From Selaginella moellendorffii (lineage: Eukaryota; Plantae; Lycopodiophyta), in contig NW_003314325.1 of NCBI RefSeq assembly GCF_000143415.4, positions 150,567 to 214,566 on the forward strand: a DNA stretch of 64,000 bases. Reading direction: 5' to 3'. Below the pieces are notes generated by a model. That model did no database searches. It saw only the letters and a program-made list of their open reading frames with translations, and was not told the DNA's origin. Position numbers and translations under genes: made by a program. Of the stretch, positions 1 to 64,000 are shown piece after piece (within the stretch, counting starts at the first letter, position 1; each line of letters starts with the position of its first letter).

Positions 1-171
1 CACCCACACACAACGCTAAAGCAACATCTATATGCAAGAGTAGAAAAGCCGTCAAGGGAACAACCAACAACAAAGATCATGAAGCTCAAGGCAAGGAAAT
101 TCAAAAGAAGACTCAGGACCAAGATCTTGAGTATGTAACCACCTTGCCAAATGATGCCAAGAATGAGATAA

Positions 172-1396
172 TGTCGCGAATGTGACTTCGGGTATCGAAA
201 GTTACCTGTCGGTTAGTCCTTTTGGATATTCTTTCCTTACTGCCACGATGGCAAGAGGTCGGTATTGCTGGACCCATTAGTTGAGAAACTGGTCAATGAA
301 CATGCACTTAGATTGGATAAACATAAGGTAGGAACCCTATGTGTTTCTTGCTAAGCATACTTGGCCTGGTTTGAGAAACTTGTGTTATTGGCTTGCACTT
401 GCTAGTATCAAGAACCCCCGCGATATTGAGATTAGTCCCTTAATATCGCTAGATGATAGCTTACCGTGTCTGCCAAACACCCTCGCTATCATGCCCTTTG
501 TGTTAGTCTAATTTCAGTCCCAAATGCTATTTATGGAAAGTGTCTAGATTTGCTTATTTGGCATATTTACGAAATGTAGAGATCGGTCTGAACACAATGG
601 TGTTCGTCCCATGTCCAAATTCACAATTTAGGGACATTCCATATTTAGTAAGTTTCGAGCTTGTCCCAGAGACTAACTCCTGATACTAAGGGAGGCTTGG
701 GGTGAAAGCCCAAAGCGTGTGTTCCTCAAGGGGGGGGGGGGGGGCTGTGGGGGGTTCCAAATGTATAGTAGGGATAGTGGGTAGGTCGGGTATGGCCGAC
801 CAACTTGAGGCATAGTCTAGCTCCTGCTTGCGTGCCTGTCCTTGTTCTGCGTCCAGCTTGGGTCTAAGCCCAAGTTCCATTCCATGCTAGCTGGTGGAGT
901 ACCTATATCCTCGCGTTAGGCCACCGGTATGCCGAAATAGCGCCAGACTCCATTTGGCTCCGTTTTGCGTACTGGTCCTGGCATTGGGATGCTGGTTACT
1001 CTAGGACTGTTCCAAGTTGCTCTGGGCTCCTGTCCCTTCTCTCCTTGGGCTTTATGCTCGGGAGTTGCTCCATGGTTCGGTTCCGTCACTCCTTGGCTCC
1101 ATGCTTGGGAGTTTGGCACCATTCCTTTGTTCAGTGGCCCAAGGCCCTGAACCTCGGGTTCCTATGGACACGTGGCATGGACACGTGGCATCTGTCACAT
1201 GGCATAAAGAGGGTTTAGGTTCCGTGTAAGCTCTTGAGTTTGGACTTCCTAGGAAGTCACCCAGCCCAGCCCTCTATATTTGAACCCTATGGACCGTCTT
1301 TCAAGTCGTTCCCTTTGGTTGCTTACATTCCGCTTCGTGGTGTTATCCTATGGTAAATCACCATAGAATAAAGGGTCAAAAACCACGTGCGCTACA
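172..1396 (+). repeat. 5' LTR (1225 bp)
   Basis: Starts TGTCGCGAAT, ends GTGCGCTACA. Highly similar to 6401-7537. Confidence 0.95.
1164..1281 (+). promoter_or_regulatory. Putative LTR promoter: tandem G-box/ABRE pair plus TATA-like box
   Basis: ATGGACACGTGGC occurs twice in tandem (1164-1189), followed by CTCTATATTT at about 1272-1281. Confidence 0.5.
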
Positions 1397-1398
1397 TT

Positions 1399-1409
1399 TG
1401 GTATCAGAG
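1399..1409 (+). promoter_or_regulatory. Primer-binding site (tRNA-iMet)
   Basis: TGGTATCAGAG lies 2 nt after the LTR terminal CA. This is the canonical plant tRNA-iMet PBS. Confidence 0.9.
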
Positions 1410-3782
1410 AATGAATCTCAGCAAGTACTATTCAATGAGATTGGGCAACTAGTCTCGTTGCATACGCAGAGATGAAAACGATGATCCGAGTGGGTACATG
1501 TTTGGTGCAAAGGGTTCACATTCGTTCCTTGGGTATGGTTTTGGTTACATGTTGTACCTTATGATATGAGCTTGCTCTTTAGCTCACAAAGAGGGATTGA
1601 GTTGTTCCGTTTACACGAGTTTATGCTTGGGCTCATGAGTGAGGCACATTAGCAACTCAAGGCTATACTTTGAGTTGGCAGGATTAATGTTAGCCTATCG
1701 GTCGTTCCATGGGTTGTTCCAATGGTTCCATGAGTTGTTCCATGTACCATGGGTAAAATCAAACCTCCCCTGAGTTTGCTATGAGTGGCAAATAGGCTGG
1801 TCCGTAGCTGTTTAGCACGGCACTAGTAGATCCTTCCTAGGCATGATTACAAGTGGATCAACTAAGACTGTAGGGATTAGTCTATTAGTTCAAGTAGTCA
1901 TTGCCGTGCTCTTTCATAAACTTTTCTTGGATTGGACTGAAGGCAGTGTGAAAGCAAGCTTAAGGTTTAGTCAAAGACGAGATCGAAAAGAGAGTCGTCA
2001 GGGACAAAGGATCAAGCACGTAAATCATCTTCTTTCTTGGAGAAATTATTTGCAACAAAGTGTTAACTCATTGCTCGTGTTCACATTATGCAATCAAGAG
2101 TCCCTACCTTGATGCATCTTGGAGATGATGGTCTTACAAATGGTGAGTTGTGGGATGGATAGCGGTGAAGCGCTATACCATTTTGTCTAGGCTTGCTATT
2201 GGAAGACTTGGGTTGCAATGCTCAATTCTTTTCCGGGGAACCTTGCTATTGTTCCTTGAGTAGCTTGGTGTTGGATTAGTTTTGAGTTTGGTCGGAAAAA
2301 GAGTGGCATGTGCTTATCCATGTTGTGAACAAAAGTTAGTGGTGTTCAATGTTATAAGTCTCTATTGGTGGAGTGTGGCATTTATGTTGCATTTTGTCGA
2401 ATCGAGTTGACACTTGATAGTCACATAAACCTTTGAAGTAATGACATGGGTGTTGCTCTTGGTGTTTCTCAATTGATGATCAAGTCATTATGATTTCCAT
2501 ATCATATCCATGTGATAATAAGCAATGTGTTTACGAAGTTTCTTGGTTAAACGATGATCAACCCTAAAGTGGTTGATGGTGAAGCTAATCTACTTGCACG
2601 TAGTAGCAATGTAGTAACTTTGACTGGATTCTTGATAGTGGTCCATTATGCTAAGCTTAAGTTGGTTCCTTAGTTCCTTGAGTTTGCCCATTGAGGTGTT
2701 GGAAAAGGGTTGTAACATTTATTTGCTATGGCTTGTTGGTTTATCCGTTAGCACTTAGAGTAGATTGTTGAATGGAAAAGGTGTGTAGTTAAGGCATTGA
2801 TAGCGCTAGCACTTGTGTTAGTGGAAGTGGCATTGTTGATTCAAGTGATGAGGAATTTTCCTTAGAGCTTGATTCTCTATGTCATTTTTCTTGTTAGTGT
2901 CTTGGCTTCACATTGGATCTTGAAGGTAATCGAAAAAGAGTGTTAGTGCAATGTGAATATCTGAAGGTATAGTCTCCATGATCAAGCTTTAGATGTTCAT
3001 TTTGCATTCTGCGGATGTCGGTGTTGGATGTTGAAAGAATGGGCAAAAAGATGTTCGAGGCTTAAGCATACTATGGGTCATGAGAATTTGTGTTGAGGTG
3101 AGCATATATGAAGTTGTTAAGTAGAAGGAAGTTGGTTGAGTCTTGAAAGTTTGCATTCCTGGACTGAGAGTCATTCTTTCTCTAGGATGGAAAATTTTCC
3201 ACAAATTTTCTTAGACTTTTCCAATGGCTGATCTGTTATCACTTTGTCCGAAAACCATTCCGTTTTCGTAAGCCAGTACAAATTAGTGAAAGGGTTGGAG
3301 TTGACTTTAGTTGACTTAAACCTTAGTAGGTAGTTTGTATGATGCGGCCTAAAAGGGATGCTGACTTTTGGGGCTAAAGCAATTGAGTTGGATAGAGTCT
3401 GGAGTTAGTGTAGAAAAGTGGCCGTTGCACTTTTCTAGAAAGGTGACCCATGTGCCTTTCTTTTGTAGCGTTATGCTTAGTGGCAAGTTGCACTTTGCAT
3501 TTTGTTAGACTCTATGAGAGTAGTGACCTCTCACTGATCTTGACTTGGTCTTGGTGGCCCTGCGCCTTGGCTGAGGATGGTGATGTTCAACTTAGTTGTT
3601 TGAGTTTGAGATGTTAGTACCCATACTATAGCTTTGTCTATGAGGAGGTTGTGTACCGATATGAGTCCATCTCATGATCTTCACTTTAGCTTCGACTAAG
3701 TGTTGGTTATGTATAGCTAGCCTCTTCAAAGGCATGCTCAGAGCTATTGACTTGATGTATTGATAAGCTTATTGCAGTTGCG

Positions 3783-3988
3783 NNNNNNNNNNNNNNNNNN
3801 NNNNNNNNNNNNNNNNNNNNNNNNNNNNNNNNNNNNNNNNNNNNNNNNNNNNNNNNNNNNNNNNNNNNNNNNNNNNNNNNNNNNNNNNNNNNNNNNNNNN
3901 NNNNNNNNNNNNNNNNNNNNNNNNNNNNNNNNNNNNNNNNNNNNNNNNNNNNNNNNNNNNNNNNNNNNNNNNNNNNNNNNNNNNNNNN
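3783..3988. other. Assembly gap (206 N)
   Basis: Run of N bases. Confidence 1.
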
Positions 3989-6388
3989 TCAATGAAGATT
4001 TATCAATGATGGGCTTACTTTGCCGGATGGTGTTGCGGAGGATCGTGTCGTTAAACTTACATGGGTTTCCATGTTGGCATGTCGACTTTACCTCTGTCAA
4101 TATCATTTGGTTGCGTTTAGTTCGTAGTGTTGGATTTCATTAAGTCTTGGATGTGGTGAATCACTCCTTGATGAAGTGTTATCTGTAGCTGAGTATTGTT
4201 GAGGGATTGGTCTCAGATACCGACTAAGGTATCTTCGACTTTGGTTAACTTGGTTGCTAGAAAGTCTTGAGTGGTGATACACTCGTGCTTTCTTTTAGCT
4301 TTGTTCTAGTGTTGATGGCATTGAAGAGATAGCTTGTTGTTGACATTGTTCATATTGAGATTCAAGTGGAATGAGATGTCTCTCTGCAAGATTGATGTCG
4401 AGTTTCATTAGTCTCTATAGAGATCGTGTTGATGATTTGGCTATGGCTTTGTGTTATTGGCATTCGTACATTTGCTAGTTAGCAACTGTGTTGACGTTCA
4501 AATGAACTAAGTGGCAAGTTTGAGTTAGTTATGTTCTAAACGAGATTATTTAGTAGGGGTTGAGTTTTGAGCTTTTCCTTGAAAAGTGTTTCAGTTATGG
4601 ATTATGCTAACTTTACAAGCGGAAGAGTTAGTGATTGATATTGGAATGTTTGAATCCTTAAATGGATTTGAATTGAGATATATCAATCATTAATGATTCT
4701 TCTTGTGCTTGTTATGAAGTGAGTTACGTCTTGCTATAGATGGATTCATGGAGGATCGTTTGGTGATCACTTGTTGAGCATAGCTTCATTATGCTTAGCT
4801 TTTGGATTGATGCAGGCATGCTCTTCATTAGCTTTGGCACTATGAAGTTTAGCTTCTGGATGTGTTGAGGAGGATATTGTGGTTTGTACCATGATTTCTC
4901 TTTAGCATTGATGTTAGTTCATGTGAGACTCGTGATCATTATTAAGCAAGACTTGGCTATAGACTTCTTCGAGCTTGTGGTTCTTTGAGTTTTCATGCTC
5001 ATTGTTCCATTTGTTAAGAGTTGTTGGGGGAAGGCATTTTGGCTCATTAGCTTCGATATTGACGTTAGTATTTGCATCTAGCAATCATTGGTGATGATTG
5101 ACTATCATCTAAGATAGTTGATTATCCTTGTCAAGGGTTTTGCTTGATTATTGTTGGTATAGAAAGATTTACTGTTCTTCAGGATGGTAAATTCTTTCTT
5201 CAATGATGATTATGCATTTCTCTATTGTTAGGATGATTGATGATCTTTCATGGTGGTTATTTGTTCTCTTTGATGGCTTATGGTTTTTCGCAATATCACA
5301 TGTTCTTTGTGATTTGCTCTGGATTGGTCTATTGGGTTTGAGACATCTATAGGATGTTGCTGACACTTGCTTAGGCAACTTGAGTTCCTTGGTCTTGTTG
5401 GCTGGGATCTATTCAGATTGGATTTTGTGATAATTGGCAGGAATGAGTATTTGTTGGTCTTACCGCATTCATTCTCTTCTGTTGATTGTTGCTTGAGTTA
5501 GTTTTGATAGATTTGGATGTTCTTTCCTTTGGGTAATACATTCGCGAGCATTTTGCTTGTCAGTCAATGGTACTTTGTGTTCTTTGAGTTATCTTTCGTA
5601 AGTTGTTTGGCATTCTGTCTGCAATCTTTAATAGTTAAACTTTATCATTGAGTTTACTTGATGATATACTTGCTATTGAATTTTGTTTGATGGTGAATCC
5701 TATGTTTACCAATTATTATGATCTTGGTGGTTCCTGCACTATTATACTGGTTTATCGGATGATAACTTGCTTAGAATACTTTTGTGTTCTACTCTAAGAT
5801 ATAATCACTGATAATTAAGCTTCTAAGATATCATTGTCTCTGACTTTGATATTGTCCATCTATTGATCTTTGAGTTTGGGCCAGTAATGGGCAGACTGGC
5901 TTCGGCACTTCGTGTGCATGTTGAAATCTCTAGTCATGGGGTAGCTACTGTCAACTGGTCACATAACCCGCCTCTCTGTCGATGTTCCTTATTCCGTTGA
6001 AAGGGCATGACTGTGTAAACAACTCTAATTGCCTGTTTACAACAGTCTATCTAAACCTTACTGACGGGTTTGGTTTCTTTGCTTAGGAGGTTGGGGCCTC
6101 TGGCTTCTCTCTCTATGTTCCTGTGGGTAGGGGCATATCACACTTTTGTAAGCTGGGTGACTCCCAGAGCAGCAAGGGTGGCTGACTCCGTTGGTCATTT
6201 CCTTGTCAGCGACGGCCGGAAGGTGTCTGAGCTAGTAGCGCATCCGCGTTAGACAAAGAGGTTATCCCTAACTCATTTAAGTTGGTGCATTTCTCACATA
6301 GTGTGAGTACCGTGAACTTTTTCTGGAGTTGTTTCCTTGGCGGTATTCTAGACTCGAGTATGCATCGACGAGGACGTCGATCTTCCCT

Positions 6389-6400
6389 AGGGGGGGAGAG
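6389..6400 (+). promoter_or_regulatory. Polypurine tract
   Basis: AGGGGGGGAGAG directly before the 3' LTR. Preceded by the hairpin ATCGACG-AGGA-CGTCGAT (6364-6381). Confidence 0.88.
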
Positions 6401-7537
6401 TGTCGCGAATGTGACTTCGGGTATCGAAAGTTACCTGTCGGCTAGTCCTTTCGGATATTCTTTCCTTACTGCCACAATGGCAAGAGGTCGGTATTGCTGG
6501 ACCCGTTATCAGTTCCCACTTGAGCTAGTTGAGAAACTGGTCAATGAACATGCACTTAGATTGGATAAACATAAGGTAGGAACCCTATGTGTTTCTTGCT
6601 GAGCATACTTGGCCTGGTTTGAGAAACTTGTGTCATTGGCTTGCACTTGCTAGTATCAAGAACCCCCGCAATATTGAGATTGGTCCCTCAATATCACTAG
6701 ATGATAGCTTACCGTGTCTGCCAAACACCCTCGCTATCATGCCCTTTGTGTTAGTCTCATTTTGGTCCCAAATGCTATTTATGGAAAGTGTCCAGATTTG
6801 CTCATTTGGTATATCTACAGAATGTAGAGATCGGTCTGAACACAATGGTGTTCGTCCCATGTCCAAATTCACAATTTAGGGACATTCCATATTTAGTAAG
6901 TTTCGAGCTTGTCCCAGAGACTAACTCTTGATACTAAGGGAGGCTTGGGGTGAAAGCCCAAAGCGTGTGTCCCTCAAGGGGGGGGGGGGGGGCTTTGGGG
7001 GGTTCCAAATGTATAATAAGGATAATGGGGAGGTCGGGCATGGCCCACCAACCTGAGGCATAGTCTAGCTCCCGCTTGCGTGCCTGTCCTTGTTTTGCGT
7101 CCGGCTTGGGTCTAAGCCCAAGTTCCATTCCATGCTAGCTGGTGGAGTACCCATATCCTCGCGTTAGGCCACCGGTATGCCGAAATAGCGCCTAGACTCC
7201 GTTTGGCTCCGTTTTGCGTACTGGTCCTGGCATTGGGATGCTGGTAACTCCAGGACTGTTCCAAGTCACTCTGGGCTCCTGTCCCTTCGCTCCTTGGGCT
7301 TTATGCTCGGGAGTTACTCCATGGTTCAGTTCCATCACTCCTTGGCTCCATGCTTGGGAGTTTGGCACCGTTCCTTTGTTCAGTGGCCCAAGGCCCTGAA
7401 CCTCGGGTTCTTATGGACACGTGGCATGGACACGTGGCATATGACATGTGGCACAAAAAGGGTTTAGGTTCCGCTTCGTGGTGTTATCTTATGGTAAATC
7501 ACCATAGGATAAAGGGTCAAAAACCACGTGCACTACA
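6401..7537 (+). repeat. 3' LTR (1137 bp)
   Basis: TGTCGCGAAT...CACTACA followed by TSD GATAA. Lacks a 108-bp block present in the 5' LTR. Confidence 0.95.
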
Positions 7538-8723
7538 GATAAGTGCTAATAAGGAGGTTCCAAACTTATAGTTGTCACAGCCAGAGGAGCATAACATGAA
7601 CACAACCTAGTAGGAGCAGCCTCCAACATCTCCATCACATGCAGAAATACCACCAAATCCAGCTCTTGACACCAATGCTGACAACATGCCAAATCACTGC
7701 AAACACCACAGTCGAGAGTGTCCCGAGTAGGAGTGATGTTGCAAGCTTGAGCTTCCACACCAGATCTTAAGCTTGGCATTTCTCCAGTTTATGGATGAAA
7801 TGCAGCATCTCTAGCCAATGCCATAGATGCCAATACCAGAAGATTTTATGAGGCTTTTCTACAATGAGCAGATAAGTGTTTTCATGTGAGATGGAGTCTA
7901 GGCTATGATCAACACCATTGTCTACCAACCCCTCAACACGAAACTCACAAAGATCCAGAGTGACATTCTTTAGATCAAGAGGAGCATTTAAGGTATGGCT
8001 TTCCAGGGATTTGTATGTGCAGAGACTTAGTGCATGAACAAGGAACTCTCTAAGGAGAATGTAGAGCTTCACAACGAGATCCAACAGCTCAAGGCGAAGC
8101 AGCCACCCATTGTCATGGACAATGAAACTCAATTGACAATGATGATGATGAGTTCCGACAGAAGCTCGACAAGTTCAAGAACGAGCTCTTTGGGGTTGCA
8201 GCAGCAATAAAACAACCAGTAGTAAGAGCTTTGAGATGAATCTCAACTCAATTGTGGGAGAAAAGTGGAGCACAAAAAATCAACCTTGTATTTAAAAGTA
8301 TCATCTTGAGTCTTGAGACTTAAACCTTGAGACTTAGGAATAAGAAGAAATGGTAGTTACATATAACTAGTTAAGGGGCAAGTTAGCATTCAAACCCTAT
8401 CCCTATCTTTTTTGTATTTTGGCCTTCTATTATCAATGCATGTCCATATGCTCAAGATCTAAAGTACTCAAGTGATGTTAAATCTATCCTTGCTTATGAT
8501 CTTGACAAGAGCTTTCCTAGGGGTCAAAAGATTCAAATGGCTCTTCTTTCTTACTCTTTGTGTGTTTATTTGTGTCTAGTTGCAGCAAAAGGCAAGATCA
8601 AATTAAGCAAACACAATAGCAAACATCCACTCTTCCCCTTTTTTTTTCTTTCACTCTTATTCTTTGTTTGTTTGTCTTTCTTTTACAGTATAAACTCTTA
8701 CTCAAAAAGCACATAGAGTTTCC

Positions 8724-8935
8724 ACTATCATGCCTCATGTGTTACTAGTTATTTATGGAAAATGTATAGATTTGCTAATAAGGTATATTTATAGAATGTA
8801 ATATCCAAATTCTGTTATTCCATTATTAATAAATTTTTGAGATTATTTTAGAGACTAACTCCTAGTGTTGACATGAAAGCCCAAAGCCAAATATATACCT
8901 TGTGTTAGGCCATTGATATGCTGAAATAGTGCTAA
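8724..8935 (+). repeat. Old, decayed fragment of the same LTR family
   Basis: Collinear anchors TATTTATGGAAA, AGATTTGCT, GAGACTAACTCC, GAAAGCCCAAAGC and GTTAGGCCA..GAAATAG match the LTR, with deletions and C->T/G->A changes. Confidence 0.7.
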
Positions 8936-9177
8936 ACTTTATCAATAATAGTATGTGGTATTGATTTAGACCTCACAATTATAAATTGTATAAAACCATT
9001 TGTATACAATATTATACCAATTTAAAGAGAAATAAAAAAGACTAGTCCTTTTATTTAAATTATAAAAACTAGCTAAGCACAAGTGGTATTAAATTTATAT
9101 ATTTACTTTTATTTTATTAAATAATAATATATAATTTTACTAAAATTACAAATAAATTTTAATATATATTTAGAAGT

Positions 9178-10032
9178 TTAATTCTGACATAATTTATGGT
9201 TTTGTGTTTGTGATGACCATAAAGATTTATGTGGAAACTTTGTTGTATATAATACAAGGTTACAATCATTTTGAAGACTTAAAAATGTACTTATAATACA
9301 AAAGGATTTTTTGTTGCAAATAAAGTTTTTTGCCCATTCAACTTTTTTATTACTGCCATATAAAACTAAAAGTCCATCTATTTGCAGTTTAAGATAGCAA
9401 TTATATATATAATTCTTATTTGTTTTACTATCCCATATCATATTTTCTCCTGAAAATAAAACAAGATTACAGTTTGAGGTTAAGAATAATACATGTTTTC
9501 CATTTGGTGAAATTAGAAATTCACTATAAAACAATATTGAATTATACATACCACCTTGAATAGTGGTTTTAGATATATCGCAATCTTCAAATGATAATAA
9601 TGATATTGGATTTTTAGAATAAGATTTTGTGACAATATAACTGATTTCATGATTTCTCACTGTAACTCTGAAGTAATTTGCTGTTGCCCATAACATAGAA
9701 GGTGTGTAAGTCCTAATTAGTCTTTCTAATCCTTGATAAATAGAGGCTGAAGTTACAAAATCTGGACTTCCACTAGAAATACAATTTGGTGGATTTCCAT
9801 CAAATCTTGCTACTCTTACAATAACTGTTCCTGCTGATATGGGATGTGTTATTTCATCTGACCAATCACTAGGATAATCACCTGTAAGAGGTTGAATGAG
9901 CTGCCAAAAGCTTGCAATTATCATCTCTATATCATTATTATTTATTTCATAATAATCTCCAAATTGAACACTAGTGCTATAAACTTTATAAATTATTATC
10001 ACTAGTAGAGAAACTAATGTCTTAAAAATCAT
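9178..10032 (-). CDS. Secreted protein with C-terminal bulb-type (GNA/B-lectin) domain and unknown N-terminal domain
   Basis: 284-aa intronless ORF with a hydrophobic N-terminal signal peptide. Three QxDxNxVxY-type repeats (TSNCNLVLF, QIDGLLVLY, QNDCNLVLY) with LISPNG and W-x-S-x-T motifs. Confidence 0.85.
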   Translation of the reverse strand: MIFKTLVSLLVIIIYKVYSTSVQFGDYYEINNNDIEMIIASFWQLIQPLTGDYPSDWSDEITHPISAGTVIVRVARFDGNPPNCISSGSPDFVTSASIYQGLERLIRTYTPSMLWATANYFRVTVRNHEISYIVTKSYSKNPISLLSFEDCDISKTTIQGGMYNSILFYSEFLISPNGKHVLFLTSNCNLVLFSGENMIWDSKTNKNYIYNCYLKLQIDGLLVLYGSNKKVEWAKNFICNKKSFCIISTFLSLQNDCNLVLYTTKFPHKSLWSSQTQNHKLCQN

Positions 10033-10322
10033 TTCTATATATTTACATGTTTTCTTCCTGCTTTTATATACAAATTGAAAACAATGAAATTTTTACACAT
10101 GGAATACATATAGATGATAAAAAATACTTAGAGTGCAAGAAATGTTACAAGGACAAACTATACTGTCTTAGGACAAACTATGCTATGTTAGCTCACACTG
10201 GTAGAGAAACTAAAATCCAATCTTTCTTATATTTTTACATGTGGATAAAGAATACAAAGTATTAACAATCTAAAGGGAACTCTGTTTTTGGGGCTTCCAA
10301 TTTAGAGCTCCAGCGCCACCTC

Positions 10323-10830
10323 CTCGACTACACGCTGTGGCCCTTCTGGTGGTGAGCGATTGACTCTCTCTCTCTCCCTAAAGCGAATGCATGTCAAAGC
10401 GAGATAATCCGCGCTTGGTGACCGGGATTCTCAGCGCGCAGGGCGTCGCCAACTCCCACACCCGACATTGCGACTGCCTTTCTATCCAAGCTCAACCTCG
10501 CTACTCTCTTCTTCTCCTTATTTGTTCCTTCCATCTTCCAAAGCAATTCTTTCTTCTTCTTTCCAGGAAAACTACCCGAGCTGGAGCCACAAAACCGAGC
10601 ACTTCCAAAAGATCCATCAAAAGTCCAGCACGCCTTTCAAGGACATGCTCTTCTTCGATGACGAACAACGCAACATAAAAGCAGTGAGCAAAAAACCTTC
10701 TTTTCGTTTCGTTTTCTAAAACTTTCCTTTATTCAAGGTTTCACAAATGGGCGTCACAAGCATTCTTGTGGACGAGGGCGTCAACCTGGAAGCTCTCCGG
10801 CAGGGGCTCAAGGATTACACCAAGAAATAG
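10323..10830 (+). pseudogene. MDP1: Magnesium-dependent phosphatase 1 (HAD subfamily IIIC) remnant, 5'-truncated
   Basis: Exon pieces LDYTLWPFW, ECMSKRD, YPSWSHKTEHFQKIH..MLFFDDEQRN and MGVTSILV..GV, stop at 10830. No start codon. The first Asp of FDLDYT is absent and the middle appears deleted or frameshifted. Confidence 0.75.
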
Positions 10831-10881
10831 CTCATCGATTCGATTAAAAGAAGCAAACCAAGATTACAGGTAAGGAGAATT

Positions 10882-12069
10882 CTAAATGCATAGGCAGTAG
10901 GAGCGCATCTTGAGTGTCACTCTTCTAAACAGTGGAATGCAAAACAACTCCACCACTTCATACTTCGTGTACACTACCACCCATTCGCTTGTGGGAAAGC
11001 CCATTCTTTCTTCCTCGTCTTCATCGCTCGACGACTCAGCCTCATGAAATGAGTCAGCCTCTCTCATTGCATATCTATTCTTGCATTCTTTGCTGGATTC
11101 CTTCTTTTCACACCCTCGCTTTTCACTTTCATCACCACCATTCTTGTATTCTTTGCTCGATTCCATCTTTTCTTCCTGCTTTTCTTCGTAGGGTGTGCGA
11201 AGTTCCTCGACACCAACGCTAAGAAGTTCCTCTTTTATCTCATCTTCATCGCCACCATTCTCTTTCGCATCGTATTCGTTGCTCAAATCCTTCGGTTCCT
11301 CGTCTCCCTCTTTTATATACTCGTCAGTGGTTTCGTCTTCATCGCTCGAATCGTCCTCTTCGTCTTCAATATCATCCTGTTCGTCACTATCGTTTTCATT
11401 CTCATCATCATCTTGGTTAGAATCCTCCTCTTCCTCATAATCTTCCTCATGGGACGGGGACGGGGATATAGATATAGAAGAATCACTGGAATCCTCCTCC
11501 TGACTGCTCAAGTATTCGTTCATATCATCCTGGAATCCTTCCTGCTGTCCCTCATCATCACCATCATCGCTCAAATTTTTCAAATCATCCTGGAATCCTT
11601 CCTGCTGTTCCTCATCATCACCATCATCGTTCAAATTTTCCATATCATCCTGGAATCCTTCCTGCTGTTCCTCGTCACCATCATCGCTCAAAGTTTCCAT
11701 TTCATCCTGGAATCCTTCCTGCTGTTCCTCATCATCACCGCTCAAACTCACTTTCTGGAATCCTTCCTGTTCTCGGCCCTCGTTCCCTAATCCTTCCTTT
11801 CCTTTTTCGCAGGCTTCATCATCTTGCTCCTCGCTGCGAGTATGATCGATCTTTTCCTGCTCCTCCACTTCGCTATATGCGTACTCCGGCGCCGGTATAT
11901 CTATACCATCCAAAAACTTCTTCAAGACTTCCTCTTTCCCGGGGACGACATCGTCAACTTTCGGGTAAACTTGGGTATCCTCGGGCCAAACACTGCAGAA
12001 GTCCTTTCCCACGTCCTCAAAGGACGAATCATCGCTAGCATCCACAACAACAAACCCGTCATCGGCCAT
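10882..12069 (-). CDS. Highly acidic (D/E-rich) low-complexity protein with internal repeats, ~395 aa
   Basis: Long open frame with first ATG at 12069 (MADDGFVVV). Probable 5' UTR intron donor near 12672 and telo-box near 12780. Confidence 0.8.
   Translation of the reverse strand: MADDGFVVVDASDDSSFEDVGKDFCSVWPEDTQVYPKVDDVVPGKEEVLKKFLDGIDIPAPEYAYSEVEEQEKIDHTRSEEQDDEACEKGKEGLGNEGREQEGFQKVSLSGDDEEQQEGFQDEMETLSDDGDEEQQEGFQDDMENLNDDGDDEEQQEGFQDDLKNLSDDGDDEGQQEGFQDDMNEYLSSQEEDSSDSSISISPSPSHEEDYEEEEDSNQDDDENENDSDEQDDIEDEEDDSSDEDETTDEYIKEGDEEPKDLSNEYDAKENGGDEDEIKEELLSVGVEELRTPYEEKQEEKMESSKEYKNGGDESEKRGCEKKESSKECKNRYAMREADSFHEAESSSDEDEEERMGFPTSEWVVVYTKYEVVELFCIPLFRRVTLKMRSYCLCI
11515..11775. repeat. 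Coding tandem repeat, ~57-60 bp unit, about 4.5 copies
   Basis: Repeated TCCTGGAATCCTTCCTGCTGTTCCTCATCATCACC, encoding LSDDGDDEEQQEGFQDD on the minus strand. Confidence 0.92.
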
Positions 12070-12965
12070 CTCTTCCTTTGGATTCGCCAACCCTATGAAC
12101 CCTAAAGCTAGTCTCGCAATTATATACACAATAATAAAAAGGGACTATCGGGTATATCCAAGATCTTGGAGTTCCTTTAGCACTCTCCTTTCGGCAAATC
12201 CCTGTTTCGAGAGAGTTAGATTCGCGAGAGAAGAAGCAAACACTATGGGAGACCTCAAGCGATGGCGCATTGGATGGAAGATTTGCTGCGAGAACAACGC
12301 TATATCCCGTCCTGAGAGCTGCGAATTCGAGCAAAGAAAGAGATTGATTGGAATGGAAGAAAAGCATGAGAAAATCTACCCAGCCTGCGAGCAATGCCGC
12401 CTCCCGCGCTGTTGGCGCCACCGCCGCCGATCAAGGCGGATAAGCTCGGCATCTTGTCCTGGAAAGAAAGCAAAGCATGGAGTGATCGAGGAGATCCAAT
12501 GCCAATCCAGGGGCTAGACGTGCTAGATTCTACTCACGTATGGTGTGGGGATTGAGGCGAAGAGATGCCCCAGCCTGGCGGAGTTACACCCGATCCAGAT
12601 GTAAAGCTGCGAGAAAGAGAGGCGAGAAGGAATCCGGGAAATGTGAGGGAAAGAATCGATCGATCGCCATTACCTGCTTGTCCAGGCAGAGGATCTGGAA
12701 ATGGAAGCTCGCGTCGTGCGCCTCGTCAGAGAAGCAAGTGAGCCGCGGCGCTTCCATCGCAAAAAACCTTAGAAGTTAAAACCCTAGCAACAAGAACTCC
12801 AAGATTTCTAATCAAGGTGAAGGACGAATTTCCAAAGATGACAAATCCAAAACCACGCACACCCGCGTGAGAGAAGAATGTTGTTCTTGGAGGAGGAGAA
12901 AGAAGAGCCCTCCTCTCCTCCCATAAATTAGAATCCCATCCCATCCCTTCCCTGCTATCCCAAAA

Positions 12966-15746
12966 TCACGCAAACTTGCCCTGGTGGTGCTGGTGGAGAT
13001 CCAGCGGCACCATCTTGAGCCACTCCGCCAGCGCCGGCCCCTGCCCGACGAAGCACCCCACATTCAACCCATCCAGGTGGAACGGCGAGTTGAGCGATCG
13101 CAGCATCCCCTCCACCGCCTGCTTGACGAGCGACGCGCCGGGCACCCGGCTCCGCCGCCCCCACCCGGTGATGATGTCGATCCTGTACGGCGCCGCCCCC
13201 GTACGCACCACCGCCTCCGCGAACATCGCCAGCGTCCTGGCCAGCGCCACCAGCGCGGTGCCCGTGGACATGACGTGGAGGTTGATGGACCAGTACTGCG
13301 GCGCCTTCTCTCGCACCGCGTTGGGGTAGAGGTTCTTCTCCGCCGCCACCTCCCACACGCTGCCCGCCGCCACCGCCTTGCCCGCACGGTGGAGGAAGTC
13401 GATGAGCGAGTCCGCGAAGCCACGCCGGCTCTCCAGCTCCTCGAATTGCATCGCGTCGAAGAAGCAGCGGATGCCCACCACCATCTCTGCGGTACGCGTG
13501 CCGTACACCGCGCGGACGTCGGCCCCGTACGGGAGCCCGACGACCGCGCCGCCGGCGGTACCGCCCGAGGCCAGTAGCGAGCAGACGAACGGGTGGGCCG
13601 GGTGGCCGGTCCCGCCCATGAGGCCGAACAGCGCGTCGTACTCCCACGCCGCGCGGCACGCCGCGCAGCTGCTCAGCAGCGACGTGTACGTCTGCAGCGT
13701 CGGGTAGAGCCCCCACTTGGCCATGCCGCCCAGCACGCCGCCGGCGGCGTCGTAGAAGCTGGAGCGCAGGTAGGCGCTGAGGAGTGAGTTGCAAGCCGGG
13801 ACGTTTGGCTGGAGGCCCGAGTCGAGCATCCGGTTAAACCACTGCGCGGCCTTCTCGGCGTTGCCCGTCTTACCCCACATATCCACCATGAGCCCGAAGA
13901 TCGGGTTGTCCGCCACCCAGCCGGCTCGCTCCATCTCCTCGAAAACTTGCTCCGCGTCCTCGATGTGGCCGCAGTTCCCGAGAACTTCCATGATGATCCC
14001 ATACGTGACCCGGTCCGGAGCGTAGCCGACTTCCTGGAGATCCGAGTAGAGCTTGAGCGCCATGTCAAACTTGCCAGCTTTCGCGTGGAGGTCGATGATG
14101 ATGTTGTAAGTCACCAGGCTGGGAGCGTAGCCGCGGTCAGTCATCTCGCAGAAGAGCTTGTAGGCCGCGTTGAGCTTCCCGGCCTTGCCGAGGCAGTGGA
14201 TGATGATGCTGTAGGTGAACGTGTCCGGCCGGAAGCCGGCGTGCTGCATCTGGCGGTAGAGATCCATGGCCGCGTCGTGGAAGCCGGCCTTGGCCTGGAG
14301 ATCGATGAGCGTGCAGTAAGTCACACGGTCCGGCTCGCAGCCAACCATCTGCATCACGTTGAACAGCTTGAGCGACGAGTCGAGATCGTTGGCCCGGCCG
14401 TAGCAATGGATGAGCCGGTTGTAAGTCACCACGTTTGGCTCGCAGCCTTCCCGGATCATCTCGTCGAGGAGATTGTTGAGAACGTCAAAGCTCTTTGCGC
14501 GGCCGAGGATGCCGAGAATGGTGGTGTAAGTGTGGACGTCGTGCTTGAAGCCGGCTTGCTTCCTGGCCCAGATGAAGAAGTTGTACGCCACCCCGGCCTC
14601 CTTTTGCTGCTTGAGGATCTCGTTCACCTGGTACGCGTTTAAGTTGGCGTTGAGTCCGGCTAGAGCTCGCACGGTCTCGTCTCCCCAGCCGTGCTGGTTT
14701 AGAATGCCGCAGACGCGGGCCACCAGGCGGTGGCTCTCGCTGCTGTTAGACCTGTTGTTCCTATGGTGGTGGTGGCCGTGTTTCGCCTGGCCACCGCTCT
14801 TCCTGTGAAAGTTGCTAGAGTTCGTCGACGGTGTAGTGCTGCTAGTTGCTGTTGATGATGTGTGAGTAGTGCTGCTAACTGTTGAATCGCTGTTGCGGCT
14901 TGTAGCTGCTGCTACTGCTACTGGTTTAGTCCGGGTGACTTCGGTGGAGCTTAGAGAAGAGTCCGAGGACGCTGCCGAGCTCGGCCTGGGGACGAAAGGT
15001 TCTGCGTTGCTAGCACTCGAGGCGGGAGTGAAACTTGGAGTAGTAGCAGCATCCTTCTGTAGCTCGGGGGCCGAAAATGCTGGAACTGTCTTTGCGGACT
15101 CGAAGGAAGTATCTCTCCGCAGCTCGGACGGCTGGAACGATAGGACCGGCTTCTCAAAGTCGTTGAGGTCTCCGAGGGAAGGAACGCTGCCAAAGACGGG
15201 GACTGCAGCCGGAGCTTCCACAGGCTCGCTGCTGAAAGTGCAAGACATTGTCTCGGATGAGTTCCTCGCGTTCGCATCTTCCTGCTCGACACCGCTGGCC
15301 TTTGCAAACGTTGAGGTCTTTGGCTCGTTGCTCGACGACTGAGGCGAGGCCTTGGTAGTTTTCTTGACTTCGCTACTCCCCGAGGACTTGTACTCCACGG
15401 AGTATCTCCCAACGCTTGCAAGTCCATCGGTTTGCCCGAGCTCAGGATATCCTCTAGCGTGATTCGGGCGTGGAAAGTTCTGGCGAAAGGCGGTGTCTCT
15501 TGGAGCAAACTTCTTTGTTGCCGACGGCTCGCTCGAATGCGTGTGTATGTCTTTGTTGGCAGAACGTCCATGCCTGTTATACGGTGGAGCTCTGTTCTCG
15601 TAGCCCCTGGAGTCGGGTGCCTCGTCTCGCCTGTTATCGTCACTGTTGCTAGCATCTCCAGTGGCTTTCGGTCCATACACAGTCCCAGCGACGAGCCAGT
15701 TCCTCGCGCCCTTGCACAAAGGTAATAACTTCGCCGAGCGCAGCAT
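12966..15746 (-). CDS. P-class pentatricopeptide repeat protein with C-terminal Smr (small MutS-related) domain
   Basis: About 8 PPR motifs (PNVVTYNRLI, PDRVTYCTLI, PDTFTYSIII and others). Smr signature INLHVMS..G.A and IITGWGRRS. First ATG at 15746 (MLRSAK) starts an organelle-targeting-like N-terminus. Resembles the At1g18900/At1g74750 type from memory. Confidence 0.95.
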   Translation of the reverse strand: MLRSAKLLPLCKGARNWLVAGTVYGPKATGDASNSDDNRRDEAPDSRGYENRAPPYNRHGRSANKDIHTHSSEPSATKKFAPRDTAFRQNFPRPNHARGYPELGQTDGLASVGRYSVEYKSSGSSEVKKTTKASPQSSSNEPKTSTFAKASGVEQEDANARNSSETMSCTFSSEPVEAPAAVPVFGSVPSLGDLNDFEKPVLSFQPSELRRDTSFESAKTVPAFSAPELQKDAATTPSFTPASSASNAEPFVPRPSSAASSDSSLSSTEVTRTKPVAVAAATSRNSDSTVSSTTHTSSTATSSTTPSTNSSNFHRKSGGQAKHGHHHHRNNRSNSSESHRLVARVCGILNQHGWGDETVRALAGLNANLNAYQVNEILKQQKEAGVAYNFFIWARKQAGFKHDVHTYTTILGILGRAKSFDVLNNLLDEMIREGCEPNVVTYNRLIHCYGRANDLDSSLKLFNVMQMVGCEPDRVTYCTLIDLQAKAGFHDAAMDLYRQMQHAGFRPDTFTYSIIIHCLGKAGKLNAAYKLFCEMTDRGYAPSLVTYNIIIDLHAKAGKFDMALKLYSDLQEVGYAPDRVTYGIIMEVLGNCGHIEDAEQVFEEMERAGWVADNPIFGLMVDMWGKTGNAEKAAQWFNRMLDSGLQPNVPACNSLLSAYLRSSFYDAAGGVLGGMAKWGLYPTLQTYTSLLSSCAACRAAWEYDALFGLMGGTGHPAHPFVCSLLASGGTAGGAVVGLPYGADVRAVYGTRTAEMVVGIRCFFDAMQFEELESRRGFADSLIDFLHRAGKAVAAGSVWEVAAEKNLYPNAVREKAPQYWSINLHVMSTGTALVALARTLAMFAEAVVRTGAAPYRIDIITGWGRRSRVPGASLVKQAVEGMLRSLNSPFHLDGLNVGCFVGQGPALAEWLKMVPLDLHQHHQGKFA

Positions 15747-16700
15747 TGTACGAATCGATAGTTCCAACTACACGAGAGTGATTCCTGCAAGGAAAGAAAC
15801 AACATGAGAGAAAAAAGTACTCTTTTTGGCGCATAAAAAAAAGAAAAAAGATCTATTTGGAAACCACGCACCGAAAAGCGAGCATCACAAAAAGAAAGGA
15901 AGGAAAAAATCTAGCACTGTGACAGAGACTAGCAGTGGAAGAGGAAGAAAATATGGAAAAGAAAAGCAGCATTGCTTTACAAAAGAGAGCTACATTACGA
16001 TCTCCCACGGGACAAAGCATAGAGCAAAAAGAAGAAACCAAAGAGCTTGGAAGAAAGAATAGCGAAGAAAATCCATGCAAGCATGCCGAAACTAGCGCGC
16101 AAATCCTTCACATTGTTTACACTGGCACGCAAAAGAAGACCTTGACCAGGCAGCGCAACAAGCTCGATCAAGGATCGTAGGAGCGATATTTCGAGCGCGG
16201 CGATCACGCCAGAGCACAGCCGGAAGCAAAGCATACCTCGATCGATCGTTCAGGCCACCAGAAAAGGGCGCCGCGCGGTGCCGTGCGGCTCACCCAGGGC
16301 TGCACAGCACGACCCTCCCACACCCACCACCGCCATCGCGCTTGGAATGCCGGGCGCTACTCGCCGCCGCCATCGACGCCACCGCCGCCGCCATGAGAGC
16401 GCGTGAAGGAGCGCTCCCCTTTCCCCGTTGAGCAGGAAAAGAGAAGAGTCTTTGGCTCCAAGGCAGCCGTACAATGCGTACGTGCCTATTAGGTCCCAAG
16501 CTCGCCGGAGAGAAAATATGGGCAGATGGCCCATCGCATCCACTGGGCCACGTTGCGCCAATTAGGCGCCGGCCCCTCGTGGTGGCATCCTGGCCGTCGG
16601 GTTGTGAAAGTATCTAGGAAATTAGGGCTGCATCATATTTTAAGGACACGTGGCAAAAGAATATTGATACGCGTGGTGACGTGGCTGAGGGCGAGGGACG

Positions 16701-17071
16701 AGCACACTCTCAAAGAGCTGTAAGATCTCTTCTTTCGTGCTTTGCTAGGATATTAAAATCCATATCTTGCTCTCTAGATTCGCGTGAAAATGCTGGAGGG
16801 AGTGGAACAACGAGCACAAACTATAGCATTCCTGTTAGTTTTGAATGCAAGGTGTGTGTTCTTCGTGCTTGAGGGAAGAACGGCCCAAGATCGAGGCGAG
16901 CAGCCAGCCGGATGATCCCACTGAGGAAGAGATTGAGCAGCTCAAGGACGCGGTGCTTTACAAGGTTTGATTTTCTGAGATTCACCCCCGTGTTTCACTG
17001 CCACTGGAAACTTTAGGACGAGGATTTGATTTGATAGTTCTCCACAAGCCACCAGGATTGCCGGTCCAGGT
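16701..17071 (+). pseudogene. Partial duplicate of the pseudouridine synthase gene (source about 18165-18680)
   Basis: Near-identical blocks including intron sequence, interrupted by several short deletions. No start codon and no catalytic exon. Confidence 0.92.
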
Positions 17072-17435
17072 TCCATTGTCAATGCTTTATACAGGACTCT
17101 ACAGCGACTGGGCAAGAGATCGGAGTCCTTGAGCTTGGGACTCATGAGTTTCGTTTTTATTTCATTCAAACTCTTTTTACTTTAGTACTGTGGGCAACGC
17201 CTTTAACGAGCAGTGTGGACACGAGCTCCATGCAGCTCTTTTTCGTGGACTCTCACAGCTAACTCGCGCCGGTGGAGAAATCTGAAATGCCAGAGTTCCC
17301 CCTTCAGGCTGATTGCGGCCCGATTCTTCAGCAGCTTCTTCATCAAGGCTCCTGCAAACGATCGAACTTAGGAGCAGTAGGTATCCAAGAGATGGAAATA
17401 AGAATGTACTTCTGTCTAAGAACTTACAAGAAGTT

Positions 17436-17800
17436 CTATTGGGATTGCTCGAGCGTCTGGGGATTGTGATCATCCATTCGGACGCTACACTTGAGGCCGT
17501 GCACGTAGTACGTCACCTTGTCCTCGCCGTTCAACCGCGACACGAGCTTGCAAAACCGGGAGCTATACTCCCTCAGCTGCCGGAGATCCATGAGCGCAAA
17601 CTTGGCCTCGCGCTGGTAATTCGCGGGCATGAAGAACTTGAGGAACGCTTCCCGGAAATCCTCCCAGCTGCGAGCTCGAGTTCTTCCTCGCGTCCTTGAG
17701 CGCAATCAACTCTTTCTCATCCGGGCGATTCGAAAGTAGCTCTCCACCTGTGGAGCCACTCCCAGATCGCGCTCGCCGCGGTAGATCAGGGTCCTTGGCG
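17436..17800 (-). pseudogene. Retrotransposon gag-domain remnant
   Basis: YRGERD..QVESYF, then a frameshift, then SWEDFREAFLKFFMP..AKFALMDLRQ..EYSSRF..YYVHGLK, which fits the Ty3/Gypsy gag pattern. No LTRs seen. Confidence 0.7.
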
Positions 17801-17906
17801 GCTGGTTGACGGATGCTTGAATCGATTGGGAGATTAGGGCTGCGTCAGACCTAGATACACGTGGTATACAATAGGGTCTAGGGTTTAATTTAGGGTTCTT
17901 CGAGGT

Positions 17907-19881
17907 ATGCTTCGCGCTCTCGCGAGAAATGCCACAATGCGGCGCCATTTTCTGGGAAATCCCCAGCTCTTGCAGGTCTCCAGATTGTGCTCCACGGATT
18001 CCTTGTCTTCGTCCTCCGGGGATGAGGAGGAGGACAATCCTGGGATTGGTGCCTGGCTCAAGACTCTCCCGCCAGTTCCTCGCCGGGAGATTGGAAGCGA
18101 GGGGCAGACGATTAAAACGAGTGCGTGTAAGTGGGTGAGCAAATGCTTGCCCGAGTTACCGATCAGCACACTCTCAAGGCTTTTCCGGAGAAGGGCTGTA
18201 AGATCTCTTCTTTCGTGCTTTGCTAGGAGTATTAAAATCCATCTCTTGCTCTCTAGATTCGCGTGAAAATGCTGGTGGAGGATCCGGGGAGTGGAACAAC
18301 GAGCACAAAATATCGGAGGGTATAGCTTTGTCACACAAACTCCTCTTAGTTTTGAATGCAAGGTGTGTGTTCTTCGTGCTTGAGGGAAGAACACGTCCCG
18401 CTACTTAACGTTTTGGCCTTGTTTGTTTTAGGTGAAACGGAATGCCATCATGCCGGTAGGAGCTCTGATTTGCGTGCCCGACAGTGTGACGAAGATCGAG
18501 GCGAGCAGCCAGTCTCACGAGCCGGATGATCCCACTGAGGAAGAGATTGAGCAGCTCAAGGATGCGGTGCTTTACAAGGTTTGATTTTTTGAGATTCACT
18601 TTAGTGTTTCACTGCCACTGGAAACTTTAGGACGAGGATTTGATAGTTCTCAACAAGCCACCAGGATTGCCAGTCCAGGTACTACTTACTGTGTATGCTT
18701 TATAATGAAATGATCTATCGTTTTCAGGGTGGAAGTAAAGTCGAGAGGAGTCTAGTCTCCATGATGAGTTTGGCTCTTCAGTTCGAATACAAAGAGCCTC
18801 CAAGACTGGTAATCACTATTCGCTTTCTATGAACCGTGCAATGATCTCGCTAACAATGTAGGTTCATCGTCTCGATAAAGATGTGAGCGGTGTCATGATT
18901 CTTGGGCGCACTTACGAAAGCACTGTCAAGATCCAGAGTTTCTTATGCTCAAAAGACAACTTGATGCCCAGCGTGAGTACCTTATGTTAGGCAAAAACAT
19001 TTTACCAAAGTTACAACCCAGGGGAGTGTTGGGAAAGGCTTGGACCGGAAATACATAGCTCTAGTGATTGGCTCACCTACGGCAGACAAAGGTTTCATTT
19101 CAGCTCCACTGTTGAAGGTACTACACTTTCATTTTACACGTTTGGATTGCTCATAGATGTGAGAGCGTTGAACAGATGGTTCTGGAGGATGGAAAATCCG
19201 ATCGTGTGTTAATAGCGGCTGATCCCAAGTCCGAGAACGCGATCCCAGCTATTACCGAGTATCAGGTTTTGAAGCGTTCAGTACTGGGTGAGAGAACTCT
19301 TTTGCGATTGATTTCTTTGCTTGTAATTATCTTATTTCCCTTCGTAGGCTGTACGTGGCTACAACTACGTCCACTCACTGGAAGAAAACATCAGGTGGCT
19401 TTTCGCGACGTTTAGTACTCACTAAAGTTGCTTTTTTTATTATTATAATCAGCTCCGCGTGCATTGCGCTCAAGGCCTTGGACTTCCTATCGTCGGAGAC
19501 ATGAAGTATGGATTCAACACACATAAGAAATGGATGGCGGAAAGAAACATGAACACGGTGGACCCTCAAGACATCAAAGCGAGGAACAAGATGGCAGGCA
19601 GCGTAGTCTCCAAGAATCCTCTGCTCCATCTCCACTCAAGGGAGCTTACCATCCCCCGGCTGCGGAAGAAACCAGGCGCGGTGGACTTTGGCCTGGACCC
19701 CGAGCGGATGAGATTCGTGGCACCACTCCCGACTCATATGGAATCGAGCTGGGAGGCCAAGCCATACGTGAAGAAGAGGCCGGAGAAAGTCGCTGGCTGG
19801 GGATGGACAGTTCCAAAGCGTGTGCTCAGGCTGCAACACATGAACTGGCAGAAATCCAATAGGAACATCTACAGAAGATGA
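17907..19881 (+). CDS. RluA-family RNA pseudouridine synthase, probably mitochondrial (multi-exon)
   Basis: Spliced motifs LNKPPGLPVQGG, VHRLDKDVSG (catalytic Asp), TGRKHQLRVH, PIVGD and LHLHS. Arg-rich presequence MLRALARNATMRR. GT-AG introns. Confidence 0.93.
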
Positions 19882-20106
19882 AAGAAAGTCCAGGTATGTT
19901 TCTTCTCAAAGTTCCAGCTATAAAAGTGTGATGACAATATCGTATCATATCTTCCAGGAAAAGTATTCTCAGTATTCGGTTGTGCCAAGCTCGAGGGCTA
20001 TCAGTCAAAGTTAGATTTTGGTCTCAAGATCTTATTTTTCTTCTCAGTTAGAAGCTCGAAAACTCGAAAGCTGGTCTCCGAAGCAATGAAGTTATCAATC
20101 AATCGA

Positions 20107-22086
20107 TCAATCTATCAGTAAGTATCGAGGTAGAATTGTCCTGCGGGGCTGCCACACCGAAACGCACTGCGTCGTCACCTTCTTCCACGCCAACTTGATC
20201 CATCCATCGCTGTAATCTAGCTCAAAGTTCCGGCTGTAGTTCCCCATCATCGCCTGGGCTCTCAAAACCGTGCTCTCCTCCAGCGGCAGCGCCACGAATC
20301 CAGCGCCAACCATCGCGCGCTCCCACTCCTCGCAAGGCGCTGTTCTAACCAGCCGGTCACTACCGTCGCACGCCACCAAGTTAAGTATCTCGGGCCCCAA
20401 GAACTGGCCCTCGTATGCCGCGCGGCCCGCCGCCTGGGCGCCGCCCGACCCACACTCCAACGCCGCGTCAAACTTGGCGTTAAACCGCGTCACCGCCTGC
20501 ACAAAGCGCTCCAGAAAGCTAAACTGCGGTACCGCGCGGTACCCGTGGTTGATGCCCAGCACCAGCACCGCCGGGTCCATGCGGCGCAGCGCGGACAGCA
20601 CGGCGCGCCGCGGGCTGCGCGCCTGTACCGCCGTCTCGTCCTCGAGGAAGTCGAGCGCGAAGAGGGCATTCACGACGAGCACCTCGCCCGGGGCGGCGCG
20701 CGGCACGATCCGCGGGAGAACAGCCTCCCAGGCGTGCGCGTCGGCGATCTCCAGCTCGACCTCGGCCTCCAATCCCAAGCGCGAGGATTCAAAGATGATG
20801 CGCTGCGCAAGCTGGGCGAGCAGCGCCTTGTGCTGGGGCGAATCTACTGCCGTGACGCGGAGGCGGCGCAACGGTACGTCGCGGCGGTGCGCCAGCGCCT
20901 GGAGGAGGAGCGACCACTGGAAGCGATTCCTCGCCATGCCGATCTCGACAATGTGGAGGAATCGCTTGCCCTGCGCAGCCGCCACGATCGTGGAGGTGGA
21001 GACGAAGTGTGGCACCAGCGGGCTGGGCGTGGCGTGGAGCCGGAACTCGTAGACTCTCTCCATGACGTCCGGGCCGCCAGAGTTGGATGCCGTGGCGGCA
21101 GCCAGCGCGGTACCGGTGCCCAGCACGCGCGCCAGCAGCGACTCCACGAAGTAGTAGGCGACGCGCCGCGCGGGGTCCGCGGCGGTGGGCGACGCGCCGT
21201 GCTGGCGCCGGATGGATACCGCCAGGCTGTTAGCGTTGGCCACGTCGCGTACCGCCACGGCGTGGGCGCAGTCGTGGAGCAGTGTCATGATGTCGCGCGA
21301 CACGGAGTATAAGCGCGGATTGTGGCCGTTGGATTTGTCGGCGGTCTCGGATCCCTGCCGTCGGATCTTGATCACCGTCTTGAGCCCCTCCACCGCGTCT
21401 TCCTCCTCCGATGTGGCTGCGCTGTTTCGCTTCTTTCGATTGATCGCAGTAGCAGCGGGCTTCTCTTGGCTGTTCCTTTTGTCCGTGGCCAGGTGAGAGG
21501 CGATCACTTCCTGGAGAATGCCGACCAAATCCGCTCGGTCGGACGAGAACCCATGCAGCTCCTGGCGATCCGCGACGTGGGTCGGGGTCAGATCGCGCAA
21601 ATTCGCGAAGCTCCCGGGGGAATCGGAGCTGGAGAGCTCCTGGCTGCTGCTCCTCACCATTGTGTTGCAAGAGGACGACGAGACCTCCTGATCCTCGCCC
21701 ACTATCATCTCGCTCGTCCAGCTCTTGATCGATAAGCCATCCAGTGAGCTCCAATCGCTGGCGCTAGTGGCCACGGTCACTGCCTGCTGCTGCTGCTGCG
21801 ACGAAGAAGAAGAGGGCGACGGGGAATCATAGAGAATGAGCTCCTGGAGCTCCTTGATCATGGTGGATCCTGCCATAGCACTCTCGCCACCGCCATTCTC
21901 GTCCATCATCAAGCTGTTGAGCTCCTCCAGCGTGAGGCCGGACGATCCGGGCGATTCCACCGCCGCCGGGGAGGAGCCATCCATCCCATAGCCGTAATTC
22001 TCGCCGCTACTCACCGGATCGCTAAGGTCTCTTCCCAGGAACTCCATCAATGTGCCGTGCCGGTTTTCGCTCGCAAAGGTCAACAT
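20107..22086 (-). CDS. GRAS transcription factor, LISCL/SCL9-SCL14-like
   Basis: Intronless. LHRI (LLHDCAHAV..RVAYYF..L.AR), VHIID variant LHIVEIG..FQW, PFYRE region (F.ERF, EILNLVACDG), terminal SVW. Start is either ATG 22086 or 22047. Confidence 0.93.
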   Translation of the reverse strand: MLTFASENRHGTLMEFLGRDLSDPVSSGENYGYGMDGSSPAAVESPGSSGLTLEELNSLMMDENGGGESAMAGSTMIKELQELILYDSPSPSSSSSQQQQQAVTVATSASDWSSLDGLSIKSWTSEMIVGEDQEVSSSSCNTMVRSSSQELSSSDSPGSFANLRDLTPTHVADRQELHGFSSDRADLVGILQEVIASHLATDKRNSQEKPAATAINRKKRNSAATSEEEDAVEGLKTVIKIRRQGSETADKSNGHNPRLYSVSRDIMTLLHDCAHAVAVRDVANANSLAVSIRRQHGASPTAADPARRVAYYFVESLLARVLGTGTALAAATASNSGGPDVMERVYEFRLHATPSPLVPHFVSTSTIVAAAQGKRFLHIVEIGMARNRFQWSLLLQALAHRRDVPLRRLRVTAVDSPQHKALLAQLAQRIIFESSRLGLEAEVELEIADAHAWEAVLPRIVPRAAPGEVLVVNALFALDFLEDETAVQARSPRRAVLSALRRMDPAVLVLGINHGYRAVPQFSFLERFVQAVTRFNAKFDAALECGSGGAQAAGRAAYEGQFLGPEILNLVACDGSDRLVRTAPCEEWERAMVGAGFVALPLEESTVLRAQAMMGNYSRNFELDYSDGWIKLAWKKVTTQCVSVWQPRRTILPRYLLID

Positions 22087-22968
22087 AAACACGTGCCACG
22101 AGGGATCCACGTCAGCATTCCTCTGCTGACTCTGCTGACTAAAGTTTTACTATAACAGTCTGTGAATTTTCATGTCGTGCTTACGTTGGCATGGAATAAA
22201 TGTTTTTTTTTATTTACTTAAGCAAACCTGTAAGGGAACTAAATGAATATATTTAAAATATATTCTAAAATTCTACCATCTAATAGTTATTATTCATTTA
22301 GATTAATTTTATATTTATAATTTATAAACTCTCTTAAACCCTTTCTAGTATATTGTTTTTTACTGTATCATCTAATGGTTGAATAAAATTAATTTTGTGT
22401 TTATAAATTACAAACATGCTTATAATTATAAATTTTATTTAATCAATTAAATTAATAAATAAGAATAACACTATTACTAAGCAAACTAAACATTACTACG
22501 TGCAATGCATAACAATTTATTGTACTAATTATTTACCTTGTGTGGATAGCTTCAAGAGATCACTGCTTTGACTAATGTGATTCCGTGCAGCTCTTTGAAC
22601 AAGACCCTGTTTATACAGGAAGGTCCACTTTTTCTTGTAATGAATGGACACCACCATAAACGAGAAAGAAAAATCTGTCATGTCAAAACACGGGTTCCAA
22701 ATCCCAAAATGTCTAGAACTCGGAAGAGAAAGCAAACAAGGCAACCAAGCCAGGAGTCACTTCCTGGAAATCCAACAGGAATAGACCTTCTGTCTATCGA
22801 AAAGGTCGGAATAAAATGAGTGTATGTAAATGCCAAGGTATGCTTTGGAAGAAATTCTATACCTTGACTTGACATTACCTCACTGTGGCCTTGAATGAAC
22901 CACAACGCGGTGACGATGAGACGATGAATCGAAGGACTGCCTGCCTTTCAAAGCATCGATCCATCTCT

Positions 22969-24619
22969 CTAGAGATTCGTGTTCACTCTTAGCAGTGCCT
23001 TTACTGGCCTGTGGTCCGAGCTCTTCAAGGAGTTGATCGAATCGTAGTCCTGGACCGCCACACTGAGCCAGCTCTTGTGCCGGACTTTGAACAAGATCCT
23101 ATCCGTCCATGAGGGCACTCTTTCCTGGATACGAAAGAAAAAATCATGAGTTCTACTGATTCAAAGTCAAGCCGAGTTTTAACAGAAGAAGCAGTCGCTT
23201 GCTTACCTTTGAGCTCGTGTCATAGTTATCGGTTCCCACGTCATACTTGTAAGTCGGTCTGAAAGTTAGCGGGCCTTCAACAAAGCCGTTGAAGATGTTG
23301 CCTCGCGCGACTTCTCTCGAGAGCTGGTCTCTCGGCCATAAGAGCTGTAAAATCAGACAAACAAACGCTGGAGTTATTTGAAAAGGAGTGAAAGAAAAAG
23401 CGAGAACCTTTTCGAGGTTGTTCTTGATCAAGATCCCTACGGAAGTTTTGTGCCCGACAACTCTGTAGTTCAAGTCCCCCATCAAGATGACGAGATCGGA
23501 GCCCTCGACAGTGTTGTTCTTGCAAGCTTGATGCTGGTTTTGCTTGTGTTGGTCCTGGGGCTGATCGAGGCCATACTCGTCCACGACCACGGCGGTGGCC
23601 GTGTGCAAGCACGAGCACCCGTTGGCAGTGTTTGGCCTTGCGAAAACGCTCTGAGTGATGCGAGCAAACTGAGCATTTCGAGCCTCTACATTGCCTTCGT
23701 GAGCTGAGCTGAAGCATTAAAGGCTAGAGTAAAAAACCTGGCATCGGTAATGGAAAGCTTGAAATGCAAAAAAAACAAAAACTTACGGGCGAGGTGGCAT
23801 GAAAGGAAGAGAAATCTGAGCTGACGGTATCGCAACGAGACAGCAACAGCCCCCTTTTGACGACCAATAACACCTCCAAATCCCCCTACGCTAACCCTGT
23901 CGCTCCTGGGATCTGGAGAAACAAACAACGAGTGTAGAATTCTCGTTTGGAGAGATTGAGATTGTACATACCAGTTAAAAATGACAGGAGCGCGGTCCTT
24001 GCGAACACGAAAAGTTGCAAAGATGACATGACCGACGATGCAACCAAGCTACATGACGAAAAAGAAGAGAGTTGAAATGAGAGAAACGTAAGAGAAAAGA
24101 TCTTCACAACCAGTAACTTTCGCCCAGAATCTCTAGAAAGAAAGACTCGACGTAGAAACTTGGAGCTTCCTGGAGACCAATCACGTACAAGTCGTGCTTC
24201 CTTCTCGCCGATTCATCGTCCACGAGATTTGCGAGATTTCGTTCAGGTATCTAAGGAAAAAAGAAAATATCAATCCTGCTGAAAAAAGAAATAGAAACTC
24301 TCACCTTTCCATTCATGTTCCAAGTAACAACGTAGATTCGCAAGCCCCCGCTGGCCTCTCCCTCTCGATTCTCCGAAACGGGCATATTTTGATGGAAGAT
24401 GTGCTCCAGCTGCGACCGGCCATCGATCTTCTCCCTGTCAGACGCGAAATCGAGCTGCTCTTGGCGCCGCGGCCGGCGGCGCTGAGAATGCCGATCCAAG
24501 AGAAGCCCCAGCACCTCGCGATCCTCCATGCGCAAGAAATCCATGAGCCTGGGCCGGACTCTCTTGGGGCAAGGGCAAAATCCGTCGCAGCTATCCGCGC
24601 ACGCACAGCAGTTTCCCAT
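22969..24619 (-). CDS. Inositol polyphosphate 5-phosphatase (small 5PTase11-like, multi-exon)
   Basis: VVTWNMNG, GLQEAP, GDLNYR, PTYKY, PSWTDRIL and SDHRPV motifs lie in successive exons. N-terminus is MGNCCAC; in-frame upstream ATGs also exist at 24646 and 24655. Confidence 0.93.
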
Positions 24620-25968
24620 GGCCACCGCGTCCGCCGCGTCGCGCATCCACACCATCTGGCAGCAGCATGGACCGATCCAAGACCTAGCCTAGCTGCTATC
24701 GATGGATAGAGCGATAGATCGACCGCCGGAGAAGTGAAGAAAAAGAACAGCAATCAAACGAAAAAACCAAAATGGCGCCCGTTGTGGTATGTTCTGTTGG
24801 AGGGCCACACATGCCCTAAAAAATGTGGAGTAAAAAACGCTACCGTTATCATTTATCATGCAAGGCAGCTACCAAGATCCGGTATCCTGCCCCAGTGTCA
24901 AATTCAATTCCATGGAAATCAAATATCTTTCTGGAAGTCGCAACGGTAAAATCAAAACAGAGCCCTAATCGCATCAAACTACCCCAAACGCATATTCGCT
25001 ATAACCCTAAACATAGTCGTTAACCTAAAAGTAGTCTTTGCAAGCCCTAAAAGAATATTCCTTAAACGTAACGCATATTCGTGCAAGCCACCTCGATGGG
25101 AAAAGGCTATGCAAAAGAGAAAAACTTTGGATCTATAGGACGGTACCATGTTTTGCGCGTGTATTTGCCAGAGACCAAGTCCTCGATAGCTCAATGACGT
25201 CGTAGCTACGATATGCTTCATCTGAAAGAACCACGAAGAACACCAGTGTGAGCAGCATATTACAGTCGGTCCAAGCAATAGAGCAAGCAAGCAATTCACC
25301 GCCAAATATAGAGTTTCGCACCGCACCTCACTCGACTTTCCCGAGAAAGATCTGCCGGCTGCCGCCCCCAAAACTGTATTTTTTAGCCTCCAGGACACTT
25401 GGGATTCCTTCGCCATCGCACCGTGCACAGGAGCTTTTACACCTGGCGATGTCTTTGTGATCCCAAGTCATGTCTGATGAGAATATAGGATACATTAGTC
25501 ATAGAAAAAAAAAAAAAAAAAGCAATACCAAAATGGTCGGTCCACACCACTCGGCCACACGAAATTTCTAGAGCTGAGAAATTCTTACAAGGTCGCAGTT
25601 GAATCCGGAAAGGAGGAATTTTTCCCCGACGTGTGTCTCCTCTCTTCCTCATGTTCCTGGATAATGATCATCTGATAGAGAGAATGGAGTCAGCTAAAGC
25701 TCTCTGGCTATGGACGACGAGTCCACTGAAAAAAAGCTCGCAAAAAAACAGTGGTGTTACCTTTCCGCGGTACATTGGCGACGATGAGTGCAATTATCCG
25801 TGACGGCGACTTGCCGGATACAAATACCCGGCCCTGCCAGCACAACACGCAAGCTCACTCCTCCTTTCTCTCTCTTTTCTCACTCTCACTCTCTCGTGAG
25901 CAAAGTTGCAAAGCTCAAAGCTTCAAGCACAAAGGGTACCTCTTGTATAGAAGTTGTAGTCGTCCAAG

Positions 25969-26901
25969 ATGGTTCTTTTCCGGCATTCCATCGTCTCGAT
26001 CTTCCGGCAGCCGCATGGAGCGGCAGCGTCGTTTGATTCTTCCCAGCAGCAAAGCGGGAACCTTACCGCCGTGCCTCACTACGGGAGTCCTGTGAGATTC
26101 AACCCGATGATAGGATTCGGACTCGCGGCTCTCTTCACGGCCTTCTTCTTCATGGGATCCCTGTGCGTCTATTTCAAGCGGAGCTGCTCCATCGCTCGCA
26201 GGCGCCGTGCTCACGCTGCGATGATCACCCTGCCACCGTTCTCGGAACTTTCAGCTTTCGCGACACCGATTCAGCCGGGACTCGATAAAGAGACGATCGA
26301 ATCGCTGCCGGTGTTTCCGTTCACGTCGGAGAAGTGCTCCAAGTATGGTAAGGTCGCCACCGAGTGCTCGGTCTGCCTCACGGATTTCCAAGAGGACGAA
26401 GTTGTCAAGATCCTCCCCGGTTGCTCGCACTTCTTCCACACCGACTGCATCGATATGTGGCTCTTTTCTCACTCCACCTGTCCGCTTTGTCGATGCATCT
26501 TAGTTCCCGTCAGGTGTTGCTCCGACCACCCCGAAAGTCCGAACTCCATCTCTCATCCCCCGGCTGAAGTCTCCATTGCCATCAACGACGAGCAAACCGC
26601 TGCTGGTCACGACCATCGATCGGAGGAACTCGAGAGCCAGTTTTTGTTGGATTCCTCGGAGCAACGAGACCAGTTTTCATTGGACTCCTCGGAGCAACGG
26701 TCCAAGACGCCAAAAGTTTCTGCAAGGGACAGGTTTCTCCAATCTTTGCATCGAAGCAACAGTAGCCCACCGATACAGTCGTTCTTTCCAGAACAAGGGC
26801 ATGGTGATAATGGCCGCCGCGAAAATGCCGTGAATGAATCTTCGAGTCGTCCTCATAGCTTGAGGAGAGCCGTTTCCAGCGATATCTATCAATCTGTGTA
26901 A
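25969..26901 (+). CDS. ATL-family RING-H2 E3 ubiquitin ligase
   Basis: Transmembrane segment, basic patch, GLD motif and C-x2-C...CxHxFHxxC...W...CPLC. Intronless. Confidence 0.95.
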   Translation: MVLFRHSIVSIFRQPHGAAASFDSSQQQSGNLTAVPHYGSPVRFNPMIGFGLAALFTAFFFMGSLCVYFKRSCSIARRRRAHAAMITLPPFSELSAFATPIQPGLDKETIESLPVFPFTSEKCSKYGKVATECSVCLTDFQEDEVVKILPGCSHFFHTDCIDMWLFSHSTCPLCRCILVPVRCCSDHPESPNSISHPPAEVSIAINDEQTAAGHDHRSEELESQFLLDSSEQRDQFSLDSSEQRSKTPKVSARDRFLQSLHRSNSSPPIQSFFPEQGHGDNGRRENAVNESSSRPHSLRRAVSSDIYQSV

Positions 26902-28218
26902 ATTTGTGTATAGAAATACGCAGCAAAGATTGTAAATTCTTGACGAGCGAGGGAGAGATACTCACAGGATTAAAAGTTTCGTCTGGATTGATCAAGGAAT
27001 CGTGTTCGTACACCATTCCTGATAATTGGATACTTGATTCATGCCCGATGAGCCTGTGCAAGACGAGCACTTTGATCGTTCTCGAAAAAGTAAAACACTC
27101 CACTTGCTTTCCTTTTGCAAGCACGTAGAAGAAATGTGCCTAGAGTAGCGAAGATAAGCCTGATCGGACAGAAAACGAATTTGTGACCCGGAAGAGAGAA
27201 AAAAACTAGATTCCCACCTTTGAATTTCATCTCCATTCGACGAAGCGAGCACAAAGAAGTCCCTGTAGAATTCAACAGTGTCAAAAGCTTTGAAAGGAAA
27301 ACAAAAAGCACCTACTTTTCTTTTTCTCTCTCTCTCTGTTTTTTTTTTTTCTTTTCTTTTCTTTTTTGTCTTTAGAAGCCCGTGTCGACGATCACTAGAG
27401 CTGATGGAGCACTAGGACAGCATTACAGAGATTAGCTTGATGATAGGAGAATCATTACCTTCTTTCCTTGATAAAAAAGCGCAACGCAGGCCACGAGTCG
27501 ATGCTAGAAAAAAAAAGGCTTTGAGAATCAATCGAGCTGACACGAACACAGATAAACTCCCGACAAAAGCTTAAAACAATAGCTAAGAACTAAAAGCTAC
27601 ATTTTGACCCCTGATAGAAAGAAAACAAGCCAGTGTTCTAAGTTATAACGGAAGACACTCTACCAAAAAAATCTCATCTCTTGTCAATCAATGCGGCATG
27701 GCCAAATCTCTGGACAATCGATCAAATGCTCAATCAGTCGGATCGCGCATACCTCGTGATCGCCGCTCCTCCCTGTTGATCGCCATCGCCATCTTAGAAC
27801 CCTAATCCCTCGCCCATCGGACGGCCAAGATTTCATCCATCCCCTGGCCGTTGGATCCTGGCGACGGTCCAGATGCGGTCCGGAGCGTTGAAAATGAGAG
27901 AGGCAGGGGGTAGACGGAGAGAAAGAAAAAGAAAACGAGCTCTCGTCTCTCCTCTCTTTAGGGCGCATAGAACACGACTGGCCCTCGCTTCGCTCCGCGA
28001 GATTCATCTGGTAAGCCGCGACGATAACTAAATCGCTCCACCGTGTCCGTGAGTAGATCGCTCATTTACTTCCACTGTTGTTTTCGCTCTGGAGCAAGAT
28101 CGGCCAGCGGTTGATCGATCCCAGTCTAGATTTCACGCAATTCTCCTCCCCCACATTCTAATTCACCGATCCATATGATCTCGCAGATGGAAGAATCGCG
28201 CAATCCAGAGCTATAGCA

Positions 28219-29643
28219 ATGACGGAGCCTCATCTCCACACCTCGCGCTCCAAGGATCTCGCAAGAACACACAGGAATTTCCAACAATCATCCAAGAACC
28301 GCGCCATGGCGCCGCAAGACTACGCAGTTCCCACTGTCGATGATCCAGGATTTCCATTCCCCTTCCCCCCTTACAGCTCCTATCCACCCTGGTACTGGCC
28401 TCCCTATCCCCCTGTCGATTTCTTCCCTCCTCCATCCCCTCGCTCCTCCTCCTCGGGCGGTGGCATCAGCAGGACGTCCATCCTCACTCCCGCGATCGTG
28501 GCCAGCGTCGCGCTCCTCGGCAGCGCGATCCTCCTCGTCAGCTACTACAAGGTCTTCGCAAAGTACTGCAGCGCGTGGCAGATCTTCTGGGGTCTCAGCG
28601 GCCGGGGCGGCGGTGGCAATCGCCGCGGTCGCGGCGAGAATCTCCATGGGGCGTCGTCGAGCGCCGGGGATGTAGAACAGGGCTGGCTGCTGGCCATGAA
28701 CACCGGCCTGGACGAATCCATCGTCAAGAAGATCCCGGTCTACGTCTATCGCGTCGGCGGCGAGGGCGTGGTGGGCAGCAGCGAGTGCGTGGTGTGCCTG
28801 GGCGAATTCGAGGAGGACGACGAGCTACGCATCCTCCCAAAGTGCTTGCACGCCTTCCATCTCTCGTGCATCGACGTCTGGCTGCGATCGCACTCCAATT
28901 GCCCGCTGTGCCGCGCGCCAGTGGTGGCACCGCCGGATCAACACCCGATCGCGCCACTGCTGCTCACTCCACCGATCCAGACGATGGGCGATCCAGAAGG
29001 AGGTGGTGATGATCAAGAGCGCCAACTTCATCCACCGGAGCTGGAGGAGCCGCATTGCGATGATCGAGGGGACGAAGAGCTCATGAGGAAGCAGCGGCTG
29101 CCGAGATCGCTGAGCTTGCAGCTGGACCACCGGCGGCGAAAGGCGGCTACCAAGAGCCGAGCCATCCCTCCGGTTCTTCGCAGGTCCCACTCCACAGGAT
29201 CCAATCCCGTCAGCTACCACGACATGATGCTCGTCCTCGCGCAGCCACCACTGTCATCGCCGCTACCGCCACCGCCGCCACCCTGCCACCGCGACTCGGG
29301 CTTCCTCCTCGCGCCCAACAATTCCGCCGAGCTCTCCACGATCCTGTGCAACCTCCGCGAGGACCAGCGCGATCACGAGTTCGTGGTGCTCGATTTTGAG
29401 GTGGTGGAGGAGCCATGCTCGTCGTCCGGGAAGATCGAAACCGGCGTCTCGAGCTACGCCGCCTCTTCTTCTTCGTCAGCTTCGTCCAGCGATCGCAGCG
29501 GCAGTAGCGTTAGCAGCAGCCGACCGCTGCTGTGGGTTCGAAAGTCTGGATCTTTCAAGGCGTCGCTCAAGAGGTCCTTGTCAGCCGGGCGGGTTTTCTC
29601 GTTTCGCAACTTTGGGAGGAGTAGATCCCAGTCCCAGCCTTGA
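28219..29643 (+). CDS. ATL-family RING-H2 E3 ubiquitin ligase
   Basis: Pro-rich N-terminus, transmembrane segment, GLDE motif and RING-H2 ([24 protein letters not shown]). Start could alternatively be ATG 28306. Confidence 0.95.
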
Positions 29644-30956
29644 AACAGAGCCTCGCTCCCCATACTTTACTCGAACACACAGTGGACGAGCGAGCGTTCT
29701 TCTCCAACCTTCGAGTCCAAGGATTAGTGAGCTTCTAAAAAAGCTGGTATTCTATACGATCGAAGTCACCTCACGGAATTTTTCCCATCTAAAGGCCCCG
29801 CCTTTGGGAAGACGCCGCCTAGCTACCAGTCTTCGAAAACTTTGACAAGGAGAGCTAGCACTAAACAAAGAGAACAAAGAAAAGAAGAGATTAGTGACAA
29901 AGATGAAGGTTCTATTGGTGAAATGTGCTTACCACCTAATCTCCAAGCGAGCGGTATCTCATCGGAACGATGCTGATATCTCCCTCGAATTTTCTATTTC
30001 GATGCGTTGAAGTTTTGGCGATCTTCCAAAAAATTGCTGGTGAACAGAACTAGAGAGAGCCCTGTCTCTGTTGTTAGTAGAAGGGACATCAAATCAAACC
30101 AGGACGAGCAGTGGTGTCATCTCTGTAGCTCTCGACAAAAAGTAGTTTTAATCGAGCAAGCAAGATATAAGAACTACAAAGGAAAGAAGGAAGCTCACGA
30201 AAGCACTTGAACCGACAATAATCATCACCAAAAGCTAGCAACACTTGTAAGGAGGACAGCCAAGACAACACTTGGCCGAGCAACGACGAGAACACGATTT
30301 AACTCCACGCTGATCCACAGTCGGATGAAGATCACGCCCTACGCCACACAACAAAGAAAATACGTACACATGCTCGCCATGCACGCCAGGAAGATCCAAG
30401 TCTTATTCGGCAAGCAGCATTGAAGAGGATAAGCCCGGGGTCGCCAATGAGTCTCCTCCACAGTAGAGCGAAGGCTTGCACTGGAATAGAAACAGCCAGT
30501 CGCAGCAGCTGAGTCATCCATTCCAAACGAAGAAACTTTTGGAGAACTTGCCTGAAACGGGAATTTTTGTAGCCTCATGAGGTTGTTCGTAGTAGAAGTA
30601 GTCGCCCTTAGCAGCAGCAGTAGCGGGGGCGGGATGGATTCTTAAGGCCTTTTAAGTCGCGACTGATCGAGGAGCAAACGGTCCAGGATCCTCGCTCGCA
30701 AGGCATTGTCGTTGTTAAATGTCTTTTATGACGCTATAGTCTGCTCTGTGCTGGGTAAAAAATGCGATTTTGATCGTTTTGCTGCGGCCCCTTGCTGCAG
30801 CACAACGGTTTGTGTTGGCCCGATTAGATCACGCCTGGAAAACAGCAGGAAAAAAAGGAATGAGGAGCTAGTAGAAAGAAGAGTAGTAGTAAGACAGGAA
30901 GTCACTTACACGAGGGAGAGGCTGCAAGGAGGAGCTCCAGGAAAGAACCAGCCAAG

Positions 30957-31883
30957 ATGGTGTTTTTGTTGCCCATCATCGCCTCATCCTCGATGCCACC
31001 TCTCCTTCCATCTGTAGATCCAAGCTCCGACGAAGACTCTGAAGTACCGTGTGGATTCGAGCCCAAAGTCGCGATTGTGGTCGGGATCCTCGCAGCTCTT
31101 CTCTGTGTGACGTTCTTCCTCGTCCTCTACGGCCGGCATTGCAAGAGGGTGCTCTCGTCGCGAGCCGCTGCCGTAGCCTCCAGCCCCGCGACTGGAAACG
31201 GGAATTTCTCCTCCACTCGCCACCACCATGTCCAAGGCGGGGCTTTGAGGCTACCACTCGACTCCCACGGCACCCTCTCCCAGTGGCTCGTCGATGCTCT
31301 CCCGAAGCTCCAGCCTTCGCTCAAGCTTCAGGGAGTCGGAGTTCTCGGCGTGGACGAGTGCCCGGTTTGCTTGTCAAAGTACGAAGGCGGTGATCTTCTC
31401 CGGCTCTTGCCGCGGTGCAAGCACGTCTTTCATGTTGTCTGCGTCGACAAGTGGTTTGCGTCTCGTGCCAGCTGCCCGGTTTGTCGGACGTTCGTCTCGT
31501 GTCAGGACATCGTCGATCTCGAAAATTACTATCTTCACCACGAGGAGCAGCCGGACTGCCACCACCAAGAACGGGCTTCTCCTCCACCGCAAGAGCTCGG
31601 CCCTCAAATCCCAAGTCCTGCTGCTCTTGTGATCGACGTGGCTTTAAAAGCTGGCAACGACGAGCTCGATGATCTCTCTTCGTCGTCCTCGTCATCTTGC
31701 TTTCGTCCGGTGAAACCTGGGTCGCAAATCTCCTCCAACTTGTCCACTGGCGGCAGTCACTCTGGCCATTCTGAATTGGCCGCGATGAGAAGAAGCGCGT
31801 CTCTGGATTCATCGTTTAGATACAGCAGCTTCTTCAGTCCGAAACTTAAGCCTTCTTCTTCCTTCGCACATAGAAGCATCTGA
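30957..31883 (+). CDS. ATL-family RING-H2 E3 ubiquitin ligase
   Basis: Transmembrane segment and RING-H2 ([23 protein letters not shown]). GLD motif is degenerate ([12 protein letters not shown]). Confidence 0.93.
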
Positions 31884-32190
31884 TTCTGGAAATAAAAGAG
31901 AATTTATAGATTACCAACGCAGTAACAAACAGTAAAATGATCCTGTTTGCTGTCTTATCTCTTGCCTGGAGTATGGAACAGAGCTCGTAAGAAACCAGCA
32001 TGGAATCGCTGCTCTCCTGAAGAAGGTTGAATTAAAAAGGTGTGTGAAATTGTACAACAAATCTGGCTAAAACCTTGCCTGAGACGCACTCTCCTAGTGT
32101 ACAAAATGCTCCTCCTTGCTCGGCCAGCCGGATTGCTCCTAGTAATGAATTGTTGTAGCTAGCTCGTTAAAGTCCAAGACAATATGTTAC

Positions 32191-35100
32191 CTAGAGCCTC
32201 AGCCGGACGTTATTTGATGGCCAAGCTACTATCAACTTTCCAAGCTTCTTCTCTGCTTCGTCAAACGTTGTTCCCATGAAGTCCGATCCGATTGGAAGCT
32301 TTGTCCCTCGATCAACCTTGAGATCGACGATCTCCACCAGACACATTGCTACAGCTCCTTCTTCGCCTGGCGTGACTGCCTTTGTGATGCCGTAGGCAAT
32401 CTCTCTTCCCAGCTCATCCTTGAGTACGACGTTCTGGCCTATCTGCGTGACACTTGGTTCCATTTCGATCACCGGGGGCTCCGGACGGTGGCTGACATTG
32501 TTGTTATATGCTGTTCTGTGATGTAAGTCTTCCTCAATAACCGGTGGTTCTTCGAAATTGCTGCTACTAACGTAGCATGGTTTTGGTCTGTTGACAACGG
32601 CGGGATCCAAACGGCCCTCTTTAGCCAGCTTGGCGAGTTTCGCCTTCCGGTTGTTTATCCTGAAATTGCGAATTGAGTAGAGGATAAATGACGAGTGCTA
32701 AAGCTTACCAGTTCTTTAGCTGACCAGTAGTGATCTCGGGACCCTGAAACAGCAGAAACTGAGAACACGAATTTTCAAGCAGAGAACTTACCATCTTGTT
32801 GAGAATAATGCTCCAATGTCGTACTCTCTCGGCGTATCTTTGCATTTCAGGCTCCTCCTTCAGAGCAGCCTCCATCACAGCAATTTGCTGCTCGCTCATG
32901 ATACGTCGTTGCCTCTTTCGAGGTTGTTCCATATGATGATGGTCAGCTCTGGCCTCATCTTCATGCTTCCGTATTAAACTTATTCTCTCCCTCTCCTCAA
33001 CTGCCGCAGGATGGTTTTGTTGTGGCTCTACTTGAACTTGCGGAGGCCGAGGTGGCAGTAATCTTTCTGGTGGTCTTTCTATAACTGGTGTAGCAGCCTG
33101 CAAACCGCTAGGATGTACCAGCACTGTTGGTTCCGGCAGCGGTTCAATCACGGGCAGCGGATCAATTATGGGTACGTTTGTTACGCTCGTTTTGATATCT
33201 TCTTTTGGTTCTTCCTCCACCTTTGGAGCCACTTCATCTGGCTCCTTCACTTCAGTGTCCGTCTTCATGACCACCTCATCAAGTTCTGTCTTTACAGGCA
33301 AGTCCTTCGCATCAGATTCCCTGGCAGAAACACACTCCTCTTCTACTTTTACACCGGACTGTACACCGGACTGTGGCCCTTCGTCTTCTTGCAGCTTAAC
33401 GTCTACGTTGACATCTGCCTTGCTATCAACAGCAGATGAAGCTTCCTGATCAAACAAAAAATAATAAACAATAAGCTCTACAACCGCACAATTTACCTCA
33501 GGGACGTGTAATGGAGTGGTCTCCTCATGAGCGGGTAAGATATGGGGATCGCATTCGGGAATATTTTGCTCCATCTCGCGTTGTAATCTTTGCCAGCGTT
33601 CTGAAGGAACCCGGCGAGCTACTATAGCTCCAAGCCGTTGTTCATGAGCATCTCGTACGTATGTAACCACGGGAGCGTCCTGCATTCTCAAAGTTATAAA
33701 CACATTATTTATATAAAGCATGCAGAAAAATCTCACCGCATGCACGTCGGGAGATAAGCAAAATGCTTCATGTAACTCTGCAGCAAAAACACTAGCACCA
33801 CAAAACCACATTAGTAATCACAGAAGAGAAAATGCATAATGATACCTAGCAAGCTGGACATCCTCGTCGTTTGCCAAATCAGAAGGAAGCGAAGCCACGT
33901 GATCGACAAGTATATCTATAAAGCATATGCACTTGTGATGGAAATGCTGTGATTGATAAAACTTACGAAGATTCTCGCAAACTCTGACAGCAGTTTGATC
34001 CGAAGTCATAAAAAAAGAGCTGCTTAAGGGGCTCAGTGGACCGGCGGAGAGACAGCGCATAAACAAACACAAAAATCGATCCTTTTCGTCGGCTGTAGAA
34101 ATGATGTCATGTCAGGATAAAATGACAAAACAATAATACCTGGACAAACTTCGGGATTGAAACAATGGAGATTTGCGAATAGCTTTACTAGCAAAGCTGA
34201 GAGTTCTTGGGCATAGAACGTCGGCTCCACCGGCTTAATAGACAAGCTACAGCCACTGTTACCTTCTTCAGAAGTTCCTGGCGATGGCTTGAAGGACAAC
34301 ATTGCTGCTCCTGAACCATGAAACGGATCATAGACGAGGGTAGCGTCAATTTCACAGTCAGCCATATCTTGAGCTGAGCAACCCCCACACCACTTGGAAC
34401 AAAATTCTGAGGGATCCATAGCCAAAATCGTAGCTAAATCCGGAGCCTGTAATATAAATCATAAGGTAATGAGTGAAGAAGTCCAACAAGCACTTACTAT
34501 ACGGTCCATAAAGAAGTTGCGAAAGTTCGAGTCATCCGACAAAACATCCGCAAGCCGCATAGCATTTAAATAAAGCATTCCGGCTGGGCACTTTTCAATA
34601 TCTTCCTGAACCATTTGCACTGTAAACGTTTCAAAGAATGCATTTTTGACGAGCAAAACAATCTGCAAGGCGGAGTCAGTCATACGGAGACAAATAAGAG
34701 GTTTTACCTCTGCTGCAACCATCTTCGCCAACTGCATGCTTTTCGGATCAGTTGCCACTTCGTCCAGAAACGAGACTGTTTCCGTCTCACAAAACTTCAA
34801 AAGCTGCAATCCTCCCGAATCAAAATCCGAACAAAATTGAATCAAATCTCACCATTGCAAGAACTTTAGATTTCACGCGAGAGATTGATGCTGATAAAGC
34901 TTGTATGTGTTGCAAATGTGATGGCAGTTGTAGCTGCAGCACTACCAAAACTAGTGATAGAATACCACCATTTTTACAGAGTTCCTGCAACCAAGTAACC
35001 AAGGTAAATAAAAACAGAAAACCACAAGGAGACAACAAACCTTATGATTAAGCAAACGATCCCTGAAAGCTTGGGGTTCAGACAGAGCTTGTAGAACCTG

Positions 35101-36088
35101 CAAAGAAGCTTCGCAATGCTCCAACGTTGTCGATGAAACTTGTTCAGCACCACAGAGTGGAGGTGTCTTCTCCTTTGCTAGCTTTGCACTCAAAGCTTTG
35201 AATCTCCCTTGCAACAGCCCAATATCTCGCCTCACAGCATCAAACGCAGCATCCATAAATATGTCCACCTGGCACAGAGAAAGTGTTACCTTGAGATGCA
35301 ATTAAAAGTGTTGCTTGCCTTGGGATGAGCCAGTAAAACAGGAGCAACGTCTCGCCATTCTGGCGTGACAAATGCTGTCAGAAGGTACAGGCAGCAGGCT
35401 ACCAAAGCCGAGTGGAGTACTGCTAGAAAACTTCCCCAGCGACCATCCTGGATACAAAACAGGCCCTCAGAAAAGTAGGAAAAGCAAAAATGGGGCGCAC
35501 CGGCTCTACATCTGCCAGAACAATCAGCATGAAAATCACTAGGTCGATTATCTGTTCGCGTATCTTAACTTCTTGAAGCAGTATCTGCATAAAGAAATGA
35601 AACCTTGAGAAACTCAATCGGTCAGTCAAAGTCCAGTACCTGCTCAAGCTTAGGATAACGAGGAGCCAAATTACTTAACGAGTGTAAAAGCCGAACTCCT
35701 CGAAGAAGATAGCGAAATCGGGGCTGGGAGATGCTAGACGCTACACACGCGAGCAAGTGAAGTGGAAGAAAAGTAGCCAGCTTCTCGATGTCCACCTAGA
35801 TCCAGTAAAGCGTTAGAAAGAAAACCCAACACGCCTAAAAAATTTCCAAAAGCTTACACTGACGATCGCTCCCTTCGTTGTTGAGCTCACACGGAAGCTT
35901 AGGCAGTGAGTATCCTGAAGGATTTTCTTCATCTCATGGGGACTAAACTTGTGTAGCTCCTCAATGGCCATGTTGATATCAAGCACCTGTGCCACAAACA
36001 CCGCAAAGCCTCAGTCCATGAAACCACACCCAACACGATCGACACTCACAACACTATCCGCACGTCGGCTTCCATCCTCCTTCACCAT
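32191..36088 (-). CDS. NDX: Nodulin homeobox protein (multi-exon)
   Basis: LPLHLLA, RYLLRGVRLLHSL, LLAHPKVDIFMDAAF, LNAMRLADVLSDDSNFR and the atypical homeodomain RKRQRRIMSEQQI..ITTGQLKNWINNRKAKLA. First exon 36050-36088. Confidence 0.92.
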
Positions 36089-36528
36089 CTTACTAGCGGC
36101 CGATTTCCAGATCTTTTCCCTGCGGCTATCCTAGCAGCGCGTTGCAAGCGCCTACCCGCCGGCTCCGTCACTAGATCACACAGAATGTGCCCCAAGCACC
36201 CTCACCTTCACGGAAAAACGATGAATCCCTGCGCATCACACCGAAATATCGCTCGCGATTACCCGGCATTGCCGATGCCAAGAGCTGAATCTGGATTCGC
36301 GAGCATGGAGAGCGCAGCGTAGAAACCCCAATTCCTGCCGGCAGCTCCCACCGCCTTGCGCCTTCTTCCGTGGAGGACGAGAGAACAAAAAAAATGCCAA
36401 TATGACTATCAGTGAACCCTAGATAGACATATACCCGGTGGAGCATATTCGTCCCCACTTTAAAGAATATTCCCCATTGCAAAGGTTTAGGGCTTATGGC
36501 TATCGTGTGATTGGCAAGTGGAAGCGCC

Positions 36529-38118
36529 ATGGCTTCCCTGGTGAGCCCTAGCTCACTGTCAGTGAGATTGGGCGAGAACTATGGCAGGAGAGGCGGCAGA
36601 GCAGCCGCATTGTGCGTCTCGCAAGCTGGATTCTCGATCAACAGCAAAGATTGCTCGAGCTCGAGTTTTGAAGTGAGTGATTTCCCCCTCTTCTCTTCCG
36701 GATTTGCGTTGATCTAGGTCGGTTCAGGCTGAGCTCAAGAGCGTCCTCTCACAACGTGACATTCTCACGGCGAGAGGAATCAACATGCCTTCCTCGAGGC
36801 CGGATAATCGCTTGAAAATTTTCTCGGGAACAGCGAATCTGCCACTGGCCAAGGTAGAAGAAAAGCTTTCTTTTGTTCTCGTTGTCTCTATTGTTAAAAC
36901 TTTGGCTGTTTGTTCCTCCCTTTGTCTCTTTTGTTGCTATCAGGAAATCGCGTGCTACATGGGCCTAGAACTTGGAAAGATTTGCATCAAGCGCTTTGCT
37001 GACGGTGAAATCTACGTCCAGCTACAGGAAAGCGTGAGAGGCAGTGAAGTGTTCTTGGTCCAGCCGACTTGTCCACCCGCAAATGAGAACTTGATGGAGC
37101 TACTGGTCATGATAGACGCATGCCGGCGTGCATCCGCCAAGACCATCACAGCAGTAATTCCATACTTTGGATACGCCAGAGCTGACAGAAAGGTAGTCAC
37201 TGTGATCCAGCTTTTTCTTTCAATCTACACGTCGTGTGATGTTTTTCAGACTCAAGGACGTGAATCGATTGCAGCAAAGCTTGTTGCAAATCTTTTGACA
37301 GAAGCCGGTGCGAACCGTGTTCTTGCATGCGACTTACACTCGGGGCAGGCGTTGGGTTACTTTGACATTCCCGTGGATCATGTTTATGGTCAGGTAACTT
37401 TGGTTTCTCTCCTCTAAGCGAGCTTATGTTTCGAGCTACAGCCCGTTATACTGGACTACCTCGCAAGCAAGATGATATCAGCTGACGATTTCGTAGTAGT
37501 CTCCCCGGACGTGGGTGGTGTTGCTCGCGCTCGGGCCTTCGCCAAGAAACTCTCGGATGCACCGCTCGCGATCGTGGACAAACGACGTCAAAGTCACAAT
37601 GTTTCTGAGGTGCGATTTGTTTCCTTCTTTGGTTTCTCTCAAAGATTTCTTTTTCTTTTTCTTTTCAGGTGATGAATCTTATCGGTGATGTCAATGGCAA
37701 AATCGCAGTCGTGGTAGATGATATGATTGACACTGCTGGTGAATTGAATCTTTCATCTTTGCTTTGTTCTTCCGGAAGTGATTTGCGTGGTTTTTCCTTT
37801 TCTCAGGGACGATAGCAAATGGAGCTGCGCTTCTTCGTCAAGAAGGAGCCAGAGCTGTCTACGCTTGCTGCACACACGGTGTTTTCAGGTTCAAACATTT
37901 TTCTCTCAGTGCGATTTTGGTATTCACTTTGCTGTTCTTGCAGTCCTCCTGCGATCGAGCGCCTATCAGGTGGTCTCTTCGAAGAAGTGATCATCACAAA
38001 CACGATTCCAGTGAAAGAGAGCTTCAAGGAGCTTACAATTCTCTCGGTGGCGAACCTCCTCGGTGAAACCATCTGGCGGGTGTATGGGGATAGCTCTGTG
38101 AGTAGCATTTTTGGGTAG
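36529..38118 (+). CDS. PRS: Ribose-phosphate pyrophosphokinase (class I PRPP synthase, plastid-targeted)
   Basis: [41 protein letters not shown] and [10 protein letters not shown] motifs. Ser-rich transit peptide. Confidence 0.96.
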
Positions 38119-38373
38119 CTTAGTGGATCCAAAATTCTTTTCATTCGAGTTTCTTCTTTTTCCTCCATGAAAATGCTTTTGATCTTCTCTCCATTTCTAT
38201 TCTCCAGCAAGATTAAATCTTTGTTCTTGATCGCGTGCTAGACTGGATTTGAATCGCACTTGGGACTTGGTATCGACTGATCAATCGAAACAATGCCAAT
38301 GTAATTCTTTGTTATGTAATGTTATAAACTCGTTTTTGAATCTTCTTTCCCTCGATTTAGGGTTTTTCGAGCT

Positions 38374-40346
38374 ATGGCGCTTGCTCTTGCCAATCCCTGC
38401 CAATGGCGCCTCACATTCGTCCCAAATGCGCAAAGTCCTGCACGGCGCCCTTCTTTTCTCGCTGCGGCTGCTGGTCCGCTGCCTGTTCTGGGAATCGAGA
38501 CGAGCTGCGACGACACTGGAGCCGCTGTTGTAAGTGGATTTTCTTGCAGTGAGATTGCATTTTCTCAAGGTTCGTATCAGGTCACTAGCGATGGAAAGAT
38601 TTTGGGAGAGGCACTGAGATCGCAGGTACTTTTTTTCTCTCTTCTTTGTTTTTATTCTGTTTTGTTTTGTTTCTTTGGATTCAAGGCAGAGTTGCTTCGA
38701 CAGTATGGTGGGGTGATGCCTCTAGCAGCACGTCTAAACCACGAGCAAGCAATCGACGAAGTAAGCTATTCTCCTTTCCATGGACGCTTTGAGAGTTGTT
38801 TTATGTTCTTTAGGTGGTGGCACAAGCTCTAGAGAATGCAAAAGTGAAGGAGTCAGATCTGGCAGCAGTAGCTGTGACAATTGGTCCTGGCTTGAGTTTG
38901 TGCTTGGATGGTAACGTTCTTTGTGATCTTTCCTGGGCTTACACTGAGTACATTGTTTTTCTACAGTCGGTGTAAGGAAGGCTCGCTCTATTTCTCGCTG
39001 CTGGAGGTTACCATTTGTGGGAGTACATCACATGGAAGCTCACGCTTTAGTTGCAAGGTTTCATTTCTCTTTTCTCTAGTTTCTTGATCCTGTGCTTCTT
39101 GTGGCTTGTTTGATCCAGACTCACGAATGCTGATATTCAGTTTCCCTTCCTTGTTCTTCTGGTTTCAGGTTTGTGCTTAAGTTTCTTTCTATCGCATACA
39201 AGCACGCAATTGGCAGGTGGTCACAACCTTCTTCTCATTGCAAAAGATGTGGGCGATTATGTTGAACTAGGAACTACTTTAGATGATGCCGTTGGAGAGG
39301 TTTGTTGTTGAGCTCCTGTTCAATTATTTCCCCATGAAAACTGCAGGCTTATGACAAAACAGCGAGGCTCCTTGGTCTTGACATTTGTAAAGGAGGTGGT
39401 CCTGCTCTTGAAGAACTTGCTCTAGAAGGAGATGCAGACGCGTTCAAGTTTACTGTAAGCAACATGCCTGGATCCCTTTATTTGACTATGTAAACTTGTT
39501 CTGACAGGTACCAATGAGGTCCCATAAAGATTGCAACTTTTCGTATGCGGGACTGAAGACTCAAGTGAAGCTCACAATTGAATCTTTAAACATGTAAGGC
39601 TTCACTACCAGTGTCTTGGCTTATGAAAGTTTTTCTTGACGTGGCAGCAATGGTGCAGTACCTTTAGCTTCTGCAAGCTCAAGCGATCGACAATCACGAG
39701 CCAATGTGGCCGCTTCCTTTCAGGTTTGTTACATAATTTTTGATTATCGGCTGAAGTTTGTAATGCAGGTGGTGGCTGTGCGTCACCTTGAAGATAGATG
39801 CCGCCGGGCACTGGAGTGGGCCAGAGAAATGGAACCATGCATGAAGCGCATGGTAAGCCTTCGCTTGGCCAAAGCATTGGATTAATTCGTGATGGCTCAG
39901 GTTGTCGCTGGTGGCGTAGCTTCGAACAAGTACCTTAGAAGTCGACTTGGCGCTGTAGCAAAAGAGCATCAACTGGATTTGTTCTTTCCTCCACCACGTC
40001 TCTGCACAGACAATGGTTTGTTGAAATTGCAATTCATCGCTGCTTCACCGGGCCTTTCGAATTCAGGAGTGATGGTTGCATGGACTGGAGTCGAGTACAT
40101 TCGTCTGGGGCTTTATGATCCACCACCTCCCGTCGATGAACCTGAAGACTATTGGGTACCTCATTTTACCTTTTTGTATGCACTCGAGCCAGTGGCTTTT
40201 TTCAGGTGGATTTAAGGCCTAGATGGAAGCTGGGTGAAATTTGTCGAGAAACATCCTCGGGAAGGCCAGTTAAGAAGAACACGGAAGATTTTCCTTCGCT
40301 AACTTCACAGATCTCACAGAAAAAGTCTGCTTTGAATGCATCATAA
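38374..40346 (+). CDS. GCP1: tRNA N6-adenosine threonylcarbamoyltransferase (TsaD/Qri7/OSGEPL1, organellar)
   Basis: [53 protein letters not shown] and DLRPRW motifs across many short-intron exons. Confidence 0.95.
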
Positions 40347-40366
40347 CAGTAAGAGGGTTTGAACTC

Positions 40367-42511
40367 ATGCTGAGCGTGGCTACCTCCGCGAATCCTTTCA
40401 GCCCACATCTCCAGGCAAGGCAGGTGAGAGCAATGGCGCTGAGTTCGAAAATAAAGGAAGAAGAGAACTTGGAACGAGCCCAAGTTTCTGTGAGCAAGGA
40501 TGTCGCTGCAACGCTGGTTTCCAAGGCGCTCACCTGGGCCTCTCTGAATGGCCTCGTCATTGGTGATAGATCGATCGAGGTAAAGGGCTTTTCGGTCGAA
40601 ACCTTCTTTCTTTTCATACTTTTCTGTTGCGCAGGGCTCTGTAAATCCAGGTGTTGGAATTGTTCATGCACCGGTTGCGCTTCTTCCTTCTCCCTTTCCC
40701 GAGGCTCTCTTCCAGCAAGCTCTCAACCTTGGATCGCATTTTAACACGCTCGTTGATCGTGTGAGCTCCGACAGTGATTTTCTTGAGCAAACACTCGCAA
40801 AGTCTGTATTTGTTTTGGACTCCGTTTCTTTCTGCTCACTTTTTCTCAGGACACGTACTGCTGATCCTTTCACGGACAAACTGCTCGACATTCACTCGAA
40901 AATTCGAGCTGAAGGCATTGTGCAAGTAAGATTCAGACTTTCCTCATTCTGATTCTACTCCTGACTTGATCTATGCATTTTAGAACATACAACTTGGAAT
41001 GCATCGGTCGGACTATATGCGAGATATGGTCACAGGCAAGCTGTTACAGGTTGAGATAAACACCATCTCTTCTTCTTTCGCTGGCCTTGGTTCACTTGTA
41101 AGCCAGCTGCACAGGTATTCACTCCTGTTTCATAGCTGTAGATAACTTATGATTGTTTCCTCAGGGACGTCATTAAAAGAGTCGAGCATCTTGACCCCGG
41201 AAAAGTTCCCGAGAACAACGCAGCTGTTGCATTTGGTGATGTCTTGGGACTTGCTTGGAAGGAATTTGGGAACACGAGGTGAGTGGATGCATGCTTTAAA
41301 AACTACTGACACATTCTACTCCCAGCGCAGCTGTGCTCGTTGTTGTACAACCAAACGAGCGGAATATGTATGATCAGTTCTGGCTGGAAAAATATCTTCA
41401 CGAGCTGTATCCTTTTTCTCTGTTTGTTGATGTTTTTGTTCCTTGACTTTAAGTCAGTCACGGTGCCAATGTGATTCGTCGAACGCTAAGTGAACTTTAT
41501 TCTCAAGCGCATCTATCTTCCAATGGAACGCTTTCTGTGTGAGTGCAATCTTTTTTGGATTTTACCAGTTACAGTTATGTTTTTTGCTTTTCTTTTGCGT
41601 TTGGTTTTCGCAGTGATGGGCATCCTGTCGCGGTCATCTACTACAGATCAGGCTACGCACCCACTGATTATCCTTCCGAGCGGGTATGTGAGCCATTCGA
41701 GGCTATTTCTTTATTTTCTTGTTGTTTCGGTACAAGGAATGGCACGCGAGATTGCTGCTGGAGCGTTCCTCGGCCATAAAATGTCCATCGATCTCATACC
41801 ACTTAGCTGGAACCAAAAAAGTGCAACAAGAGCTTGCCAAGCCGAATGTACTAGAAAGGTACTGCCGTCCTTTGTTTTCAGCTAGTTTGACAGTTCATCC
41901 ATTCTTCAAGGTTTGTTCAAGACAAAAACGCCGCGAAGATCATTCGTGAGTGCTTTGCGGGGCTGTGGGGCCTCGACAGCGAAGAGTGTCACGACATCAT
42001 CAACAAAGCCATCCAGCAGCCCGAGCTATTTGTTCTAAAGCCTCAACGCGAAGGCGGTGGTGAGTTTTCGTTTCCAAGTTTCTCCAGCTTGCAAGCGTCG
42101 AGCTCATCGTTTTCGCCTTTCACAGGAAACAACATCTATGGCAGCGCTGTGAAAGCGAAGCTCGAAGAGCTACTGAGAGACGGAGGAGCCGGGCTTTCGG
42201 CTTATATCCTCATGCAGCGCATCTTCCCACCGACGTACACGTCCTATCTCCTGCGAGGAGGCGAATGGAGCGCCGAGCAAGCAGTCTCGGAGCTGGGAAT
42301 CTTTAGCGCATACTTGAGGTGAGTATCTCGAGCCATTTCACTTCTTTTCATTTCACTTCTTTTCTTTTTCTCTCAATCCCTTTGCAGGAATGGCGAAAGA
42401 GAAATCACCAACAAGGATTGTGGCTACTTGCTGAGAACAAAAGCCTCGAAAGTAGACGAGGGAGGCGTAGCCACTGGCTTCGCTGTTCTTGATAGCGTGT
42501 ATCTCTTGTAG
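40367..42511 (+). CDS. GSH2: Glutathione synthetase (eukaryotic type)
   Basis: [68 protein letters not shown] and [13 protein letters not shown] motifs. Second in-frame ATG at 40433. Confidence 0.97.
41407..41457 (+). other. U12-type (minor spliceosome) GT-AG intron in GSH2
   Basis: Donor GTATCCTTT, branch site TTCCTTGAC (41439-41447) and AG at 41456-41457. Removing it restores the frame ([13 protein letters not shown]). Confidence 0.88.
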
Positions 42512-42745
42512 GAACTCGCTCTCTCTCTTGGAATCATGTTAATTTGGCTTAAATTACACATTGTTTTGAAATTTGATCTGGAAGACTTACTTTTGCCATG
42601 TCCATATAGTATAAGATTAAAAGGCATTTCCAGAACTTCCTGATTAATGTAATTCTAAGGCTATTTTTATTCTCATTTCTAAACACCGTTATATATAAGC
42701 CTAAACCTTAAACCCTAATACAGATACCTGTTTTAGGGTTTTGTG

Positions 42746-43758
42746 ATGCAAGGGGGAATCTGGTATCCTGGTTCTGGGCGGCAAATCCATGTCGACAATC
42801 TTGTGTCTTGCGCCAGGATCGACAAGCAGCAGCCATGTAACTTGGTAAGTGTTGTTGCGCCAAATCATGCAATGAAAATTTCTGCTAGAGCTTTATCACG
42901 TCTCTGGACGTCGAGGGGAAAACTTTAATTTTTGTTGTTCTGGATGGCTGCGGATCACATAACAAGCGTGAGTTTCTATCTCACGTTTTCTCGTCCCTTT
43001 GATCGTTCCCTTTTTCTTTTAACAGGGGCCACGAGTCTTACACATGAAAGGGTGTATACGTTCCAAGATTTGTGCTCGGAAGCATTCGAAAGTCACAGAG
43101 ATCTCTCGCATGCTATTGAGTATCTTATGTCGAGGTAATGGTGTGGTTTCTTTTTCCCTGACTCTCAACCAAAGCCAGGGTAACGACTGCCATAGAAGGA
43201 AGAGTTCAAGACCTCCGCGAGGATGAGAAGGATATGGAGGAAATAAGGGCCCAATGGACATACGACGACAGCGACGACGTACAAGACGAACCATTGGAAA
43301 GCATGGACACGCTCAAGGTGAGAGAGCTAGTTTCTTGGCTAAAACCGCTGGTAACACGCATGCCAGGCTCAAGATTGGACACCATCCTTTCACTCGACAG
43401 TGGTAGTTATCTCGGGGAGAGACATAGCGGTGGGCGGCCCTGGAGCGTTTGCGACTGCCTTGGTCGATTGTAGCACAGGAGATGTGACGGTAAGTAGAGT
43501 TGAAAACTTTGCCTCTCGGTGATCAAATTCCACTGCCAGTGGCTTGCTCCCGGAAGTATGACTGCGCGCATAAAACCGAATGACGTTCTAGTACTTGGAC
43601 CTCGTGATCTGCCACTCGACAAAGTCACACCAACAATTGCCAGGCGTGGGGTGGGTCTAACTTTGAGAATGACAGTGCTTGTGGAGGCTGACCTTGTCTG
43701 TTTTCCAGGAAAGCATAGAGATAGCAGAGCTGTTGTCATCCATGATAGCAGAAAATGA
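42746..43758 (+). CDS. Six-exon ~255-aa protein, highly divergent PP2C/PPM-like
   Basis: Exons 42746-42844, 42889-42967, 43026-43134, 43179-43317, 43367-43489 and 43540-43758 join through GT-AG introns into a stop-free 768-nt CDS. Telo-boxes upstream. The family call rests on motif order only. Confidence 0.75.
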
Positions 43759-45914
43759 ATCAACTGTCCTTTGTGTGAAGGTTCTTGTATAATATTAAAA
43801 CCTTCTCGGATGAATAGTTTGCAAATTTATTTAAAGGTGAATATTTGATAGTAATCTTATGGTAAATTATATATTAAATTATATTTTTAATACAAAATAC
43901 TTGTTACTGAAGTTTCACTTTTGTATTAAATTTTTAAAAACATTTTAAAGTTGTCATCTATAATAATTATATTTTTTTATGATTTCAAATACAAATTACA
44001 AACCTTCATTTATCACTTTGTCTTTACATTTTGGAACATGGTTGATTTCTATCCCATTCAATACTTATAAATCATCTTTAAAATAAATTTTTTTATTTAT
44101 CCCAAATTTGGAAGTTCAAAAATGTAAACCTAAGTAACTTAATGAAAACATTTACATATTATAATTATACATTACAATTGAATATAATAAATTTTTTGTT
44201 ATATATTAGTTTATTTAGTCTTTCTCCACAATTATTATATGTATAATAAGCTATAGTAGATGATTTAACTTTATATGCAAGTAAATGTATTAATAATTTA
44301 TTTTATAAAATCATAAAATATCATGAAGTATCTCCATTAAGTCATTATATATTCTAAATATATTTTAATAAATGTAATAAAATAAAATATGTATTAACTA
44401 TATATACTATAAAGTTTGATATAGCTATAAAAATAGGTATATAATTTATAATTTTAAAATTTATAAGGTTTGCGATTAATTATATATTTTTATCTTTAAA
44501 AAAACCTTTGGTTGTAATTTTTATAATTATCTTCACTAAATGAAAAATTATTATTATTGAGTCTCAAAGTTTTAAATCATCTAACATGTAGCTTTTATGA
44601 CAATATTCATTAAAAGAGCAGTAAATTGAGGCCATAAGATAGTATATGCTAAAGGGATTAGTAAGCAAAAAATTAAACTTGTTAATTTAGCAATGGTAGT
44701 TTGGTTAGGCTATACAAAAATAAATTATTACCTCACCTACTTTAATCAACAATTAATGGTAGGAAAAATTTCATGGGTACTAAATTAAAATATTTAATAA
44801 TATAAAATTAATTTTTTTAATAGCAACACTAATCCACCTATTTATTTAAAAGCTTTAGATGGATAAAAGATACAAAACTTATGAAATATGTAAAGATGAA
44901 AAAAAATGTGATATAGTATTTAAATATCAAGTACAATTGTTGATAACCATAGTGATATTTAGGTTTATTAATAAAAATTTAAATTTAAATAAAAAATATA
45001 AACTAGTGATTCAACCATTTAGCAATTATGTTTTAAAAAAGTATTTTATACACAAGCTATTATTTCTTATAATGGTTTTTTATTTAATTCTTTATTTGCT
45101 AAATTTAAATGTTGGTGATAATATTTTCTCATACAAGATTTAGAAGAAAAAAAAACAAGGTATAAGAAATACAATTGAAAATAGTCATATTTTTATATTG
45201 AAATATGTAATTTTCTTTTATCAGAATTTTGGTTTGCAATTAATGATACTTAAAAATTAATAAAAGTTTATTATTATTAAAAATTTAAGTATATTAAATT
45301 TGTATAAAGAATTTTTCTATTATTACAAATATAGTTTTTACCTCATTTAATTTATTTCATAAGATTTTGGATTACCCTTGAAGTAAAAGTATAAGTCATA
45401 TTCCAACCTATTAAATTTTAATTTTACCGCCCAGAATTTGCATATAATACTAAAACTCTACTATCAGTAGAAGCCTGGGGCATTTGTAAAATATTTCTAC
45501 TGAGATGTTTTACTCTCTAAATGAAATTGGCACCACATACAAGTCACAGCTAGCATGCCAGATTAGATTGGTAGAAGAAGACAAACAAATGGCACTGTGT
45601 AATGGCCTCTTTTCCTACTTCACTATTTTGTTCTTGTGTCTCAGTTGAGAAAAACAGTTTGTACTTCAATATTAAATCAAGAGAATATCAAGTGGTGTGG
45701 AGCTCCTTTCGAATCCCGAAGCAATTTTAAGAATTGGCAAGACCATTTGAAGCGCAATTCTTTGCTTCAAGAGTGATAAAACCTGTCCATGTTTACAAGG
45801 CAAGAATCGACCCAGCATTGCTTAGCATTTTCTAGTAATGATATAATTTCTCGTCTTCGCTTGGTGATCCAATACAGCACCTCGTTAAGATTTCGATTAA
45901 ATCAGCGCACAGAT

Positions 45915-46035
45915 ACACGTGGCGCAAACCGACAGCTTAACGGGATAAGAGCGTGTAGTACAGTTGTAACCCAATTAGGGTTTAAGGATGGGCGTGTAGG
46001 CAGCAGGGCGAGCGACGCGTCTTGGCTTATAAAAA
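45915..46035 (+). promoter_or_regulatory. ABRE/G-box, CE3-like element and TATA box
   Basis: ACACGTGGC (45915-45923), ACGCGT (46015-46020) and TATAAAAA (46028-46035), 100 bp upstream of ATG 46135. Confidence 0.6.
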
Positions 46036-46134
46036 AACTCCCTGGTAACAAAATCCTCATTTTTTCCTTGGCGCTCTCTCATCGATCCGTCTTCTCTCTC
46101 GCGCAGATCGGGTGTTTTTAGGGCTGCTCTGGGG

Positions 46135-46500
46135 ATGGGCGGACAGGCAGCGCCAGTGATCATCGAATCGCGAAAGGATCAAAGCCACCCAAAGGAGGCC
46201 GCGGCGGAGGAAGCGGCGAAGAGGAGGAGCGGCGGTGGCAGCGCTGGCGGCGGCATTAGCGAGGCGACGCGAGACGCTGCCCGGGCGCGACTCTTGGTGC
46301 TGTCGGAGGCGGGCGACGACGCCGAGCTTCTGGAGAAGGTGAGCGAGGCAAACACTCCCACTGCTTCTACTCCTAGATCTCCTGCTTCCACTCCAGCTGA
46401 GGTCCAAAATGGTGATGTCAAGGATGCTTGCTGCAGATCAAAGCTGATGGCTATCGCCGACACTTTGCCTCCTGATCCTCTCGCCTCTACTACTCACTGA
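46135..46500 (+). CDS. Small hydrophilic uncharacterised protein (121 aa)
   Basis: GC-rich intronless ORF with a clear upstream TATA box. Internal duplicated motif RARLLVLS / RSKLMAIA. Confidence 0.75.
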   Translation: MGGQAAPVIIESRKDQSHPKEAAAEEAAKRRSGGGSAGGGISEATRDAARARLLVLSEAGDDAELLEKVSEANTPTASTPRSPASTPAEVQNGDVKDACCRSKLMAIADTLPPDPLASTTH

Positions 46501-46871
46501 AAAGAGTGAGTGAGAAAGAGAAAAGAAAGAGCTCGCGACTCACCGGGAGAGAGAGCTCCTTCCCTCTCGCTCTCTCTCTCTCGCTTTCTCTTCTCTCGGT
46601 CAGCTACACCGGTATGTTTTTCCAGATCACTGTTGCTAGTATTACTACTACCTCGCTTCTTTCGTCATGATAGTCATCGCGATGCTTTCTCTGTGTAAGA
46701 ACGCACGTTATAATATTCACCCTTCTTTGTCTCGACGAAAAAGTCGTACCTTTGCAGCGAAAGTTTCTCAAGTTTTCTTGTCTCAAATGAAATCACAATC
46801 GCGGATGGATGGAACGGTCATGTCTGTGATGACTCCTCGCGAGCGCCCACCATAGCTGCATTGACTAGTAG

Positions 46872-48528
46872 TTAGACAACAAGAAAACTTAGGTGGAGAT
46901 CATTACCACTGCTCGTCTTTGGAGGCAAAATGTAGTAGTGTAAAAGCCTGCAATCGAATCCTCCCACTGTGATAGGCCACTTCCTATCGGCCTTCATTTG
47001 AAGCTGGCGTGTGAGAGTCGAGTTTCCACTGAGCACGTAAACATCAGCTCTGCTGCTATACTGTTTGAGAAATCTCCCCAGCGCCATGTAAGTTGCGATC
47101 AAGCTGTTCACAAAAACTGTCGTCAAGGAGGAACCACATAGATTTCTTGCTTACCTCGGTTCTTCTTCGTTTAGCCTGTTTCCCCACGGAGGATTGACGG
47201 TGACGAGCGACGGACAAACAGGAGGAACATATCTCCGGCAGTCCTCGCAGCTGAGGCGGAGGAGATGTTCCACTCCTGCTCTCTTGGCGTCCCGAGTACA
47301 CAAGAGCAGTGATCCTTCGTGTAAGTCGTTTCCTAGCAGCTGCAAATCTCGAGGCGCTTTGACTTGCGCTTCAGTAGCTTCTTTGCAGCACAGTTTCCAT
47401 TCCATCTTATCGTAGTCGTGCCATTTCTACAAGGAAAAAAAGAAAGAAATCACAATCAAAGGTGAAAAAGCTAGAATGACATACCATGAACGGCCATCGC
47501 GGACGCAAAAGTCCTGGAGCGATATTTAAAGCCATGAGAGCCGCCTCGATCAAAAAAGTCCCCGAGCCACACATGGGATCCATGAGAACTCTCCCTCCAC
47601 CAACATTCTTGTTGAAAGTTCCAAACCCCGGCACAAACTTGTCATTCCACCCGGCCATCGTCAAGATCCCAGCTGCTATCGCTTCGTTCAAGCTGGCCTT
47701 GTGCATAGCGTCCCTATAACCCCTCATGTGAAGGCTCGTCCCGCTCATATCCCTGTATAGCAATGCCTTGTCTCTATACAGAGATAGAAACAATGGCAAG
47801 TCCGCAGCATCGTAGGCGTCTGGCGGATCCGGCCTCTTTCCACCGCAGCAATCCCTGAGAGCGTCACAGATCGCGTCCTTGGCTCGAGTGCAAGCTACCA
47901 TCGTGTTGGAAACCTCCGAGCAATCCCACACTCGGCTATGGATGGAGAAACTCCGCAGCTTTCCTCGATTCCCTGCCACCACCAGCGTCTTCCAATCCAC
48001 TGCATCCTTCACGAAGTTATAGACGGGGTCAGATCGCTGTCCATACCTCGACGATCTTAGATCGGCGGCAGCAATGAGCTGGAGCACGCGAACCGCGCAG
48101 CGTGACCAGAGATTGGCCAGGAATCCCGTGTGCCAGCTTCCAGAGAAGTAGACCCCAGAGGATCCGGTCTTGACGCTGTGAGCTCCGATGGAGGACGCCC
48201 GGAGCTCCGCCGCGACTACGTCTTCCAATCCGGGGGCGCACGTCGCGAAGAATCGCAATGCGCCATCGGCACGCTCAATCTCGTCACTGCGAAACCAGAG
48301 AAACCCCAGGATAAGCCATATGGAGCTGCTAGAGTCGGATTACCTGAAGAAATATGGATGATCCTCGGGCCTGGCGCTCGAGGAAGCGCTGGAATCGTCA
48401 TCGTCCTCCCTGAACGGCACCAATCGTGAAGCGCGACGGGGCCGGCGATGCTGCTGCTGGTGGAAACGCGAGGGAGAACCTCCGGTAGCAGAGATTTGGG
48501 GCAAGAATGCCGCCAATGCCACTCCCAT
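46872..48528 (-). CDS. THUMP-domain SAM-dependent RNA methyltransferase (RlmL/UPF0020-like), probably plastid-targeted
   Basis: FFATCAPGLE, SLHMRGYR, LNEAIAAG, DPMCGSGT and NPPWG motifs. Four exons, including introns 48287-48343 and 47105-47154. Transit-peptide-like first exon. Confidence 0.92.
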
Positions 48529-49299
48529 CCTCAAACCCTAGATTCGGCGTTGGAGACTTCTTATTTTAAATTTCAATTTCATTCTTAATTACGGACAGCA
48601 TGTAAACATCATTCAGTTGAGGATTTCCACAAATTTGCCATCTCAGTTTATATCCTCCTCATGTCTATCTTGAGTAGAAGTTTGGTAACAAGAGGAAATT
48701 TTAAAATTTTGTGTGAAGCATTTTGTCATTAGAATTCTAGAGAAATTGCAACCCCTTTCAATATAAAATCTAGGGAGTTTTATTGTATTGATTAAAAAAT
48801 ACTTTTTATAAATTTTTCATTCATACTTAGTTATGATAGATATAATAGGTAATATTGGGCATAAAAGCAACCTCTTAAGTGTGAAAAGTAATGCAAAAGA
48901 ACACAAAAAACTTAATGATAGGTGGGTTTTTTTTTTTTTCCATTGTCATAGTTGTAATTTTTTCCTCTTGTGAGGCAAGATCCTAGAATATGGTTGCTTG
49001 ATTTAAAGCAAGGATTCAAGTAAAACTTTTGCAATTTAAAGAGTCAAATGTGACAATAAAAAATATAATTTAGGTGTAAAGGAGTGGAGTGTTTTAGCAA
49101 AATTGCTTAGTGATTACAAATTTGAGAGGTTGTTTGTATTTCATGATGGAATTATGGGCATTTTCGAATATGTAACTTTCAAGATAGTGAAGGCAATGAA
49201 TTTGGAATATAAATTTTTAAATCTAGATGGCGTTTTGAGACAACCTTTAACCACCAGTGTGGTTAAGAGTAGTATAAAACTTTATAATTAAACCCTTAT

Positions 49300-52200
49300 T
49301 ATAAACAAATTCATCATTGGTAATTATCCCAATGTAAATGATTTCTCAACATCAGGATCTTTTTTAATTAATAAGAAGTTTAGTTGAAGGTTCATATACA
49401 ATTTTATTTAGGGAAAAATCATTATAGATAACCTCCAAAATAATCCCCATAGATAAGATCACTTTCACTTTTTAAAACCAAGGTAGGGAATTGCTTGTGG
49501 TTGATATTATAAAAAGTTATTAAATGTTGGAGAAAACATTTATATGCTTGATATGATAGTGAAGTTGCATATGCAAAGCTCAATACTTCTACTTAGAGTT
49601 ATTGCCATCTAAAAGTATAGAGCATAACATTTCACAAAAACCTAAAAGTCTCCACTATACAACAATTTTCTTAAGGCTAAACTATCTTTAATATATTCTT
49701 TACACGAGTCTCAAGTGTTTTGGCATGAGGGTCAATTACACCATAGTTATGCTTGCTACCATTTATAAATGATTGTCACCACTAATAGCAAAAGCAAGTG
49801 GAAGGGCAAATGAAGTAGTAGATGGATAATATAGTCAAATGTGATAAAGAAGCTGAAGTTAAAGAACCTCCTCTAATTGCATATAAAAAAGCCACTACCA
49901 ATAGAAAAAGGGTGCAAAGGCTAATGTACTTAGAAAAGGTAACTAAAGGTAGAGAATTTACTTGAACCACACTTAAAAGAGGTGGAGCATAAAAGTTGGT
50001 AGGGTTTAATTTAGCACTACTTGCTTCAATTACATCAATACCAATGCCTAGACACTTTATTTATTTTGACACTGGGGTATTAATGTCAAATACAATATGG
50101 AGTAATCATTCAAATATTACTAACATCAAAAGGAATGGTTAGTTATTAACCATACAAAATTTTATGGTATATATTGCATCATTCACTCTCAACCCAAAAT
50201 TTAAAGAGTTATATTGCATTGATCAATTAAATCTTTTATAACTTTTGCATTCATACTTGGTTGTGATAAATATAATAGGCAATCCTGGGATACAAGAATA
50301 ACCTCCCAAATGTAGGAAGTAACCAAAAGAGCACGGGAGCTCAATAATGGATAAGCCCATTTTTTATTTATTTCTATAGCTATAATTATTAGATAAGATT
50401 CAAAAATGTGATTACTCAATTTAGAGTGAGGATTAATGAGTGTATGTGGTTTGAGTTATCGAGCAAGTTTTTACTTTTCTTTTTGTTGATAAGGACAAAA
50501 AAAATCAAAACTTTACCCCATTTTCCATACTAATGCTTTCTTGAGGTAACAAACCTTTATAATGAGTAAAGAGTTCAATTCATTTGTTATGAAATAAATC
50601 TATTCCTTCATATTTTTTCTTCACTTAATAGCTACTGAAGCTCTTTCGTTACATCAGTGAGTCAAGCATCATCTATAAATGGTAGCTGCACAACTCTTTT
50701 TTAGGCTTTTATATATGATTTGATTCAGGGAAAATTTGTTATATGCATACTCTTAAATAATCCTTATAGTCAAACTAAAAAATTTATTTTCTCTTTAAAT
50801 CGAGATGGGATTATTTATAATGGCCACTACAACAACTTATTGACTTGATTTTGAAAGAGACCTTTATGTGGCTGATATGATAGTGAAAGTGCACAAGCAA
50901 AGCTCTCTACTTCTTCCTAAAGTTTTTACAATTCAAAAGTATAGAACAATCATTATTGAGATTGGTACTTTCAAAAGCTTAAAATTCTTTATCAATATAT
51001 AGCAATTTTTTTAAGAACAAGCTACCTTTGTTGTGTTCTTTACCTAAGTTTAAATATTTTGGCATGCGGGTTAGTGGCACCATGGGCATGTCTGTTATCT
51101 TTTACAAATTAATTACTACCACTTTTAGCAAAAGTAGATAAAAGGGTAACTAGAGTAAGTTAAGTATTTAGAATTGGAGGATATACTTCAACCATACCAT
51201 TAGTAGTAAGATTGTTTGGAAGAACTGCAGTTGAAAATGATGTGGTAGTTGGAAGTGAAGGATTTATTTGAGTTACATATAGTATAAGTAGCATTGTAGT
51301 CAAAAAAGCCTATTTTAGCTATGCTTGCTCTAGCTACACTAAGGATAATTTTTATACATTTCATTCTTTTTTTTGTATAGGGTTGTTAGGGCTAAATATA
51401 ATCATCCAAATCTTATTAACATCAAAAAGAATTGTTAAGCATTGACCAACTTGATATATATTAACCATACATGAAATTCTAAGATATATATTGCATCACT
51501 CTCGACATAAAACTTAAAGTGGTATATTGTATTGATCAAATAAACTTTATATGACTTGTATTTTACATTTGGTTATGATAGATATAACAGATACTCTTAG
51601 GGTACAAAACAACCTCCCAAACATGGGAAGTAGTGTAAAAAAGCACAAAGAATTTAATAATGGATGAAACTATTTTTGTTTATTTCCATGGCTATAATTA
51701 TTCCTTCTTATGAGGTAAGATTTGAGAATATAGTTACTCAATATAGAATAATGATTAATAAACTTGTGGCTTAAGTTGACAAGCAAAAACTTTTGTCATT
51801 CTCTTTGCTAATAGGGCATAAAAAGATCATCCCAAATGAGCTCATCATTGGTGATTAACTTAATATAGATACTTTTTTAAAGTAAACCTTTAATAATTAA
51901 TACAAAGTTTTGTTGATTTGTTATGTAAGAGTAATTTTATTTAAGGAAAAATCATCGCAAGTGAGCTCCTAAATGATCCCCATAGCTAAACTAAGAAATT
52001 AATTATTTCTACTTTCTAGAACTAATTTGGGGGATTGTTTACATTAGTGATTGTAACAAATTATCAACTTAATGTTAGAGGAAATTTTTATATGCTCAAT
52101 ATGATAATGAAAATGCACAGGCAAAGTTCAATACTTATACATAAAGTTACTACCATCTAGATATATCAAGCAATTATTACTAACGTCAGCACTTCACAAT

Positions 52201-52700
52201 GACCTAAGATTCTCTATCAGTATATAACAATTTTGTTGAGGCTAAACCACCCTTACTATATTCTTTACGTGGATCTCAAGCATTTCTACATAAAGGCTAA
52301 TGGCACAATAGATATATTTTCTACTGTTTATAAGTGATCACTATTATTTATACAACTGGAGTGGGACACATAAAGATTAATATAACTGAAAAACAAAGGG
52401 TATAAAATGGGAGGTTGTGTGGTTAATATAGCTAAAGGAAAAGGGGTAGTTGGAAGTGGAGATCTTGCTCTAGCCACACTTGAAAAAGGTGGAACATTGA
52501 CTCCTTCAAAGCATAGTTCAATGGTTTTAGTTATATTAAAATTAATGCCTATAAATTTTGTTTATATAAGGTTAAATTGATATGAAAAAATTATCCAAAT
52601 CTTACAATGGTTAGGCTTTGACTAAACTTAAAATTCTAAGGGTATTATTCACTCTTAACCCAAAATTTAGATATTGATTAAATAAACAAGGTTTTTATTG
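49300..52700. repeat. About three highly diverged tandem units of ~1.2-1.3 kb (decayed retroelement-like sequence)
   Basis: Anchor ATATGATAxTGAAxxTGCA..GCAAAG recurs at about 49551, 50876 and 52099. Other anchors recur in the same order. Confidence 0.65.
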
Positions 52701-53129
52701 GATTATGAATGCATTGATTAGTCTCATATTTGAAAAACATAAGAATCTATAGGAAGAAGATGTTCTTTTTTTTGTTTGAGATTGGATTTAAAACTTACAA
52801 GTTTAACAAATGACATTACGGTATAAATGAGTTTTTTCTTTTTCTTTTTCTTTTTCCTCTTCTTTTTGAGGCTTCTAAACAATGGTTTGTTGGTAGGTCA
52901 TTACTTTGAAATCCTTGATAAAATAAATAAATATTAAATTTTAATGTAGTATATATAAAAGTTAGAGTTCTAAAGTGGAAAAAACTGTGCCTTCAAAAGT
53001 TACAATAGACTCAAGCTTGATCAAATTGTGAAAGCTTCTAAATATATTGACAATATCTTATAGTTTTGACAATCATACACACTATATCCCGCTCCCGCTC
53101 TTGGTTCCTAGAGCAAAAGAAACTATGAT

Positions 53130-53890
53130 ATATGAATTGGATTATTTCTTAGAATTATGAGAGGTTCTTACAAACAAATAAAAACCTAATCTAATTGTCC
53201 ACCAATTCTTTATATCTAGAATATGCATGGCAATAAACAACACTAACAACAAGAGAAGGATTCTATTAAAAGAGTACAAATGGGAGGTTAGAAGTTTTCT
53301 TGTATAATGATGATGTTATGCTTGAGTTTGAGCAAAAACCTATCACTTAAATTTCTAATTAATGACTAAACTTAAATTAGAAATTAACACTACACACAAT
53401 TTCTAAAAGAATTTCAATTTTGTCCCTTATGAGGGAGGAGAAACAATAGGAGCTTCTATTAACTACATTGTTAATCTCTTTTATGTTCAATAAGCATTTC
53501 TCAAGCCCAATACATCAATGTTTTAAAAATTGAGTTTAGTAGTATATTTTAATCTAAGACTCAGTAATTAATTATAAACTTGAGTGATCAGTCTTTGCTC
53601 AAACTCAAGCACAACATCATCATCATACAAAAGAACTTCTGACCTCTTCTTTTAATTGTATGCTTTAAGTAGATTGCTCCTTTTATTGCTCATGCTACAC
53701 TCATCACCAATATATCATTCTAGAATTAGAGCAATGGCACAAAATGCTCAACATTGATAAGTTTTTGATTTTTTTGAAAGAACTTTTTATAATTTAGAGA
53801 AATAGTCTAATTCATGGGTTGTGGTTGGATAAGTTTTTGATTTATTTGCAAAAACCTCTTATAAATTCAAAAAAATAGTCTGATTTATGG
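53130..53890. repeat. Imperfect long inverted repeat (foldback)
   Basis: 53284-53350 is the reverse complement of 53580-53646. 53130-53190 is complementary to both 53756-53816 and 53826-53890. Confidence 0.75.
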
Positions 53891-53895
53891 GTTGT

Positions 53896-54070
53896 TGTAG
53901 TGTATATGGTTTTCACCCTTTATCCTATAGTGATTTACCATAGGATAACCATGAAGTGAAACTTATATGCCATGTGTCTAAGAACAACAGAGTTTCACCA
54001 TTAAATGGACAGAGCCAAACTCCTAAGTAGGAGCAAAGGAAGCAGAGCATAGAATGACCTCAGAATACTT
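53896..54070 (-). repeat. Decayed 3' end of the LTR family seen at 172-1396
   Basis: TGTAGTG..ACCCTTTATCCTATAGTGATTTACCATAGGATAAC matches the reverse complement of the LTR terminus. Confidence 0.75.
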
Positions 54071-55444
54071 TTGCACATAAATATTACATAAACCATACAT
54101 ACCATAAAATTTATGATTTGCATGTTGAAATTATGTGATAATATTTAGGTCATTTAACTTAAGTGAATGATGGCATGGTGGATTCAAGCACAATTGTGGC
54201 ACTAGATTTGACCATGGTAGTGCAATTAAGTGTGGCAGTCATGTTGGGCATGGCAGTGGAGGTGCTTGTGAGAGTTGTGTTGAAGAGAGTTGTGCCCTGG
54301 CTAGGGATGGATGGAAACTGGATGGATGGAGCAAGGAACAAGAGAGAAAAGAAATTCCCATTTTCACCCCTAGAACTCTATGCTAGATGCTCTAAAGGGG
54401 AGAACTTATTGCATTATTGGAGTGGCTTTCAGCCATAGCCACAAATCCTCTACCCACATGCAACATAGTCACAATGTACACAGCTCTCATACACTTGTAG
54501 CAAATGACCCTTGCAAGCCAATGGAATCCCTCCCAATCATATCACCCTCATTGAGATCCTCTCAACCTGCATGCATCCATGAGTGGATCATTGATTTGGG
54601 CCTTCACTAAGATTCCATCTTTGGCACCACTCTCATTGCTTTTACTTTCAGTTTTAGTTCCAGGGGGAGAGTTTTTATTTCTAGTTCTAGTTTTAAAGGC
54701 ATTCTAGTTTTCAAGATCTTGGGGATTTGAGTGAGCTTTGAAAAAGGAGCTTGGCCAAGATCCAAGGGAAGAGTATGAGGAGAACAAGAGGATGAGAAGG
54801 AGCTCACAAAATCAGCATCAAGGAAGAAACATGCTCCCAATTGAACAAGAGAAGAAGCCATGGCTTTGATTGAGCTCAAAGCCATGGAGCATGTAGAGTG
54901 GAGGGTTATGACTCAATGGGAGAAAGGAAATTTCCCCTTGAATGGCGGCAGTTTGTAGAGAAGATGGAGAAGACTTGCATAGAGCATGATAGTGATGGTT
55001 ACAAGCGGAAGTGAGAGAGCCTTGAGGGGATGTATAAGCAAATCAAGGAAAACAATCAGAAAACAGGTGCTGCAAACTTCTTCATGCTTGCATGGGAAAA
55101 AATAATCACATTGAAGCTTTAGACAACAATGGACATGTTTGAAGCAATGTATACCTTCCTCTTTGACTGTGGTGTTGTTGCTCCTTGCCACCTCACTAAT
55201 TCTGATCATCAAGCTCATGCTCCAAATGATCAAGAAGATGAGATATTGGGTAGCACTAATAGCATGATGTAGGATGCAAGTGGTAGTAGTGGGCAAAGGA
55301 AGAAATCAAGCAGCCACTCTCTTGTTAGAGCTCTCCGAGATGGTAACTCGCTAGCTACTGACTAAATGGAAGCAAGAGTGAAGCAATTCAAGTTGATCTA
55401 TGATCTGGAAAAGGAGAAGTATAAAATTGAGAAGGGGCAAATAG

Positions 55445-55831
55445 TGTCAAGACCCCCAACAAGATCAAGACTAGAAAATGCAAAAGACAAAGAGAAAAGC
55501 TAGTGGAAACAAAGAAGAGGCCTTAGACTGGTGTTGATTCAGATTGTGGAGAAATGGAACAAGGCTAACCTATATATACTATAAGTTGATAAAGCTCCAC
55601 CACTCTTGGATTGAGGACGGTCTAAATATAGCTGAGGTCGAGGAGGCACCACATCATCATCAGGAATGTGGCTCAAGACTCAGGAATCATACAGGAAATC
55701 AGAGAGTCAGGAATAGGGAAAAGTCTCAAGAGTCAGGAATAGGGAAGTGTCTCGAGAATCAGGAATGTGGTCTACAGGTCAGGAATATAGCGAGATTCAG
55801 GAATGTGGTATAAAATGGGGGATTCTTGACA
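55445..55831 (-). repeat. 3' LTR of chromovirus
   Basis: TGTCAAGA...TCTTGACA, with internal CAGGAAT repeats. Confidence 0.95.
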
Positions 55832-58451
55832 GCACCCCCTCCTCAAGAACGAGTAGAACGAGGACGTGAATGAGAATGAAGAGGAGGATGAAATGGGCGG
55901 CGAGGGACGGGAGATGGAGAAAAAGAATAGGACTAGGACGAGAAGGATAACGGCGGTGGAAGTCTTGAACAAGGTCAGGAGAATGAATCAGGTTGTCCGC
56001 AGGTTCCCAAGTGCGTTCTTCAGGTCCATAACCCTTCCAGTCGACTAGATAGTAGAGTTTAAACCGTGAGATCTTGGAATCAAGGATGTCCTAAACCTTG
56101 TACTCAGACCCATCCTCGAGCTGCACCAGTGGAGGCAGAGGAATGACCTGATTTGGAATAGGACTAGGAATATAAGGCTCAAGGAGAGAGGAATGAAAAA
56201 CGGGGTGAATTTGATAGGAGGAGGGAAGTGCAAGGTGATAAGTAATAGGATTAATGATAGCAGTGATAGGGAAAGGACCGAGGCATTTGAAATCAAGTTT
56301 GGAACTCCACAGACTGCTGATCGAAGGAACATTTCTCAAGCTTCGCATATAGGCCGTGTTCTCGCAGCTTCGCCAGGACCTTGCGTACATGTTCGTCATG
56401 CTCCTCTTGAGTTTTTTAGTAGATGAGGATGTCATCGAGGTAGACGATCACCATCTAATCAAGAAACTCCTGAAAGACGTCATTCGCCATGTGTTGGAAA
56501 ACTGCTGGAGCATTTGCCAAGCCAAATGGCATGACAGTGTACTCGAAGTGGCCATAGCAGGTTCGGAACGCAGTCTTCCATTCATCACCAAGTCGGATCC
56601 GAATCAGGTTGTATGCTCCACGGAGGTCGATCTTGGTGAAGAAGCGGGCACCGCCGAGGCATTCCAACAGGTCCAAGATCAGGGGCAGCGGATAACAGTT
56701 CCGAACAGTCACCTTGTTCAAACCTCGGTAGTCGATGACTAGCCACAAACTCCCATCCTTCTTCTTGACAAAGAAGACAGGCGCTCCAGCCGGGGACTGC
56801 GAATGTTGAATGTACCCAGAGGCAAGGTTGTCATCCATGTACTCTTTGAGGGCCTTAAGCTCAGACGGGGATAACCGTAGATAGGCCCCCACGAAGGTGA
56901 CGCTCCTTCCTGTAAATCAATGGGACAGTCATAAGGCTGATGAACAAGTAGTACATTAGCTTTTTTCTTGTCAAACACATCCCCAAAATCATGATACTTC
57001 TCAGGAAGACTAACAGGAGAAACATGCAAAGCAAAAAGGAAAATAGATTCTTCATGAAGGAGTTCTTTCATAGTGATTGTAGAGATAGGAGGAGGCATAC
57101 GACTAAATGGAATGATGAGATGAGGATACTGTCCAGTGTAAGATGGAGGAGAGGAAAAAGAAGAGGGTGAAAACTTCGTAGAGTCAAGAACAAAACCCCG
57201 ATTTGAGTTTAGGGAACTTTTCCTGATTCGGACTCGATGAACAGTAGGGGAAGCCGTGGGAGATGGTGATATGGGAGAGATGAGCTGTAATTCCTTCCAA
57301 CAGATCTGAGGCTGATGTAGTTGGAACCAAGGAAGACTAAGCACCACAGAGGAGGACTTGCTGTTGATGATGTTGAAGGCGATATCGGTGACGGTGGACC
57401 CGATGTGTATTCGAACGGGCAACATTTCCCTAAGTCCAGAAGATGGAGACACAAAATGCCCGCTGATGCCTTCAACCCTCAGATCCTGTATGGTAGAAGA
57501 AAAAGGAACGTGATGTCGGGCAGCAAAGTCTGTGTCCATGAAGCAGGAAGTTGCACCCGAGTCCAGTAGCGCCAGAGCCTTGAGTCCTGATTCTCCGGTG
57601 AAAGAAAGGAGACATGGAATGCAGAAGTTGTGGGAATTAGTGGTGGCTTTAATGAAAGGTGGTGAGGAGCTTGATAAAGAAGAAAAGTGATTTTTATTCG
57701 GGGAATCTAAACAGACAGCTCCTACTCTGTTTGGACAGGGTCGTTTCCCGACTGCAACAAAGGTGGATTTTGAGGCAGAGTGAACTCGAGCAGTCGGGGA
57801 GGCTTCTTGGGACACATAGCTGCTTTGTGATTAAGTTCAACACAATAGAGGCAAAGATTATGAGATATTCGACATTGCTTCTCAACAGGACTCAACTTCC
57901 CTTTTATGAGTCAGGGAGTACTAGAAATATCCATCGGGACCGAAGCAATAGGTTCAGGAGTATGCCCCGAAGACTCAAGCTGGGATTCCTGAGTCTAGGA
58001 CGGAAAAACAGCAGCACGGCGACTTTCCTGATGACGCTCAAAGAGACGATTGTCACATCGAATAGCTTTGTTGATGGCATCCGACAGGTCCTTGGGATCC
58101 TCCATGGTGAGCAACAAATCCTTGACACCGTTGTTGAGGCCGAAACGAAATTGGTCAATCAGGGCCCGCTCATCCCACTGAGTGTCCAAGGCAAGGAGTT
58201 GGAACTCTGCAGCGTAGATTGAGGCAAGACAAAACCCCTGAGAGAGATGTCTCATCTTTGTGGTAGCAGCCCGAACCCGATCCGTCTCGCCAAAACATGC
58301 TTCGAGCTTCTCTTTGAACAATTGAAGGTCCATCAGCTTCGGAACCACGACCCCTTTCATGCTCTTCTCCAAAAAAGGAGAAAACCATGACAAAGCTGCA
58401 CCTTCGAGCAACATCCCAATCGCGCCGATTTGAGACTCGGGAGTGGGGTAC

Positions 58452-59104
58452 TGTAGCGCACCTTATCTCTCTCCCCTTAAGCCAACTGGAAAAGGGGCAA
58501 TTGCTTGATGAGAGAGCCCTTGGTGGCTATTTTATCCCCATTTATCCCCTAAGGTTCCAAGGATCCACGGTGACAGTATATCCAAATCTTATCCCATGAT
58601 CACATGCGCTACACTCACCCCCCCTTCAGAGATGTCAATATGCTGGTTACTGAGCCAAGGGGAACCAGCACCTCCATTTCCGCACTCAATCTACCAATCC
58701 TTCCATTGTGTAGACTAACTATTCCATGTGAGGCAACTAGTCATCCACCCGTACCGCAGTCCCACGGTGGATACCTTCGTCCGTGGATACTCCACACAAG
58801 AGGAAGGACGTACGTATGGATGCCCAATACGTACGATTTCAAATTTAGGGGTAGGAATATACCTTGCTCAAGGGTATATTATATTTTTAAGTAGCCACTA
58901 ATCAATAGGAATCAAACCCGTGCCATTTGCTCCGATACCAACTGTAGCGCACCTTATCTCTCTCCCCTTAAGCCAACTAGAAAAGGGGCAATTGCTTGAT
59001 GAGAGAGCCCTTAGTGGCTATTTTATCCCCATTTATCCCCCAAAGTTCCAAGGATCCACGGTGACAGTATATCCAAATCTCATCCCATGATCACATGCGC
59101 TACA
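58452..59104 (-). mobile_element. TRIM (653-bp miniature LTR element) inserted in the chromovirus gag
   Basis: 162-bp LTRs (58452-58613 and 58943-59104) with TGTAGCGCA...TGCGCTACA ends. TSD GGTAC. PBS TGGTATCGGAGC (58929-58940, minus strand) and PPT next to 58613. 329-bp non-coding core. Confidence 0.95.
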
Positions 59105-59451
59105 GGTACTGCCGATGTTGAAATGCGAAGATCAGCTCCATCTAGTTCAGGAATCCGCAAAGCTCCGAACGCTTGCCTGAAAATTTTGCCGGGAAACTCA
59201 CCTTCGGTTCAGAAACTTTGCTGGATCCTTGAGCCGAAAGTGAAGCAAGCTCTTGCTGCATGCGAAGAAGGGTCACCTTCAGCTCGGTATTCTCAGATTG
59301 GATTTTTGCAAGGACTTCGGCAAAGAAATAAGGATGGCTTGGAGACTCCATCGGCAGAAAGAAACAAAAAGGGGGAAAAAAGGCAAAGGCAGTCAAACAA
59401 TCAAAATGAGCTAAAGGAAAAAAATGAAAAAAAACACAATCTGAATCAAAC

Positions 59452-59838
59452 TGTCAAGACCCCCAACAAGATCAAGACTGGAAAATGCAAAAGACAAAGA
59501 GAAAAACTAATGGAAACAAAGAAGAAGCCTTAGACTGGTGTTGATTCAGATTGTGGAGAAATGGAACAAGGCTAACCTATATATACTATAAGTTGATGAA
59601 GCTCCACCACTCTTGGATTGAGGACGGCCTAAATATAGTTGAGGTCGAGGAGGCGCCACATCATTATCAGGAATGTGGCTCAAGACTCAGGAATCATACA
59701 GGAAATCAGACAGTCAGGAATAGGGAAAAGTCTTGAGAGTCAGGAATAGGGAAGTGTGTCAAGAATCAAGAATGTGGTCTACAGGTCAGGAATCCAACGA
59801 GATTCAGGAATGTGGTATGAATTGGGGGATTCCTGACA
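59452..59838 (-). repeat. 5' LTR of chromovirus
   Basis: Copy of 55445-55831 with about 20 substitutions counted by eye. Confidence 0.95.
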
Positions 59839-61789
59839 AATAGCAATCTCAATCCAATTTGCCATAGCATTCAAGCAATTTACTAAGACTCTTTGCTCTT
59901 ACCTCAAGCTGGAGGGGGGTTGTGGAAGTATTTCAATTGCATAGCATTGTATGTAGCTAGCTAGAATTTTTGTTTATTAGTGCTTCTCATTTTAAACTGT
60001 TATTGTTTTTTTACAGGTCCTTCCAGCTGATCTATCCAAGGACTTAGGATGAGGATAGTAAATAGTAGGCAATGTAGAATACAAAGGATGGTAGCACAAG
60101 TTCTTCTCATGGCTGTAGTGGGATACTAAGAGTTTTTTGGGGGTGCTAGATGTAGTTATAATTCTTTATTACTATATCTAGTTGGGGATAGAGATGATCA
60201 AGCTAGTGAAGAGCAAAAGTAATGATGACAAGAAGTAGCTTGTGTTGTGAATAGGAATCTTGGTTCATGGTGGGTGAAGCTAAGGAGCTATGTATGGTGG
60301 GACTTTTTCATGCTCAACACATACAATGACTCACGCTGGAAGCAAAGGTTGAGGATGTTGAAGACCATGTTTTTTCAACTTTGCTAGATTCTTAAAAGTG
60401 ACTTGGAAAAACAGAACACACACTATAGGCATCTAGTTCCAATTCTAATTCACCTCACAGTCACATTCTATAAGCTAATGAAGAGCCTCAACTACAATGA
60501 GCTTGTTGAGCAGTTTACAATTGAAAAGTCTACAACACATGAGATCATCCTAGAGACAATGGAAGCAATAGCTCGCAAATTTGCCTACAAGATTAATCTA
60601 TTATGGCTGGCCAAGTCATGTTAATTGTGTTGTTTTTTGAGGCATCAAACTAAACTTATTGTTTCTAGATAATGTTCATGATATGTGCAAAATTCTACTA
60701 TTCAACAGCAAATAGAGTCTTATGTGGTGTTGCAAGAACTAAAAATTAATGTGATTGGCCATAACATCAAGCCTTACTTGGTAGGAGACAAAGGATATTA
60801 GCTCAAAACTTTTATGATGATACTGTTCGTAAGTAAGTTTTATGATAAAAGTCTTTTGTATAGCTTGTCACCTTCATTTTTTAGAGTCATCATTGTCCTT
60901 TGGTAAGAAGGAATTCAATAAGCAACACTATCAAGCTTGAGTTGTTGTGGAGTTGTTTTGGACTCTTGAAGTAGAAATCCAAATATCTTGACTCTTCACT
61001 ATGAATGAAGCTAGCATTTCTATCAAACATAGAAGAGGGGGGGGGGGGGTTTAATCTTAAAATATTTTTAAAAGGAATCTCCAAGATTCCCTAAAGATTC
61101 CAACACCCTAATTAAGGCATTTCAATTTTTTTGCCGGTCATCGTTGAGGGCTCCCTAGAGTTAAATCATGTTGGGGATTCGGTCGAGGAAGGAGGAGCAG
61201 CTGATTTTGGGGAAGGAGGAGCTGTAGGGCTTAATAAGGAGATGGTTTGGGTTTGGGGCGGTAGCATGGAATGGGGAGCAACTGCGGTGGAGGAGCATCT
61301 AGGGTTGGAGGACAGGCACTAGGCCCAGCTGTCGCTCGAGAAGGCAAGCCGCCTCAGGGCCAAGGCCGTGGAGATGCCAAGCTCGTGGATCTTGGTCTCA
61401 ATCAGGGCGAACTCGGAGCTGGAGTGCAGGGAATTGGAGCACGGGGAGCTATAGCATGGGGAGCTAGAGTGTGGGGAGCTGTAGAACGGGGAGCTGGAGC
61501 CTCTCCCCCCACGGCTTCTAGAACTTGATTGTTCTCCAAGTTCTCTTTTACAACAACCAACAGTGTAAGCTTCATCTCGAGTTTAGCTCAAAGTTTTTAG
61601 GAGAGTGGTTTCAGGTTTAGGGTGGCAAAGCAGGTGACCTGGAGCAAGAGTAGTCACCAGGACAGCAGTACATGCAATTGTGGTTTCATAACTTGGAGGA
61701 GTAGAACGACATTGCTGTTGAACAGGAGGCAGAAAAAGATGATGGGGGTGATGAAGAGGAGGGCGATGATGACGAGGAAGGGGAGGCGA

Positions 61790-63097
61790 GTGTTCATGTT
61801 GTGAAGAAAGTGAGGAAGAAACATAAGAAAATCTGGGGGGATGATAAGATAGCTTCCCTTATTGACTTCAAATGGGAAGATCACCTTGGAAAGATCGGGG
61901 CAATGCAAGGTAACAAGGAGATGACGTTAATAGCAACCACTCGCTGGAAGAGGATTGTGAAAAAGATGCAGGCTGCCGGCATGCAACAGGACTAGAAGGC
62001 TTGCTGAACTAGCTAGAACAACCTTTGCAATGACTACAAGTGCGTTTGTAATTTCCAGAGGAAAACTAGGAATCCCAACTACTTTAGCTTAAGCCATGAG
62101 GATGTGAAGCAGCTTATGCCAATGAAGCTAAACTTGAAGGTGGTCCTAGTCGAGTAAACAACTACTACAATCGTCAAGTGCCTTGAGTACAAGATTTGAT
62201 TCCCAGAGACAGTAGCGGAGGTTAAAGTTGTGGCTGCAAATTTTCAACAAATCACCAAAACCCATCTCCCTAATGTGGCTAGGGCAATCAACTATACACA
62301 TTTCAAAATTATCTGACTAGTTGGCCCGGATGGTGAGGGCTACTTTGATCGAAAGCAACAGTACTTAGTGATCTTGCAAGGAGTTTGTGACGCTCAGAAA
62401 AGGTTCTTAAGTATCTATGCAAGCTAGCTAGGTAATTACTTTTAATTTTTTTCTTCTATACATTTAATTGGTTTATTTTTTTCCCAAGGGAGTGTTCATG
62501 ACATGAGGGTTTTTTGGAACTCCAAGCTATGCCACAAGATCCAAGCACAGGAATTACTTACAGTTCCTCAAGAGTTTACTTTTGATGAGTGGATTAAGCC
62601 ATACATGGTGCGAGACAAGGGCTACTAGCTGTAGTAGCACTTGATGATCCCTTACTTATGTAGCTGATTGTTTTTTTTTTTTCAATTATTTATGTGAAAC
62701 AGGTTCCCAGTTGATGGTGACTGAGGCAGAATACAACTAGCAACACCATCTAGCCTGGATTGTTATTGAACAAGCATTTGGACTTTTGAAAATGAAATTC
62801 AGATGTTTGGATCAAAAACAAAGGATCAAGCTGAAGTATTTGCTAAACATCATCAAAGGTTGTTGCATCTTGCATAACTTCTTAATTGATATTGATGAGA
62901 CAAACATCAATGCCGAGATCAAAGCGTGGGAAAGACACATTCAAGCCTTGAAGGAAGTAAAGATTTTTTAAGATTACGAGGATCCTGTTGTGGCTGAGGG
63001 AAAGCCACAGGAAGACTTGTGTGGGCCAAAAGATGCACATAAGGTTCAAGAGAACCTAATTAACTTCCTATATTTGCGCCGTCGTAGAGCTGCGTGA
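61790..63097 (+). mobile_element. Second PIF/Harbinger relic (trihelix/Myb ORF and DDE transposase pseudogene)
   Basis: KIWGDDKIASLI..RWKRI..NNLCNDYK, then LPNVARAI, YFDRK..LQGVCD, SVHDMRV, DKGY, IEQAFGLLK and CCILHNF. Many stops; short introns retained. Confidence 0.82.
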
Positions 63098-63455
63098 TTT
63101 GAAATGCTATATTCAAGTTTAATATTTGAAATTTGAAATTGAAATTTAGGATTTCGAATTTGATTTGAATTTGAAATTTTAAAATATTTTAAAACATGTT
63201 TGAATACTATTCTGAAGACATTTTAAAGTAAATCAGGTGCGAAGTCACTAGTGTTTTATGTTAAATTTTTACCACAAAAAGCTATGCAGATGGGAATGAA
63301 AATGTTTTAAAATGCATATTTAAAGCTTAAAACATTCTAAAAACTACTCAAAGTGCAAATGCAACAGTCACATAAATTAAAATATTTTTATATAAAGTGC
63401 AGGTGCAACTTTCTTTCAATTACGATGATTTGTATTTTATTAAGATAGTTATGAA

Positions 63456-64000
63456 TCAAACTAAAGATACTCTTGACACTTCACTCACAACATTAAATAT
63501 ATATGCCCAAGGTGGTGATGTTGTGGTGGAAGTTGTCCATTTTTGGTAATCTGGTCCACTTGTTAAGCACTTTAACTTAAAGCTTGGGAGAAGAGCAGCA
63601 TACCCAGTGCTGACCATGCCTGGATGGCCAAGTCGTACACGTAGCCAGTGTGCCCCATGATATTGGACTGCTGCATGACCAACTTGAAGAAACCATTGGC
63701 ATCGTCTAGAAACATCATCTGTTTGTATGGAGTGCTGGTATCTCTGTCCACTCCTAGGTGACCAGTAAATTGTAATTATTGAGTGCTTGTATAAGGGAAA
63801 GCAGCGGATGCATACAAGGCTGCCAGAGGAGGCCACAACTCTACCATAATTTACAAAGGGTATCTTGAGCTCTCCAGTGGAGATCCTAAGGCATAGCAGC
63901 ACTTGAACTTAGGGGAGTTTGTCACGATCCGGGAGGGGGGAGCTCTCTAACAGGTGGTGAAACGTTGCGAAGTTGATGATCCACGACTTAAAAACCACAG
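63456..64000 (-). pseudogene. Possible F-box-associated gene fragment running off the window
   Basis: VFKSW (resembles the F-box end VCKSW), an in-frame stop, then VVASSGSLVC typical of F-box-associated regions. Weak similarity only. Confidence 0.35.

What the first reader, a model, noticed from the sequence alone, without database searches (positions are those of the whole stretch)
40206..40450. GCP1 stop and GSH2 start only 20 bp apart: candidate bicistronic or overlapping transcription unit
Seen: the GCP1/TsaD stop is at 40346 and its last exon (DLRPRW..PSLTS) looks like the true family C-terminus. The first GSH2 ATG is at 40367 on the same strand, and the second is at 40433. There is no room for a 3' UTR, poly(A) region and promoter, and no TATA or telo-box. 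Neighbouring same-strand gaps are about 235-255 bp. Known: polycistronic nuclear mRNAs are common in green algae and rare in land plants (for example CDC26-TTM3). Inference: either one mRNA encodes both enzymes, with reinitiation or leaky scanning, or the GSH2 promoter lies inside GCP1 and GCP1 transcripts end inside GSH2. Either way organellar t6A tRNA modification and glutathione synthesis would be coupled.
Basis: partly seen in the sequence, partly recalled or inferred. Interest (0 to 1): 0.8.

Follow-up and report, generated by a model that had tools for sequence, protein, structure and literature searches.

The report
Two abutting spikemoss genes, overlapping transcripts
In this very compact plant genome, apparently a spikemoss, a tRNA-modification gene (GCP1/TsaD) stops 20 bases before a glutathione synthetase gene (GSH2) starts; assembled RNA runs across the gap, but this looks like two tightly packed genes with overlapping messages, not one message translated into both enzymes.

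Summary
GCP1/TsaD (14 exons, 431 aa) stops at 40344-40346. GSH2 (12 exons, 506 aa) has in-frame ATGs at 40367 and 40433. RNA contigs from four studies confirm the flanking introns. RNA covers the 20-nt spacer, and one 1,919-nt contig runs from GCP1's last three exons through all of GSH2. Contigs cannot show single molecules, starts or ends.

A translated bicistron is unlikely:
- 32 AUGs and a 431-codon ORF with a strong start context precede GSH2.
- Eleven GSH2 introns lie downstream of the GCP1 stop, which would make the RNA a likely decay target.
- GSH2 contigs are 1.7-4.6 times deeper than GCP1 contigs, and the ratio varies between runs.

The family-conserved part of GCP1 ends near 40241. 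The last 35 codons are a tail absent from E. coli TsaD and probably double as the GSH2 leader or promoter. The only AATAAA in 5.9 kb lies 104 nt past the GCP1 stop, inside GSH2 exon 1.

Best reading: separate, overlapping transcription units, with GSH2 using a weak ATG1 and a strong ATG2, as in Arabidopsis GSH2.

The two genes are unlinked in Arabidopsis. Earlier scan notes report at least three similar tight pairs in this genome. Ordinary; low interest.

The parts
38301..38360 (+). 60-nt GT..AG leader intron just upstream of the GCP1 ATG. Its upstream exon lies in the PRS 3'UTR region.
   Evidence: X11 contig 7 joins 38300 to 38361. The X10 GCP1 contig starts exactly at 38361. GT at 38301 and AG at 38359-60.
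38374..40346 (+). GCP1 / organellar TsaD (Qri7, Tcs4) coding region: 14 exons, 431 aa, with a 36-aa N-terminal presequence.
   Evidence: Open spliced model. Pfam PF00814 and TIGR03723 on exon 12. 40% identity to E. coli TsaD residues 2-333 of 337.
40206..40346 (+). Last GCP1 exon. RPRW..GE is the family C-terminus. 40242-40343 is a 35-codon tail not shared with E. coli TsaD.
   Evidence: Intron 40156-40205 is skipped in 4 runs. Alignment ends at residue 396 of 431. No Pfam, NCBIfam or PDB match to the tail.
40269..40319 (+). Possible alternatively spliced 51-nt GT..AG element, in frame (17 codons), in the GCP1 tail / GSH2 leader.
   Evidence: In X5, X10 and X11 the upstream contig piece ends at 40268 and the next contig starts at 40320. 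X1 keeps the stretch. The splice-site score is weak: 2.2 against 9-19 for confirmed introns. Inferred; no joint was shown.
40336..40362 (+). 8-codon upstream ORF in any GSH2 leader that starts before 40336. It stops 4 nt before ATG1.
40347..40366 (+). 20-nt spacer between the GCP1 stop and GSH2 ATG1.
   Evidence: Covered by RNA contigs in all four runs.
40367..42511 (+). GSH2 (eukaryotic glutathione synthetase) coding region: 12 exons, 506 aa from ATG1 (weak context), 484 aa from ATG2 at 40433 (strong context).
   Evidence: All 11 introns are skipped in 4 runs. Open model. PF03917 on three exons. Plant GS structure 5oes (483 aa) aligns its residue 23 to residue 47. Start contexts.
40450..40455 (+). 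AATAAA, candidate poly(A) signal for GCP1, inside GSH2 exon 1.
   Evidence: The only AATAAA in 37500-43400. Its use was not shown.

Best explanation
GCP1 and GSH2 are two separately expressed genes packed so tightly that their transcription units overlap. The conserved GCP1 enzyme ends near 40241. The reading frame then runs on for 35 more codons, through sequence that also serves as the leader and/or core promoter of GSH2. Because only 20 nt separate the stop from ATG1, any normal GCP1 3'UTR must extend into GSH2 exon 1; an AATAAA lies 104 nt past the stop. Likewise, any GSH2 mRNA that carries ATG1 with a normal leader must start inside the GCP1 tail. GSH2 is translated from its own capped mRNAs. 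ATG1 has a weak context and adds a 22-residue extension that is rich in Ser/Ala/Arg and free of acidic residues. ATG2 has a strong context and gives a 484-aa protein the size of the crystallised plant enzyme. The choice between them is made by leaky scanning and/or alternative start sites, as published for Arabidopsis GSH2. Read-through GCP1-GSH2 RNAs probably exist as by-products but are not the source of GSH2 protein. Shown: gene models, splicing, RNA continuity, start contexts, AUG counts. Inferred: positions of the GSH2 start sites and the GCP1 poly(A) site, and targeting by the extension.
For: - Geometry: 20-nt spacer. Contigs at the GSH2 3' end reach 28-71 nt past its stop, so UTRs of that size are usual here.
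- RNA contigs, spliced and therefore RNA, cover the spacer in 4 runs from 4 studies. X1 contig 3 runs 39928-42571.
- Contig depths in X1/X5/X10/X11: GCP1 5' 23/26/54/105, GCP1 3' -/32/72/154, GSH2 106/45/162/366. GSH2 exceeds GCP1 by a factor that varies. In X10 the rise lies mainly between about 40320 and 40424.
- A scanning ribosome would meet 32 AUGs and a 431-codon ORF with G at -3 and G at +4 before GSH2.
- Eleven introns lie downstream of the GCP1 stop. In Arabidopsis such read-through RNAs are NMD targets and their second ORFs are rarely translated (PMC9768141).
- The GCP1 tail lies beyond the end of E. coli TsaD.
- The only AATAAA in 5.9 kb is at 40450.
- ATG1 is weak, ATG2 is strong, and no AUG lies between them. 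The 5oes alignment places the crystallised N-terminus next to ATG2.
- The neighbouring PRS-GCP1 gap is also transcribed throughout and carries a leader intron, so overlap is a property of the whole cluster.
Against: All RNA evidence comes from assembled contigs, which cannot show single molecules, starts, ends or strand. The tool itself warns that contig depth is a poor measure. 3' bias in a long read-through RNA could mimic the depth step. No capped 5' end of GSH2 and no poly(A) end of GCP1 was seen. No TATA or telo-box marks a GSH2 promoter. The one contig that bridges both genes is equally compatible with a bicistronic RNA.
Confidence: 0.72

Rival explanations
1. Functional bicistronic mRNA: one capped transcript from the GCP1 promoter carries both ORFs, and GSH2 is translated from it by reinitiation, leaky scanning or internal entry.
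For: 20-nt inter-ORF spacer. An unbroken 1,919-nt RNA contig in X1 runs from GCP1 exon 12 to the GSH2 3' end. No recognisable promoter element lies in or near the spacer. Algal bicistrons have spacers this short (PMC11291117).
Against: The GCP1 start context is strong, and 32 AUGs and 431 codons precede GSH2. Known bicistrons show a weak ORF1 context and AUG depletion, and reinitiation falls with ORF length. Eleven exon junctions lie after the first stop. GSH2 contigs are 1.7-4.6 times deeper than GCP1 5' contigs. The genes are unlinked in Arabidopsis.
Confidence: 0.06
2. The true distance is larger than it looks. GSH2 mRNAs start between the GCP1 stop and ATG2 (40347-40432), and only ATG2 is used, so stop and start lie 86 nt apart. 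ATG1 is then an incidental in-frame codon lying in the GCP1 3'UTR.
For: ATG2 has the strong context, and the ATG2 product is 484 aa against 483 aa for the crystallised plant enzyme. In X10 depth rises from 91 (40320-40422) to 162-218 around 40423.
Against: Contigs of the GSH2 depth class start at 40320 in X5 and X11, upstream of ATG1. The 22-residue extension has a transit-peptide-like make-up and no stop. This is a sub-variant of the overlap model, because the GCP1 3'UTR would still overlap GSH2.
Confidence: 0.18
3. A dicistronic precursor is cut into two mRNAs, so GSH2 has no promoter of its own.
For: Continuous RNA coverage and no promoter motif.
Against: No trans-splicing or other capping route for a downstream fragment is known in land plants (general knowledge). 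No leader-like loose ends were seen at 40320-40433 (table 7). The depth ratio varies between runs.
Confidence: 0.03

Closest known systems
Read-through / overlapping tandem transcription units in Arabidopsis (271 polycistronic read-through loci, many with intergenic splicing; Kurihara et al. 2022, PMC9768141)
   Same: Same-strand neighbours with RNA continuity across the gap. Introns sit in or next to the intergenic stretch (38301-38360; possibly 40269-40319). The second ORF is expected to be untranslated on the read-through RNA, and that RNA is expected to be an NMD target.
   Different: Here the spacer is only 20 nt, so overlap of the two ordinary mRNAs is forced by geometry and is not an occasional termination failure. 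No long-read, CAGE or NMD-mutant data were available.
Exclusively polycistronic nuclear mRNAs of green algae (Gallaher et al. 2021, PMC7896298; leaky-scanning study PMC11291117), and CDC26-TTM3 of land plants (from memory; not read here)
   Same: Very short inter-ORF distance, same strand, unrelated functions.
   Different: The algal loci have a weak ORF1 Kozak context and few AUGs before ORF2; CDC26, as I recall, is a very short ORF1. GCP1 has a strong context, 32 AUGs and 431 codons. GSH2 RNA appears more abundant than GCP1 RNA.
Arabidopsis GSH2 with two transcript populations giving plastid and cytosolic enzyme (Wachter et al. 2005, cited in PMC9426629)
   Same: Two in-frame starts, with an N-terminal extension on the longer form. 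The shorter form matches the mature enzyme.
   Different: The extension here is only 22 residues. The choice may be made by leaky scanning (weak ATG1, strong ATG2, 8-codon uORF). The leader of the long form has to lie inside the upstream gene's coding tail. Localisation is untested.
Other abutting gene pairs noted by this scan in the same genome (RRP4/OGDH-E1 at 18 nt; LRR-FOLB-RRS1 at 43 and 42 nt; TRAPPC5/PnsB4)
   Same: Same layout and the same kind of RNA evidence. Those follow-ups also judged gene packing and overlap, not an operon.
   Different: Different genes. Those notes are unverified AI notes and I did not recheck them.

Membership tests
Translated bicistronic nuclear mRNA (green-algal / CDC26-TTM3 type) | Short inter-ORF spacer on one strand | tested here: met
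   20 nt.
Translated bicistronic nuclear mRNA (green-algal / CDC26-TTM3 type) | Weak initiation context at ORF1 | tested here: not met
   GCP1 ATG has G at -3 and G at +4. Criterion from PMC11291117.
Translated bicistronic nuclear mRNA (green-algal / CDC26-TTM3 type) | Depletion of AUGs upstream of ORF2 | tested here: not met
   32 AUG triplets in the spliced RNA from 38361 to 40366.
Translated bicistronic nuclear mRNA (green-algal / CDC26-TTM3 type) | ORF2 found only on transcripts that also carry ORF1, with equal RNA levels | tested here: inconclusive
   Only contigs were available. GSH2 contig depth is 1.7-4.6 times that of GCP1 5' contigs, which argues against, but contig depth is unreliable.
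Overlapping tandem transcription units / read-through loci | RNA continuity across the intergenic gap on the gene strand | tested here: met
   Contigs cover 40347-40366 in four runs. X1 contig 3 bridges both genes with their introns removed. Strand follows from the GT..AG orientation.
Overlapping tandem transcription units / read-through loci | Independent start site of the downstream gene and poly(A) site of the upstream gene | not testable with these tools
No raw reads were served. Only indirect signs exist: the depth step and AATAAA at 40450.
TsaD / Qri7 / GCP1 (organellar t6A synthase) | TsaD domain over the full length, with an N-terminal presequence | tested here: met
   PF00814 and TIGR03723 on exon 12. 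Spliced model is 40% identical to E. coli TsaD residues 2-333 of 337, preceded by 36 extra residues.
Eukaryotic glutathione synthetase (GSH2) | GSH_synth_ATP domain and a complete ORF of family size | tested here: met
   PF03917 on three exons, E from 5e-17 to 6e-8. 506/484-aa open model with 11 RNA-confirmed introns. Weak match of exon 1 to plant GS 5oes.

The most novel reading that the evidence does not exclude
A vascular plant makes a stable GCP1-GSH2 dicistronic mRNA, and GSH2 is translated from it after a 431-codon upstream ORF, by efficient reinitiation or internal entry across a 20-nt spacer. This would couple organellar tRNA t6A modification to glutathione synthesis.
Probability: 0.05. 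Interest if true: 0.7.

Novelty: new member of a known kind. Interest (0 to 1): 0.2.

Why it matters
The main value is for annotation. In this genome, stop-to-start distances of a few tens of bases do not signal operons. Here they appear to signal promoters, leaders and poly(A) signals embedded in neighbouring coding sequence. Assembled RNA contigs will fuse such neighbours and can mislead gene callers. A secondary point is testable: transcription of GCP1 through the GSH2 start region, together with the weak-ATG1 / strong-ATG2 / uORF layout, could set the ratio of organellar to cytosolic glutathione synthetase. If the bicistronic reading were true it would be a rare case in land plants, but the evidence is against it.

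Tried and rejected
- Word search of the protein database with the 125-aa genomic ORF 40367-40741, hoping to reach the same junction in related genomes. It found no hit.
- PDB, Pfam and NCBIfam searches with the last GCP1 exon. No match. Its family end was shown instead by aligning the spliced model to E. coli TsaD inside a script.
- Rfam scan of 37500-43400 for a tRNA or other small RNA that could make a dicistronic tRNA-mRNA. It found only one chance-level match on the other strand.
- Literature searches for polycistronic, read-through or Iso-Seq work on Selaginella. Nothing relevant.
- Splice-site scoring of the inferred 40269-40319 element. The score is weak, so I list it only as possible.
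- Rejected: a single SNP as the cause of the 51-nt contig gap. At the real SNP bubble at 40423 in X10 the flanking contigs abut at p-1 and p+1.
- Not done: the large representative-protein search. As a result, synteny in other lycophytes, ferns and bryophytes was not tested.
- Joined models were built only inside scripts, to check reading frames and to align to E. coli TsaD.
- I did not verify the species name myself. It comes from earlier notes of the scan.
Full report
**Observation.** The + strand reads GCA TCA TAA at 40338-40346. Twenty bases later comes ATG at 40367, and a second in-frame ATG lies at 40433. The last GCP1 exon begins at 40206, after a 50-nt GT..AG intron (40156-40205). The neighbouring same-strand gaps are 255 nt (PRPP synthetase stop at 38118 to GCP1 ATG at 38374) and 234 nt (GSH2 stop at 42511 to the next ATG at 42746).

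**Gene models and identity.** I anchored peptides from the three forward frames and searched for frame-keeping GT..AG introns.
- GCP1 comes out as 14 exons and 431 aa.
- Using the joints seen in RNA, GSH2 comes out as 12 exons and 506 aa, or 484 aa from ATG2.
- Pfam finds TsaD (PF00814) on exon 12 of the first gene and eukaryotic GSH synthase (PF03917) on three exons of the second. NCBIfam TIGR03723 agrees for TsaD.
- Inside a script, the spliced GCP1 model aligns to E. coli TsaD (fetched) over residues 2-333 of 337 at 40% identity. A 36-residue presequence precedes the alignment, and the C-terminal RPRW motif is included.
- E. coli TsaD ends four residues after the alignment. The plant ORF continues for 35 more residues (40242-40343), which match nothing in Pfam, NCBIfam or the PDB.
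- GSH2 exon 1 aligns weakly to the potato glutathione synthetase structure 5oes, residue 47 to chain residue 23. That places the N-terminus of the 483-residue crystallised chain next to ATG2.

**RNA evidence.** Only one run search and one read lay were allowed, and all runs served were Logan contigs. I laid 37500-43400 on four runs from four studies.
- The contigs are RNA. All 11 GSH2 introns, the two GCP1 introns shown and two PRPP synthetase introns are skipped with GT..AG ends. The stretch 42622-43015 downstream of GSH2 has zero depth in all runs.
- The spacer is covered in all four runs.
- In X1 one 1,919-nt contig runs from 39928 (GCP1 exon 12) across the last two GCP1 introns, the stop, the spacer and all of GSH2 to 42571.
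- In X5 and X11 the GSH2 contig starts at 40320. In X10 it starts at 40424, next to a two-allele site at 40423.
- As the tool states, a contig across two genes does not show a single transcript, and contigs show no starts, ends or levels.
- With that caveat, contig depths are as follows:

| Contig class | X1 | X5 | X10 | X11 |
|---|---|---|---|---|
| GCP1 5' | 23 | 26 | 54 | 105 |
| GCP1 3' | not separate | 32 | 72 | 154 |
| GSH2 | 106 | 45 | 162 | 366 |

- GSH2 is therefore 1.7-4.6 times GCP1 (5' contigs), and the ratio varies between runs.
- X10 has short contigs that give local resolution. There depth goes from 72 (39928-40268) to 91 (40320-40422), then to 86 + 132 on the two arms at 40423, then to 162. 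The rise lies around ATG1 to ATG2.
- This is what separate GSH2 start sites would give, but 3' bias could imitate it.

**A possible alternative intron.** In X5, X10 and X11 the upstream contig piece ends at 40268 and the next contig starts at 40320.
- The 51 nt between them begin with GT, end with AG, contain a CTAAC 15 nt before the AG, and are 17 codons in frame.
- This is not how a SNP looks: at the true SNP bubble at 40423 the flanking contigs abut at p-1 and p+1.
- Alternative splicing of 40269-40319 is therefore the simplest cause. X1 retains the stretch.
- Its splice-site score is poor, and the joint itself was not among the 15 listed; 14 further joints were not shown. I therefore call it possible.
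- It would shorten the GCP1 tail by 17 residues, or act as a leader intron for GSH2.
- The upstream gap has a clear parallel. A 60-nt GT..AG intron (38301-38360) ends 13 nt before the GCP1 ATG. In X11 it joins the PRPP synthetase 3'UTR contig to GCP1, and the X10 GCP1 contig starts exactly at 38361.
- So this whole cluster has no untranscribed gap between PRS, GCP1 and GSH2. The 20-nt spacer is the extreme of a local habit.

**Translation logic.** A ribosome scanning a GCP1-GSH2 RNA would first meet the GCP1 ATG in a strong context (G at -3, G at +4), and then 31 further AUGs before GSH2 ATG1.
- Green-algal bicistrons, the best studied case, show the opposite: weak ORF1 context and depletion of AUGs before ORF2. 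The same paper notes that reinitiation falls with ORF length (PMC11291117).
- Eleven exon junctions would lie downstream of the first stop.
- In Arabidopsis, 271 read-through loci give RNAs that are NMD targets and whose second ORFs are rarely translated (PMC9768141).
- GSH2 protein is therefore most likely made from its own mRNAs.
- Within GSH2, ATG1 has a weak context (C at -3, C at +4) and ATG2 a strong one (G at -3, G at +4). No AUG lies between them.
- An 8-codon uORF (40336-40362) ends 4 nt before ATG1.
- The 22-residue extension is rich in Ser, Ala and Arg and has no acidic residue. A short targeting peptide is plausible but untested.
- Arabidopsis GSH2 is reported to reach plastids and cytosol through multiple transcription initiation (Wachter 2005, as cited in PMC9426629).

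**Where the ends probably are (inference).**
- GSH2 contigs reach only 28-71 nt past its stop. A GCP1 3'UTR of that size would already end inside GSH2 exon 1.
- The only AATAAA in the 5.9 kb examined is at 40450, which is 104 nt after the GCP1 stop. Canonical signals do not seem to be required here, because GSH2 has none.
- No TATAAA or TATATA lies between 38324 and 42689, and no telo-box lies between 38400 and 42700. Telo-boxes do sit just before GCP1 (38358) and before the next gene (42710, 42734).

**Coupling.** The claim that the two pathways are coupled either way is not supported.
- The depth ratio varies between runs.
- In Arabidopsis the orthologues are AT2G45270 (Tcs4/GCP1, PMC4615747) and AT5G27380 (GSH2, PMC10441941), on different chromosomes.
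- Earlier notes of this scan describe three other abutting same-strand groups in this genome, all judged to be packing and not operons, and they name the genome as Selaginella moellendorffii. These are unverified AI notes. I use them only as a hint about the base rate and for the species name.

**Limits.**
- No raw reads were available, so no start, end or single-molecule evidence exists.
- Synteny in other plants was not tested. The word search with a genomic ORF found nothing. I did not run the large representative search, because the operators reserved it for open identities.

**Verdict.** This is a real and correctly described layout. It is best read as two overlapping but separate transcription units in an extremely crowded gene cluster. 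It is a new example of a known kind and of low interest.

Noticed in passing
window 38301-38360: 60-nt GT..AG intron ending 13 nt before the GCP1 ATG. In run X11 it joins the PRPP synthetase 3'UTR contig to GCP1, and the X10 GCP1 contig starts exactly at its acceptor. A reverse telo-box (TAGGGTTT, 38358) straddles the acceptor. So PRS and GCP1 also overlap or are read through.
   Followed up: partly
window 40269-40319: Contig ends in three runs bracket a 51-nt in-frame GT..AG element in the GCP1 tail. It may be an alternatively spliced intron (exitron, or GSH2 leader intron). Splice-site score is weak, and the joint was not among those listed.
   Followed up: partly
window 39828-39928: In all four runs the GCP1 5' contig ends at 39828 and the next starts at 39928, which is 51 nt of mRNA around the exon 11/12 junction. 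A direct joint is excluded by the flanking letters. The cause is unexplained; allelic variants or an alternative form are possible.
   Followed up: no
window 42622-43212 and 42746-43758: No RNA contig depth downstream of GSH2 in any run, and only trace depth (0-6) over the next gene, which another note of the scan calls a PP2C-like pseudophosphatase. Two telo-boxes (42710, 42734) sit just before its ATG.
   Followed up: no
window 40099, 40360, 40373, 40423, 42540-42561: Strain or haplotype differences. Runs X5, X10 and X11 carry C, C and G at the first three sites, and X1 matches the window. At 40423 the window's G is seen only in X10, beside A. 40373 A>G changes Ser3 to Gly in the GSH2 extension. 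X11 (organism B) has several small deletions in the GSH2 3'UTR.
   Followed up: no
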